NCBI GenBank assembly: GCA_039180415.1
Contig: JBCDDH010000009.1
Span: forward strand, 1 to 40,000
Direction of reading: 5' to 3'
Length of the DNA: 40,000 nt
Source: Planctomycetota bacterium
GTDB taxonomy: Bacteria > Planctomycetota > Phycisphaerae > Phycisphaerales > Phycisphaeraceae
Shown: piece by piece, positions 1 through 40,000 of the stretch
How the letters are laid out: each line of letters begins with the position of its first letter
How positions within the stretch are numbered: the stretch's first letter is position 1
Translations under genes and position numbers: made by a program
Notes under the pieces: generated by a model
What the model was told of the DNA's origin: nothing
The model's database searches: none
What the model saw: only the letters and a program-made list of their open reading frames with translations

Positions 1-246
1 GGCAGGGCGGCGGCCGGGGCGGGGGCGCCGTTGCCGCACGTCAGCGGGGCGGCGGCCGCTACGGCCCCCGGCGCAGGCGCCGCGGTGGCCGCGGGGGAGG
101 CGTCTTCGCCGGAAGACCAAGAGCCGGGCGAGGGCGACGGCGGAGACGGCCGGCACCCCGGCGATCGGGCGGGGATGACCCGCAAGCAGCGTCGGGCGGC
201 CGAAGCGCGGGAGCGGAAAGCGGGGGGTGGCGGGAAGCGTCGTTGA
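1..246 (+). CDS. 3' end of an upstream gene (partial); Ala/Gly-rich linker and Arg/Lys-rich tail, function unknown
   Basis: Frame 1 is open from base 1 to TGA 244-246 with a strong G/C preference at codon position 3. Tail reads ...MTRKQRRAAEARERKAGGGGKRR. A strong hairpin follows. No family recognised. Confidence 0.3.
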   Translation, partial: GRAAAGAGAPLPHVSGAAAATAPGAGAAVAAGEASSPEDQEPGEGDGGDGRHPGDRAGMTRKQRRAAEARERKAGGGGKRR

Positions 247-271
247 CGGCCGCCGGATTAGGAAACCAGCC

Positions 272-305
272 AGCCCGGAGACAGCCGTCTCCGGGCTTTA
301 TGTTT
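272..305. terminator. Hairpin terminator between convergent genes
   Basis: Perfect 11-bp stem AGCCCGGAGAC (272-282) / GTCTCCGGGCT (287-297) with a 4-nt loop, then TTATGTTT on the + strand. Lies between stop 244-246 (+) and the Fur-family stop 298-300 (-). Confidence 0.65.
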
Positions 306-735
306 CGCCGTCGCCTTCATGGGCTTGCGCAGCATCCGGAGTCGCGTAGATGACCACACGGTGGGCGAGCGGGGTCAGGCCGTGTTGGTCGCAGATGTTG
401 CGGATGAACTGGTCGAGCGGTTCGGTGGGGAACTCGGTGACCTCGCCGGTGTCGGCGTGGACGAGGTGCCCGACGACGGGCTTGCCGTAGGACAGTTGGT
501 AGTGGGCGCGGGTGGCGTCGAGCAGGACCTCGCGGATGATGCCGGCGTCGATGAGGTGTTTGAGGGTGCGGTAGACGGTGGCCTTGGAGACGCGGTGTTC
601 GGGGTGGTCGCGCTTGAGGTCGGCGATGAGTTCCTCGGCTTCGAACACGCCCTGCCGCGCGAGCACGATGTCGAGGAGCACGGCCCGTTCGGTGGTGAAC
701 TTCAGGCCTTGCTGCTTGAGGTGGCGACGGAACAC
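298..735 (-). CDS. Fur-family transcriptional regulator (variant without the CxxC zinc motifs)
   Basis: The last 145 codons of ORF 298..2202(-) read MFRRHLKQQGLKFTTERAVLLDIV...SKATVYRTLKHLIDAGII...GHLVHADTGEVTEF, which matches a Fur winged-helix plus dimerisation-domain pattern. Start placed at the in-frame GTG (complement of 733-735). An alternative GTG at 817-819 would add 28 Pro-rich residues. The rest of the 634-aa ORF is antisense to hom and is rejected. Confidence 0.8.
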   Translation of the reverse strand: MFRRHLKQQGLKFTTERAVLLDIVLARQGVFEAEELIADLKRDHPEHRVSKATVYRTLKHLIDAGIIREVLLDATRAHYQLSYGKPVVGHLVHADTGEVTEFPTEPLDQFIRNICDQHGLTPLAHRVVIYATPDAAQAHEGDGET

Positions 736-948
736 GGCGCACAGCGGCGGGGCGAAGCCGGGCGGCAGTTTGGGCGCGGGCGGGGCGAGCGACGGTTGGG
801 TAAAGCGGACCTTAGACACGCGTATATTGTAATCCTGCGAGCGGTCGAAGAGATGGGACACCGGCCAAAGCCGCGTTTTACCGTGTTTGCCCCGGCGGGC
901 TTTGCGGCGGCTCGCCGGAGGGGCGCCGGGTGCCGGTATTCTGCGGCG

Positions 949-2307
949 ATGATCCAACAGACCAACGAGACGGCGGCGGTGGGCGTGGGGATGATCGGGT
1001 TGGGGACGGTGGGGCGGGGGGTGGCGGCGTTGTTGACCGAACACGCGGCGGCGTACGCGACGCGCTGCGGCCGATCGATCGCGCTGCGGGCGGTCGTGGT
1101 GCGCGACGCCGAGAGGGCGCGGGGCTGGGCGGAACAGGGCGGCGCGGTCGATCCTTCGCTGATCGGTACGGACGTGGACGCGCTGCTCGGCGACGGCGTG
1201 GACGTGGTGATCGAGGTCGCGGGAGGCGTGGACGTAGCCCGGCGTTACGTCGAAGCGGCGTTGGCGGCGGGCAAGCACGTGGTCACCGCGAACAAGGCGT
1301 TGCTCGCCGCACACGGCCCGGCGCTGTTTAAGTTGGCTCGGACGCACGGCGTGAGCGTGGCGTTCGAGGCGAGCTGCGCCGGCGGCATCCCCTGCGTGAC
1401 GGCGCTCCAATTCGGGTTGATGAGCAACCGCGTGCAAGGCCTCTACGGCATCCTCAACGGCACGTGCAACTACATCCTGACCCAGATGACCCGACACGGG
1501 CAGAGCTACGCCGAAGCCCTCGCCGAGGCGAAAGCGCTTGGTTACGCCGAGGCGGACGAGACGTTGGACGTGAGCGGCGCCGACGCGGCGCAGAAGCTGG
1601 CGATCCTGGCGTCGATCGCGTTCGGTGGCGCGGTGCCGGGCGAGGCGGTCGGCTGCGAAGGCATCGACACGCTGGATTTGCTGGACGTGGGCTTCGGCGA
1701 CGAGTTGGGGTACGACCTGAAGCTGATCGCCGCTGCGGAACAAGGCGAAGGCGGGGACGGCTTGTTTCTTTCGACCCGGCCTTGCTTCGTGAGTAAGGAC
1801 ACCCAGCTCGCGCAGGTGCACGGGGCGTTCAACGCCTTGTCGGTGGTGGGCGACGCGGTGGGCCACGTGATGTTCTATGGGCCGGGCGCGGGCCGGGGGC
1901 CGACGGCGTCGGCGGTGGTGAGCGACCTGTTGAACGTGGCGTCGGGCTGGTACCCGGCGGCGTTTTCGGCGATGGGGTTGGTGCCGGACGGCTCGGTGGA
2001 AGCGGCGCGTCACCCGAGCGACGAGGTGATGAGCCGTTTCTATCTGCGTTTGGCGTTGAAGGACGTGCCCGGCGGTTTCGGCCGGATCACCACGACGCTG
2101 GGCGAGCACGGCGTGTCGCTCTCGGCGGTATTGCAGCACGAAGCGGGCGAGCGTGACGCGGATATGTCGGGCGCGTTCGTGCCGGTGGTGGTGACAACGC
2201 ACCGGTGTCGACAGGGAGACCTGCGGGCGGCGTGCGCGGCGTTGGCGGATTTGTCGGAGGTCGAGGGCCCGCCGGTGGTGATCCGGATCCTGGATTTCGC
2301 GGCGTGA
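949..2307 (+). CDS. hom: Homoserine dehydrogenase
   Basis: ATG 949 is in frame within ORF 319..2307. Motifs: MIGLGTVGRGV (GxGxxG), VVTANKALLA, GILNGTCNYIL, GADAAQKLAILA, plus a C-terminal ACT-like region (FYLRLALKDVPGGFGRITTTLGEHGVSL). Confidence 0.92.
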   Translation: MIQQTNETAAVGVGMIGLGTVGRGVAALLTEHAAAYATRCGRSIALRAVVVRDAERARGWAEQGGAVDPSLIGTDVDALLGDGVDVVIEVAGGVDVARRYVEAALAAGKHVVTANKALLAAHGPALFKLARTHGVSVAFEASCAGGIPCVTALQFGLMSNRVQGLYGILNGTCNYILTQMTRHGQSYAEALAEAKALGYAEADETLDVSGADAAQKLAILASIAFGGAVPGEAVGCEGIDTLDLLDVGFGDELGYDLKLIAAAEQGEGGDGLFLSTRPCFVSKDTQLAQVHGAFNALSVVGDAVGHVMFYGPGAGRGPTASAVVSDLLNVASGWYPAAFSAMGLVPDGSVEAARHPSDEVMSRFYLRLALKDVPGGFGRITTTLGEHGVSLSAVLQHEAGERDADMSGAFVPVVVTTHRCRQGDLRAACAALADLSEVEGPPVVIRILDFAA

Positions 2308-2339
2308 AGCCGGAGACGGCGGCCGGGTGAAGCGTGGCG

Positions 2340-2585
2340 TCAGAACAGCCAGGTCAACAGCGTGAGCAGCAGGGCGGCGAGGGCCATGAACAACAGCACC
2401 TGCCCCGCGAGCTTGATCGCTTCGAGCGGAAGGTCACGCAGGTGCGGCAGCTTGATCGTCTTGTAGACCACGGCCACGCCCACCACGAGCGGCACGCACA
2501 GCCAGAACCAACCCGCGTCGATGGGCAGGGGCTCGAAGAACGGCCGCCAGGCGAGCGTGACAGACGCGGCACTGATCGGCGTCAA
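2340..2585 (-). CDS. Small membrane protein (about 81 aa, 2 TM), unknown function
   Basis: C-terminal part of ORF 2340..2843(-): LTPISAASVTLAWRPFFEPLPIDAGWFWLCVPLVVGVAVVYK...LAGQVLLFMALAALLLTLLTWLF. The TTG start overlaps the upstream stop as TTGA (2582-2585). High GC3. Confidence 0.55.
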   Translation of the reverse strand: MTPISAASVTLAWRPFFEPLPIDAGWFWLCVPLVVGVAVVYKTIKLPHLRDLPLEAIKLAGQVLLFMALAALLLTLLTWLF

Positions 2586-3130
2586 GCGAACACCTCGGAT
2601 TCGTCGGGTTCGGCCACGCCGACCGGCTTGCGATACAGCACGTCGATGATCGCGAGCAGGTTGAGCAGCCCGGCCAGCGCGGTGTAGAGCGTGCCCTGTT
2701 CTTCGGGCTTGCCGTGGGCGGGCACGTAGCCGCGATCGATGTGGGCCTCGGTGCCGACCCGGCGGTTCCAGGTTTGGCGGAGGTGGTCGTGGTAGCGATC
2801 GACGACCCACGCGGGCGCGACCATCATCTGCCCGATGAACCACGCGGGGTGGTCGCGTCGGTCGATCACGCTGATGCCGCCGATGAGCAGACCGCCCAGC
2901 CAGAGCGAGCCGATGGTCGCCGCCAGGACCAGGCCGCGTGCGGTGTGGCCCAGCGCGAGGTGGCCGAGGCCGGGCAACGCCCAGCCCAGCACCGCTGCCG
3001 CGAGGTTCAGGCCCGCGGCGCTGCGGCGGGCGCGCCGCGCCGCCGCGGCCTTTGGGGCGCTCGGCTCGAGGTTGGCGGGCTTGCCGGTTTTCGGTGTTTT
3101 GGGGGGGGTGGGCGGTGTGGGTTCGTTCAT
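2582..3130 (-). CDS. Membrane protein with Pro/Lys-rich N-terminus, unknown function
   Basis: ATG at complement of 3128-3130 gives MNEPTPPTPPKTPKTGKP..., then hydrophobic segments AAAVLGWALPGLGHLALGH, LVLAATIGSLWLGGLLIGGISVI and LYTALAGLLNLLAIIDVLY. The upstream 28 codons of the tracked ORF are Arg-rich and unlikely to be coding. Confidence 0.65.
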   Translation of the reverse strand: MNEPTPPTPPKTPKTGKPANLEPSAPKAAAARRARRSAAGLNLAAAVLGWALPGLGHLALGHTARGLVLAATIGSLWLGGLLIGGISVIDRRDHPAWFIGQMMVAPAWVVDRYHDHLRQTWNRRVGTEAHIDRGYVPAHGKPEEQGTLYTALAGLLNLLAIIDVLYRKPVGVAEPDESEVFA

Positions 3131-3350
3131 GTCGGGCGGGCGTCGGGTCGAAATCGTCGGCGGAGCGCTCGGTCGACGAGGCCGGCTTGACAAACGCCGC
3201 GCTCCGCGTTGCACTGCGCGAGGGCGGGTCGAGTCGGGCTGACCCCGCAGTCTAAACCGACCCGCCCCGACGCTCCGTCCGTGCCCCTACGATCGGCACG
3301 GCCCGCCCCTCGGAACCCTGGAAACCCGCACGCTTCGGAGGAACCGACCC

Positions 3351-3728
3351 ATGACCCGACCCGTTGCCGACCTCCGTCTCCGCTCCGAACCGCCCGCGCC
3401 CGCGGCGCTCGCCAATGAGCCCTTTGTCTCCGAGCCCTTCGGCGATTTCCCCCTGTCCGACCCGGTGTGGCCCGCGCTCGACGCCCCGTTCACGCAACCC
3501 GGTCAACCCGACCAACCCGCACACCAGGACCCTCGCGGCTTCTTCTTCGCCCTCGACGACGACGACGACATGGAGGACGACGACCTGTTCGACGATGACG
3601 AGAACGACGACGAACTGCTCGACGACGACGATGACGACGACGACTTCTTCGACGACGACGAAGACGACTTCGACGACGACGACGATGACGACGACGACGA
3701 CAGCTACTTCCTTGGCGACGACGACTAA
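3351..3728 (+). CDS. Extremely acidic poly-Asp protein (125 aa)
   Basis: GGAGGA lies 7 nt upstream of ATG 3351. Codon position 3 is consistently G/C. A Pro-rich N-terminal half is followed by FFFALDDDDDMEDDDLFDDDENDDELLDDDDDDDDFFDDDEDDFDDDDDDDDDDSYFLGDDD. Confidence 0.65.
   Translation: MTRPVADLRLRSEPPAPAALANEPFVSEPFGDFPLSDPVWPALDAPFTQPGQPDQPAHQDPRGFFFALDDDDDMEDDDLFDDDENDDELLDDDDDDDDFFDDDEDDFDDDDDDDDDDSYFLGDDD
3555..3725 (+). repeat. Imperfect (GAC)n trinucleotide tract, coding for poly-Asp
   Basis: Runs of GAC/GAT codons, up to 10 consecutive, interrupted by TTC/CTG/GAA codons. This tract creates the long Val-, Arg- and Thr-rich phantom ORFs in the other frames. Confidence 0.85.
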
Positions 3729-3804
3729 ACGCCCGGCCCACCCTCCGAGCCCCCCAGGCTCAGCCGGGACCCCCGCTTCCCCGAAGCACGCAGGAGCCCG
3801 GACC

Positions 3805-4215
3805 ATGGCCGACGAATCCACGAATCAGCCCGAGCAGCGTTACGCCGGCCCCGACCGCCGCCAGAGCGTGGTCGATCTACGCACCGACGGCACGGGCCTC
3901 GAGCGCCGTCGCGGCCCCGGGCGTCGCCGCACCGACTTCGCCAAGTCCGCCGAGGAAGGCGAGATGACCCCCGAGCAGTTCCTGTTCATCCAGGCCATCG
4001 ACGCCTACAAGAAAGTCAATCAGCGGCCGTTCCCCACGTGGACCGAAGTCTTGGAGGTGCTCCGCAAGCTCGGCTACCGCAAGACCCAGCCTACCGAATT
4101 GGACATCCGCAGCGCCGAAGACTGGACCGAGGCCGCGGACGCCCCCGCCTTCCCGCCGCCCGTCACGCCGATCGAGGGCGACGTGCCCGACGAGCGCTAC
4201 GAAGACGCGGCGTAA
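3805..4215 (+). CDS. Hypothetical protein with Arg-rich N-terminus and a compact helical core
   Basis: ATG 3805 is in frame in ORF 3364..4215, with AGGAG about 10 nt upstream. Sequence: MADESTNQPEQRYAGPDRRQSVVDLRTDGTGLERRRGPGRRRTDF...MTPEQFLFIQAIDAYKKVNQRPFPTWTEVLEVLRKLGYRK. No family recognised. Confidence 0.7.
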   Translation: MADESTNQPEQRYAGPDRRQSVVDLRTDGTGLERRRGPGRRRTDFAKSAEEGEMTPEQFLFIQAIDAYKKVNQRPFPTWTEVLEVLRKLGYRKTQPTELDIRSAEDWTEAADAPAFPPPVTPIEGDVPDERYEDAA

Positions 4216-4290
4216 GACTCGCAGGAAATCCGGAGAGCAGGAAGCCAGCGCGGCGCATCGACGCGGGTGCCTGATTCCCCGCGCCTCGTA

Positions 4291-5421
<1,131 letters not shown>

Positions 5422-5495
5422 TCCCAAATCCTACCGCCGCGCACCCGTCGAGCAGTCCTTGGGCACCGCCCGCGGGCATCGCCCCACACCGCGCT

Positions 5496-7202
5496 TCATT
5501 TCTTGCTCTTCCACGAATCCCGCAGCCCCAGCGTCCGGTTGAACACCGGGCGATCCGGGGCGTGATCCACATCCGCCGTCACGTACGCGTGTCGCTCGAA
5601 CTGCAAAGGCTCGCCCGGCACGGCTTCCCGCAACGCGGGCTCGATCTTGATCTTCTGTTTCGTGAGCGCGTCGGGGTTGAGGTTCGCTCGCCAGAATTCT
5701 TTCGGGTCCGCTCCGTCCGGCGCGCCTTCGGCTTGCTGGTCGGGGTCCGGCGTCACGAACAACCGGTCGTACACCCGCAGCTCCGCGTCGGCCGCATGGG
5801 CGGCGCTCACCCAATGCAGCGTGCCCTTCACTTTCCGACCGTCCGGCGAATCTCCGCCGCGTGTCGCCGGGTCGTACGTCGCGTGGACCTCGGTGACGTT
5901 CCCCGCGTCGTCGGTCTCGTAGCCCGTGCAAGTCACGAAGAACCCGTACCGCAGCCGCACCTCGCGACCGGGTCCGAGACGGAAAAACTTCTTCGGCGGG
6001 TCGACCATGAAGTCGTTTCGCTCGATCAGCAGCTCGCCCGAGAACGGAACCTGCCGCGTGCCCGCCGACTCGTCCTCGGGGTTGTTCACGACGTCCATCA
6101 TTTCGACCGCGGCCGCGTCCCCGCCGTGTTCGTCGGCCCAGTTCGTGATCACGAGCTTGACCGGGTCCAGCACCGCCATCCGCCGCAGCGCGGCCTTGTT
6201 GAGCACGTGTCGCTGATGGTGCTCGAACAGTTCGATCTCGGTGCGTCCTTTGAACTTCGTGACGCCGACTTCTTCGACGCAGGCTTTGATTCCCTCGGGG
6301 GAAAAGCCCCGCCGCCGCATCCCCCGCAGCGTCGGCAGCCGCGGGTCGTCCCAGCCGTTCACCACGCCTTCGTCGATCAGGGCCTTGAGTTTGCGTTTGC
6401 TGGTCATCACGTACGTGAACTCCAGCCGAGAAAATTCGATCTGCCTTGACGGAAAGATGCCGAGCTTCTCGATGAACCAGTCGTACAGCGGTCGGTGGTC
6501 TTCGAACTCCAGGCTGCACAGCGAGTGTGTGATGCGTTCGAGCGAATCGCTCTGCCCGTGGGCGAAGTCGTACATCGGGTAGATGCACCATGTGCCGCCG
6601 GTGCGCGGGTGCGTCGCGTGCAGGATGCGGTACATCACCGGGTCGCGCAGGTTCATGTTCGGCGAGGCCATGTCGATCTTGGCCCGCAGTACTTTGGCGC
6701 CGTCGGGAAACTCGCCGTTTTTCATCCGCTCGAACAGGCCGAGCGACTCGTCGGCGGGGCGATCGCGATAGGGCGACGCGCTTCCGGGGGTATTCACATT
6801 GCCGCGCGTCTCGCGGATCACCTCGACGGGCTGCTCGTCCACGTACGCGTCGCCCTGCTGGATGAGCTGCTGCGCCCATTCGTAAAGCTGCCCGAAGTAA
6901 TCGCTGGCGTAGCACTCCCGGTCGGGCGTGAAGCCCAGCCAGGCGACGTCCTCGCGGATCGCGTCGATGTAGGCCTGCTCTTCCTTGGTCGGGTTCGTGT
7001 CGTCGAAGCGGAGGTTCGTTTCGCCGTCGAAGTCCCGGGCGACGCCGAAGTCGATGCAGATCGCCTTGGCGTGCCCGACGTGCAGGAACCCGTTGGGTTC
7101 GGGGGGGAACCGCGTGACCACCGGTTTTTCGAACCGCCCGGACGCCAGGTCCGCCGCCACCGCCTCCCGCACAAAATCCGTTTTGTTCGCTGCGTCTGCC
7201 AT
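5496..7202 (-). CDS. glnS: Glutamine--tRNA ligase
   Basis: [24 protein letters not shown] (HIGH region), [20 protein letters not shown] (KMSKS-like). Length 568 aa. Confidence 0.95.
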
Positions 7203-7240
7203 CGCCGCACGATATCTGCCCCCGCTAAACTCCGCTCCCC

Positions 7241-8758
7241 GTGCCCGAATCCCCCTTCCAGGTCGTCACCCGCTTCGCCCCGTCCCCCACCGGCGAGCTG
7301 CACATCGGGCACGCCCGCACCGTGCTCTACGCATGGGCCTTTGCGCGTCGCCACGACGGGATGTTCCAACTCCGTTTCGAAGACACTGACCTGGCTCGTT
7401 CGTCCGACGCTTCCGCCCAAGGCATGCTGGACGACCTGGATTGGCTCGGGTTCCTTCCCGACAACTACGAACCTTCTCGCGGAGTCGGCGGCATCCCCCG
7501 CCAATCGGAACGACATCAACAGGGGCGCTACAACGAGGTCATCCAGCAACTGCTCGACGCCGGCGAGGCCTACGAAGACGACGACACGGTTCGCTTCAAG
7601 ATGGGCGACCACCGCGGCGACGTCACGTTCACCGACGCCGTGTACGGCACGATCGAAACGCCCGCCGCCGACCTCGAGGATTTCATCATCCGCAAGGGCC
7701 AAGCCGGGGGGTTCATGCCGACCTTCCACCTCGCCGTCGTCGTCGACGACCACGACTTCGGCTGCACCCACGTGCTTCGCGGCCAAGGCCATCTCAGCAA
7801 CACGCCCAAGCACGCCGCGTTGTGCGACGCGTTGGGCTGGCCCCGCCCCGTGTGGGCTCACCTGCCCGACATCCTGACGCCCGGCGGCAAAGGGAAGATG
7901 GGCAAACGCGACAAGTCCAAGCTCGCCCGCCAACACGCGTCGGACCAAGGCTGGGGCTGCCCCGACGGCATCGCCCCCGCTCGTTTCGCAGCCTTCATGG
8001 CCAAGGAGAACCACGACACGGACATCGCCGCCGCTCTTGCCCAAGCCAACGGATTAGCGCTCCCCGAAATCGATGTCGCCGACTTCCGACGTTCGGGCTA
8101 CCTGCCCGCGGCGCTGCTCAACTACATCGCGCTGCTCGGCTGGAACCCGGGTCAGGACCTCGAGCATTTTTCGGTCGATTACCTCGCCGAGCACTTCTCG
8201 CTCGACCGCATTAACAAGGCCAACGGCACCTTCGATCGCGCGAAGCTTGCCTCGTTCAATCAGGACGCGATCTTGCGGATGTCGCTCGACGATTTTGAGC
8301 CGGTCTTGCGTGCCCACTTCCAGCAGTTCCACCCCGGCAAGCTCGAACAACTCGGCGAGCATTTCAGGTTGTTCAGCGACGCCTACTGGGAACGCAGCAA
8401 AACGCTCGACGACCCCGCGACGCTCGGCGCTTTCGTCTTCTCGGCCCCGACGGAATACAACGCTAAGGCCGTGAAGAAAAACCTGACCAAGAACGAAAAC
8501 CAGGGTTTGCGGGTGCTCGCCGCGTTGCGGGAGAAGCTGGAAGCCGTGAACCCATGGGACGTCTCCACGCTACGCGAAACCTTGGAACAAGCCTGGCAAG
8601 ACCTCGGCGGCCCGCACATGGGCCACGTCGCCCAGCCGCTCCGCGTTGCCCTGACCGGCACGGCCGTGTCCCCCGAGATCGACGCCACGCTCGCCCTGCT
8701 CGGCCGAGACGAAACCCTGTCCCGCATCGACCGATGCCTCGCGGAGTTTGCCTCGTGA
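7241..8758 (+). CDS. gltX: Glutamate--tRNA ligase with an insertion after the KMSKS loop
   Basis: GTG start. Motifs: [63 protein letters not shown]. Confidence 0.93.
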
Positions 8759-9186
8759 AATACTGGCTCTTCAAATCCGAACCCGGCACCTGGTCCTGGG
8801 ACGATCAGTGGTCCGCCCCGAAAAAAACCACCGAATGGGACGGCGTCCGCAACCACCAGGCCAACAACCTGATGAAGGCCATGAAGAAGGGCGACCGCGG
8901 CTTTTTCTACCACTCGGTCAACGAAAAACGCATCGTCGGCGTCGTCGAGGTCGTCAAGGAACACGAGCCCGATCCCACCGACAAGACCGGCCGAAGCAAG
9001 GAAGGCTTCGGCATGGTCACGCTCCAAGCGATCGCCGCGATGCCCGAGCCCGTGTCGCTCGAACAGGTCAAAGCCGAGCCGAAGCTCGAAAGCATGGTGC
9101 TCGTCAACAATTCACGATTGAGCGTGCAGCCCGTCACCGCGGCTGAGTTCAAGCACGTCTGCAAGCTGGGGAAGTACAAGAGCTGA
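8755..9186 (+). CDS. EVE (PUA-like) domain protein
   Basis: GTG 8755 overlaps the gltX stop as GTGA. Sequence: [19 protein letters not shown]...WDGVRNHQANNLMKAMKKGDRGFFYHS...IVGVVEVVKE. Confidence 0.85.
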   Translation: MKYWLFKSEPGTWSWDDQWSAPKKTTEWDGVRNHQANNLMKAMKKGDRGFFYHSVNEKRIVGVVEVVKEHEPDPTDKTGRSKEGFGMVTLQAIAAMPEPVSLEQVKAEPKLESMVLVNNSRLSVQPVTAAEFKHVCKLGKYKS

Positions 9187-9297
9187 TTGGCCGTCGTTCG
9201 AGAACTGCTCCGCGGCGAGCGGTTAGGGCTTTGCTGCGATATCTCAACTGCAGACGAACCATTAATTTTCGCTTAACAACAAGGAAGCAACCCACGT

Positions 9298-10206
9298 ATG
9301 AGTCTCTTGGTCACCGGCAGCATCGGCATCGACACCATCCACGCGCCCACGGGTCAGGCCGACAACGTGCTCGGCGGCAGCGCGATCTACTTCGCCGCCG
9401 CGGCTTCGTACTGGTCCCCCGTTCGCCTCGTCGGCGCCGTCGGCGAAGACTTTCCGGGTGAACTCGAAAAGCCGTTCCACGCCTTCGACATCGACCTCGC
9501 GGGCCTCGAGAAGCGGGCCGGCTCGAAGACCTTCCGTTGGACCGGCAAGTACCTCGACAACATGAACGACCGCGAGACGCTGAGCGTCGAGCTCAACGTG
9601 CTGGCCGAGGACCTGCCGCCCGTGCCGGACGCGTTCAAGGATTCGTCCTACGTCTTCCTCGCCAACACGCACCCCGGCGGGCAGCTCGCGCTGCGGTCGC
9701 AGTTCGGCGACGCCAAGCTCGTCGTGGCCGACACGATGGACCTCTGGATTCAGAACGAGCGGGCCCTGCTGCTCGACCTGCTCAAGCAGATCGACGGCCT
9801 TGTGCTCAACGATTCCGAGTCGTTCCTCCTCACCGAAGAACGCAACCCCGTCGTCGCCGGCCGGAAGATCCTCGACCTGGGCCCGAAGTTCGTCGTGATC
9901 AAGAAGGGCGAACACGGGGCCCTGCTTGTCCACGCCGACGGTGAGGCGGCGTTGCCCGCGTTCCCCGCGGCCGACGTCGTGGACCCCACCGGGGCCGGCG
10001 ACACGTTCGGCGGCGGCATGATGGGTTACCTCGCCGCCCAAGGCGCGACCGGCGACTTCGCGACGCTCGTCAAGGCCATGGCCGCCGGCACGGTCGTCGC
10101 GAGCTTCAACATCGAGAAGTTTTCGCTCGATCGTCTGCTCGACCTGAAGCGTCACGACATCGACGCCCGTTTGAAGCGGTACGCCGCGATGCTCGACGTG
10201 TCGTGA
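9298..10206 (+). CDS. PfkB-family carbohydrate/nucleoside kinase (copy 1)
   Basis: LLVTGSIGIDTI, GGSAIYFAAAAS and the PfkB signature [17 protein letters not shown]. Confidence 0.88.
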   Translation: MSLLVTGSIGIDTIHAPTGQADNVLGGSAIYFAAAASYWSPVRLVGAVGEDFPGELEKPFHAFDIDLAGLEKRAGSKTFRWTGKYLDNMNDRETLSVELNVLAEDLPPVPDAFKDSSYVFLANTHPGGQLALRSQFGDAKLVVADTMDLWIQNERALLLDLLKQIDGLVLNDSESFLLTEERNPVVAGRKILDLGPKFVVIKKGEHGALLVHADGEAALPAFPAADVVDPTGAGDTFGGGMMGYLAAQGATGDFATLVKAMAAGTVVASFNIEKFSLDRLLDLKRHDIDARLKRYAAMLDVS

Positions 10207-11174
10207 GTGTCTCGTCGCCGACCACTCCCGTCTTGGTCAACGGCACGCTCTGCGTCGACACGCTTAGCTTCGCCGACGGCTCGCGCCACGAGGAATGTTC
10301 CGGCGGCTGCGGCATGTACTTTTCGCTCGCGGCCGCGGCGATCGGGCAGCCCGTCCGCCTGCTCGCCGCGATCGGGGAGGACTACCCCGAGCCGTTCGTT
10401 CGGCAGTTCGAAGACGCCGACGTCGATACGCTCGGCCTGACGCGCCGCCCCGGAAACACCTTCCGCTGGCACGGCCATTACCACGACGACCTCGACGACC
10501 GCGACACGCTCGGCCTGGATTTCGATCCCGCCGTCGAAGCCCTGCCCCGGCTTCCGAGGCCGTGGGCCGACACGCGATATGCCTTCCTCGGCGTCAACGC
10601 GCCGGAGAACCAGTTCGCGTTGCGGTCACAGCTCCACGACGCCGACTTGGTGCTGCTCGATACGATCGATCTCTACGTCCACAAATACCGCGACGCGTTG
10701 ATGAAAGCGGTCGCCGCGTCGGACGGCCTGCTGATCAACCGTCACGAATTGACCGACCTGGCGGGCGTCGCGGTGTCGTCCGATCCCGACGATGCCCAGG
10801 CCGCCGCGGAGCACGTCTTTGCCGAGTTGCCCGCGTCGTCGTCGCTGGGTTTCGTTGTCGTGAAGAACGGCCCGGCCGGCAGCGTGGTCTGCTTCCGCGG
10901 GCACGCCCCGGTCGCCGTGTCGCCTTGCCCGCCGGCGGTGCTCGTCGACCCCACCGGAGCGGGCGACACGTTCGCGGCGGGGCTGCTCGCGTATGCCGCG
11001 CGTCACGGCCTGTCGCGCAGCGACGACGAATTGCCGGAGCACCTTGCCACGGCCTGCGGCTGGGGCGCGGTGCTCGCGAGTTTCACGCTCGAAGCCGTCG
11101 GCAACGCCCGCCTGCTCACGCTCACGCCCGAACAGTTCGAAGCCCGTCGCGCGGCCTACGCTGACTCGCCATGA
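10203..11174 (+). CDS. PfkB-family kinase (copy 2, diverged paralog)
   Basis: GTG 10203 overlaps the upstream stop (GTGA). [42 protein letters not shown]. Confidence 0.85.
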
Positions 11175-11911
11175 GCCGGCCTCGCCCTCAATCCCCGAAC
11201 GCCTCCGCCTTCACGCTGATCGAGTTGCTCGTGGTCATCAGCGTGATCGCCCTGCTGATCGGGATCCTGCTGCCCGCGCTCGGGGCCGCCCGCCGCGCCG
11301 CGGTGGACACCAAGTGCCAGGCGAACCTCCGCACGACCCACCAGTCGCTTACCGCGTTCGCCGTCGATCACGACGCCCGTTTGCCCCTGGGCTACCGGCT
11401 CGGCCGGATGCAGTTCAACACGATGGTGTACTCCGGCTTTGGCGACGGACGTTTTGTGCTCTTCGGCCTGCTCACGGACCAAGCCCCCGGAAGCGTCGCC
11501 GGCGGGTACGTCGGCAACGGCGAAACCCTGTACTGCCCGGCCGAGACCGCGCCGGGCCAGAACTACGACACGGCCGACAACCCTTGGCCGCCCGGCACCC
11601 CGGGGAACAACGTCCAGGCCGGGTACGCCTCGTTCCCGTTCGTCGATTGGGGTTTCGGAAGCGAACCGCCCGAGTGGCCGACGCTGGACAACCTGGAGCC
11701 CGGCCAACCGCTGCTCGCCGACGGCGTGGGCCTGCCCGACCGGCTGGATTCCCGCCACGTCGATTTCGTCAACGTGCTGTACACCGACTCGGCCGTGCGA
11801 CGCGTCGAACGCTCGGCCTTCGACGAACCGTTGTCGGAGATCACCGCGCTCGACGCGGCGTTCAACCCGCAACAGGAAGCGATATGGGAGATCCTTCAGG
11901 CTGCGCGTTGA
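11171..11911 (+). CDS. Prepilin-type N-terminal cleavage/methylation domain protein (DUF1559-like pseudopilin)
   Basis: ATG 11171 overlaps the PfkB-2 stop (ATGA). [30 protein letters not shown] followed by a Cys/Asn-containing body typical of planctomycetal DUF1559 proteins. Confidence 0.88.
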
Positions 11912-12383
11912 GCGAGTTGTTGGATCCCATAGGTTTCCCCGTGGCGCGTCTCACCATCGCGGACGGAGCCACCACTCCCTGCTTCACTTGCCAAACAACG
12001 CGAGCGGGCCCGGCCAACCGGAGTCCGGTGAATAACCCCATGCATCCAACCCTCACACCGCCTCTCGCGGTCGCTTTTTCTTCGGCCCGACGCGCTTTCA
12101 CTGTGTTGTCGGCCTCTTATTCGCCGTCCAAGCTGGATTTTATGCCCGACGCCGATGTAGAAGCGAAAGTCGTTTGGTCCGAGCATGCGCACATACCAAG
12201 TCAGCGGATTACGCACATTCGAAGGGAGGTTCAAACGAGGTGCCTCACCAAAACCGATACGGTTCGTTGCGGGTCCGCAGCGCTCGACCCAACCTGCTTG
12301 CGTTTAGCTTTTCCTAGCTAGCGGTTAGCAACTACCTGCTTGCGCTGCGGCGATCGCCCCTATCGCCGATTGTTGACCGTCGG

Positions 12384-12692
12384 CTAGGTATCCGAGTTCT
12401 CGGATTGAAGTGGACCTTTGACGATTCTGTAGACCATCGGCGGTAAACCCCAGATTGGCCCAAGCGAGTATGCGGCAATCGCAGCGACTGACAACCAGAG
12501 GTTGAGGTCTTTGCCTTCGCTGAGGTTCAAGAGCGCGACAAAAACAACCGTGAAGCTGGCGATCATCAACCAGATGCTCAGCCACGTCAGCGAGTCGGGA
12601 ATCGGGCGGCCAAATCTGTCTTTGAGCAAGAACCAAATGTATAGCCAGCCCAAGAACAGCAATTTGACGACAAGCGTGAGTTCGAAACTCAT
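12384..12692 (-). CDS. Orphan small membrane protein (102 aa, about 3 TM) in a low-GC islet
   Basis: MSFELTLVVKLLFLGWLYIWFLLKDRF...SIWLMIASFTVVFVALLNL...LWLSVAAIAAYSLGPIWGL. AGGTGAG lies about 6 nt upstream of the ATG. Codon usage is A/T-richer than the neighbours. No family recognised. Confidence 0.55.
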   Translation of the reverse strand: MSFELTLVVKLLFLGWLYIWFLLKDRFGRPIPDSLTWLSIWLMIASFTVVFVALLNLSEGKDLNLWLSVAAIAAYSLGPIWGLPPMVYRIVKGPLQSENSDT

Positions 12693-12722
12693 ACCCGTCT
12701 CACCTGCTTTGTATAGGTGTTC

Positions 12723-13517
12723 TCACCGCCCCTCCAGCAGCCGCTGTCCGAGGAAGTCCGCTAGGTCCGGCACCTGTTCGACCTTGTCGATGACGTTCTG
12801 GATGTCGTATTCGAGGCGGACGAACTCGACGCGGGGGGCGGTTTCGTTGGGGTTTTCTTCGCTCGCCTCGTCGGCGTCGTAGAGGATGGCGTAGCTGGCG
12901 CGGGGGTCTTTGTCGCGGGGTTGGCCGACGGAGCCGGGGTTGATGATGCACTTCTCGTTGTCGGTGAACTTGTACATGCCGCCCAGGTCGGCGGGGGGGT
13001 AGAAGTCGGGCTCGTCGGTGAAGGCGCCGGCGACGTGGGTGTGGCCGCAGAAGCAGCGGGACTCGATGCGGTCGAAGATCTGGTCCATCTTGGCCGGGGC
13101 GGTGATCACGTCGTCGGGGAAGACGTACTCGTTGATGGGCCGGCGGGGGCTGGCGTGGACGTAGAGCGCGCCCTCGTGCCAGCGGCGGATCAGGAGGTTG
13201 CCGAGGTATTCCCAGCGGCAGCGGCGTTGGTCGTCGTCGTGCTCGTCTTCGAACTGCTTGCGGGTCCAGAAGGCGGCCTGCTCGGCGGAGGTGTTGAAGC
13301 TGGTTGGCTCGTAGAGGACGGCGAAGTCGTGGTTGCCCATCATGGCGAACTCGCAGTGCTCCTGGACGAGGTCGAGGCATTCGACGGGGTTGGGGCCGTA
13401 GCCGATGATGTCGCCGAGGCAGTGGATGGCAGAGATGCCGCGTCGCTGGATGTCGGCGAGGACGACCTGGAAGGCGTCGAGGTTGCCGTGGATGTCGGAG
13501 ATGAGGGCGGTGGGCAT
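12723..13517 (-). CDS. Metallophosphoesterase (calcineurin-like, YfcE/MJ0936-type)
   Basis: ATG at complement of 13515-13517 gives MPTALISDIHGN. Further motifs GDIIGYGP, GNHD and GHTH. The upstream 124 codons of the tracked ORF are Arg/Pro-rich and rejected. Confidence 0.88.
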   Translation of the reverse strand: MPTALISDIHGNLDAFQVVLADIQRRGISAIHCLGDIIGYGPNPVECLDLVQEHCEFAMMGNHDFAVLYEPTSFNTSAEQAAFWTRKQFEDEHDDDQRRCRWEYLGNLLIRRWHEGALYVHASPRRPINEYVFPDDVITAPAKMDQIFDRIESRCFCGHTHVAGAFTDEPDFYPPADLGGMYKFTDNEKCIINPGSVGQPRDKDPRASYAILYDADEASEENPNETAPRVEFVRLEYDIQNVIDKVEQVPDLADFLGQRLLEGR

Positions 13518-13657
13518 GGGGGCTGGGCGGGAGTATGGGGGCTCGTGATTCGTGGCGGCTCGAAGCGCGGGGTCGCGGTTCGCCAACGGCCCAAGGTACA
13601 GCATGGCCCGCGGCGGGGGACTCCGCGTGCTTCGGGAAGGCTTGGGGCGAGGGCCGC

Positions 13658-14815
13658 TTACTCGCTGGCGGCGGCGGGGGATTCGCCTTGGGGCTCGGCG
13701 GCCGCGGGGGCGTCGATGCTCAGTTCGTCGGCGTTGAGGTTGAGGGGGGCCGGGGCCAGGAAGGCGGGCCACTCTTCGGCGAGTTGGACGGCGCGTTCGG
13801 CCTGCCCGGGCAGCGATCGGACGGGGTTGGCGGGGCGTTGGCCGGCTTGCCCGGCGTTGGGGGCCAGGGTGTCCAGGACGGTGAAGCACTGGTTGGCGAG
13901 GTTGAGGGCGGGCTGTCGATTCTCGGCGGGCAGCACGTCGGCGGCGATCTGAGCGGTGGTGAGCCGGATGTAGCGGGCGGCGGCCTGGATGAACGCGCGG
14001 GCGGCGTCGCGGCCGAAGCCGCCGGGTTGGCCCAGCCCCGAGATGAACAGCTCTTGCATCGCGGTCAGCTCGGGCTGGTAGGTCAGGCCGGGGTCGGCGG
14101 CGTGGAGGGGCACCCGGGCGTTGAAGAGGCTCAGGAGGATGTCGCGTTGGCCCGAGACCTCGGCGGTGCGGATGGCGTCGATGAGCTTGCCGGCGACAAA
14201 GCCGTTGCTCTCGACGGAGGCGGCCTCTCCCAGGACGCGGATGAGCCGGGCCTTTTCGTTGTCGCGGATCCCCAGGGCTTCGTTGTTGAGTACGACGAGC
14301 ATGGAGCGGGCGGCGGCGTAGCGGACGCCGGGGGCCTCGTCGACGATGCCGGTCTCGAGCATGGGGACAACCGAAGCGTCGACGACGCGGGAGCCGAGCA
14401 TCATGGCGTTGATGCGACCGATCTTGGTGAAGGTGGGCAGCCCGTTACGGAGGGCGGCGGCGATGGCGCGGAAGTACTGGGCCTGGAAGGCGGCTTCGGC
14501 GCGGAGGTCGTTCAGAGGGACGAGGAGGCGTTCGCGGGCCTCGGCGACTTCCTCGGCGTCGGCATCCTCGTCGGCGAAGGCGGCGAGATTGGCGCTGATA
14601 AAGGTTTCGACTTGGCGGGCCTCGTCGGCGTTCCACGCGCCGTTTTTCTGAAGGACGGCCTGGGACAGGGCGTCGCCGTTCTGCGCGGACCCGGGCGGGG
14701 CTGCGGTGGCGATCAACAGCATCGCCAGCATGAGCGGAGTGGGAGAAGCGAAACGAGCGAGTGTGGCGGCGACCCGGCGGGCATGGCGAACGGTCTGCAA
14801 CACGCGGGTCTCCAT
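13658..14815 (-). CDS. Secreted hypothetical protein (signal peptide, Ala-rich helical)
   Basis: ATG at complement of 14813-14815 gives METRVLQTVRHARRVAATLARFASPTPLMLAMLLIATAAPPGSAQ, a signal-peptide-like N-terminus. High GC3. No family recognised. Confidence 0.7.
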   Translation of the reverse strand: METRVLQTVRHARRVAATLARFASPTPLMLAMLLIATAAPPGSAQNGDALSQAVLQKNGAWNADEARQVETFISANLAAFADEDADAEEVAEARERLLVPLNDLRAEAAFQAQYFRAIAAALRNGLPTFTKIGRINAMMLGSRVVDASVVPMLETGIVDEAPGVRYAAARSMLVVLNNEALGIRDNEKARLIRVLGEAASVESNGFVAGKLIDAIRTAEVSGQRDILLSLFNARVPLHAADPGLTYQPELTAMQELFISGLGQPGGFGRDAARAFIQAAARYIRLTTAQIAADVLPAENRQPALNLANQCFTVLDTLAPNAGQAGQRPANPVRSLPGQAERAVQLAEEWPAFLAPAPLNLNADELSIDAPAAAEPQGESPAAASE

Positions 14816-14935
14816 CGTGGATACGTCTGAAACGGGTTTGGTCGGCGTTGGGTCCGCAAAAAAGCCGAGCGGACACGGGGAAACTCCTCCCGCCAAGCGA
14901 CGCAACGTACCCCCGGTCGGCGGGCGGTGTCAACG

Positions 14936-16174
14936 TCAGTGCGTAGGAGTCACACCGGTCCGGTGGAGCAAAAAAGCGGCCGCGGCGGCGACGTCGGGCG
15001 TGGAGACCGTGGCGATGAGCGTGTCGTCGTCGCGTTGGCGGCGGTAATCGGTCGCGCCATCGGCCGCGCGGGCGGCGCGGACCACCCAATGCCGGGTGTC
15101 GTCGGGCGGCTTTGAACGCCCGGAGGCGTCGCGGTCGGTAGCGGGCCAGAGCGCGTAGCCCCAGGGGCCGACGAGGGCGGGGTCCGTGGGGCCGAAGACG
15201 CTGACGGTGGGCACGCCCAGCCCTACGGCCAGGTGCAGCGGCGCGGAGTCGTTGGCCAGGACCAGGCGGGCGGACGCGAGCACGGCCATGAGCCCGGCGA
15301 CGTCGGTCTGTGGCCAGACGGAGGCGATGCCCTGGGTTCGGAGTTCCGCGCGGAAGCTTTCGATGCGCTGGGCCTCGTGGGGGGCGCCGACCGCGACGAC
15401 GGCGGGGTCCAAGCCGTGTCCGCGGGCTTGGACCAACTCGGCGGCGACCTGGGCAAAACGTTCGACTGGCCAACACTTACAGCCCCACTGTGCGGTCGGG
15501 GCGACGACGAGGTACGCCCCGGCGTGCAAGCCTTGTTCGCGAGCCCAGGCTTCGGTTGACGCCCGCGCTTGGGGATCGACGGCCAACCCGAGATCGCCCG
15601 CGACTTGCGCCAGGGTTTGCGGGACCGGGATGCCGTCCGCGTGGAGCAGGCCGAGCATGGACCGCAGCGCCCAGACGTCGCCGACTTCGCCCGGCCCGGC
15701 GATCACCACCGACGCGCCGCGGCGTCGTTGGACCGTCCAGATGTCCTCGGCGTCGGCTTCGCAATCCCGCACGACGGTGTGCCGGACGTTGTATCCCAGC
15801 CAGCCGAGTTCCCGCGCGTCGGCGAAGCCCACGCGGCGCCGCGCGCGCGTCGCGATCGTCTGGATGCCCGAGCGGGCCAGGCCTTGCAGGTCGTACACGC
15901 GGTCGAAGCGCCGGCCGTGGAGGATACGGGCGAGCTTGGCGACCTCCCGGCTGAGCTTCCACGCGTTGCCGAGGCGGTCGCGGTGAAACGGGATCACGTC
16001 ATCGACGGCGGGGTGATGCTCGATCGCCGCGGCGAACGGGCGGTTGACCAGCCACGTGAGGTGGCAGCTCGGCCACTCGCGTTTGATGGCCACGGCGACG
16101 GGGACGGTCCGTGCGACGTCGCCGAGCGCCGAGGGGCGCACGATCAGGACGCGCTGCGGGTCCGGGTCGGGCAT
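14936..16174 (-). CDS. Glycosyltransferase family 9 (heptosyltransferase-like)
   Basis: RVLIVRPSALGDVARTVP at the N-terminus and LVLANDSAPLHLAVGLGVPTVSVFGPTDP near the C-terminus. Confidence 0.85.
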   Translation of the reverse strand: MPDPDPQRVLIVRPSALGDVARTVPVAVAIKREWPSCHLTWLVNRPFAAAIEHHPAVDDVIPFHRDRLGNAWKLSREVAKLARILHGRRFDRVYDLQGLARSGIQTIATRARRRVGFADARELGWLGYNVRHTVVRDCEADAEDIWTVQRRRGASVVIAGPGEVGDVWALRSMLGLLHADGIPVPQTLAQVAGDLGLAVDPQARASTEAWAREQGLHAGAYLVVAPTAQWGCKCWPVERFAQVAAELVQARGHGLDPAVVAVGAPHEAQRIESFRAELRTQGIASVWPQTDVAGLMAVLASARLVLANDSAPLHLAVGLGVPTVSVFGPTDPALVGPWGYALWPATDRDASGRSKPPDDTRHWVVRAARAADGATDYRRQRDDDTLIATVSTPDVAAAAAFLLHRTGVTPTH

Positions 16175-16244
16175 CGCGGCACGATACGGGATGAGGCGCT
16201 CCCCGACGCTTCGCCCGCCCGACGGCTCGGCGTGCGACGAGGTT

Positions 16245-17543
16245 TCAGGCGAAGAACGCCTTGGCCTTCTCGATGCCGGCGGCGAGGCGGTCCAGCTCGT
16301 CGGTCGTGTTCAGGAAGCTCAGCGACGCGCGGACGGTGGCGGGCACGCCGAAGCGGTCCATCACGGGCTCCGCGCAGTGGTGCCCGGTGCGGACGGCCAC
16401 GCCCTGGCGGTCGAGCACCGGGCCCAGGTCGTAGGGGTGCATGCCGTCCACGACGAACGAGAGGATGGACGCCTTGTGCTCCGCGGTGCCGATGATCCTC
16501 ACGCCTCCGAGGGCTTCGAGTTTCTCCGTGCCGTACGCGAGCAGGTCGGCCTCGTGCCGCGCGAGCGCCGCGTGATCGAGGGCGGTGTACCAGTCGACCG
16601 CCGCGCCCAGGCCGATCGCCCCGGCGATGTTCGGCGTGCCCGCCTCGAAACGGTTCGGCGGGTCTGCGTACTCGGTTTTCGCGAACGTCACGCGCGAGAT
16701 CATCTCGCCGCCGCCCTGGTACGGCGGCATCGCCGCAAGCAACTCGGGCTTGCCGAAGAGGACGCCGATGCCCGTCGGACCGAAAAGCTTGTGCCCGGAG
16801 AACACGAGGAAGTCGCAATCCAGTTGGTTCACATTCAGCGGCGGGTAGACGTCTGCCTGCTCGGGGTGGGTGGGGTGCGGCGCGGCCTGACACGCGTCGA
16901 GCAGGACCTTCGCGCCAACCCCGTGCGCCGCTTCCACGATCTGCTTCGCGGGATTGATCGTACCCAGCGCGTTGGAGACCCACACCACCGAGACGATCTT
17001 CACGCGTTCGTCCAGCATCTCGTGGAACGCTTCGAGATCCAGCTCGCCCGCGTCGGTGATCGGCACCACGGACAACTCCGCACCGGTCGCTTCGCACGCG
17101 AGCTGCCACGGCACGATGTTGGAGTGGTGCTCCATGTGCGAGATGACCACGCGGTCGCCCTTGCCGAGCGAGAGCGGGTTGCCCGGCCGGGTCGCGGCGT
17201 GGGCGACGAGGTTGATGCCTTCGGTCGCCCCGCGCACGAACACGCACGACTCGGCCGAGGGCGCCCCGACGAACCGCGACACCTTCAGCCGGGCGTCTTC
17301 GTACTGCTGCGTCGCCTCCTCCGCGAGCTTGTGCAGCCCGCGGTGGACGTTCGCGTTGGACTGTCGGTAGTAGGCGTCGATCGCTTCGATCACGCACGCG
17401 GGCTTCTGGGCGGTCGCCGCCCAGTCGAAGTACGCCAGCGGCTGGCCGTGGGCTTCGCGCGAGAGGATCGGGAATTCGGACCGGAGCAATCGCGAGGTTC
17501 CAGCGGGGTCGTGGGTCGGGGTGAGGCTTGCAGAAACAGACAT
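16245..17543 (-). CDS. sufS: Cysteine desulfurase SufS
   Basis: FSGHKLFGPTGIGVLFG (PLP lysine), RTGHHCAEPVMDRFGVPATVRASL (catalytic Cys loop). Confidence 0.93.
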   Translation of the reverse strand: MSVSASLTPTHDPAGTSRLLRSEFPILSREAHGQPLAYFDWAATAQKPACVIEAIDAYYRQSNANVHRGLHKLAEEATQQYEDARLKVSRFVGAPSAESCVFVRGATEGINLVAHAATRPGNPLSLGKGDRVVISHMEHHSNIVPWQLACEATGAELSVVPITDAGELDLEAFHEMLDERVKIVSVVWVSNALGTINPAKQIVEAAHGVGAKVLLDACQAAPHPTHPEQADVYPPLNVNQLDCDFLVFSGHKLFGPTGIGVLFGKPELLAAMPPYQGGGEMISRVTFAKTEYADPPNRFEAGTPNIAGAIGLGAAVDWYTALDHAALARHEADLLAYGTEKLEALGGVRIIGTAEHKASILSFVVDGMHPYDLGPVLDRQGVAVRTGHHCAEPVMDRFGVPATVRASLSFLNTTDELDRLAAGIEKAKAFFA

Positions 17544-17564
17544 GATCGATCGTAGACTTGCTGG

Positions 17565-17972
17565 ATGGATTCGTCGAAGCGCATCGCCGGCTTACGGATG
17601 CAGTACCACTTCCGTGAGTCCCCGCGGGGCCTGCTGGCGTGGGACGTCCACCGGCTGATCCGCCTGGCCGAGGGGCTGCCGGTGCGGGCGGTGCCCCTCT
17701 CCGACATCCGCGAGATCGACGAGCCGTACTGGTTCGGCCACGCCGACACGGGGCCGACGTGCCGCCAGATCGCCGAGCACGCCCGCCTGATCCGCGACGT
17801 AGACCTCACCTACCCGATCCTGCTCTGCCACGAGGGCCGGGTGATGGACGGGATGCACCGCGTGCTGCGAGCGCTGATCGACGGGAACGAAACGATCGAC
17901 GCGGTTCGTTTCGCCGAGCCGATCGAACCGGATTACGTCGGCCGTGATCCGGAAGAGTTAGCGTACGACTGA
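17565..17972 (+). CDS. ParB/Srx-fold (DGxHR) small protein, opposite strand inside the suf cluster
   Basis: ILLCHEGRVMDGMHRVLRALIDGNETIDAVRF carries the DGxHR motif of ParB-like nuclease/Srx domains. High GC3 throughout. The start could instead be M12 (17598). Confidence 0.7.
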   Translation: MDSSKRIAGLRMQYHFRESPRGLLAWDVHRLIRLAEGLPVRAVPLSDIREIDEPYWFGHADTGPTCRQIAEHARLIRDVDLTYPILLCHEGRVMDGMHRVLRALIDGNETIDAVRFAEPIEPDYVGRDPEELAYD

Positions 17973-17997
17973 GCTGGACGGTCTCGACCCGCGAAGC

Positions 17998-19341
17998 TCA
18001 CACCTCGATGCTCAACCCCTGCGCCTTCGGCAGCTTCTCGATCATTTCTTTCGCGAGCAGCTGACGGACCGGTTGCAGATCCATCCGGCCGAACCCCTCG
18101 GCGGCGAAGGCGTAGATCAGCATCGCGCGGGCGACGTCTTCGCTCAGGCCACGGGACATGAAGTAGAAGACGTTTTCGGGGTCGACGGCGCCGGTGGTGC
18201 AGCCATGCGTGCACTTGACGTCGTCGGCGTAGATCTCCAGCTGCGGCCGGGCGTTCACGCGGGCGTCGTCGCTGAGCAGCATGTTGCGATTGGACTGCAC
18301 CGCGTCGGTGAGCTGCGCGATCTGGTCCACGATGATCCGGCCGGTGAACACGCCGCGCGATTGGCCGTTCAGGATGCCCTTGTAGTACTGGCGGGAGTCG
18401 CAGTCGGGCGCGGCGTGGTGGACGCGCATGGCGTTGTCGAGGTGCTGATCGCCGTGGCCGACGTACAGGCCGTTGATCAGGCAGTGGGCGTTCTTGCCGG
18501 CCAGCGTGGGCAGCACGTTGTTGCGGACGAGCTTGCCGCCCAGCAGCACGGTGTGCGAGTGGACGTCGGCTTTTTCACCCAGGTGCGCGAACAGCGAAGA
18601 GACGTTGAACGCCGACTCGGATTCCTTTTCGAGCAGGTAGTGGTGGACCACCGCGTGCTCGGCCGCGAAGACCTCGGTGACGGCGTTGTTGAGGTACACC
18701 GCGTCGTCGCCGGTCGTGACGTAGTGCTCGATCACCGTGGCGGACGCGCCTTCCTCGGCGACGATCACGTTGCGCGGGTGCGCGGCGACCGGTTCGTCGG
18801 TCGGCGTGGCGATGCTGAGCACATGGATGGGCTTGTTCGCGTGCTGGCCGCGTTGGACGTGGACGAACACGCCGTCTTCGACGCTGGCGTTGGACAACGC
18901 TGTGAACGGGTCGTCGGTGTCTTTGGTCAGCCCGCCGATGAACGGCTCGAGCAGGTCGCGGTGCTCGCAGGCGGCCTTCTTGAGGGTGCAGCAGGTGACG
19001 TGGTCGCCGAGCGCCGCGGCGTCGTCGGAGAGGTCTTTGCGGAACCGGCCGTTGACGAAGACGAGGGTGACGTCGTCGAGGCCCGGGATGGCGAAGCGGT
19101 CGGCGTCGGCGCGGGACAACTCGGCGTCGTCGACCGCGCCGACGAAGTTGATCTGCTGCAACGCGTCAAGGTTGGTAAACCGCCAGGACTCGTTGCGTTT
19201 GTCGGGCCAGCCGAGCGCGTTGAAGCGTTCCCGGCCCGCGTCGCGCAGGGGGTTGAGCCAGCTCTGGCACTCGGGCAGATCGCGGGGCGTGGCGGTCTCG
19301 ATCACGCCGTCGAGTGTACGGGGGTGGTGGATGGTGGTCAT
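17998..19341 (-). CDS. sufD: Fe-S cluster assembly protein SufD
   Basis: 447 aa. SufB/SufD-type C-terminal beta-helix region (...NNAMRVHHAAPDCDSRQYYKGIL...LSDDARVNARPQLEIYADDVKCTHGCTTG). Located between sufC and sufS. Confidence 0.9.
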   Translation of the reverse strand: MTTIHHPRTLDGVIETATPRDLPECQSWLNPLRDAGRERFNALGWPDKRNESWRFTNLDALQQINFVGAVDDAELSRADADRFAIPGLDDVTLVFVNGRFRKDLSDDAAALGDHVTCCTLKKAACEHRDLLEPFIGGLTKDTDDPFTALSNASVEDGVFVHVQRGQHANKPIHVLSIATPTDEPVAAHPRNVIVAEEGASATVIEHYVTTGDDAVYLNNAVTEVFAAEHAVVHHYLLEKESESAFNVSSLFAHLGEKADVHSHTVLLGGKLVRNNVLPTLAGKNAHCLINGLYVGHGDQHLDNAMRVHHAAPDCDSRQYYKGILNGQSRGVFTGRIIVDQIAQLTDAVQSNRNMLLSDDARVNARPQLEIYADDVKCTHGCTTGAVDPENVFYFMSRGLSEDVARAMLIYAFAAEGFGRMDLQPVRQLLAKEMIEKLPKAQGLSIEV

Positions 19342-19357
19342 GGCAGGCCCTGGAGGA

Positions 19358-20143
19358 TCAGGCGGAAGCGCCGACGGCTTCGTTCACGCCGAACGGCGCG
19401 TAGCCGGTCTGTTCGAGGTCGGCGGCGACTTCCTTGCCGCCGGACTTGACGATCTGGCCCTTCACGAGGATGTGCACGTGGTCGGGCACGATGTAGTCGA
19501 GCAGGCGCTGGTAGTGGGTGATGAGCAGGAAGCCGGTGTCGGTGCCGCGCATCGAGTTGACGCCCTCGGAGACGATGCGCAACGCGTCGATGTCGAGCCC
19601 GGAATCGGTCTCGTCGAGGATGCCCAGCACGGAGCCGAGCACGGCCATCTGGAAGATCTCGAAGCGCTTCTTCTCGCCGCCGGAGAAGCCCTCGTTGACG
19701 TTGCGCTTGAGCATGTCGTAGGGCACGTTGATCTGCTGGGCCTTGGCGCGGAAGTGCTTGAGCAATTCGGCGGCGTCGAGTTCTTCCTTGCCTTCGAAGG
19801 TGCGCTTGGCGTTGACGGCGGCCTTGAGGAACTGCATCGCCGAGACGCCGGGGATTTCGACCGGGTATTGGAAGGCCAGGAACAGCCCCGCGTTGGCGCG
19901 TTCGTCGGGGCCAAGCTCAGTGATGTCTTCGCCTTGGAAGCGGATTTCGCCTTCCGTGATCTCGTAGTCCTCCTTGCCGGCGAGGACTTGAGCCAGGGTC
20001 GATTTGCCCGAGCCGTTGGGGCCCATGATCGAGTGGACCTCGCCGGGCATGATCGTGAGGTCGACGCCGTGGAGGATCTCGATGGACGGCTGGTCTTCGA
20101 GGCGGACGTGGAGGTTCTTGATTTCGAGGAGGGGGGTGGTCAT
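19358..20143 (-). CDS. sufC: Fe-S cluster assembly ATPase SufC
   Basis: ATG at complement of 20141-20143 gives [29 protein letters not shown] (Walker A), [14 protein letters not shown] (signature), [10 protein letters not shown] (Walker B). Confidence 0.95.
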
Positions 20144-20185
20144 GGGTTTCTCGGGGTTTTTTGACGCCAAGACGCCGAGGGGAGG

Positions 20186-20827
20186 TCAGGATTGCTTGCG
20201 TAAATTGTCGAGCACGCTTTCGACCTGCCGGTGGTTTTGGGCGGTGGTTTTAATGATGAGGTTGCCGTTGAGAGCCTTCACGGTGCTGCGCTGGCTTTCC
20301 CATTCTTCGGGGAAGCCGACGGATTCGGTAATGATCTGGATGATCTGCTCGGTCGGTCGATCTTGCGGGAACTCCGCTTGATCGCGGGCTAGGTCGCGGA
20401 TGTCGTAAACCCGGGCTTCGCCACCCGGCATGACCTCCCGAAACAGGTTCACCTCGAGAACACCGTCAGTCTCTTTGAGGGTGATCCGATCGAGCGGGCC
20501 GATGTCGGCGGGTTCCAGCGAACGCAACGCGACGAGCAAGACGAGTCGCCCGGGGATCGGGCCGCTCTGCAGCGTGACGGTTTCTTCTTTGGTGATTTCG
20601 AGCGTACGGAGGGCGGGCCAGTTGACGAACAGGGCGTCGACCGTCTTTTCGCGGAATTCGTCGACGACCTGTTCGAGGGTTGCCTCTTGGTAGTTCGGCG
20701 CGTAACGCGTCCATCCCAGTTCCGCCCGCTCGGGCTCGACCGCGGGTTCGGCTCGGGCCTGAAACGACAGGAGCGTCCCGGCGGCGAGGGTGATCACCAG
20801 GCCAAAGATGCGTGAAGCCGTACTCAT
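20186..20827 (-). CDS. Secreted protein inserted between sufB and sufC (secretin-N-like C-terminal module)
   Basis: ATG at complement of 20825-20827 gives MSTASRIFGLVITLAAGTLLSFQARAEP (signal peptide). ARVYDIRDLA...TEQIIQIITESVGFPEEWESQRSTVKALNGNLIIKTTAQNHRQVESVLDNLRK resembles the N-terminal modules of planctomycetal secretin-like proteins; this comes from memory and was not searched. Confidence 0.7.
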   Translation of the reverse strand: MSTASRIFGLVITLAAGTLLSFQARAEPAVEPERAELGWTRYAPNYQEATLEQVVDEFREKTVDALFVNWPALRTLEITKEETVTLQSGPIPGRLVLLVALRSLEPADIGPLDRITLKETDGVLEVNLFREVMPGGEARVYDIRDLARDQAEFPQDRPTEQIIQIITESVGFPEEWESQRSTVKALNGNLIIKTTAQNHRQVESVLDNLRKQS

Positions 20828-20874
20828 AGACACGTTCCTTTCGCGAGCGGGGACATAGGTCACAGCAAATGCGC

Positions 20875-22425
20875 TCAGCCCACGGAGCCTTCGAGGCTCA
20901 CGGCCAGCAGCTTGTTCGCCTCGACCGCGAACTCCATGGGTAGTTCGCTGAAGACTTCCTTGCAGAAGCCGTTGACCAGCAGACTCATCGCGTCTTCTTC
21001 GCTGATGCCGCGGGCGGTGCAGTAGAACAGCTGGTCCTCGGCGATCTTGGTGGTCGAGGCTTCGTGCTCGGCCGTGGCGGTGGTGTTGCGGACGTCGACG
21101 TAGGGGAACGTGTGGGCGCCGCACTGGTCGCCGATCAGGATCGAGTCGCATTGCGTGAAGTTGTGGGCCTTTTTGGCGGACTTCCGCATCTCGACCAGGC
21201 CGCGGTAGGTGTTGTGGCCCCGACCGGCGGAGATGCCCTTGGACACGATCGTGGAGGTCGTGTTCTTGCCGATGTGGATCATTTTGGTGCCGGTGTCGGC
21301 TTGTTGCTTGAGCGTGGTTAGGGCGACCGAATAAAACTCGCCTTTGGAGTGGTCGCCTTTCATGATCACGGACGGGTACTTCCACGTGATCGCGCTGCCG
21401 GTCTCGACCTGGGTCCACGAGATGTGGGCGTGATCCCCATTGCAAACCCCGCGTTTGGTGACGAAGTTGAAGATGCCACCCTTGCCGTCTTCGTCGCCGG
21501 GATACCAGTTTTGGATCGTCGAGTACTTGATCTTCGCGTCCTTCTCGGCGATCAGCTCGACCACCGCGGCGTGCAGCTGGTTTTCGTCGCGCTGCGGGGC
21601 GGTGCAGCCTTCGAGGTACGACACCTCCGCGCCTTCGTCGGCGATGATAAGGGTGCGCTCGAACTGCCCGGTGTTCCGCGCATTGATGCGGAAATAGGTG
21701 GACAGTTCCATCGGGCACTTGGTGTTTTTCGGGACGTACACGAACGAACCGTCGGAGAACACCGCGCTGTTGAGGCAGGCGTAGTAGTTGTCGGCATAGG
21801 GGACGACCGAGCCGAGGTACTTCTTGACCAGCTCGGGGTGATCGCGGACGGCCTCGCTGATCGAGCAGAAGATCACGCCCGCCTCGGCGAGCTGTTTCTG
21901 GAAGGTCGTCGCGACGGAGACGGAGTCGAATACCGCGTCGACCGCCACGGGCTTGCCGCCGACGGTCGCGGGGATTTCCGAGCCGTCGCCGCCTTCCTTC
22001 ACGCCGCGGGCGTCGAGCTCGGCGGCTTCCGCGGGGGACGCGTCGGTGATGCCGAGCAGCGCCTTGGTTTCGTTGAGCGAGATGCCGAGCTTCTCGTACG
22101 TCTCCAGCAACGCGGGGTCGACCTCGTCGAGCGACTTGGGGGCCTGCTTGGGCGCGGCGTAATAAGAGATCGACTGGAGGTCGGGCTGCTCGTAGCCGTA
22201 GGGCAGGAATTGCCAAGTCGGCGGGTTCATCTTCTGGTGGTGCCGCAGAGCCTTGAGCCGCCAGTCAAGCATCCAGTCGGGCTCGCCCTTCTTGGCCGAG
22301 ATGAAGCGGACGGTGTCGTCGTTCAGCCCGGGCGGGGCGAACTCCTGCTCGATGTCGGTGGTCCACCCGTACTTGTATTCGCGCCGCTCTTCGGTCATCG
22401 CGGCGACTTCGGCGGTGGTGGTCAT
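20875..22425 (-). CDS. sufB: Fe-S cluster assembly protein SufB
   Basis: [43 protein letters not shown]..., ...[16 protein letters not shown]..., [27 protein letters not shown]. 516 aa. Confidence 0.95.
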
Positions 22426-22733
22426 GGGCTTGTCGGCCTTAGCTAGCTAGGGTTCAAGGAACAGGGATCGGCTCACGAAACCCGTCCAAGTTCGGGCGAT
22501 TCGTGTCGTTTTTTGGCGTCCGCACGACCGATTCGGGCATCAAAGCGTCCAAAACGTTCACGTGCGGTTCGCAGCGCAGTGTAGACCTATTCGGAAGCCT
22601 TGACTACTATTCTGCGAACGAATTTCATCGCGGGATTCGCCGATCCTTTGATCGTCGATCGCCGAAATGATCAAGGCTCCGCACGGGTTGTTTTATACAG
22701 TCCGATCCCCGTTCCCCGAACCCCAGACCGACC

Positions 22734-23066
22734 ATGCCCATCGCCCTCTCCGAAACCGCCGCCAAGGAAATCAAGAACATCATCGAGCAGCAGGAACTCG
22801 ATCGCGAGAACGTCCGCCTCCGTGTCGGCGTCAAGGGCGGCGGCTGCTCGGGTTTCTCCTACCTGCTGGACCTGACCGAGACGCACCGCGACAACGACGA
22901 AGAGTTTGAGATCCACGGCATCAAGGTCGTTTGCGACCCCAAGTCGTACCTGTATCTCAACGGCACGAACGTCGATTTCAAAGACGAGGTGATGGGCCGG
23001 GGCTTCGTGTTCAACAACCCCAATGCGACGAGCACGTGCGGGTGTGGTTCGTCTTTTAGCGCTTAA
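22734..23066 (+). CDS. erpA: A-type iron-sulfur carrier (ErpA/IscA/HesB family)
   Basis: LRVGVKGGGCSGFSY and the C-terminal NPNATSTCGCGSSFSA motif. 110 aa. Confidence 0.92.
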   Translation: MPIALSETAAKEIKNIIEQQELDRENVRLRVGVKGGGCSGFSYLLDLTETHRDNDEEFEIHGIKVVCDPKSYLYLNGTNVDFKDEVMGRGFVFNNPNATSTCGCGSSFSA

Positions 23067-23093
23067 GCAACGCGATCCAGGCATAACCATCGG

Positions 23094-23130
23094 AAGCCCG
23101 CGTTCGTTGACGCGGGCTTTTCCTGCTTTC
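23094..23130 (+). terminator. Rho-independent-type terminator after the erpA-like gene
   Basis: 9-bp stem AAGCCCGCG (23094-23102) / CGCGGGCTT (23111-23119) with an 8-nt loop, followed by TTCCTGCTTTC. Confidence 0.6.
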
Positions 23131-23162
23131 GCGGGGTCGCCCGCCTCGATACAAAAGCGGGC

Positions 23163-23975
23163 GTGAAACTCTGGCCCCATCACGAACGGGCGATCGCGTC
23201 GTTGATCGGTGAATTATCAGAGGGAACCGACGCGCTCGCGCTCATCCTCGGCGGATCGCTGGCCCGCGGTTGGGGTTCGCCGACCAGCGACCTCGACGGG
23301 CACCTGCTGATCGCCGAGTCGGCGATGGAGCGCCATGTCGCAAACGGGCAATACGTTTTTGTTCCCCAGCGCAACCACTGCGACTACGACGGCGGGTATG
23401 TCGATCTGAAATTGGTGTCGCATGCGCTGCTGGAAGACGCGGCGGCCCGGGCGAGCGAGCCGTTCCGAAACGCTTACGTCGGCGTCGAAGTCGTCTGGGC
23501 ACGCGACGGCGTGGACGCCGACGGCTTGCGTTCGCTGATGGCCCGGATCGCGACGTATCCGGAAGCCGACCACGCCGAGAAGGTGATGCTGTTGGCGAGC
23601 CACCTGCGGGGGATGCACTGGTACGTCGCTGAGGCCGACAAACGCGACGACCGGTACCTGATGCTGTGGTGCGCCCAGCGGACGGCGCTGCTGGCGGCGC
23701 GGCTGGTGCTGGCCGAGAATCGGATGCTGTATCCGTTTCACAAGTGGCTCATGCGGTCGGTGCGCGAGTTGCCTCAGAAGCCGGCGGGCTTGCTCGACGC
23801 CATCGACGCCGCGCTGGCGACGCCGAGCGCCGCGACCGTGCGGGCGTTGGCGGAGTTGGTGGACGGTTGGCGCGACTGGGGCGCCCCGGACGCGTGGTGG
23901 AACCCGTGGCTTTCGCGGACCGAGTGGGCCTGGCGGATCCGCGGGGAAGGGGCGATGGGGATCGACGAGGTGTGA
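23163..23975 (+). CDS. Nucleotidyltransferase-fold protein with C-terminal helical domain
   Basis: GTG start. LILGGSLARGWGSPTSDLDGHLL is a minimal-NTase G-S...D-x-D motif. The helical C-terminal half contains RMLYPFH (R-x5-H). Confidence 0.75.
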   Translation: MKLWPHHERAIASLIGELSEGTDALALILGGSLARGWGSPTSDLDGHLLIAESAMERHVANGQYVFVPQRNHCDYDGGYVDLKLVSHALLEDAAARASEPFRNAYVGVEVVWARDGVDADGLRSLMARIATYPEADHAEKVMLLASHLRGMHWYVAEADKRDDRYLMLWCAQRTALLAARLVLAENRMLYPFHKWLMRSVRELPQKPAGLLDAIDAALATPSAATVRALAELVDGWRDWGAPDAWWNPWLSRTEWAWRIRGEGAMGIDEV

Positions 23976-24013
23976 GCGGACGAGAGGATCAGGCGGCTGG
24001 GCCGTAGGTGCGT

Positions 24014-25159
24014 TCATCCTTCCGTCTTGTGATTCAGCAGCCAGGCCGTGATCGCCTCGAAGTCGAAGTCGTTCTCGGGAAAGTCGCGGATCGTGGTCCG
24101 AGCTCCGCTGCCCAACGCCAGTAAGACCACACGGCCTTGCCCGATCTGGCCGACGACCATCACGGGCATCTGACCGGTCGGCGGGTCGGCGGTCCGCGGT
24201 TGGCCGTTATGGTCGGTGACGGGCACGGTCTGGGGTCGGTGGATTAGCAGCACCGCGGAGGCGACGGGCTCGAAAATCCAGGCGCAGGTGAAGGCATACA
24301 CGGTTTGGCCGGGCGAAAACCCCGGGATGGTCGGATGCGTCGCCAGCACGTCCGCTTCGACTAGTCTCCGCTCGTCCAGCCAGCCTCCTCCTTCGTGGTT
24401 GTGGTGGGAGCCGAGGGGTGTCGGCCGGGCGAGGTTGATTCGCATGACCAGCGGGTGATCGACCCCCGGCCGGTTGCCGCCGGTGAAGTCGTTGGTGTAC
24501 ATCGGCACGCCGGACTCGATCGCGGCGACGAGCGGCGCGAGCACGTCTTCGCGGATGTTGGTGTGGTGGCCCAGGTAGATCAGGTCTAGGCCGGCCCACG
24601 CCTCGGGGTCGGTCGCCGAGACCATCGGCCGATCGGCCAGCCCGCGGTTGACCAATGCCGCGGGGTCGTTTTCGGTGCCCGGCTCGACCAGCAGCACCAC
24701 CTCGTACCGAGGCCCAGCAAGGTGCACCTCGGCCATCCCCAATTGGCGGAAGTAGCCCGGGATCACCGTCTGGTCGGGGTCGATCGACGTCGTCGCCGCC
24801 GTCTGGCTGACCAGCACCCCGACCCGGATCGTCTCCCCGAGCGGGGCGGCAGCGGCGTTGGGGTTGGTCCCGGCGAACCGCGACGGGGACAAGACGGCTA
24901 CCCCTTGCCACACCGCGAAGGTGATGCCGCCGGTAAACACGCCGATCGCGAGCAACAGTTTGAGACCCGAGCCGGTCGCGAGCGCCGCGAGCCCGCCGCC
25001 GGTCGACAACGGCACCCCGCTGACGCCGATGGTCTTCAGCGTGCCGGTCAGCACGACCGGCACCGTCGCCGCCGACGCCGCCTGCTCCAGGCCCACCGTC
25101 AACGCCGCCGCGGTCACCTCTACGCTCCGCCGCCGCAGCACGGTCCGCAACGCGTCCAC
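24014..25159 (-). CDS. Membrane-anchored sensor/anti-sigma-like protein, in frame with the upstream ECF sigma
   Basis: GTG at complement of 25157-25159. One TM (LKLLLAIGVFTGGITFAVWQGVAV), then an extracytoplasmic alpha/beta-looking domain (IRVGVLV..., YEVVLLVEPG, LDLIYLGHHTNIREDVLAPLVAAIESGVPMY). Same reading frame as the sigma gene, separated from it by TAG plus one codon. Confidence 0.7.
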   Translation of the reverse strand: MDALRTVLRRRSVEVTAAALTVGLEQAASAATVPVVLTGTLKTIGVSGVPLSTGGGLAALATGSGLKLLLAIGVFTGGITFAVWQGVAVLSPSRFAGTNPNAAAAPLGETIRVGVLVSQTAATTSIDPDQTVIPGYFRQLGMAEVHLAGPRYEVVLLVEPGTENDPAALVNRGLADRPMVSATDPEAWAGLDLIYLGHHTNIREDVLAPLVAAIESGVPMYTNDFTGGNRPGVDHPLVMRINLARPTPLGSHHNHEGGGWLDERRLVEADVLATHPTIPGFSPGQTVYAFTCAWIFEPVASAVLLIHRPQTVPVTDHNGQPRTADPPTGQMPVMVVGQIGQGRVVLLALGSGARTTIRDFPENDFDFEAITAWLLNHKTEG

Positions 25160-25162
25160 CGC

Positions 25163-25639
25163 CTAGGCCGAACGCCGGCTCATGGTCGGGACGCTGGTGC
25201 CGTGCCGACTCGCCAACTGCTGAAGCGTTTGGCTCCGCAGATAGCGGTCGACGATCAATGCGCGGTGGGCCTCGTCCAGCTCCAGCATCGCCTCGTCGAC
25301 CAGGGGTTGCAGTTCTGCCCAACGGGTCGCCTCGGTGCCCCGTTGAAGCCGGGCCCACTCCCGGGCGCGCCGGTCCTGGGAGTCGCGCCGCCGGATCCGG
25401 TCGAGGCAAGTGGTCGTCGCGGTCCGCTGAAGCCATCCCCCCAGGCTGGACTGGATCGCCTCGGCGTGCCGGGCCAGCTTGAGGAACGTGTCCTGTGCCG
25501 CGTCCTCGGCGTCCGTCGCGTTACGCAGCGTCCGCAGGCAGACGCCGTAAACCATCTCTTGGTAGCGGTCCACCAGCAACGCAAACGCGTCGGGGTCTCG
25601 GTGTTTCTGGTATCGCCGCAGCGCCGTGTTGTCCGTCAT
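25163..25639 (-). CDS. ECF-type RNA polymerase sigma-70 factor (region 4.2 cut short by TAG)
   Basis: Region 2: DAFALLVDRYQEMVYGVCLRTLRNATDAEDAAQDTFLKL. Region 4: ALIVDRYLRSQTLQQLASRHGTSVPTMSRRSA-stop. GGGAGAG lies 5 nt upstream of the ATG at complement of 25637-25639; alternative starts at 25660 and 25663. Confidence 0.85.
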   Translation of the reverse strand: MTDNTALRRYQKHRDPDAFALLVDRYQEMVYGVCLRTLRNATDAEDAAQDTFLKLARHAEAIQSSLGGWLQRTATTTCLDRIRRRDSQDRRAREWARLQRGTEATRWAELQPLVDEAMLELDEAHRALIVDRYLRSQTLQQLASRHGTSVPTMSRRSA

Positions 25640-25678
25640 CGAAGCTCTCCCGGTGTGCATCACCCCCTCGCAGGACGC

Positions 25679-25703
25679 ACGCCCGGGGCAGATTTTTCAT
25701 TCC
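25679..25703 (-). promoter_or_regulatory. Candidate ECF-type promoter (GGAAT-N17-CGT) upstream of the sigma gene
   Basis: The minus strand reads GGAATgaaaaatctgccccgggCGTGCG about 40 nt upstream of the ATG. This resembles the GGAAC-N16/17-CGT pattern of autoregulated ECF promoters. Motif match only. Confidence 0.3.
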
Positions 25704-25787
25704 GACATAATCCTGGGCAAACGCGGCTTCGACCGGGCCCGCGCCGCTCTTCGCGGAGCGATCACACCGTCACCGAAAGCCCTGCGC

Positions 25788-25932
25788 GCCGAGCGCCGCG
25801 ACGGTGCACGCATTGACGGAGGGTTGGCGTGATTGGGGTACCCGGGACGCGTGGGGGAACCCGTGGCTGTCGGGTACTCAGTGAGCGTGGCGGACCCGCG
25901 GGTCAGGGGCAATGGGGATTGGCGAGGTGTGA
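25788..25932 (+). pseudogene. Decayed duplicate of the 3' end of the nucleotidyltransferase gene
   Basis: 25818-25932 aligns without gaps to 23861-23975 (the last 115 nt of the NTase gene including GAGGTGTGA), with about 95 of 115 positions identical by hand count. Weaker similarity with a 9-nt deletion extends upstream to 25788 (vs 23822), possibly to about 25745. The copy has an in-frame TGA (...WLSGTQ*) and no 5' part. Confidence 0.75.
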
Positions 25933-25991
25933 GTCGATTGCGTTTTCATTCGGCCGCGGTCTTCAGTGAAGATCGAGCGTAAGCCATTGCA

Positions 25992-26717
25992 TCAATTTCG
26001 CAGCCCCCTGGCCGGGTAGCACCGCCATGCGATAAGCGCGAGAATGCTCGGCACGAACAATGCGGATAAAGACTGTGAGACCGCCTGCCAACGGACAACG
26101 GTTTCTAATTCTTTGACGCTCCCGAAGCTGAGGAGCAACGCGTTCACAAAGGGGGCGAACAAGGTCAGTAAGACCGTAGCGCCGATGAGGCCGCTGAATA
26201 AAACCAGAGGGCGGGCGATGATCCATCGGTTGATGGCGGATAAACCCGAGAACGTTCGGCCCCGACTCAACCGCCAAACGCCGGCGACCAAGGTGATCCA
26301 CACCACGCCGTATGCGGCGACCAGGCCGAACGAGACGAGCGACGGAGCGAGGGCTTTTTCTGCCATCAACCAGAACGACAAGGGCCCGAGCACCGAAAGC
26401 ATTGCCTTCGGGAGAATCCAGAGGGCGAACATACCCAGCACCATCCAGACGATCCGGCGTTGCCATGCTCGGCCAGGTTCCGCTTCGAGGTAGGCGCGCT
26501 GCAAGTCTGATGGAGCGCCAACACGGCGTGCCGCGATCAGCACGCGTTCCCAAGGATCGAGGCCGTGTTCGGGGATCTTCTCCAATTCGGTTTCCAGGTG
26601 ATCCTGCAATTCGTCGAGTTGATCGGGCGCGATCGCGTCTTCCTGAGCGAGGCGGTCTCGCCATCGGCGGACGAGGGTGTCGAGGTGGGACGTGGGTGGG
26701 TTGGTTGATTCAAGCAT
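25992..26717 (-). CDS. PadR-associated membrane protein, paralog 1 (N-terminal helical prefix domain plus about 4-5 TM)
   Basis: ATG at complement of 26715-26717 gives MLESTNPPTSHLDTLVRRWRDRLAQEDAIAPDQLDELQDHLETELEKIPEHGLDPWERVLIAARRVGAPSDLQRAYLE, followed by hydrophobic helices. The N-terminal domain is shared with the four ORFs upstream. Confidence 0.75.
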   Translation of the reverse strand: MLESTNPPTSHLDTLVRRWRDRLAQEDAIAPDQLDELQDHLETELEKIPEHGLDPWERVLIAARRVGAPSDLQRAYLEAEPGRAWQRRIVWMVLGMFALWILPKAMLSVLGPLSFWLMAEKALAPSLVSFGLVAAYGVVWITLVAGVWRLSRGRTFSGLSAINRWIIARPLVLFSGLIGATVLLTLFAPFVNALLLSFGSVKELETVVRWQAVSQSLSALFVPSILALIAWRCYPARGLRN

Positions 26718-26736
26718 GATTGGTTTCTCTGTTTCT

Positions 26737-27216
26737 TCAGGCGAGCCGTCGTTGGCGTTGGACGAGTTTCCAGGCGGCGAAGGTGCCCGCGGACAAGACG
26801 GCGAGCATGGCCAACGCCTGCGGGAAACCGCGGATGGCGTCCTGGATGGCGTCGCCGGTCGGCCCGAACCAATCGTCGAGTTCTCGTTCAAATTCCCACG
26901 CGCCGTGGCCGGCGAACAAGGCCAAGACCGGGGTGCCCAACAGGATCGCGGCGAACATGAGCTTGGCCGGAACGGAGACTTGCAGGCTTGTGGCGTGCGA
27001 CGCGGGCAGCAGCGGTTGGCCGAGCCGATCGGCGGCGACGACGACACGCTCCCGCGGGCTGAGCGACGTGTCGTTGAGGTTCTGGAGTTCGCTGCGCAGG
27101 TGGTCTTCCAGTTCGTCCCGGCGGTCTTGGGGCAGCCGGCGGAGTTGTTCGGACCATTGCCGGATCAGCGCTTCGGCGGGGTCGGTGGCGGGCGTGGAGG
27201 AAGTTTCGTGCGGCAT
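26737..27216 (-). CDS. PadR-associated membrane protein, paralog 2 (prefix domain plus 2 TM)
   Basis: ATG at complement of 27214-27216 gives MPHETSSTPATDPAEALIRQWSEQLRRLPQDRRDELEDHLRSELQNLNDTSLSPRERVVVAADRLGQP, then LMFAAILLGTPVLALFAG and ALAMLAVLSAGTFAAW. Confidence 0.7.
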   Translation of the reverse strand: MPHETSSTPATDPAEALIRQWSEQLRRLPQDRRDELEDHLRSELQNLNDTSLSPRERVVVAADRLGQPLLPASHATSLQVSVPAKLMFAAILLGTPVLALFAGHGAWEFERELDDWFGPTGDAIQDAIRGFPQALAMLAVLSAGTFAAWKLVQRQRRLA

Positions 27217-27332
27217 CGTGCGAGCTTTCTTTGGAGAAACAAGGGGCAAGAATCGTTGGGTCACTTATCGATCGGTGTTCGTTCGTTGGGTAGATGGCTT
27301 GATCTTTGGTTGCTTCGGTCGTCTTGAGGGCG

Positions 27333-28025
27333 TCACATACCGACCTGCCGGTGGTTGAGGCGATGGATCACGACGGCTTGTACGAACAGGCCGGTTCCGG
27401 CGAGCGCCGCCAAGCCAATAGCCGCGGCGGTGAACTTGAAAATGAATTTCGCGTTGCTTGGGCTAGCTGGCGAGTCGAACAGGTTGGCCCAGATCATCAA
27501 CCCTGCGAAAGCGTGGAGCAGGACGCCCAACAGCCCGGCGAGGTAGACCGACGCCCGGCCGTAGACCAGGAGGCTGAGCATTGTCATCGGGATGAGCAAC
27601 ATCAGGGCGACTTCGATCACGTCGATCGGCCATGAGCCCTGAGCCGACATCACGCTGCGGGTGCCGCCCCAAACGAAGCCGGGGGCCACGACGGCCACCG
27701 CTGTGAACGGAATCACCAACAGGGCGCCGATCAACGTGACGTTTCCCATCGCGATCGTGAGGTGCAATACGTTGAGCGGTGACCATGACCACCGCCGCTT
27801 TGAGGCGCGGGTCTTGCGGTATTCGGTCGCGAGACGCGTGGTTTCCCCAAGTTGCTCGGCCGCGATTTGGAACGCGGCAAGTTCGGTCTGACCTTGGCGC
27901 AGCTCTGCCGCGATGGCGTCACGGAGGTGGCTCTCCAACTCGTCGATCTCATGGCGGGTCAACACATTGTGTTGCTCCAGGTTGCGCCGCCACCGCCGGA
28001 TGTGACTGTTTATGTCGTCGGGCAT
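27333..28025 (-). CDS. PadR-associated membrane protein, paralog 3 (prefix domain plus about 4 TM)
   Basis: ATG at complement of 28023-28025 gives MPDDINSHIRRWRRNLEQHNVLTRHEIDELESHLRDAIAAELRQGQTELAAFQIAAEQLGETTRLATEY, then four hydrophobic helices. Confidence 0.75.
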   Translation of the reverse strand: MPDDINSHIRRWRRNLEQHNVLTRHEIDELESHLRDAIAAELRQGQTELAAFQIAAEQLGETTRLATEYRKTRASKRRWSWSPLNVLHLTIAMGNVTLIGALLVIPFTAVAVVAPGFVWGGTRSVMSAQGSWPIDVIEVALMLLIPMTMLSLLVYGRASVYLAGLLGVLLHAFAGLMIWANLFDSPASPSNAKFIFKFTAAAIGLAALAGTGLFVQAVVIHRLNHRQVGM

Positions 28026-28105
28026 GGCTTGAGTCCCAAGGGGTTGGCGAGGGTGTTGTCGACGGCGAGCCGGTCGCGGCGTTGCTTGGGCCGTGGCTGG
28101 ATTGA
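28026..28105 (-). pseudogene. Relic of a PadR gene 3' end (between paralogs 4 and 3)
   Basis: The minus strand translates KQRRDRLAVDNTLANPLGLKPCPTT*, compared with the intact PadR tail QEQRRDWLAVHNTLADLWGIKPCPTT*. As in the intact pair, the relic tail overlaps the MPDDIN start of the next gene. No PadR N-terminal part remains. Confidence 0.75.
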
Positions 28106-28603
28106 TCAGGCGGCGAGGGACCGCATCGCGTAGGCATCGCGCGTTTTGCGGGTGACCCAGGTCAGCTCGTAGGCCAGCGCGACGACCGCCAGCAGGGTGG
28201 CGGGCAAAAGAACGATCCAGAAACCACCGAACCACGGGTCGCCGTTCCAAGGATTCAACAGGTCGAGATCTTGGCGGCTCCAGCTTTCCGCGATCACCAC
28301 ATACAGCACGGGCATCGCGAACAGGCAACGCACCGCGGAGAGGCCATAGTCCCGTAGCCCGGGGCGGAAGCCGCGCTGAAATTCTCGAACCAGTCGGCCC
28401 GATCGACCCAGGCGCATCACCGCGACGATCGCTTTTTCTTGCGGGGATAACGGCAGCCCGTCGAAGGCCGAAAGGTTGGTGCGTAGGTGGTCTTCGAGTT
28501 CGTCACGCTGCGCCCGCGACAGCCCGGACAGCGACCGTCGCCACCGCGCGATCGATAGCTCGGTTTCGCTCGCGCCGTGTGGTGTGTTTATGTCGTCGGG
28601 CAT
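28106..28603 (-). CDS. PadR-associated membrane protein, paralog 4 (prefix domain plus 2 TM)
   Basis: ATG at complement of 28601-28603 gives MPDDINTPHGASETELSIARWRRSLSGLSRAQRDELEDHLRTNLSAFDGLPLSPQEKAIVAVMRLGRSGRLVREF, then two hydrophobic helices. Confidence 0.75.
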   Translation of the reverse strand: MPDDINTPHGASETELSIARWRRSLSGLSRAQRDELEDHLRTNLSAFDGLPLSPQEKAIVAVMRLGRSGRLVREFQRGFRPGLRDYGLSAVRCLFAMPVLYVVIAESWSRQDLDLLNPWNGDPWFGGFWIVLLPATLLAVVALAYELTWVTRKTRDAYAMRSLAA

Positions 28604-28690
28604 GGCTTGAGTCCCCAAAGGTCGGCGAGGGAGTTGTGGACGGCGAGCCAGCCACGGCGTTGATCGCGCGGGCGTTCGCCGGATGCACGT
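28604..28690 (-). pseudogene. Relic of a PadR gene 3' end (between paralogs 5 and 4)
   Basis: The minus strand contains ...WLAVHNSLADLWGLKPCPTT* (frameshifted further upstream), near-identical to the intact PadR tail, and again overlaps the MPDDIN start codon of the downstream paralog. Confidence 0.75.
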
Positions 28691-29416
28691 TTAGGCGGTG
28701 CGGAATCGACGCCACCCCACCCACAGTGCGATGCCGGGCAGGATCAACGGCAGGACGACTTGATGCATCCAGAACTGGATGTCGTGGTACGCCCGGAATT
28801 TCACCAAATCATTGAAGTTCGCCGCTTGCTGATCGATCCCCGGCAGCGCGACCCACCGGGCGAGTAACGGTGTGGCCGTCAACACCACAAGCGCAACCCA
28901 CAGCGAGAAACCCAGTGAAGTTGAGGCGTTTGGACGATACTTTCGTTCGCGTACGAGTCGGCCACGGCCCAGCAGAACGATCCCCACGCAAAGTCCGGCG
29001 ATCAAGAGCCCGTTGGTGGTTGCGATCAAGCCGAACCATCCCGCGTACGGCAGGACGACCTCTTCGGTCAGGACCAACGCCGAGATAAACAGCCAGCCGG
29101 TGAGGTGTTGGTACGCAAGAAACCCCAGCACGCCCGCGGCCATCCAGGTCAGGCGTCGGGACCACAGCCGACCGCCCGACGAGCGTGTGAATTCCCGCAC
29201 GAGCGCGTCGGGATGGCCGATGCGGCATGTGGCGATCGTGAATCGCTCCGTCGGGGACAGCGCTCTCAACGAGGGGTCCTGCATCGACCGCTGAAGATGG
29301 TCTTCGAGTTCGTCGATTGCCGGTGGATCGAGCATGCCGTCGGACGCGACGCGGTGACGCCAGCCGCGGACGAGCGTATCGAGTTCGGCCGGTTCGCGGT
29401 TCACGTCGTCGGGCAT
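28691..29416 (-). CDS. PadR-associated membrane protein, paralog 5 (prefix domain plus about 4 TM)
   Basis: ATG at complement of 29414-29416, 16 nt inside the PadR gene. Sequence: MPDDVNREPAELDTLVRGWRHRVASDGMLDPPAIDELEDHLQRSMQDPSLRALSPTERFTIATCRIGHPDALVREF, then four hydrophobic helices. Confidence 0.78.
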   Translation of the reverse strand: MPDDVNREPAELDTLVRGWRHRVASDGMLDPPAIDELEDHLQRSMQDPSLRALSPTERFTIATCRIGHPDALVREFTRSSGGRLWSRRLTWMAAGVLGFLAYQHLTGWLFISALVLTEEVVLPYAGWFGLIATTNGLLIAGLCVGIVLLGRGRLVRERKYRPNASTSLGFSLWVALVVLTATPLLARWVALPGIDQQAANFNDLVKFRAYHDIQFWMHQVVLPLILPGIALWVGWRRFRTA

Positions 29417-29745
29417 GGCTTGATTCCCCAAAGGTCGGCGAGGGTGTTGTGGACGGCGAGCCAGTCGCGGCGCTGTTCTTGCAGCGCGGTGTGGCCGGAT
29501 TGTTCGAGGCGGTAGTACTTGCGGCGTCGGCCGGTGTCGGGGGCGGTGTCCCAGCGGCTCTTGATGTGGCCCTGTTTTTCGAGCTTGTGGAGGACGGGGT
29601 AGAGCATGCCGTCGGTCCACTCGAGGTGGCCGCCGGAGCGTCGCTTGACTTCCTGGAGGATGGCGTAGCCGTAGGACTCGCCTTGCTCGAGGATGGAGAG
29701 CACGAGCGGTCGGGCGGAGGCGGCGACGAGGTCTTTGCCGGGCAT
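29401..29745 (-). CDS. PadR-family transcriptional regulator
   Basis: MPGKDLVAASARPLVLSILEQGESYGYAILQEVKRRSGGHLEWTDGMLYPVLHKLEKQGHIKSRWDTAPDTGRRRKYYRLEQSG is the classic PadR winged-helix pattern. An upstream ATG at 29760 lies inside the predicted promoter, so 29745 is preferred. Confidence 0.88.
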   Translation of the reverse strand: MPGKDLVAASARPLVLSILEQGESYGYAILQEVKRRSGGHLEWTDGMLYPVLHKLEKQGHIKSRWDTAPDTGRRRKYYRLEQSGHTALQEQRRDWLAVHNTLADLWGIKPCPTT

Positions 29746-29751
29746 GGCAGT

Positions 29752-29794
29752 ATGATGCATTGAAGATCAATGTATGTCAAGCGCGGCGACATAC
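29752..29794 (-). promoter_or_regulatory. Candidate padR promoter with overlapping inverted-repeat operator
   Basis: The minus strand reads GTATGTCgccgcgcTTGACATACattgatcttcaatgCATCATactgccATG. Perfect -35 TTGACA (29775-29780), 17-nt spacer, -10-like CATCAT (29752-29757), with the ATG 6 nt later (leaderless-like). Perfect inverted repeat GTATGTC-N9-GACATAC (29772-29794) contains ATGT/ACAT half-sites and overlaps the -35. Confidence 0.45.
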
Positions 29795-30027
29795 GATTTC
29801 GGGTTTCTCCGGCTTGAGGCGCAAGCGTGTCAACTTGGCGGGTCTGCTTGGGCGTGCCTTGTTATGCTCGTTTGAGCCGTTTTGGACGATTTGGGGTGGC
29901 CCAGACCAGGCGGCGAACACCGCGTGTCCTCGGCCCGGGCGCGTGGGCGGGTTGTTCGGCCGGCGGCGGACGTCGGCCGGCTCGCGCCGTGATCCCCGGG
30001 CCGTCCGTACGAAGGAAGGTAATTGCG

Positions 30028-30282
30028 ATGTTGAACAAGTTTCTGATGATGCTGGCGTTGGGTGTGTTCACCGTGTCGATCGTGGCGTGCGAGCAGGCCG
30101 AGACCGATCTGGAGTCGGCCGCGGGCGAGGTCGAAGCCGCCGCCGGTGACGCCGCCGAGGCCGCGGAAGGGACCGCGGGCGACATGATGGAAGCCGCCGA
30201 AGAAGCCGCGGGCGACGCGGCCGAGGCCGCGGAAGACGCGGCGGAAGAGGCCGGCGAAGCATTGAACAACGTGCTGAACTAA
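30028..30282 (+). CDS. Small acidic Ala/Glu-rich lipoprotein with internal repeat
   Basis: GAAGGAAGG upstream of ATG 30028. MLNKFLMMLALGVFTVSIVAC (lipobox-like IVAC), then AAGDAAEAAE-type repeats. A 25-nt near-identical direct repeat at 30145-30169 and 30211-30235 (2 mismatches, 66-nt period). Confidence 0.7.
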   Translation: MLNKFLMMLALGVFTVSIVACEQAETDLESAAGEVEAAAGDAAEAAEGTAGDMMEAAEEAAGDAAEAAEDAAEEAGEALNNVLN

Positions 30283-30306
30283 GCCGCGTTTTCAGAGAAG
30301 ATCACG

Positions 30307-30339
30307 CCGCCGACCCGTGAGCGCGGGTCGGCGGTTTTT
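30307..30339 (+). terminator. Rho-independent terminator
   Basis: Perfect 11-bp stem CCGCCGACCCG (30307-30317) / CGGGTCGGCGG (30324-30334), 6-nt loop, then TTTTT (30335-30339). Confidence 0.8.
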
Positions 30340-30418
30340 GTGCGCGACGCCGGGTGGCGTTGGGATAGACTCGGGCCGCCTGCGAGGTGTTTCGTTCAAA
30401 CCGCACGAGGAATCAGGG

Positions 30419-31120
30419 ATGGCCACGATCAAAGAGAAGATGGGTTCGCTGCTGGGCAAGATGCGCGGCAACGGCCCGGCCCGGAAGTACGACGTCGCCC
30501 GGATCGAAGGCATGCCCGACCCGGAGCAGAAAAAGCAGGTCACGCTCGCCGAGATCAAGCAGGGCTACGGCGAGATCGTCGACACGATGCAGGCCCTGCG
30601 GTCGCACCTGGAAGACACGCAACAGCGTCAGGCCCAGATGGCCCAGATGATGGAGGGGTTGCCCGCCGTCCTGAGCAGCCTCCCCGAGGCGACGCGCACG
30701 CAGACCCAGCTCATCCGCGCGATCGGCTCGCACCTCGAGAGCCAGAACACGACCAACGGCCACCTGACCGAGGCGATCCAAGGCCTGAGCAAGTCGGCCG
30801 ATCGGCAAGACGACACGCTCGGCCAGATCCGCGAACACCTGGTCGGCGAAAGCGACACGCGGCGCGAGCTGCACACCGGGGTGCTGGCCTTGAACAGCAC
30901 GCTGGAGAGCGTCGAGGCGAGCAACCTCGCCGCCAAAGACGCGCTCACCTCGGCGCAAGACCAGGCGCGTCAGAGCGAAGAGCGCATGGCCGAGCTGTAC
31001 CGCAAGGGGCAGCGCACGAACATGGTGATGCTGCTGCTCAGCGCCGTCATGGTGGCGGCGGCGGTGGGGGTGGTGGCGTGGCTGGTGGTCAACGGCGGGG
31101 CGGGCACGTCGGCGGGTTGA
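30419..31120 (+). CDS. Tail-anchored coiled-coil protein, unknown function
   Basis: GAGGAA upstream of ATG 30419. Gln/Leu/Glu-rich heptad-like sequence (LRSHLEDTQQRQAQMAQMMEGL..., LNSTLESVEASNLAAKDALTSAQDQARQSEERMAELY) and a single C-terminal TM (MVMLLLSAVMVAAAVGVVAWLVV). Confidence 0.7.
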   Translation: MATIKEKMGSLLGKMRGNGPARKYDVARIEGMPDPEQKKQVTLAEIKQGYGEIVDTMQALRSHLEDTQQRQAQMAQMMEGLPAVLSSLPEATRTQTQLIRAIGSHLESQNTTNGHLTEAIQGLSKSADRQDDTLGQIREHLVGESDTRRELHTGVLALNSTLESVEASNLAAKDALTSAQDQARQSEERMAELYRKGQRTNMVMLLLSAVMVAAAVGVVAWLVVNGGAGTSAG

Positions 31121-31135
31121 CGGCGTCGGGCGGAG

Positions 31136-31870
31136 TCAGTCGTCGTCGTATTCGTCCTCGTCTGCATCGGGCCGGCCGCTGCTGAGCCGGAAGACGAGCC
31201 AGGTGCCCGCCAGGACCCAGATCAAGTCGGTCCAACGCCACGCGCGCCGCGCCGTTTCACGTCGCACCGCCTGGCCGCCGGGGCGGTTGACGTACCACGC
31301 GACGATCTCCTGCTGCTCCGCGTCGCCCAGCGTTTCCAGGAACCGGCGGGCCTGCGTTTCGGGGCGGACCGGCGGGGGGCTGGCGTTCGCCGGGGGTTGC
31401 GTCTCGGCGTCGTCTTTTCCGGGCTCCGCGGCGCTCGGCGTGTCCTCTTCGGCTTGGGCTTTCGCCTCGGCCCGGCGTGCTTCGAGCTCCGCGATCGGGT
31501 CGACGAGCAGCCCTTTTGTTTCCATCCAGGCGACGGCGGCGCTGGTCACCAGCCCCGGGTCTTGCTCCAGCTCGCCGGCCGAGACGTGCTGCCGGCCCAC
31601 CATCGTCGCCGTGCCCCACGCCACGCCGGCGCTGAGCGCCAGCAGCGCCGCCGCTCCCAACGCCGTGCCGCGTGACGGGCTCCACGCGGCCTGCCGCCAG
31701 GACCAGGCCACCGCTAAACCCACCAGCGGCGCCGCCCACGCCAAACGCCAGCCGCTGAACACCGACGCCAACCCCCAGGCCATGCCCAGCCCCAGCGCGA
31801 TCACCAGCGCCCAACCGACCACGCCGCGCCGGTAGGTCGGTTCGCTCCCGTACACCAATTCGTCGTTCAA
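31136..31870 (-). CDS. Polytopic membrane protein with acidic linker and acidic tail, unknown function
   Basis: VVGWALVIALGLGMAWGLASVF, LAWAAPLVGLAVAWSW, ALGAAALLALSAGVAWGTATMV, an acidic linker, then LIWVLAGTWLVFRL and ...DADEDEYDDD. Confidence 0.65.
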   Translation of the reverse strand: MNDELVYGSEPTYRRGVVGWALVIALGLGMAWGLASVFSGWRLAWAAPLVGLAVAWSWRQAAWSPSRGTALGAAALLALSAGVAWGTATMVGRQHVSAGELEQDPGLVTSAAVAWMETKGLLVDPIAELEARRAEAKAQAEEDTPSAAEPGKDDAETQPPANASPPPVRPETQARRFLETLGDAEQQEIVAWYVNRPGGQAVRRETARRAWRWTDLIWVLAGTWLVFRLSSGRPDADEDEYDDD

Positions 31871-31919
31871 AGCGGGCCTCTCTCGGGGCAGGTTTCGGGG
31901 CCGTCGGGTGGCCGGGCGG

Positions 31920-32729
31920 TCACCGCGCCACGTACGGATGCAGCTTGTTCACCGCCCAGTTCAACTCGTCGAACGGGTCGGTGTCTCCGCCGTCCACCGG
32001 CGTGTTCATCCAGATCACGTCGTCTTGCCCCATCGCCGAGACGTGGCCGTCGAGGAACAGCCAGTTCGGAGCTTTGTTGTTGTGCAGCTGCACGCCCACG
32101 TAGAAGTCGAACCACTCGCGCTGGTTCTGCGTGTCGGGGTTGTCGATGACTTCCTCGTTGAGGCCCGGGGCGTTGATGTAGTCGGCGACGGAGTACCCGC
32201 CGGAGAACTGCGGCAACTCGCCCAGGCCCACAAGAGACGAGGTGTCGCGGACCAGGTGCATGTTGGAGTTGAAGTAGTGCTGCGGCTCGAAGAGCTCTTC
32301 GATCTCGGGCCGGGAGAGGTAGCGGTTGACGCCGTAGCTGGAGCGGCGGAACCAGCCGGACATGTTCGGGGGCGAGCGGGTCCAGAACGGGCTGTCGTCG
32401 CTGGGGCAGCGGGCGAAGTCTTCGGGTTCGGCGGTGAAGTACCGCTCCGTCCGCTTGATCCACGAGCCCTGGAAAGCGATCTCGGGGATGCGGTTGCGTG
32501 CTTCGAGCGGCGTGCCGGGCAGGTTATCGGTGGGGTAACGCTTGCCGGCGCGTTCCTCGATAGCCATTTCGAAGCCCAGCCCGAGCTGCTTCATATTGCT
32601 CGCGCACACCACGCCGCGGGCGACGCCCCGTGCGCTGTTGAGCGACGGCAGGAGGATGCCCATCAACAGGCTGATGATGCTGATGACCACGAGCAGTTCG
32701 ATCAGCGTGAAGCCCCTTCGGAAAGTCAT
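31920..32729 (-). CDS. Prepilin-type N-terminal methylation domain protein (DUF1559-like pseudopilin)
   Basis: ATG at complement of 32727-32729 gives [34 protein letters not shown], with C-terminal ...[12 protein letters not shown] (H-x9-DG-like end typical of DUF1559). Confidence 0.88.
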
Positions 32730-32841
32730 GGCCGAACTCGCTTCCTGGAAAAAAGAGTAGGGAGTCCGCGTCAGCATACCGCCCGGACGCAGGCCAAGGA
32801 AGCGAAAATCGGCGACGATCTGCGTAGAGCCCGAGGGCGGG

Positions 32842-33771
32842 TCACGTTCGCTCGACGGAGCCGCGGCCGGGGCGGCGGAGTTTTCGGGCCAGACGCACGC
32901 CCAACTCGTGGACCAGCCGTCGCAGCGGCACTCGCGTGAGGTCGCGCTCGGCCGACAGGTAGATCGGCACCGAGCCGACCGCGTCGTCGTCGCGGTCCGA
33001 CGCGGAGGCGAACGCGTGCTGCGACGCCGTGCGGACCTCGAGCGGCCGAGCGAACGGCGCGTCGGAGGTTTTGCGCAGCCAGACGTTCAGCACGCCGTCG
33101 CGCTGCGTGAGCCCTGCCCAGGCCTCGGGGTCGCAGTCGGCCCGATCGGGCGGGGCCAGCGCGGCGGGGTCTTCGTCCTCGAACGTGTCGAGCACGGGTC
33201 GGCGCGGGGCACCCTGCGGCCCGGTGAGCCAGAGCGCGAGCACCTCGTACCCGTTGGCGTCGGCGAGGTCGCGGAAGAGCAGCGGGTGATACGAAAAGTA
33301 TCCGTGCCCGAGGTAGCCGACGCACGGCAGCTGGTGGGCGATGACGCCGCCGACTTTGACGGCCTCGTGCGCGACGCGGAAGGCGTGGTCTTGGCCGATC
33401 AGGTGCTCGGTGGTCCCGAAGTTGAGCACGACGTCGAACGAGCCGCGCTCGTCTTCGGGCAGGCGTTCGCGGTTGAGGTCGAACACCCGCGTCGCCGCGC
33501 CCGGGCAGACGTCCAGCGCGAGGTACGGGCCGGCCGCGACGGCCATCACTTCCGCCAGGTCGACCAAGTTTTGCGGCAGCCGCGGGTCGCCGAGCAGGGC
33601 TTCGCGGGCGTCGCCGGGCTCGTGCGAACTCGGCGTCACCGCGTCGAGGAACGCGGCGACCTGCTCGCGCGTGCCCAGCAGGCGCTGCGTCCCGAAGTCC
33701 AACACCGCGGCGCCCCGCGGCCAATGCCCCGCGTCGGCGAGGGCCTGGAGGAACTGGACGTGACAACCCAT
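32842..33771 (-). CDS. Class I SAM-dependent methyltransferase-like protein
   Basis: AAVLDFGTQ (motif I-like), [26 protein letters not shown]. The family assignment is by motif pattern only. Confidence 0.65.
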
Positions 33772-33821
33772 GGCAACCTCGCGCAGGCCGTTGGCCCGCG
33801 GCTACTGGAGTGCATTTCCGA

Positions 33822-35348
33822 TCAACCCGCCGTCAAACCGCGGTACAGCTCCTGAACGCGTTGGCTCTGGTTGCGGCGGACGTTGTCGAGCGTGAGCCGG
33901 GCGATCTGGTACTCGGCCGATTCCTCGGGCATCAGCCGGCAGTGCTCCTGGATCACGCCGTACATGAACTTGAACGCGTCGCGCGGCTGGTGCATCTGGT
34001 CGAGCGCATCGATGAGCATAGAGCGATCGACGTCGTCGGTGAACAGGCCGGTCAGGGACATCGGCTCGCTGTTGATCGGCCGGACGATGTTGAGCCGGCT
34101 GGTGCACAGGTCGTAGAGCGTCGCGCCGGACCAGGTGAGGCGGTCGATCTTGTTTTGCTTGTCGAGGCGTGCCTTCTCGTAGAACTCGCGCGACTCCTTG
34201 TCGAGCAGGTACGACAGCTCGATGGGCAGGAGCAGCTTGACGCCGACGTCTTCCTGCTTGAGGAACTTGTTGTCGAACATGGGCCAGACGATGGCCCGCA
34301 TCTTTTGTGGGTCGCTCTGGACGATGGTGGGTTCGTCCATGCGGTCCACGAGGAACATGATGCCGTTGTAGCCGAGCGACTTGAGGATCGAGACGAAGCG
34401 GCGGGTCAGTTGGAACCGGTTGTCGCGGGGGCCGTCCTTGTCGGTGTGCGGCTCGGGCAGGGGTTGGCCGGTGAGGGTGCGCGGGGCGGTGTTGCCGAGC
34501 ATCGCCTTGAGCTGGTCGGCGGTGCGGTGGACGGCGGGCATCTCCTTGAGCACGCGTCGGGCCTGCTTCCAGAGCGTGAAGCCGCCGACGATCCACATGA
34601 AAAAGCCGCCGAGCGTCATCGCGCTGGTGAGGATCACCGTGGCGACGACCCACATCGGCACGCTGTTTTGCATCACGAACCACGCGGTGCCGAAGCCCGC
34701 CGCCGCGACCGCGCCGATGACCCCGACCCACAGCCAGAATGCTAGCGGCAGGCCCGCGCCCAGGCGGAGTTTTTTGGAAAGCAACGCGTGGCGTTCGACC
34801 GGGTCGCCCGAGCCGGGATTGTCATAAAGCATCGCGAGGACCGCGAGGTCACGCCGCTTTTCCTTCGGGAGTTTCTTCAACGCCTTGGCCAGCTTCTCGG
34901 GCATCGGGACCTCGGGCGTGCCCTCGCCGGCGAGGATGGCGTCCACCACCTTGGTCACGGCGAGGCTCAGCATCGCGTCCTGGTGGTCCTCGAGCCGGAG
35001 TGAATCCAGCATCTTGTTCGCGTCTTGCCGCTTGGCGCGTTGGAGCTGGTCGAGCACGGGGTTGAGGTCGTCGTAGGCGACGGTGAGCACACGGCGGTCC
35101 GGATGATCCTGGTTGTGTTTCTGGACGTGCTCTTCGATGTCGATGCGGATGGCGGTCTTGCCCGAGCCCTTTTCGCCGAAGACGACGGCGGTGGCGGGGT
35201 TGTCGATCCGGCCGAGGATCTTGGCGAAGTCGGGGTGCTGCGGGTTGGCGTCGCCGAGCTTCGCGAACACGGGGTCGAGCCGGGCCTCCTCCGCGGTGAA
35301 CGGGTTCTCGGTGAGCTGGTGATGCTTGAGGAAGGACTGGACGTTCAT
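33822..35348 (-). CDS. P-loop NTPase with a two-helix membrane insertion between Walker A and Walker B (KAP-like topology)
   Basis: N-terminus FLKHHQLTENPFTAEEARLDPVF (ExeA/AAA-like NPF start). Walker A VVFGEKGSGKTAI (res 55-67). Hydrophobic helices LPLAFWLWVGVIGAVAAAGFGTAWFV and MWVVATVILTSAMTLGGFFMWIVGGFTLW (res about 199-260; nt 34569-34754). Walker B-like GIMFLVDRMDEP (res 329-340). Confidence 0.8.
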   Translation of the reverse strand: MNVQSFLKHHQLTENPFTAEEARLDPVFAKLGDANPQHPDFAKILGRIDNPATAVVFGEKGSGKTAIRIDIEEHVQKHNQDHPDRRVLTVAYDDLNPVLDQLQRAKRQDANKMLDSLRLEDHQDAMLSLAVTKVVDAILAGEGTPEVPMPEKLAKALKKLPKEKRRDLAVLAMLYDNPGSGDPVERHALLSKKLRLGAGLPLAFWLWVGVIGAVAAAGFGTAWFVMQNSVPMWVVATVILTSAMTLGGFFMWIVGGFTLWKQARRVLKEMPAVHRTADQLKAMLGNTAPRTLTGQPLPEPHTDKDGPRDNRFQLTRRFVSILKSLGYNGIMFLVDRMDEPTIVQSDPQKMRAIVWPMFDNKFLKQEDVGVKLLLPIELSYLLDKESREFYEKARLDKQNKIDRLTWSGATLYDLCTSRLNIVRPINSEPMSLTGLFTDDVDRSMLIDALDQMHQPRDAFKFMYGVIQEHCRLMPEESAEYQIARLTLDNVRRNQSQRVQELYRGLTAG

Positions 35349-35439
35349 GGCCGGCTTGCGTTGGAGTTTTGGCAGGGCTTCCGGGGTTAGACTCGCGGAT
35401 CGTACCGGAGGACGGTACGGGTTTGCGGATGAATTGACG

Positions 35440-37035
35440 ATGAAACCTTGTTTGCCCGAGTTTGCGAGCTTCGAACGCTTTCTGGCTCAAACGCCGCTCC
35501 CGGTTAACGGCGGACGCGTCCCGATGATGCGGCGGTTGCTCGGCGACGCCTTGACGCCGGTGTTGGCGTACCGTCGGTTGGTGCGTGGCGACGACCGGCT
35601 CGCGCCGAGTTTCCTGTTGGAAAGCGTGGTCGGGGGGGAGCGGGTGGGGCGGTTCAGTTATCTCGGGTCGCGGCCGGTGATGGAGGTGCTGGCGTGGGGA
35701 CACGACGTGGAGGTGCGGGACCACATCGCGGATACGACGAGCAGGTTCACGGCGGAAGACCCGCTGGGCGAGATGCGGAAGATCACGGGCCAGGCGAACC
35801 TCGCGGTACCGGACCCGCTGAAGGTCGCGGGTTTGCCGCCGTTCTGTGGGGGGTGGGTCGGCGTCGCGGGGTACGACACGGTGCGTTACCTCGAAGGCGA
35901 GGCGTTGCCGAGCCCTCCGGACGACGACCGCGGGCTGCCGGATATGCATTTCCAGCTTTACCGCGACCTCGTGGCGTTCGATCACGTGAGTAAGACGGTG
36001 CTGCTGGTGACGACCGCGTCGGTGGAAGAGGGCGGTGACGCGCGAGCCGCCTATGACGTCGGGGTGGGCCAGCTCGACGCGCTGGAAGCCCGGCTGCTCG
36101 AAGGTGAGGCCGAACGCATCCACACGCCCGAGCCGCACGTCGATCTCGCGGCCGCGCCGCCGAAGCTGCCCACCAGCAACTTCGGCGACGGCGGGTACCA
36201 GGACGCGGTGCGCAAGTGCAAGGAGTACATCGCCGCGGGCGACGCGTTCCAGATCGTGCCCGCCCAACGTTTTTCGATGGACACGCCGGCCGACCCGTTC
36301 GACGTGTACCGGGCGCTGCGGGTGGTGAACCCGTCGCCGTACATGTTCTATCTGCAGATCGACGGGGCGGTGCTGGTGGGTTCGAGCCCGGAGATCCTGG
36401 TGAAGGTCGAGGACGGGGTGGCGGCGTCGCGCCCCTTGGCGGGGACCCGCAAGCGGGGCCGGACCCCGGACGAAGACGCGGCCTTCGAAGCCGAGTTACG
36501 CGCGGACCCGAAGGACAACGCCGAGCATTCCATGTTGGTCGACCTACACCGCAACGACATCGGGCGGGTCGCGCGGCCGGGCACGGTCGAGATCGTGGAG
36601 TCGTTCGTGGTCGAGCGGTACAGCCACGTGATGCACTTGAGCAGCGAGGTCCAAGGCCGGCTTCGGGGCGACGTGGACGCGTGGGAGGCGTTGCGGGTGT
36701 CCCTGCCGGTGGGCACGGTGAGCGGGGCGCCGAAGATCCGGGCGATGCAGATCATCGACGAGCTGGAGCCCAGCCGACGGGGCCCGTACGGAGGAGCGGT
36801 TGGCTACGCGGACTTCGCGGGGAACCTGGACGTGTGCATCGCGTTGCGGACGATGGTGGTCTTGCCCGCGGAGGACGGACGGTGGCGCGTGGACATCCAG
36901 GCCGGTGCGGGGATCGTTGCGGACTCGGACCCGGACGCGGAGCACGAGGAGACGGTGAACAAGGCCGCGGCGATGGGCAAGGCGGTCGCGTTGGCGGAAG
37001 AGCTGTTCGGTTCCGGCGGCGGCCCGGCCGCTTAA
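35440..37035 (+). CDS. trpE: Anthranilate synthase component I
   Basis: ATG 35440 is in frame in ORF 35326..37035. Motifs: GDAFQIVPAQRF, LVGSSPEILV, AGTRKRG, NAEHSMLVDLHRNDIGRV, GAPKIRAMQIIDELE, RGPYGGAVGY. Confidence 0.93.
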   Translation: MKPCLPEFASFERFLAQTPLPVNGGRVPMMRRLLGDALTPVLAYRRLVRGDDRLAPSFLLESVVGGERVGRFSYLGSRPVMEVLAWGHDVEVRDHIADTTSRFTAEDPLGEMRKITGQANLAVPDPLKVAGLPPFCGGWVGVAGYDTVRYLEGEALPSPPDDDRGLPDMHFQLYRDLVAFDHVSKTVLLVTTASVEEGGDARAAYDVGVGQLDALEARLLEGEAERIHTPEPHVDLAAAPPKLPTSNFGDGGYQDAVRKCKEYIAAGDAFQIVPAQRFSMDTPADPFDVYRALRVVNPSPYMFYLQIDGAVLVGSSPEILVKVEDGVAASRPLAGTRKRGRTPDEDAAFEAELRADPKDNAEHSMLVDLHRNDIGRVARPGTVEIVESFVVERYSHVMHLSSEVQGRLRGDVDAWEALRVSLPVGTVSGAPKIRAMQIIDELEPSRRGPYGGAVGYADFAGNLDVCIALRTMVVLPAEDGRWRVDIQAGAGIVADSDPDAEHEETVNKAAAMGKAVALAEELFGSGGGPAA

Positions 37036-37085
37036 GCGACCGGGCTGATTGGGAGGAATCTGCAGCCCGAGGGGACGGTCCGCCG

Positions 37086-37364
37086 ATGTGCATTTGGATG
37101 CCTACCGACTTCCGCACCATCCTGAAGCTCGACGTGCCGATCATCGTGCAGATCGGGCAGCGCCGCCTCGCGGTGCAGGACGTGCTGAACTGGGCCCCGG
37201 GCGCGATCATTGAATTGGACAAGAACGCCGACGACGAGCTGCACGTGTGCATCAACAACAAGCCCATCGGCACCGGCGCGGCGGTGAAGGTCGGCGAGAA
37301 TTACGGCATCCGCCTCAACGAGATCGCCCCGCCGACCGACCGGGTCCGCGCGATGGGCGGGTGA
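37086..37364 (+). CDS. fliN: FliN-like (SpoA domain) protein, isolated
   Basis: ILKLDVPIIVQIGQRRLAVQDVLNWAPGAIIELDKNADDELHVCINNKPIGTGAAVKVGENYGIRLNEIAPPTDRV aligns by eye with the FliN C-terminal domain (IPVKLTVELGRTRMTIKELLRL..GSVVALD......DILING..IA.GEVVVV...YGVRITDII). The start is ATG 37086 or 37098. Confidence 0.7.
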   Translation: MCIWMPTDFRTILKLDVPIIVQIGQRRLAVQDVLNWAPGAIIELDKNADDELHVCINNKPIGTGAAVKVGENYGIRLNEIAPPTDRVRAMGG

Positions 37365-37374
37365 TCGGTCGCCT

Positions 37375-37944
37375 TCATCCGGCGACGGCCCGGACCCGGA
37401 TCTCGTTGCCATCGACATCCACTACCCGCACGGACGAGCCCGCGTCGATCATCCCCGATTCGGCCAGGCACTCGATTCGCCGCCCCCCGATCACGCACGT
37501 GCCCACGGGCCGCATCTGCGTCTTGGCCCTGCCGGTGTCGCCGACCTTGATCGGTGTTTCGGTAGGCGTTGTGCGGGGTGTCGCGGCTCCTTCTTCGCCT
37601 CGCTCGCTCGCCAGGATGAGCCAACGGCCCACGGGGGTGTGCGGCCAGATCTTCAGCATGAACCCGCCGATGAACGGCGTCGCGATCAGCACCGCCACCG
37701 TCGTGATCCAGCCCAGCGTCGTGTCTTGCAGGAACAGACAGATCAGTCCGGCAACGGTCGTGACCGCCGCCGCCAGCGAGATCAGCCCCCCCGACGGCAC
37801 GATCATCTCCGCGATCAACATGGCCAACGCCGACGCGAGCAGGATCACGCCCCAGGTCATCAGCGTCGTATCGCCCGCGGCGGCGGGCGGCGTCGGCGTC
37901 GCGGGCGCGGCTTGGAGCAAGATCGCAAAGTGCATCGGTCGCAT
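37375..37944 (-). CDS. NfeD-family membrane protein
   Basis: TM helices (TWGVILLASALAMLIAEMIV, ISLAAAVTTVAGLICLFL, ITTVAVLIATPFIGGFML) plus a C-terminal OB-like domain GDTGRAKTQMRPVGTCVIGGRRIECLAESGMIDAGSSVRVVDVDGNEIRV. Start uncertain: in-frame ATGs at 37935, 37944 and 37974. Confidence 0.78.
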   Translation of the reverse strand: MRPMHFAILLQAAPATPTPPAAAGDTTLMTWGVILLASALAMLIAEMIVPSGGLISLAAAVTTVAGLICLFLQDTTLGWITTVAVLIATPFIGGFMLKIWPHTPVGRWLILASERGEEGAATPRTTPTETPIKVGDTGRAKTQMRPVGTCVIGGRRIECLAESGMIDAGSSVRVVDVDGNEIRVRAVAG

Positions 37945-38052
37945 CGTACGCCCGTGAAGCCCGGAGATGGCCATGGGCGTCGCCGCCGTCGCAACTCCGC
38001 GAATGGCCCGTTCGTACACTACAACCACCTTTACCTTTTCCCGGAGCCTGCC

Positions 38053-38988
38053 ATGTCCAACATCAACCTCCAGCGCGACGCCGGCTTCCCCGCGGGCGCC
38101 GCGAAAGCCGTCCCCATCGTCGTGGTCTTGCTGCTCCTGGTCTTCGGGGCGACGCGTTGTATCAAGGTGATCCCCGCCGGTCACGTCGGCGTCGCCACGC
38201 TGTTCGGCTCGGTGCAGGAAGAGCCGTACGACGCGGGCTTCCACGTCGTCAACCCGCTGCTGGGCTGGACCCTGTTCGACGCCCGACAGAAGACCCATAA
38301 GGAAACCGCCGGCGTGCCCAGCCAAGACCAGCTGACCACGCAGGTCGACGTCTCCGTGCAGTACCGCCTCAACGGGGCGATGGCCCCCGCGGTCCTCGCC
38401 GACACGGGGACCGCCGAGCAAGCCGTCGAGGTCCACCTGATCCCCAAGGTGCGTTCGCTCTTGCGGGAGCAGGGCAAGCGCATCCGCCGAGCCGAGGACT
38501 TCTTCCTCGAAGAGACGCAGCAGCAACTGCAAGAATCGTTGCAGATCGGCCTCGAAGAATTCCTTACGCCCAAGGGTCTGACCGTGGCCGACGTGCTGAT
38601 CCGCGATATCCAGCTGCCCGCCCGCCTCATCGCCCAGATCGAGCAGAAGAAGGAAGTCGAGCAGCAGGCCGAGCGCCAGAAGGCCGAGTTGCAACGTTTC
38701 GAGACCGAGCAGCAGCAGCTTGTCGTGCAGCAGAAAGCCCAGCGTGAGGCGGCGGAAGAGGAGGCCGCGCGCCGCAAGGTGATCGCCGACGCGCAGGCGT
38801 ACGAGATCGAGAAGATCAACGAGGCCATCGCGGAAAGCCCGGCGTACATCCAGCTCCAGGCGCTCGACGCCCTCAAGGCGATCAGCGAAAACCCCGCGAG
38901 CCAGATCTACTTCCTCGACGGTGACAGCCCCGCGCCGCTGCCGCTGATGAACCTCGGGCAGGGGCTGACGCCGGCATCGACGCGATGA
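38053..38988 (+). CDS. SPFH/Band-7 (prohibitin/HflC-like) protein
   Basis: ATG 38053. N-terminal TM (AVPIVVVLLLLVF), IPAGHVGVATLFG, DVSVQYRL, and a long Glu/Gln-rich coiled coil (EQKKEVEQQAERQKAELQRFETEQQQ). Confidence 0.9.
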   Translation: MSNINLQRDAGFPAGAAKAVPIVVVLLLLVFGATRCIKVIPAGHVGVATLFGSVQEEPYDAGFHVVNPLLGWTLFDARQKTHKETAGVPSQDQLTTQVDVSVQYRLNGAMAPAVLADTGTAEQAVEVHLIPKVRSLLREQGKRIRRAEDFFLEETQQQLQESLQIGLEEFLTPKGLTVADVLIRDIQLPARLIAQIEQKKEVEQQAERQKAELQRFETEQQQLVVQQKAQREAAEEEAARRKVIADAQAYEIEKINEAIAESPAYIQLQALDALKAISENPASQIYFLDGDSPAPLPLMNLGQGLTPASTR

Positions 38989-39006
38989 GGAGCTTCCGAT
39001 AGCGAG

Positions 39007-39843
39007 ATGCGATGGCAGGCCGGCAAGCGTGCCGTCGCGACGGGTCTAAGCCGGAAGATGTCCAAGTTGAACGCCGATGAGCATCCGATGAAGTTGCGCG
39101 ACGCCGACGACGGCGCGGTGCTCACGCGGTTCCCGTGTCCGACCCTGCGTCGTGGCGTGCCGTCACCGACCGTGCTTGTCCTGCCGGGGGGCGGCTACGC
39201 CTCGCTTGCGGAACACGAGGGCGAGCCCGTCGCCCGCCGTTTTAACGACGCCGGTTTCCACGCCGCGGTGTTGCGTTACCGGCTCGGTCCAGAACACCGC
39301 CATCCCGCGATGTTGCATGACGCGCAACGAGCGATGCGGCTGCTCCGTACGGCCGAGACGTTCCCCGCCGGCAAGATCGCCGTGCTCGGTTTTTCCGCTG
39401 GCGGGCACCTGGCCGGCACGCTCGCCACGCACGGCGACCAGAACGCCGATCCGGCGGACGACTTATCGCCGAGTGTTTCCGCTCGGCCCGACGCCGCGAT
39501 CCTGGCGTATCCCGTGATCGATCTGCATGGCGAGCACGCCCACGCCGGTTCACGCGAACACCTGCTCGGCCCTTCCGGCGGTCCCGACGCGTCGCCGCCG
39601 CTGGACCTGCACCGCGCCGTCACGACCGACACGCCGCCGACCTTTCTCTGGCACACCGCCGACGACGAGTCCGTGCCCGTGCAGAACAGCGTGATGTTCG
39701 CCGACGCCTGCCGCGGTCACGGCGTCCCGCACGAGTTGCACGTCTTCGAGTCCGGGTCCCACGGCCTCGGCCTGGCGCCGCACCACACCGCCGCCGGTTG
39801 GCCCGACCTGGCGATCGCGTTCCTGCGTCGACATCTGCCGTAA
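39007..39843 (+). CDS. Alpha/beta hydrolase (esterase, fold-3/BD-FAE-like)
   Basis: VLPGGGYASL (oxyanion region), IAVLGFSAGGHLAG (GxSxG nucleophile elbow), TADDESVP and GSHGLG (Asp/His). The start could be 39058. Confidence 0.8.
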   Translation: MRWQAGKRAVATGLSRKMSKLNADEHPMKLRDADDGAVLTRFPCPTLRRGVPSPTVLVLPGGGYASLAEHEGEPVARRFNDAGFHAAVLRYRLGPEHRHPAMLHDAQRAMRLLRTAETFPAGKIAVLGFSAGGHLAGTLATHGDQNADPADDLSPSVSARPDAAILAYPVIDLHGEHAHAGSREHLLGPSGGPDASPPLDLHRAVTTDTPPTFLWHTADDESVPVQNSVMFADACRGHGVPHELHVFESGSHGLGLAPHHTAAGWPDLAIAFLRRHLP

Positions 39844-39903
39844 CGCCGGAGGCCGCGTGCTCACCCGCCGGCCGGCTGCGGGATTGCCCGTACACTCCCG
39901 CCG

Positions 39904-40000
39904 ATGTGGCACGACACGCAACGCACGCCGCTGTGGCGGAACGTCAGCTTCACGCTGATGTGGGTGAGCACCGCCGCGTCGGGCTTCGGCGACCGCGTCA
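39904..40000 (+). CDS. 5' end of a probable MFS-type transporter (partial)
   Basis: MWHDTQRTPLWRNVSFTLMWVSTAASGFGDRV resembles the N-termini of MFS exporters (F..LW.g...s.lGd). Only 32 codons are visible. Confidence 0.4.
   Translation, partial: MWHDTQRTPLWRNVSFTLMWVSTAASGFGDRV

What the first reader, a model, noticed from the sequence alone, without database searches (positions are those of the whole stretch)
24014..25663. ECF sigma factor and downstream membrane sensor share one reading frame split by a single TAG inside region 4.2
The sigma ORF ends ...QQLASRHGTSVPTMSRRSA-TAG (stop at 25163-25165). One codon later, in the same frame (the two listed ORF starts are 504 nt apart, which is divisible by 3), the next ORF reads AVDALRTVLRRRSVEV..., followed by a TM helix and a roughly 290-aa extracytoplasmic domain.

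ECF region 4.2 normally runs ...G.S.GTVKSRL.RA...LR..L. Here that final helix is cut in the middle, and its second half (DALRTVLRRR) forms the N-terminus of the 'anti-sigma-like' protein.

Possible explanations:
- a recent nonsense mutation in a fused sigma-TM-sensor protein (ECF sigmas with regulatory C-terminal extensions are known, notably in Planctomycetes);
- a sequencing or assembly error;
- regulated TAG readthrough giving two products.

As annotated, the sigma lacks part of its -35 recognition helix. A GGAAT-N17-CGT ECF-like promoter sits upstream (25679-25703).
Basis: partly seen in the sequence, partly recalled or inferred. Interest (0 to 1): 0.62.

Follow-up and report, generated by a model that had tools for sequence, protein, structure and literature searches.

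The report
Fused sigma-sensor gene broken by one stop
A gene that normally makes one protein, a stress-type sigma factor joined through a membrane anchor to a sensor-like domain, is cut in two here by a single stop codon; it is most likely a recently broken copy, not a new mechanism.

Summary
On the minus strand an ECF sigma ORF (25639/25663 to 25166) ends at TAG 25165-25163. The same frame continues for 381 codons to 24014.

Profile models and solved ECF structures align straight across the TAG. It cuts the last sigma-4 helix about 11 residues early.

Every relative examined is one uninterrupted protein with a sense codon there. This holds for 12 from related genomes, 9 with the same sigma, membrane helix and C-domain layout, and a 548-aa paralog in the same genome. 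50 of 52 proteins carrying the C-domain have an N-terminal sigma domain.

The C-domain has a ThuA/GATase1-like fold.

No tRNA reads TAG, TAG is not over-represented at in-frame junctions, and no significant RNA structure follows the stop. A second, independent assembly (Logan contig of SRR22824324) carries the same TAG.

The gene lies in a roughly 6.3-kb stretch that two same-genus genomes lack. A decayed 155-nt duplication brackets it.

Best reading (about 0.7): a real, recent nonsense allele in a membrane-tethered ECF sigma factor with a C-terminal extension, a known kind of protein. The proposed upstream promoter motif is present but not above chance and not conserved.

The parts
25166..25639 (-). 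ECF sigma factor ORF as it stands: 158 aa from ATG 25639, or 166 aa from the alternative GTG 25663. Sigma-2 is at about 25382-25576. Sigma-4 begins at about 25291 and is truncated.
   Evidence: Pfam Sigma70_r2 scores 56.7 bits and Sigma70_r4 covers only 1-39 of 50. TIGR02937 scores 67 bits against a cut-off of 42.9. The 158-aa product is on record from two gene callers.
25163..25165 (-). In-frame TAG inside the last (recognition) helix of sigma-4.
   Evidence: Sequence read directly. The aligned column holds K/R/Q/E/T/S/D/A in 12 relatives and E or R in 9 homologs with the same architecture. It aligns to Arg of ...SRIHRGR... in SigW and M. tuberculosis SigE. The TAG is identical in Logan contig SRR22824324_658911.
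25133..25162 (-). Remainder of the sigma-4 helix (AVDALRTVLR), now on the far side of the stop. It contains GTG 25159, which the NCBI record uses as the start of the 381-aa downstream protein. This GTG is the ancestral Val codon of the helix.
   Evidence: Sigma70_r4 reaches 49 of 50 and TIGR02937 reaches 163 of 165 only when this stretch is included. See also the alignments. Candidate restart codons and their upstream sequence are listed; by eye, no Shine-Dalgarno-like motif precedes GTG 25159.
24965..25132 (-). Linker between sigma-4 and the membrane segment (RRSVEVTAAALTVGLEQAASAATVP...), conserved in pattern among relatives.
   Evidence: Alignments. No Pfam anti-sigma domain was detected.
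24890..24964 (-). Predicted single transmembrane helix (LKLLLAIGVFTGGITFAVWQGVAVL).
   Evidence: The Kyte-Doolittle 19-residue maximum is 1.84 for the window protein. Nine homologs have a stronger hydrophobic peak (2.1-2.9) in the corresponding part of the protein (residues about 223-270).
24017..24862 (-). 282-aa C-terminal domain with a ThuA / class-I glutamine-amidotransferase-like fold. It is predicted to be extracytoplasmic. The stop codon TGA is at 24014-24016.
   Evidence: AlphaFold2 with a 9-sequence alignment gave pLDDT 74 and pTM 0.81. The top Foldseek PDB hits are 4jqs, 1t0b, 2gk3 and 3rht (E 4e-7 to 2e-6, TM 0.40-0.55). A family profile against PDB hits 3rht at E 0.005. PF06283 ThuA is hit by 4 of 52 homologs. 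The window copy keeps all invariant columns of the family.
25679..25703 (-). GGAAT-N17-CGT motif upstream of the sigma gene. It is a possible ECF-type promoter but is uncorroborated.
   Evidence: Present. The window holds 2 matches against 1.34 expected. It is absent upstream of 13 homologous genes.
23822..23976 (+). Copy A of a 155-nt direct repeat: the functional 3' end of the neighbouring 270-aa gene (23163-23975). That gene is called a nucleotidyltransferase in an earlier scan note; this was not tested here.
   Evidence: the repeat finder family D1 and the alignment.
25779..25933 (+). Copy B of the repeat: a decayed relic (75-84% identical, with a 9-nt deletion and an in-frame TGA) on the other side of the sigma gene.
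   Evidence: Together the two copies bracket the sigma-fusion gene.
23976..30277 (.). Stretch of about 6.3 kb that two same-genus genomes lack. It contains the sigma-fusion gene, the relic, and an array of paralogous membrane-protein genes.
   Evidence: In G003 and G002 the order is sufS, sufD, sufC, sufB, the ortholog of the small ORF at 22671-23066, the ortholog of the 270-aa gene, and then directly the ortholog of window 30278-31120.

Best explanation
The locus is one ancestral gene for a membrane-tethered ECF sigma factor of about 540 aa. Its parts, in order, are sigma-2, sigma-4, a linker of about 55 aa, one transmembrane helix, and a periplasmic ThuA/GATase1-like domain of about 280 aa. 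This is the type called an ECF sigma with a regulatory C-terminal extension, which is abundant in Planctomycetota.

In this genome the gene carries a genuine single nonsense codon (TAG 25165-25163) in the middle of the sigma-4 recognition helix.

Shown here:
- The frame, the cut helix and the domain content.
- The same architecture occurs uninterrupted in every relative examined.
- There is no TAG-decoding machinery.
- An independent assembly carries the same TAG.

Inferred:
- The mutation is recent. Every family-invariant residue and the codon bias are intact on both sides of the stop.
- The gene as it stands is crippled. The free 158-aa sigma lacks about 11 residues of its -35-binding helix and has lost its tether. 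The downstream membrane protein would be made only if ribosomes restart at GTG 25159 or GTG 25117.
- The intact protein would work like other tethered ECFs: held at the membrane, then released or activated when the outer domain senses a signal, probably by proteolysis as in IutY.
For: 1. The frame and stop were read directly.
2. Region 4 is complete only across the TAG. Sigma70_r4 covers 1-39 of 50 (23.2 bits, below cut-off) without it and 1-49 of 50 (27.2 bits) with it. TIGR02937 covers 153 versus 163 of 165. Solved ECF sigmas align through the stop to the end of their last helix.
3. Twelve relatives from related genomes and the same genome read straight through this column.
4. Nine homologs with the same sigma, TM and C-domain architecture (540-600 aa) are uninterrupted, with E or R at the column.
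5. 50 of 52 proteins sharing the C-domain have Sigma70_r2 at the N-terminus.
6. In a phylum sample, the other three hits to the C-domain lie in open frames of 538-548 aa. Only the window copy is 382.
7. The same genome keeps an intact 548-aa fused paralog.
8. The window copy retains all invariant family residues, and GC3 is 0.85 before the stop and 0.885 after it.
9. A Logan contig of SRR22824324 is 100% identical over 4083 bp, TAG included.
10. ARAGORN finds no tRNA-CUA or tRNA-Pyl. TAG accounts for 15% of ordinary stops and is not enriched at in-frame coding junctions.
11. Literature: C-terminal extensions are the second most common mode of ECF regulation (PMC7826278). Planctomycete ECFs gain varied extensions when duplicated sigma-coding sequence inserts into other genes (PMC7671368). 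Tethered ECFs such as IutY and ECF52 are activated by proteolysis (PMC8999054).
12. The gene sits in a 6.3-kb stretch that two same-genus genomes lack and is bracketed by a decayed 155-nt duplication. That is a setting where gain and loss of genes is plausible.
Against: - No close ortholog (over 50% identity) exists in any collection searched. The pre-mutation state is therefore inferred from 23-46% identical relatives, not observed.
The Logan contig may come from the same reads as the deposited assembly. It excludes an assembler artefact but not a systematic base-call error or a mixed population.
- No further decay is visible. That fits 'very recent' but fits 'still functional as two genes' equally well.
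- Standalone TM plus ThuA-like proteins without a sigma domain exist in metagenomes, so the downstream product could be viable on its own.
Confidence: 0.7

Rival explanations
1. Base-call or consensus error, or a minor population allele. Under this reading the organism's gene is intact and the TAG is an artefact of sequencing or binning of a metagenome-assembled genome.
For: - The genome is a draft of 129 contigs and 93% completeness.
- The lesion is a single base-triplet in an otherwise perfect gene.
- Raw reads could not be checked.
Against: - Two assemblies made with different software, the deposited 65.5-kb contig and a Logan contig, agree base for base over 4083 bp.
- Substitution errors in a consensus are rare compared with indels (general knowledge).
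Confidence: 0.12
2. Functional gene fission. The stop is fixed and the locus now works as two genes: a free, shortened sigma factor, and a separate membrane protein made by restart at GTG 25159 or GTG 25117. The membrane protein might act on the sigma in trans like an anti-sigma factor.
For: - A start codon lies two codons after the stop, and the NCBI and Logan gene callers each call a downstream gene (381 and 367 aa).
- Both halves keep native codon bias and every conserved residue.
- Standalone TM plus ThuA-like proteins exist elsewhere (P0044, P0060, P0073, P0076, P0077).
- Deleting most of the extension makes IutY constitutively active (PMC8999054).
Against: - The cut is not at a domain boundary. 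It falls inside the sigma-4 recognition helix and removes about 11 helix residues that all solved ECF sigmas possess.
- GTG 25159 is simply the conserved Val codon of that helix, and by eye no Shine-Dalgarno-like motif precedes it (sequence).
- No relative among more than 70 examined is split at or near this point.
- No anti-sigma domain is detectable in the linker.
Confidence: 0.1
3. Programmed or leaky TAG read-through that yields both a short free sigma and a full-length tethered sigma from one mRNA.
For: The frame is perfectly preserved across the stop, and the missing helix residues follow immediately. Two products from one message would be a neat regulatory design.
Against: - No tRNA with anticodon CUA and no pyrrolysine or selenocysteine tRNA was found among the 46 tRNAs detected.
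- TAG terminates 334 of 2257 long ORFs (15%). It is not over-represented among same-frame coding junctions: 25 of 190 and 8 of 74.
- The RNA after the stop folds no better than shuffles (z = -1.5).
- No relative uses a stop here.
Confidence: 0.03

Closest known systems
ECF sigma factors with regulatory C-terminal extensions (19 groups in ECF classification 2.0, PMC7826278), especially the planctomycetal clade with long, variable extensions (PMC7671368; ECF57-type with WD40 repeats, PMC8999054)
   Same: The sigma-2/sigma-4 core is followed in the same reading frame by a long extension. The best sigma-domain relatives are Planctomycetota proteins of 440-1020 aa carrying WD40, CarboxypepD_reg and other extensions. 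The insertion-like genomic setting matches the model in which a duplicated sigma-coding sequence inserts into another gene.
   Different: The extension here is a ThuA/GATase1-like domain. I found no description of this as an ECF extension in the searchable literature. This copy is interrupted by a stop codon. ECF group membership could not be assigned because the ECF Hub models are not available.
IutY of Pseudomonas putida (ECF243) and the ECF48/52/53 group (e.g. SCO4117): sigma/anti-sigma hybrid proteins with a transmembrane segment
   Same: The layout is a cytoplasmic ECF sigma, a single TM helix and an extracytoplasmic domain in one polypeptide. By analogy, the expected mechanism is release by regulated proteolysis (PMC8999054).
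   Different: No FecR-like or zinc-finger anti-sigma domain is detectable in the linker. The outer domain is ThuA-like, not FecR-type or carbohydrate-binding. There is no sequence relationship beyond the sigma core. Proteolytic activation has not been tested.
ThuA-like / class-I glutamine-amidotransferase-like proteins (PF06283; PDB 4jqs, 1t0b, 2gk3, 3rht)
   Same: The fold of the 282-aa C-terminal domain matches (Foldseek probability 1.0, TM 0.40-0.55). A family profile weakly matches the sequence of 3rht, which is from a planctomycete.
   Different: The window domain itself gets no Pfam hit, and identity to the structures is 10-15%. The domain is attached to a sigma factor, and its function as enzyme or ligand sensor is unknown.
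Ordinary nonsense pseudogenes and split genes in bacterial draft genomes
   Same: A single premature stop in an otherwise intact frame, with both halves called as separate genes by annotation pipelines.
   Different: Nothing of substance. The only unusual point is that the cut falls inside a DNA-binding helix, so it separates a regulator from its own sensor.

Membership tests
ECF (group 4) sigma-70 family | Sigma-2 domain present | tested here: met
   PF04542 scores 55-57 bits against a cut-off of 24. TIGR02937 scores 67 bits against 42.9.
ECF (group 4) sigma-70 family | Complete sigma-4 domain (helix-turn-helix with full recognition helix) in the same polypeptide | tested here: not met
   As encoded, Sigma70_r4 stops at profile position 39 of 50 and scores 23.2 bits, below the 24.1 cut-off. 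It is complete (49 of 50, 27.2 bits) only if the TAG is read through. Solved ECF sigmas extend 10-11 residues past the aligned position.
ECF (group 4) sigma-70 family | No sigma-1 or sigma-3 domains | tested here: met
   The Pfam scan of the read-through protein finds only Sigma70_r2 and Sigma70_r4.
ECF sigma with fused C-terminal regulatory extension | Extension of more than 50 aa translated as one polypeptide with the sigma core | tested here: not met
   A TAG separates the two parts in this genome. The feature is met in all relatives: 12 of 12, 9 of 9, and open frames of 538-548 aa. The window copy is therefore a disrupted member by descent.
ECF sigma with fused C-terminal regulatory extension | No separate anti-sigma factor gene next to the sigma gene | not tested
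   Neighbouring genes were seen only as ORFs and in synteny. They were not scanned for anti-sigma domains.
Membrane-tethered sigma/anti-sigma hybrids (IutY, ECF52 type) | Single transmembrane helix between the sigma core and an extracytoplasmic domain | tested here: met
   Hydropathy maximum of 1.84 at residues 225-243, with the helix assigned to about 234-258. Nine homologs show stronger peaks in the corresponding part of the protein. Hydropathy only; no dedicated TM predictor was available.
Membrane-tethered sigma/anti-sigma hybrids (IutY, ECF52 type) | Recognisable anti-sigma domain (FecR-like or zinc-binding) between sigma-4 and the TM helix | tested here: not met
   No Pfam or NCBIfam hit in the linker or the downstream ORF.
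Membrane-tethered sigma/anti-sigma hybrids (IutY, ECF52 type) | Activation by regulated intramembrane proteolysis | not testable with these tools
   Needs experiments. Inferred only by analogy from PMC8999054.
ThuA-like / GATase1-like domain (PF06283) | Sequence match to the Pfam model above threshold | tested here: not met
   The window domain has no Pfam hit. Only 3 of 18 and 4 of 52 homologs match ThuA (best E 2.7e-6).
ThuA-like / GATase1-like domain (PF06283) | Class-I glutamine-amidotransferase-like fold | tested here: met
   Model pLDDT 74, pTM 0.81. Foldseek top hits are ThuA-like 4jqs and 1t0b, STM3548 2gk3, and GATase1-like 3rht.
ECF57 or another named ECF Hub group | Score above the group-specific HMM threshold of ECF classification 2.0 | not testable with these tools
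   The group HMMs are not in any available library. TIGR02989 (Rhodopirellula/Verrucomicrobium family) scores 43-48 bits against a cut-off of 124.55, so the protein is not a member of that NCBIfam subfamily.
Programmed stop-codon recoding or read-through | A decoding agent for TAG (suppressor or Pyl tRNA), or genome-wide in-frame TAG use | tested here: not met
   No tRNA-CUA among the 46 tRNAs found. TAG is 15% of ordinary stops, and 13% and 11% of same-frame coding junctions.
Programmed stop-codon recoding or read-through | Stimulatory RNA structure just after the stop | tested here: inconclusive
   The MFE is -55.8 kcal/mol against a shuffle mean of -51.4 (z = -1.5); 12 of 200 shuffles fold as well.

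The most novel reading that the evidence does not exclude
The TAG is fixed and the locus is a snapshot of a one-component, membrane-tethered ECF sigma factor splitting into a two-gene pair. One product is a free, shortened sigma. The other is a separately translated membrane sensor that still carries the end of the sigma-4 helix at its N-terminus. Alternatively, low-level TAG read-through sets a ratio of free to tethered sigma. Either case would be a natural example of how sigma/anti-sigma-like pairs and fused ECFs interconvert.
Probability: 0.1. Interest if true: 0.6.

Novelty: new member of a known kind. Interest (0 to 1): 0.27.

Why it matters
Mostly for annotation. The two genes called here (a 158-aa sigma factor and a 367/381-aa hypothetical protein) are halves of one disrupted gene and should be flagged as such. 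The sigma as encoded lacks part of its -35 recognition helix.

A secondary result is a sparsely distributed family of ECF sigma factors with a ThuA/GATase1-like C-terminal extension. About 90 representative clusters match the C-domain, mostly from metagenomes. Among the reference genomes sampled, the family was found only in the window's own order.

The family comes in a soluble form and a membrane-tethered form. I could not find it described in the searchable literature, and it adds one more extension type to the catalogue of 'one-component' ECF sigmas.

If the stop proved to be fixed and both halves expressed, the locus would illustrate gene fission of a fused regulator. The present evidence makes that unlikely.

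Tried and rejected
2. Close orthologs. The word-indexed search with the 381-aa ORF found only itself. The exhaustive representative search found nothing above 38% identity. Exact-flank DNA patterns with NNN at the stop found nothing in metagenome contigs or genome contigs. Fused versus split could therefore only be judged on distant relatives.
3. Single-sequence AlphaFold2 of the 381-aa ORF was useless (pLDDT 33). A 9-sequence alignment was needed.
5. The profile search with the full-length alignment A1 returned mainly sigma-domain relatives with other extensions. That was useful for context but not for the C-domain.
6. A SufB scan of genome contigs to name the organism gave only 65-71% identical hits from many phyla, so no taxon name was obtained. 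Planctomycetota is inferred from source names of sigma relatives.
7. TAG recoding was rejected.
8. A stimulatory RNA structure after the stop was not significant.
9. The ECF-type promoter was not above chance and is not conserved. The sigma-70 promoter scan found none in 23800-26100, and the one terminator-like site is within chance.
10. One search used a wrong Pfam accession (RtcB instead of a pyrrolysine gene). It is irrelevant to the finding.
11. Supplementary tables of the ECF classification paper are not held, so I could not check whether a ThuA-type extension group is already listed there.
Full report
**Observation**

On the minus strand, an ORF starts at GTG 25663. Gene callers prefer ATG 25639, giving 158 aa. 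It encodes an ECF-type sigma factor ending ...TSVPTMSRRSA, followed by TAG at 25165-25163. The next codons in the same frame are GCG and GTG (25159). The frame then stays open for 381 codons to the TGA at 24016-24014. The two ORF starts are 504 nt apart, which is 3 x 168.

**Is region 4 cut?**

Yes.
- Pfam Sigma70_r4 aligns to profile positions 1-39 of 50 in the sigma ORF alone (23.2 bits, just under the 24.1 gathering score). It aligns to 1-49 of 50 (27.2 bits) when the stop is replaced by X.
- TIGR02937 goes from 1-153 to 1-163 of 165.
- Against solved structures, the stretch SVPTMSRRSA-x-AVDALRTVLR aligns without gaps to PVGTVKTRIHRGREALRKQLR of B. subtilis SigW (5wuq), to PLGTIKSRIRLALDRLRQ of R. 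sphaeroides SigE (2q1z) and to [20 protein letters not shown] of M. tuberculosis SigE.
- The TAG therefore occupies a position inside the last helix of sigma-4, and about 11 helix residues lie beyond it.
- From general knowledge of ECF sigma-4/-35 complexes, which I did not test here, this helix is the one that reads the -35 element.

**What the whole frame encodes**

After the helix comes a linker of about 55 residues. Then comes a hydrophobic segment, LKLLLAIGVFTGGITFAVWQGVAVL (Kyte-Doolittle 19-residue maximum 1.84), and then a 282-aa domain.

The domain alone has no Pfam or NCBIfam hit. An AlphaFold2 model built on nine family members (pLDDT 74, pTM 0.81) matches ThuA-like proteins (4jqs, 1t0b), STM3548 (2gk3), the GATase1-like protein 3rht of Planctomyces limnophilus, and the equivalent middle domain of GH42 enzymes. 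A family profile finds 3rht by sequence at E 0.005. A few family members hit PF06283 ThuA.

The positive charges (RRRS) lie on the sigma side of the helix. I infer that the domain faces the periplasm.

**Relatives**

A six-frame search of 31 related genomes found many sigma relatives whose match runs from the sigma core through the linker with no stop.

In an alignment of 12 such relatives plus one shorter ECF-only sequence, the column of the TAG holds T, K, K, R, D, S, E, K, A, Q, K, K in the 12. The helix motif SRR..KA.D.LR..L..RG is continuous.

The exhaustive search of 1.84 billion representatives with the downstream ORF gave 90 hits. Most are 470-600 aa with the C-domain at about 200-480. 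Of 52 aligned, 50 carry Sigma70_r2 at the N-terminus.

The family has two forms: one without a hydrophobic linker (about 480-530 aa) and one with a strong TM helix (540-600 aa). The nine TM-type proteins have exactly the architecture of the window frame. They are uninterrupted and have E or R at the TAG column.

The same genome holds an intact 548-aa paralog of the soluble type on contig C58.

In a sample of 301 genomes of the phylum, the C-domain was found at E <= 1e-10 in only three genomes, all in the window's order. The other three hits lie in open frames of 538-548 aa, and only the window copy is 382. That search scored only 8 candidates per genome, so this is not proof of absence.

Several shorter database entries begin inside sigma-4 and run on into the C-domain (P0010, P0048, P0052, P0057, P0068). 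These look like 5'-truncated records and again show continuity. Five others (P0044, P0060, P0073, P0076, P0077) are standalone TM plus ThuA-like proteins without a sigma domain.

**Is the stop real?**

A Logan contig assembled independently from run SRR22824324 is identical to window 22281-26363, TAG included. This argues against an assembler artefact. It does not exclude a shared base-call error or a mixed population. No other public record contains the flanks of the stop with any codon in between.

**Recoding**

- ARAGORN finds 46 tRNAs and one tmRNA, none with anticodon CUA.
- TAG ends 334 of 2257 long high-GC3 ORFs.
- TAG is not enriched among same-frame coding junctions: 25 of 190 and 8 of 74 under a stricter test.
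- The 105 nt around and after the stop fold no better than shuffles (z = -1.5).

Programmed read-through has no support.

**State of decay**

The window copy keeps every invariant column of the C-domain family and of the sigma core. GC3 is 0.854 before the stop and 0.885 after it, like the neighbouring genes. The lesion is therefore either very recent or tolerated.

GTG 25159 is the conserved Val codon of the helix (A-V/L-D in relatives), not an evolved start, and by eye no Shine-Dalgarno-like motif precedes it (sequence). GTG 25117, the start used by the Logan gene call, has GGAG nine bases upstream.

**Genomic setting**

A 155-nt direct repeat (23822-23976 and 25779-25933; 75% identical ungapped, 84% in a gapped alignment) brackets the gene. 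Copy A is the live 3' end of the neighbouring 270-aa gene. Copy B is a relic with a 9-nt deletion and an in-frame TGA. An earlier scan note (e1-2647033) pointed to this repeat, and I confirmed it.

In two same-genus genomes the order is the suf genes, the ortholog of the small ORF at 22671-23066, the ortholog of the 270-aa gene, and then directly the ortholog of window 30278-31120. About 6.3 kb (23976-30277) is therefore missing in those genomes. It contains the sigma-fusion gene, the relic and an array of paralogous membrane-protein genes.

This fits the published picture that planctomycete ECF genes spread by duplication and insertion and acquire varied C-terminal extensions (PMC7671368).

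**Promoter**

GGAAT-N17-CGT is at 25703-25679 as reported. However, the window has 2 matches against 1.34 expected, and none of 13 homologous genes has the motif within 300 nt upstream. Its position is suggestive but the motif is uncorroborated.

**Comparison with what is known**

[quoted passage not shown] Membrane-spanning sigma/anti-sigma hybrids are known. IutY is released by Prc and RseP, and ECF48/52/53 are predicted to work the same way (PMC8999054).

The window gene works like these in layout. It lacks a detectable anti-sigma domain, and its outer domain is of a different type.

I found no paper in the searchable library that links a ThuA-like domain to an ECF sigma. The supplementary tables of the classification paper are not held, so prior listing in the ECF Hub cannot be excluded.

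**Verdict**

| Reading | Probability |
|---|---|
| Real, recent nonsense allele in a membrane-tethered ECF sigma factor with a ThuA-like C-terminal extension (a broken member of a known kind) | about 0.7 |
| Sequencing or consensus error, or a minor allele | about 0.12 |
| Functional fission into two genes | about 0.1 |
| Programmed read-through | about 0.03 |

Interest is low to moderate. The finding is useful for annotation and for cataloguing a further ECF extension type, but it does not point to a new mechanism.

Noticed in passing
window 23822-23976 and 25779-25933: A 155-nt direct repeat brackets the sigma-fusion gene. Copy A is the live 3' end of the 270-aa gene at 23163-23975. Copy B is a decayed relic with a 9-nt deletion and an in-frame TGA where copy A has TGG. 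It looks like the scar of an insertion or duplication event.
   Followed up: yes
window 23976-30277: This stretch of about 6.3 kb is missing in two same-genus genomes (G003, G002). There the ortholog of the 270-aa gene is followed directly by the ortholog of window 30278-31120. The stretch holds the sigma-fusion gene and an array of paralogous membrane-protein genes.
   Followed up: partly
window 25992-28328 (minus strand): Several paralogous ORFs share an N-terminal motif (...RRWR..L......L...E.DELE.HL...) followed by hydrophobic segments. Two of them (25992-27047 and 26737-27264) overlap in different frames on the same strand. An earlier scan note describes them as partners of a PadR gene. 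They were not scanned for anti-sigma domains.
   Followed up: no
G000:C58:7670-9202 (L014:496-2139, minus strand): The same genome has an intact 548-aa open frame (stop to stop) encoding a paralog: an ECF sigma fused directly, with no TM helix, to the same ThuA-like domain. It is 27% identical to the window read-through protein over its whole length.
   Followed up: partly
proteins P0044, P0060, P0073, P0076, P0077 (metagenomic representatives): The ThuA-like domain also occurs as standalone proteins of about 320-350 aa, with a short N-terminus and one TM helix and no sigma domain. The domain therefore exists in three architectures: sigma-fused soluble, sigma-TM-fused, and TM-anchored alone. 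Their gene neighbourhoods could not be looked up.
   Followed up: no
family alignments A2 and A3 (window C-domain residues H176 and C193 of the 282-aa segment): The C-domain family has an invariant His (HP..PG motif) and an invariant Cys (G-C-G-P in most members, T-C-A in the window copy). They might form a catalytic or ligand-binding site. I did not check whether they are close together in the model.
   Followed up: no
G000:C42:22068-22817 (minus strand): The nearest sigma-core paralog in the same genome (45% identity over residues 4-230, 316-aa open frame) has the same sigma, linker and TM layout but a short, different C-terminus. The genome therefore carries several tethered ECFs with different extensions.
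   Followed up: no

Follow-up and report, generated by a model that had tools for sequence, protein, structure and literature searches.

Why should one gene for a PadR-type regulator be followed by five related genes for membrane proteins? The locus that raises this question lies in the window, by which we mean the whole 40,000-nucleotide stretch of the Planctomycetota contig JBCDDH010000009.1 that was analyzed. The original prediction described a padR gene and five open reading frames on the minus strand, with homologous N termini and dissimilar membrane-spanning bodies, and all six genes are present, intact, as follows.

padR, 29401-29745, minus strand: 114 aa, short PadR-type winged-helix regulator
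P1, 28691-29416, minus strand: 241 aa, prefix and 4-TM body
P2, 28106-28603, minus strand: 165 aa, prefix and 2-TM body
P3, 27333-28025, minus strand: 230 aa, prefix and 4-TM body; annotated AAGE65_02975
P4, 26737-27216, minus strand: 159 aa, prefix and 2-TM body
P5, 25992-26717, minus strand: 241 aa, prefix and 4-TM body

Our answer is that this is probably a PadR-HAAS (permease-prefix-1) regulatory operon in which amplification of the membrane partner gene has produced five divergent paralogs.

Layout and integrity of the array

The padR stop and the P1 start overlap by 16 nt, the remaining gaps in the padR-to-P5 direction are 87, 80, 116, and 19 nt, and no convincing minus-strand terminator was found within the array. 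The description of the genes as running "without interruption" is nearly right. The array is lower in GC (0.62-0.635) than its immediate flanks (0.65-0.72), as had been noted, but other parts of the window are equally low (0.58-0.625); the dip arises mostly because GC3 is lower, at 0.72-0.82 versus 0.85-0.92 outside. An ECF sigma gene, interrupted by an in-frame stop, lies 329 nt downstream of the array and is missing from the related loci. None of the PADLOC anti-phage defense models matched PadR, P1-P5, orf381, or the extra genes of the related locus L002.

Since the source is a metagenome-assembled genome, and a related one has two differing versions of the locus on separate contigs, it might be asked whether the contig has joined alleles of several strains into a false tandem array. 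This is scarcely credible. The paralogs are just 25-40% identical and hence far too divergent for alleles; an independent read-level assembly of a sequencing run gives P3-P4-P5 at 100% identity (recovered over window positions 26348-28036); and arrays of the same logic occur in L002, L003, L004, and L005.

The shared prefix and its pairing with PadR

The homology among P1-P5 spans the first 70-90 residues, and when the N-terminal 90-aa segments were compared by BLASTP, 9 of the 10 pairs were significant (E 3e-4 to 2e-17, with the database size set nominally to 1e6 residues). Eight columns are invariant across the five: W19, D35, E36, L37, H40, L41, A62, and G67. Tested as single sequences, 4 of the 5 paralogs reach no curated prefix or HAAS model and none passes a cut-off: P3 falls just under that of NF038403 (29.2 bits against 30, E 6e-7), P1, P2, P4, and P5 have no match to NF038403 at E <= 1, and the best window score with Pfam HAAS PF22564 is that of P4 (15.6 bits, cut-off 27, E 0.022). 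No likeness to DUF1700 was detected, none of P1-P5 matching that Pfam family at E <= 1. At the level of profiles, however, the kinship with the permease prefix of PadR neighbors emerges as predicted. The five window N termini align by hhalign with nine PadR-adjacent prefixes from other phyla with a probability of 99% (E 5.7e-18, 78 columns), these reference prefixes themselves passing NF038403 at 34-42 bits. A search with the window profile yielded 52 homologues, of which 39 match NF038403 (best E 5.6e-14) and none matches HAAS PF22564 at E <= 0.01; in the PadR-adjacent relative L011, HAAS (23.8 bits) and NF038403 match the same residues. On these profile comparisons, the window prefix is the NCBIfam "permease prefix 1" (NF038403)/HAAS domain.

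Structure prediction gives a consistent picture. In the AF2 models of the P5 (residues 1-95) and P1 prefixes, helices span residues 7-25, 31-47, and 55-66, followed by a break at 67-68 and a helix at 69-78 (core pLDDT 77-87), with a kink at G67-x-P69 as in the published description of the three-helix HAAS domain, where the GxP motif is proposed to form the docking groove (PMC11237479). The motif reads GHP in P1, GQP in P4, and GAP in P5, while P2 (GRS) and P3 (GET) have the glycine without the proline. Similarity to a solved HAAS-superfamily structure (DUF1048, PDB 2O3L) was sought, but the top Foldseek match in the PDB had an E of about 1 and the prefix profile against PDB sequences gave coiled-coil noise only, small helical domains being hard to match.

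The regulator itself belongs to the Pfam PadR family (PF03551; 83.2 bits, cut-off 27, E 1.3e-23, residues 20-95). Its top NCBIfam match, TIGR03433 padR_acidobact, scores 83.7 bits, under the cut-off of 101.8, and the window PadR is a relative of TIGR03433 and not one of its members. Across genomes, the linkage of prefix and regulator is strong: the prefix gene lies directly downstream at 109 of 131 loci of PadR relatives (one prefix gene at 98, two at 9, and four at 2, both of these in close relatives of the window organism), and in the reverse check, starting from the prefix, a PadR-like sequence lies directly upstream at 4 of 4. The window conforms, with N-terminal prefixes, TM segments after them, and an array that starts directly downstream of a standalone PadR. 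The predicted association holds across the prefix family, whose genes nearly always sit just behind a PadR gene. What follows the prefix is far less constant; in other phyla, partners that pass NF038403 carry ADOP/FtsX, CcsB-like, MotA/ExbB-like, or unknown bodies, those of L038 and L039 having FtsX and MacB_PCD domains.

Five divergent membrane bodies

Hydrophobic segments number two in P2 and P4 and four in P1, P3, and P5, the charge distribution is consistent with an N-in/C-in topology, and the C-terminal halves alone show no BLAST similarity among P1-P5. FtsX and MacB_PCD domains (TIGR03434, PF02687, PF12704) are absent from all five bodies. The original prediction that these are differing, rapidly diversifying bodies and not FtsX permeases thus survives, each of them either diverging fast or being an orphan. 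The P1 body found only itself among 5.8 billion protein clusters, and the search for relatives of the P3 body likewise returned a self-match only; both are modeled with low confidence (in the AF2 model of P1, pLDDT is about 40-60 for the body and about 80-87 for the prefix), and these orphans carry no mark of ligand sensors. P4 has orthologues in L002, L004, and L005 at 58-67% identity, with Ka/Ks of 0.28-0.37 for these and of 0.2-0.37 in the family, and its best-conserved body segment there is an outward loop of ~40 aa. A search with P5 gave at least 150 matching cluster representatives at E <= 1e-10, and many of these are full-length proteins of ~230-250 aa; the sole partner at the outgroup locus L135 shares 38.5% identity with P5 over 231 aa. 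Judged by these matches, P5 is the ancestral, widespread partner type.

This distribution invites the notion that the array is mostly evolutionary noise at a recombination-prone locus, where only the ancestral-type P5, and perhaps P4, works with PadR while P1-P3 drift to loss. The wide occurrence of the P5 type and its position as sole partner in L135 would fit, as would the P1 and P3 bodies without relatives, the loss of the GxP proline from P2 and P3, a GC3 under that of neighboring genes, and the differing array composition of co-occurring strains. We nevertheless consider it improbable, because all five reading frames are intact with a coding GC3 pattern and share invariant DELEDHL, W, and G67 columns, each partner retains TM helices in even number together with a basic tail at its C terminus, and Ka/Ks is below 1 wherever it could be measured. 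From GC3 and the P4-family Ka/Ks, the array genes are real and under constraint, and the alignments show conserved motifs in the prefix next to diverging bodies.

A more serious possibility, though one we doubt, is that the five proteins are regulated cargo, envelope-protective or membrane-remodeling effectors that PadR represses, with the prefix at most reporting the abundance of its own protein to PadR. In Listeria, the effector of the lltR operon has been taken to be the DUF1700 protein Lmo0600, its overexpression causing a cold-growth defect (PMC6624303), and the bodies to which the prefix is fused elsewhere (ADOP/FtsX, CcsB-like, MotA/ExbB-like) have activities of their own. But the prefix accompanies PadR regardless of the body, which points to a relationship between prefix and PadR rather than to a body-specific function. 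Moreover, no activity is obvious for 2-TM bodies as small as those of P2 and P4, the segment best conserved in the P4 body is the outward loop, and in Listeria the partner LftS is required for induction (bioRxiv 10.1101/2023.07.27.550809).

Origin by duplication from within padR

Two remnants of the padR 3' end, which the original prediction missed along with the strain-level copy-number polymorphism, lie between the partner genes.

28591-28668, minus strand: padR 3'-end remnant (codons 89-114), upstream of P2
28019-28153, minus strand: padR 3'-end remnant (about codons 71-112), upstream of P3

The first is 81% identical to padR by tblastn (E 2.5e-11), in agreement with the DNA alignment, is marked by the 85-nt direct repeat D2, and has the start-codon context of the padR/P1 junction. 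The second (tblastn E 8e-6), whose translation reads ...KQRRDRLAVDNTLANPLGLKPCPT, overlaps the 3' end of P2, the last ~16 codons of P2 continuing in frame into it. Scars of the padR tail also occur in L002 and L004. Since they precede both P2 and P3, the remnants show that the array expanded through tandem duplication, the repeated unit starting within the padR 3' end. The survey of related Planctomycetota that had been proposed does reveal copy-number variation, with 1, 2, 4, 4, and 5 partner copies between the same conserved flanks. The array is an unusually expanded, strain-variable form of a normally one-to-one regulator-plus-partner pair. The claim of novelty was overstated: the five-copy amplification is new, but dyads with one partner per PadR have been described, and operons with two partners turn up repeatedly in other genomes. 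The core PadR-prefix idea is already known, because the pairing was published in 2024 as a predicted dyad, with genetic support from LftR-LftS.

A bolder interpretation would make the locus a strain-specific, cassette-like "sensor battery," in which one PadR reads a set of membrane bodies that can change, always by way of a single conserved adaptor domain, and recombination at the padR-tail/prefix repeat makes and shuffles the bodies, the repeat giving each new copy a working translation start. We offer this as speculation and think it unlikely. To our knowledge, no one-component regulator, PadR included, has been described with many-to-one signaling and built-in diversification.

A candidate operator and a proposed mechanism

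Upstream of padR, whose product shares 91-96% identity with the PadR proteins of L002, L004, and L005, two elements were located.

29752-29780, minus strand: promoter-like site TTGACA-17-CATCAT, from a consensus scan
29758-29772, no strand assigned: candidate PadR operator, palindrome CATTGA(T/A)CTTCAATG, within the promoter spacer

ATG 29745 is the likelier start of padR, because the upstream ATG 29760 sits within the predicted promoter spacer. The -10 element stops 7 nt before ATG 29745, so the padR mRNA would be leaderless or have a very short leader. The promoter block is kept in L002, L004, and L005, and we infer that it is a functional padR promoter. The palindrome, perfect in L002 and L005 and with one mismatch in the window, is located in the sole strongly conserved stretch of the padR intergenic region.

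Taken together, the locus is most likely an operon under autoregulation, with several partners tethered to the membrane that modulate a single repressor. PadR would repress its own promoter through the conserved palindrome in the spacer, and the six genes, to go by their spacing and conservation, would be co-transcribed. Every prefix would dock on the single PadR dimer at the membrane, and a perturbation sensed by the TM body would alter the prefix-PadR contact and relieve repression, a step modeled on the requirement of LftS for LftR de-repression in Listeria. With five bodies, one repressor could integrate several membrane-linked inputs, and because the partners belong to the regulon, they would close a feedback loop in the circuit.

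HAAS-PadR pairs are proposed to be a widespread alternative to two-component signaling on which mechanistic data are very scarce, and one repressor with five divergent partners, in a group whose relatives have 1, 2, or 4, offers a natural comparative test. Should the same PadR be bound by all five prefixes, then W19, DELEDHL, A62, and G67 define the interface, and body swaps could ask what is sensed; should the ancestral copy alone be functional, the locus is simply an ordinary, unstable set of paralogs. The locus also illustrates the expansion of a regulator-partner module by duplication units that start within the regulator gene, so that each new copy keeps a translation-start region.

Comparison with known systems

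The NF038403 systems of Acidobacteria, with TIGR03433 PadR and TIGR03434 ADOP, share the prefix family of the window and the order of PadR then prefix gene, stop and start codons often overlapping. The bodies set them apart, being FtsX/MacB duplicated permeases in ADOP and small 2- or 4-TM bundles here; moreover, the window PadR stays under the TIGR03433 cut-off, and only P3 comes within 1 bit of that of NF038403.

In Listeria monocytogenes, LftR-LftS, LltR-Lmo0600, and LstR-SigC-Lmo0421 are autorepressed PadR operons, as the window array would be, and include a HAAS-superfamily partner (DUF1048, DUF1700, or a RodA-like fusion). LltR autorepresses the operon containing its DUF1700 membrane protein Lmo0600 about 100-150-fold (PMC6624303), and LftS is required for de-repression of LftR (bioRxiv 10.1101/2023.07.27.550809; PMC11970672), although neither LftR nor LftS binds the inducer in vitro (PMC11970672). 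An ECF sigma gene adjoins one of these operons, as it does the window array. Unlike the window, these systems belong to another phylum and other HAAS subfamilies and have a single partner per repressor.

More than one paralog per PadR is found in Gemmatimonadota-like genomes and soil metagenomes, where PadR is followed by two tandem prefix genes (L054, L055, L058, L063, L066, L098, L137, and L140), an arrangement not described in the literature that we searched. Unlike the window, these loci have two copies only, translationally coupled and without padR-tail scars.

[quoted passage not shown] (mSystems 2024; PMC11237479), predicted to be an obligate signaling pair and an alternative to two-component signaling, for which physical binding of the prefix/HAAS domain to PadR is already a published hypothesis. 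In both, a standalone short PadR gene lies beside an N-terminal three-helix domain with a GxP-kinked third helix, and the membrane body joined to it may be 2-TM, 4-TM, or of another kind. The window differs in having no PspC, Toastrack, or LiaF partners and in not reaching the Pfam HAAS model, and where the dyad has one HAAS protein per PadR, the window has five tandem paralogs with copy-number variation at the level of strains.

A PadR gene with five tandem membrane partners

The reading of this locus as a PadR gene followed on the minus strand by five ORFs was borne out, each ORF being found at exactly the coordinates originally given:

29401-29760, minus: padR ORF, likely start ATG at 29745 (ORF reading)
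28691-29416, minus: P1, 241 aa
28106-28603, minus: P2, 165 aa
27333-28025, minus: P3, 230 aa
26737-27216, minus: P4, 159 aa (AAGE65_02970)
25992-26717, minus: P5, 241 aa

The PadR product belongs to PF03551 (E 1.3e-23). The claimed N-terminal homology of P1-P5 is recovered by BLASTP in 9 of 10 pairs (first 90 residues; E 3e-4 to 2e-17), and W19, D35-E36-L37, H40-L41, A62 and G67 are invariant in all five copies of this shared segment, the prefix. The membrane bodies that follow differ, as had also been proposed: hydropathy gives 2 TM segments in P2 and P4 and 4 in P1, P3 and P5, and the C-terminal parts, compared alone with one another, have no BLAST-detectable similarity, a trace motif P..WFG behind the first TM helix being still alignable. 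In all five proteins the first loop is poor in basic residues and the C-terminal tail is basic; this charge distribution fits an N-in/C-in topology and so a cytoplasmic prefix.

All five genes follow the order GC3 > GC1 > GC2, as do real genes of a GC-rich genome, with GC3 (0.72-0.82) somewhat below that of neighbouring genes (0.85-0.92). The lower GC originally ascribed to the stretch holds against its immediate flanks only and is not exceptional across the window. The source is a marine Planctomycetota MAG, and one rival reading is that the array is an assembly artefact; window positions 26348-28036 recur at 100% identity in a sequencing run that was assembled separately.

Nature of the prefix

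The suggested kinship with DUF1700 and permease-prefix models stood only in part when single paralogs were searched. P3 alone came near to NF038403, the NCBIfam permease prefix domain 1 (29.2 bits; cut-off 30), DUF1700 matched none of P1-P5, and P4 scored 15.6 bits (cut-off 27) with Pfam HAAS, the published three-helix domain paired with PadR; across the paralogs and the wider family, neither HAAS nor DUF1700 reached threshold. Searching a 5.8-billion-cluster database with a profile built from the five N-termini retrieved 48 proteins, one of them named as a permease-prefix-1 protein; the alignment built from that search has 52 sequences, of which 39 match NF038403 (best E 5.6e-14). Prefix proteins beside PadR relatives in other phyla exceed the NF038403 cut-off, their bodies being ADOP/FtsX permeases, a CcsB-like domain or an unknown body in proteins of ~456 aa, and aligning a profile of the five window prefixes to one of nine such PadR-adjacent prefixes bore the kinship out (probability 99%, E 5.7e-18). 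Judged by its profiles, the prefix is clearly of the NF038403/permease-prefix type at the family level. No paper on the permease prefix domain was found in the literature searched.

AlphaFold2 models of P5(1-95) and of full-length P1, the latter unreliable in its membrane part, have three helices, with a break in the third at G67-x-P69. The HAAS domain is described as [quoted passage not shown], and its architectures include fusions with FtsX/MacB as well as uncharacterised ones with 2, 4 or 6 TM helices (PMC11237479); the predicted helices of both models agree with that description. The GxP proline is absent from P2 and P3. A link to DUF1048/2O3L was sought in the PDB by a profile search of sequences and by Foldseek, both uninformative, with no meaningful match.

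Linkage to PadR

A PadR-protein search yielded 49 loci in species-representative genomes and 80 in metagenomes, which were scanned with a prefix HMM; the earlier-found relatives L002 and L004 bring the total to 131.

Prefix genes directly downstream of PadR among 131 loci
One: 98
Two: 9
Four: 2
None: 22, mostly distant PadRs or truncated contigs

The reverse check found PadR or a PadR-like sequence immediately upstream of 4 of 4 prefix proteins picked from long contigs. Prefix and PadR are linked in relatives, as the original prediction held, whether one starts from the regulator or from the prefix, and the coupling is strong whatever the body, which is the chief reason for holding that the prefix works with PadR. 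At five prefix genes, the window's array is the largest among the loci examined. A metagenome scan with the P4-family alignment gave no match.

In soil metagenomes and Gemmatimonadota-like genomes there are operons that join PadR with two tandem prefix genes of ~200 and ~230 aa (L054, L055, L058, L063, L066, L098, L137 and L140), the second copy in L137 and L140 being apparently split by a frameshift. For PadRs 55-65% identical to that of the window, the commonest partner, hardly varying from locus to locus, is a prefix protein of ~456 aa whose body has no Pfam domain (L013, L014, L017, L018, L021 and about 20 other loci); its spread over Actinomycetota, Acidobacteriota, Coriobacteriia, Ignavibacteriota and others suggests that the pair is a horizontally mobile dyad.

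Growth and divergence of the array

Window and related loci are flanked by the same genes: those for Suf/Fe-S at one end, those for a coiled-coil protein and a small lipoprotein rich in A/E at the other. Between these flanks the number of prefix genes varies in related Planctomycetota.

Genes behind PadR in window and relatives
L135 (outgroup), PadR 71% identical to the window's: a single partner of P5 type (233 aa), next to the same Fe-S gene
L005, PadR 91% identical: 2-TM partner, 102-aa Cys-rich ORF, prefix-MotA/ExbB-like protein
L002 (= L003) and L004, PadR 95-96% identical: four prefix genes each, in differing combinations (two versions, one MAG)
Window: five prefix genes, without the Cys-rich ORF or MotA-like gene; ECF sigma gene and 381-aa ORF in that position

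An 85-nt direct repeat (family D2) consists of the last ~26-45 padR codons and the partner's start codon, and copies of it lie inside the array:

28591-28668, minus: padR-tail copy upstream of P2, 81% amino-acid identity to PadR 89-114
28019-28153, minus: padR-tail copy upstream of P3, direct repeat D2

The last 16 codons of P2 continue in frame into the padR remnant upstream of P3, and L002 and L004 have equivalent scars ahead of their second paralog. These scars show that the array grew by tandem duplication of a unit beginning inside padR, and each new copy retained the original start-codon context, GGGGA-N10-ATGCCCGACGAC.

On a second rival reading, the products are mostly neutral duplicates, P1-P3 being drifting copies. 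Across the four close loci PadR is nearly invariant (Ka 0.03-0.06, Ks 0.22-0.33), while the P4 family has Ka 0.24-0.35 and Ka/Ks 0.28-0.37, a sharp difference in rate between regulator and partners. For the bodies of P1, P2 and P3, no relative could be detected among the 15 paralogs encoded at the four loci, and those of P1 and P3 returned only themselves from a large protein database. Exhaustive HMMER with P5 found 1305 cluster representatives at E <= 1e-3, at least 150 of them at E <= 1e-10, many matching over their full length (~230-250 aa), which makes P5 the ancestral, widespread partner type. Five P5 relatives of 408-541 aa (P0080, P0081, P0094, P0109 and P0123) match the query in two separate stretches, suggesting that tandem prefix-4TM genes have fused into one ORF in some genomes.

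Neighbouring genes

At the distal end of the array, relatives have a Cys-rich, zinc-ribbon-like ORF of 102-103 aa and a prefix protein whose body resembles MotA/ExbB (PF01618 at E 4e-6). The corresponding slots are L002:6303-7350, L004:5857-6886 and L005:8102-9128; that of the window, 23976-25991, holds the ECF sigma/orf381 pair instead. The sigma ORF (25163-25663, minus; Sigma70_r2 at E 2e-15) shares its reading frame with the 381-aa ORF (24014-25663, minus, for both), one TAG standing between them, and the text across it (...TMSRRSA*AVDALRTVLRRR...) reads as a continuous region-4.2 helix. Together the two ORFs resemble a sigma factor fused to a TM/extracytoplasmic extension and interrupted by a nonsense codon, read-through or a sequencing error. 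The pair is not counted as a component of the system, since it lies 329 nt away and is missing from L002, L004, L005 and L135.

On the other side, a small lipoprotein-like ORF (MLNKFLMMLALGVFTVSIVAC...; ~30030-30282, plus), rich in Ala/Glu/Asp and conserved beside padR in L002 and L005, contains 12-nt-periodic repeats (family D1, 30120-30256) and is followed by a strong terminator-like hairpin (30306-30335).

Promoter and candidate operator

The sole promoter-like site is TTGACA-17-CATCAT (29780-29752), its -10 element ending 7 nt ahead of the ATG at 29745, within the single strongly conserved block of the intergenic region. Inside that block, between -35 and -10, lies the palindrome CATTGA(A/T)CTTCAATG (29758-29772), a position typical of repressor operators. 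We prefer this conserved spacer palindrome, CATTGATCTTCAATG, as the candidate PadR binding site. The inverted repeat GTATGTC-N9-GACATAC (29772-29794), which overlaps the -35 element, was rejected as the operator, being found in the window only and absent from L002, L004 and L005. No convincing terminator was found within the array. From the promoter block, the palindrome, the lack of an internal terminator and the precedent of Listeria LltR, LstR and LftR, each a repressor of its own operon and of the membrane partner in it (PMC6624303), we infer that padR may be autoregulated and the array co-transcribed with it.

Working model and comparison with known systems

In the best-supported model the operon would be autorepressed, and several membrane-tethered prefix proteins would modulate one PadR dimer, whether by sequestering, releasing or stabilising it, much as the original prediction had one PadR served by five sensors or anchors. 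The prefix would contact PadR, as already hypothesized for HAAS-PadR dyads (PMC11237479); one genetic precedent is that aurantimycin de-repression of LftR targets needs LftS (bioRxiv 10.1101/2023.07.27.550809; PMC11970672). A third rival reading makes P1-P5 cargo of the regulator's operon, not sensors. That certain prefix residues stay invariant while the five proteins diverge elsewhere is consistent with a common binding partner, and the outward loop conserved in the P4 family fits a sensing role, at least for the P4 type. PADLOC gave no match to a known defence system.

The pairing of PadR with a prefix/HAAS membrane protein is already known from bioinformatic prediction and Listeria genetics, and two-partner operons are recurrent in Gemmatimonadota-like genomes and soils. 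Undescribed in the literature searched are the padR-tail duplication scars and a four-to-five-fold array that is strain-polymorphic and has mostly orphan bodies. The array is not a new class of system; its use lies in the natural experiment that it offers on the HAAS-PadR interface.
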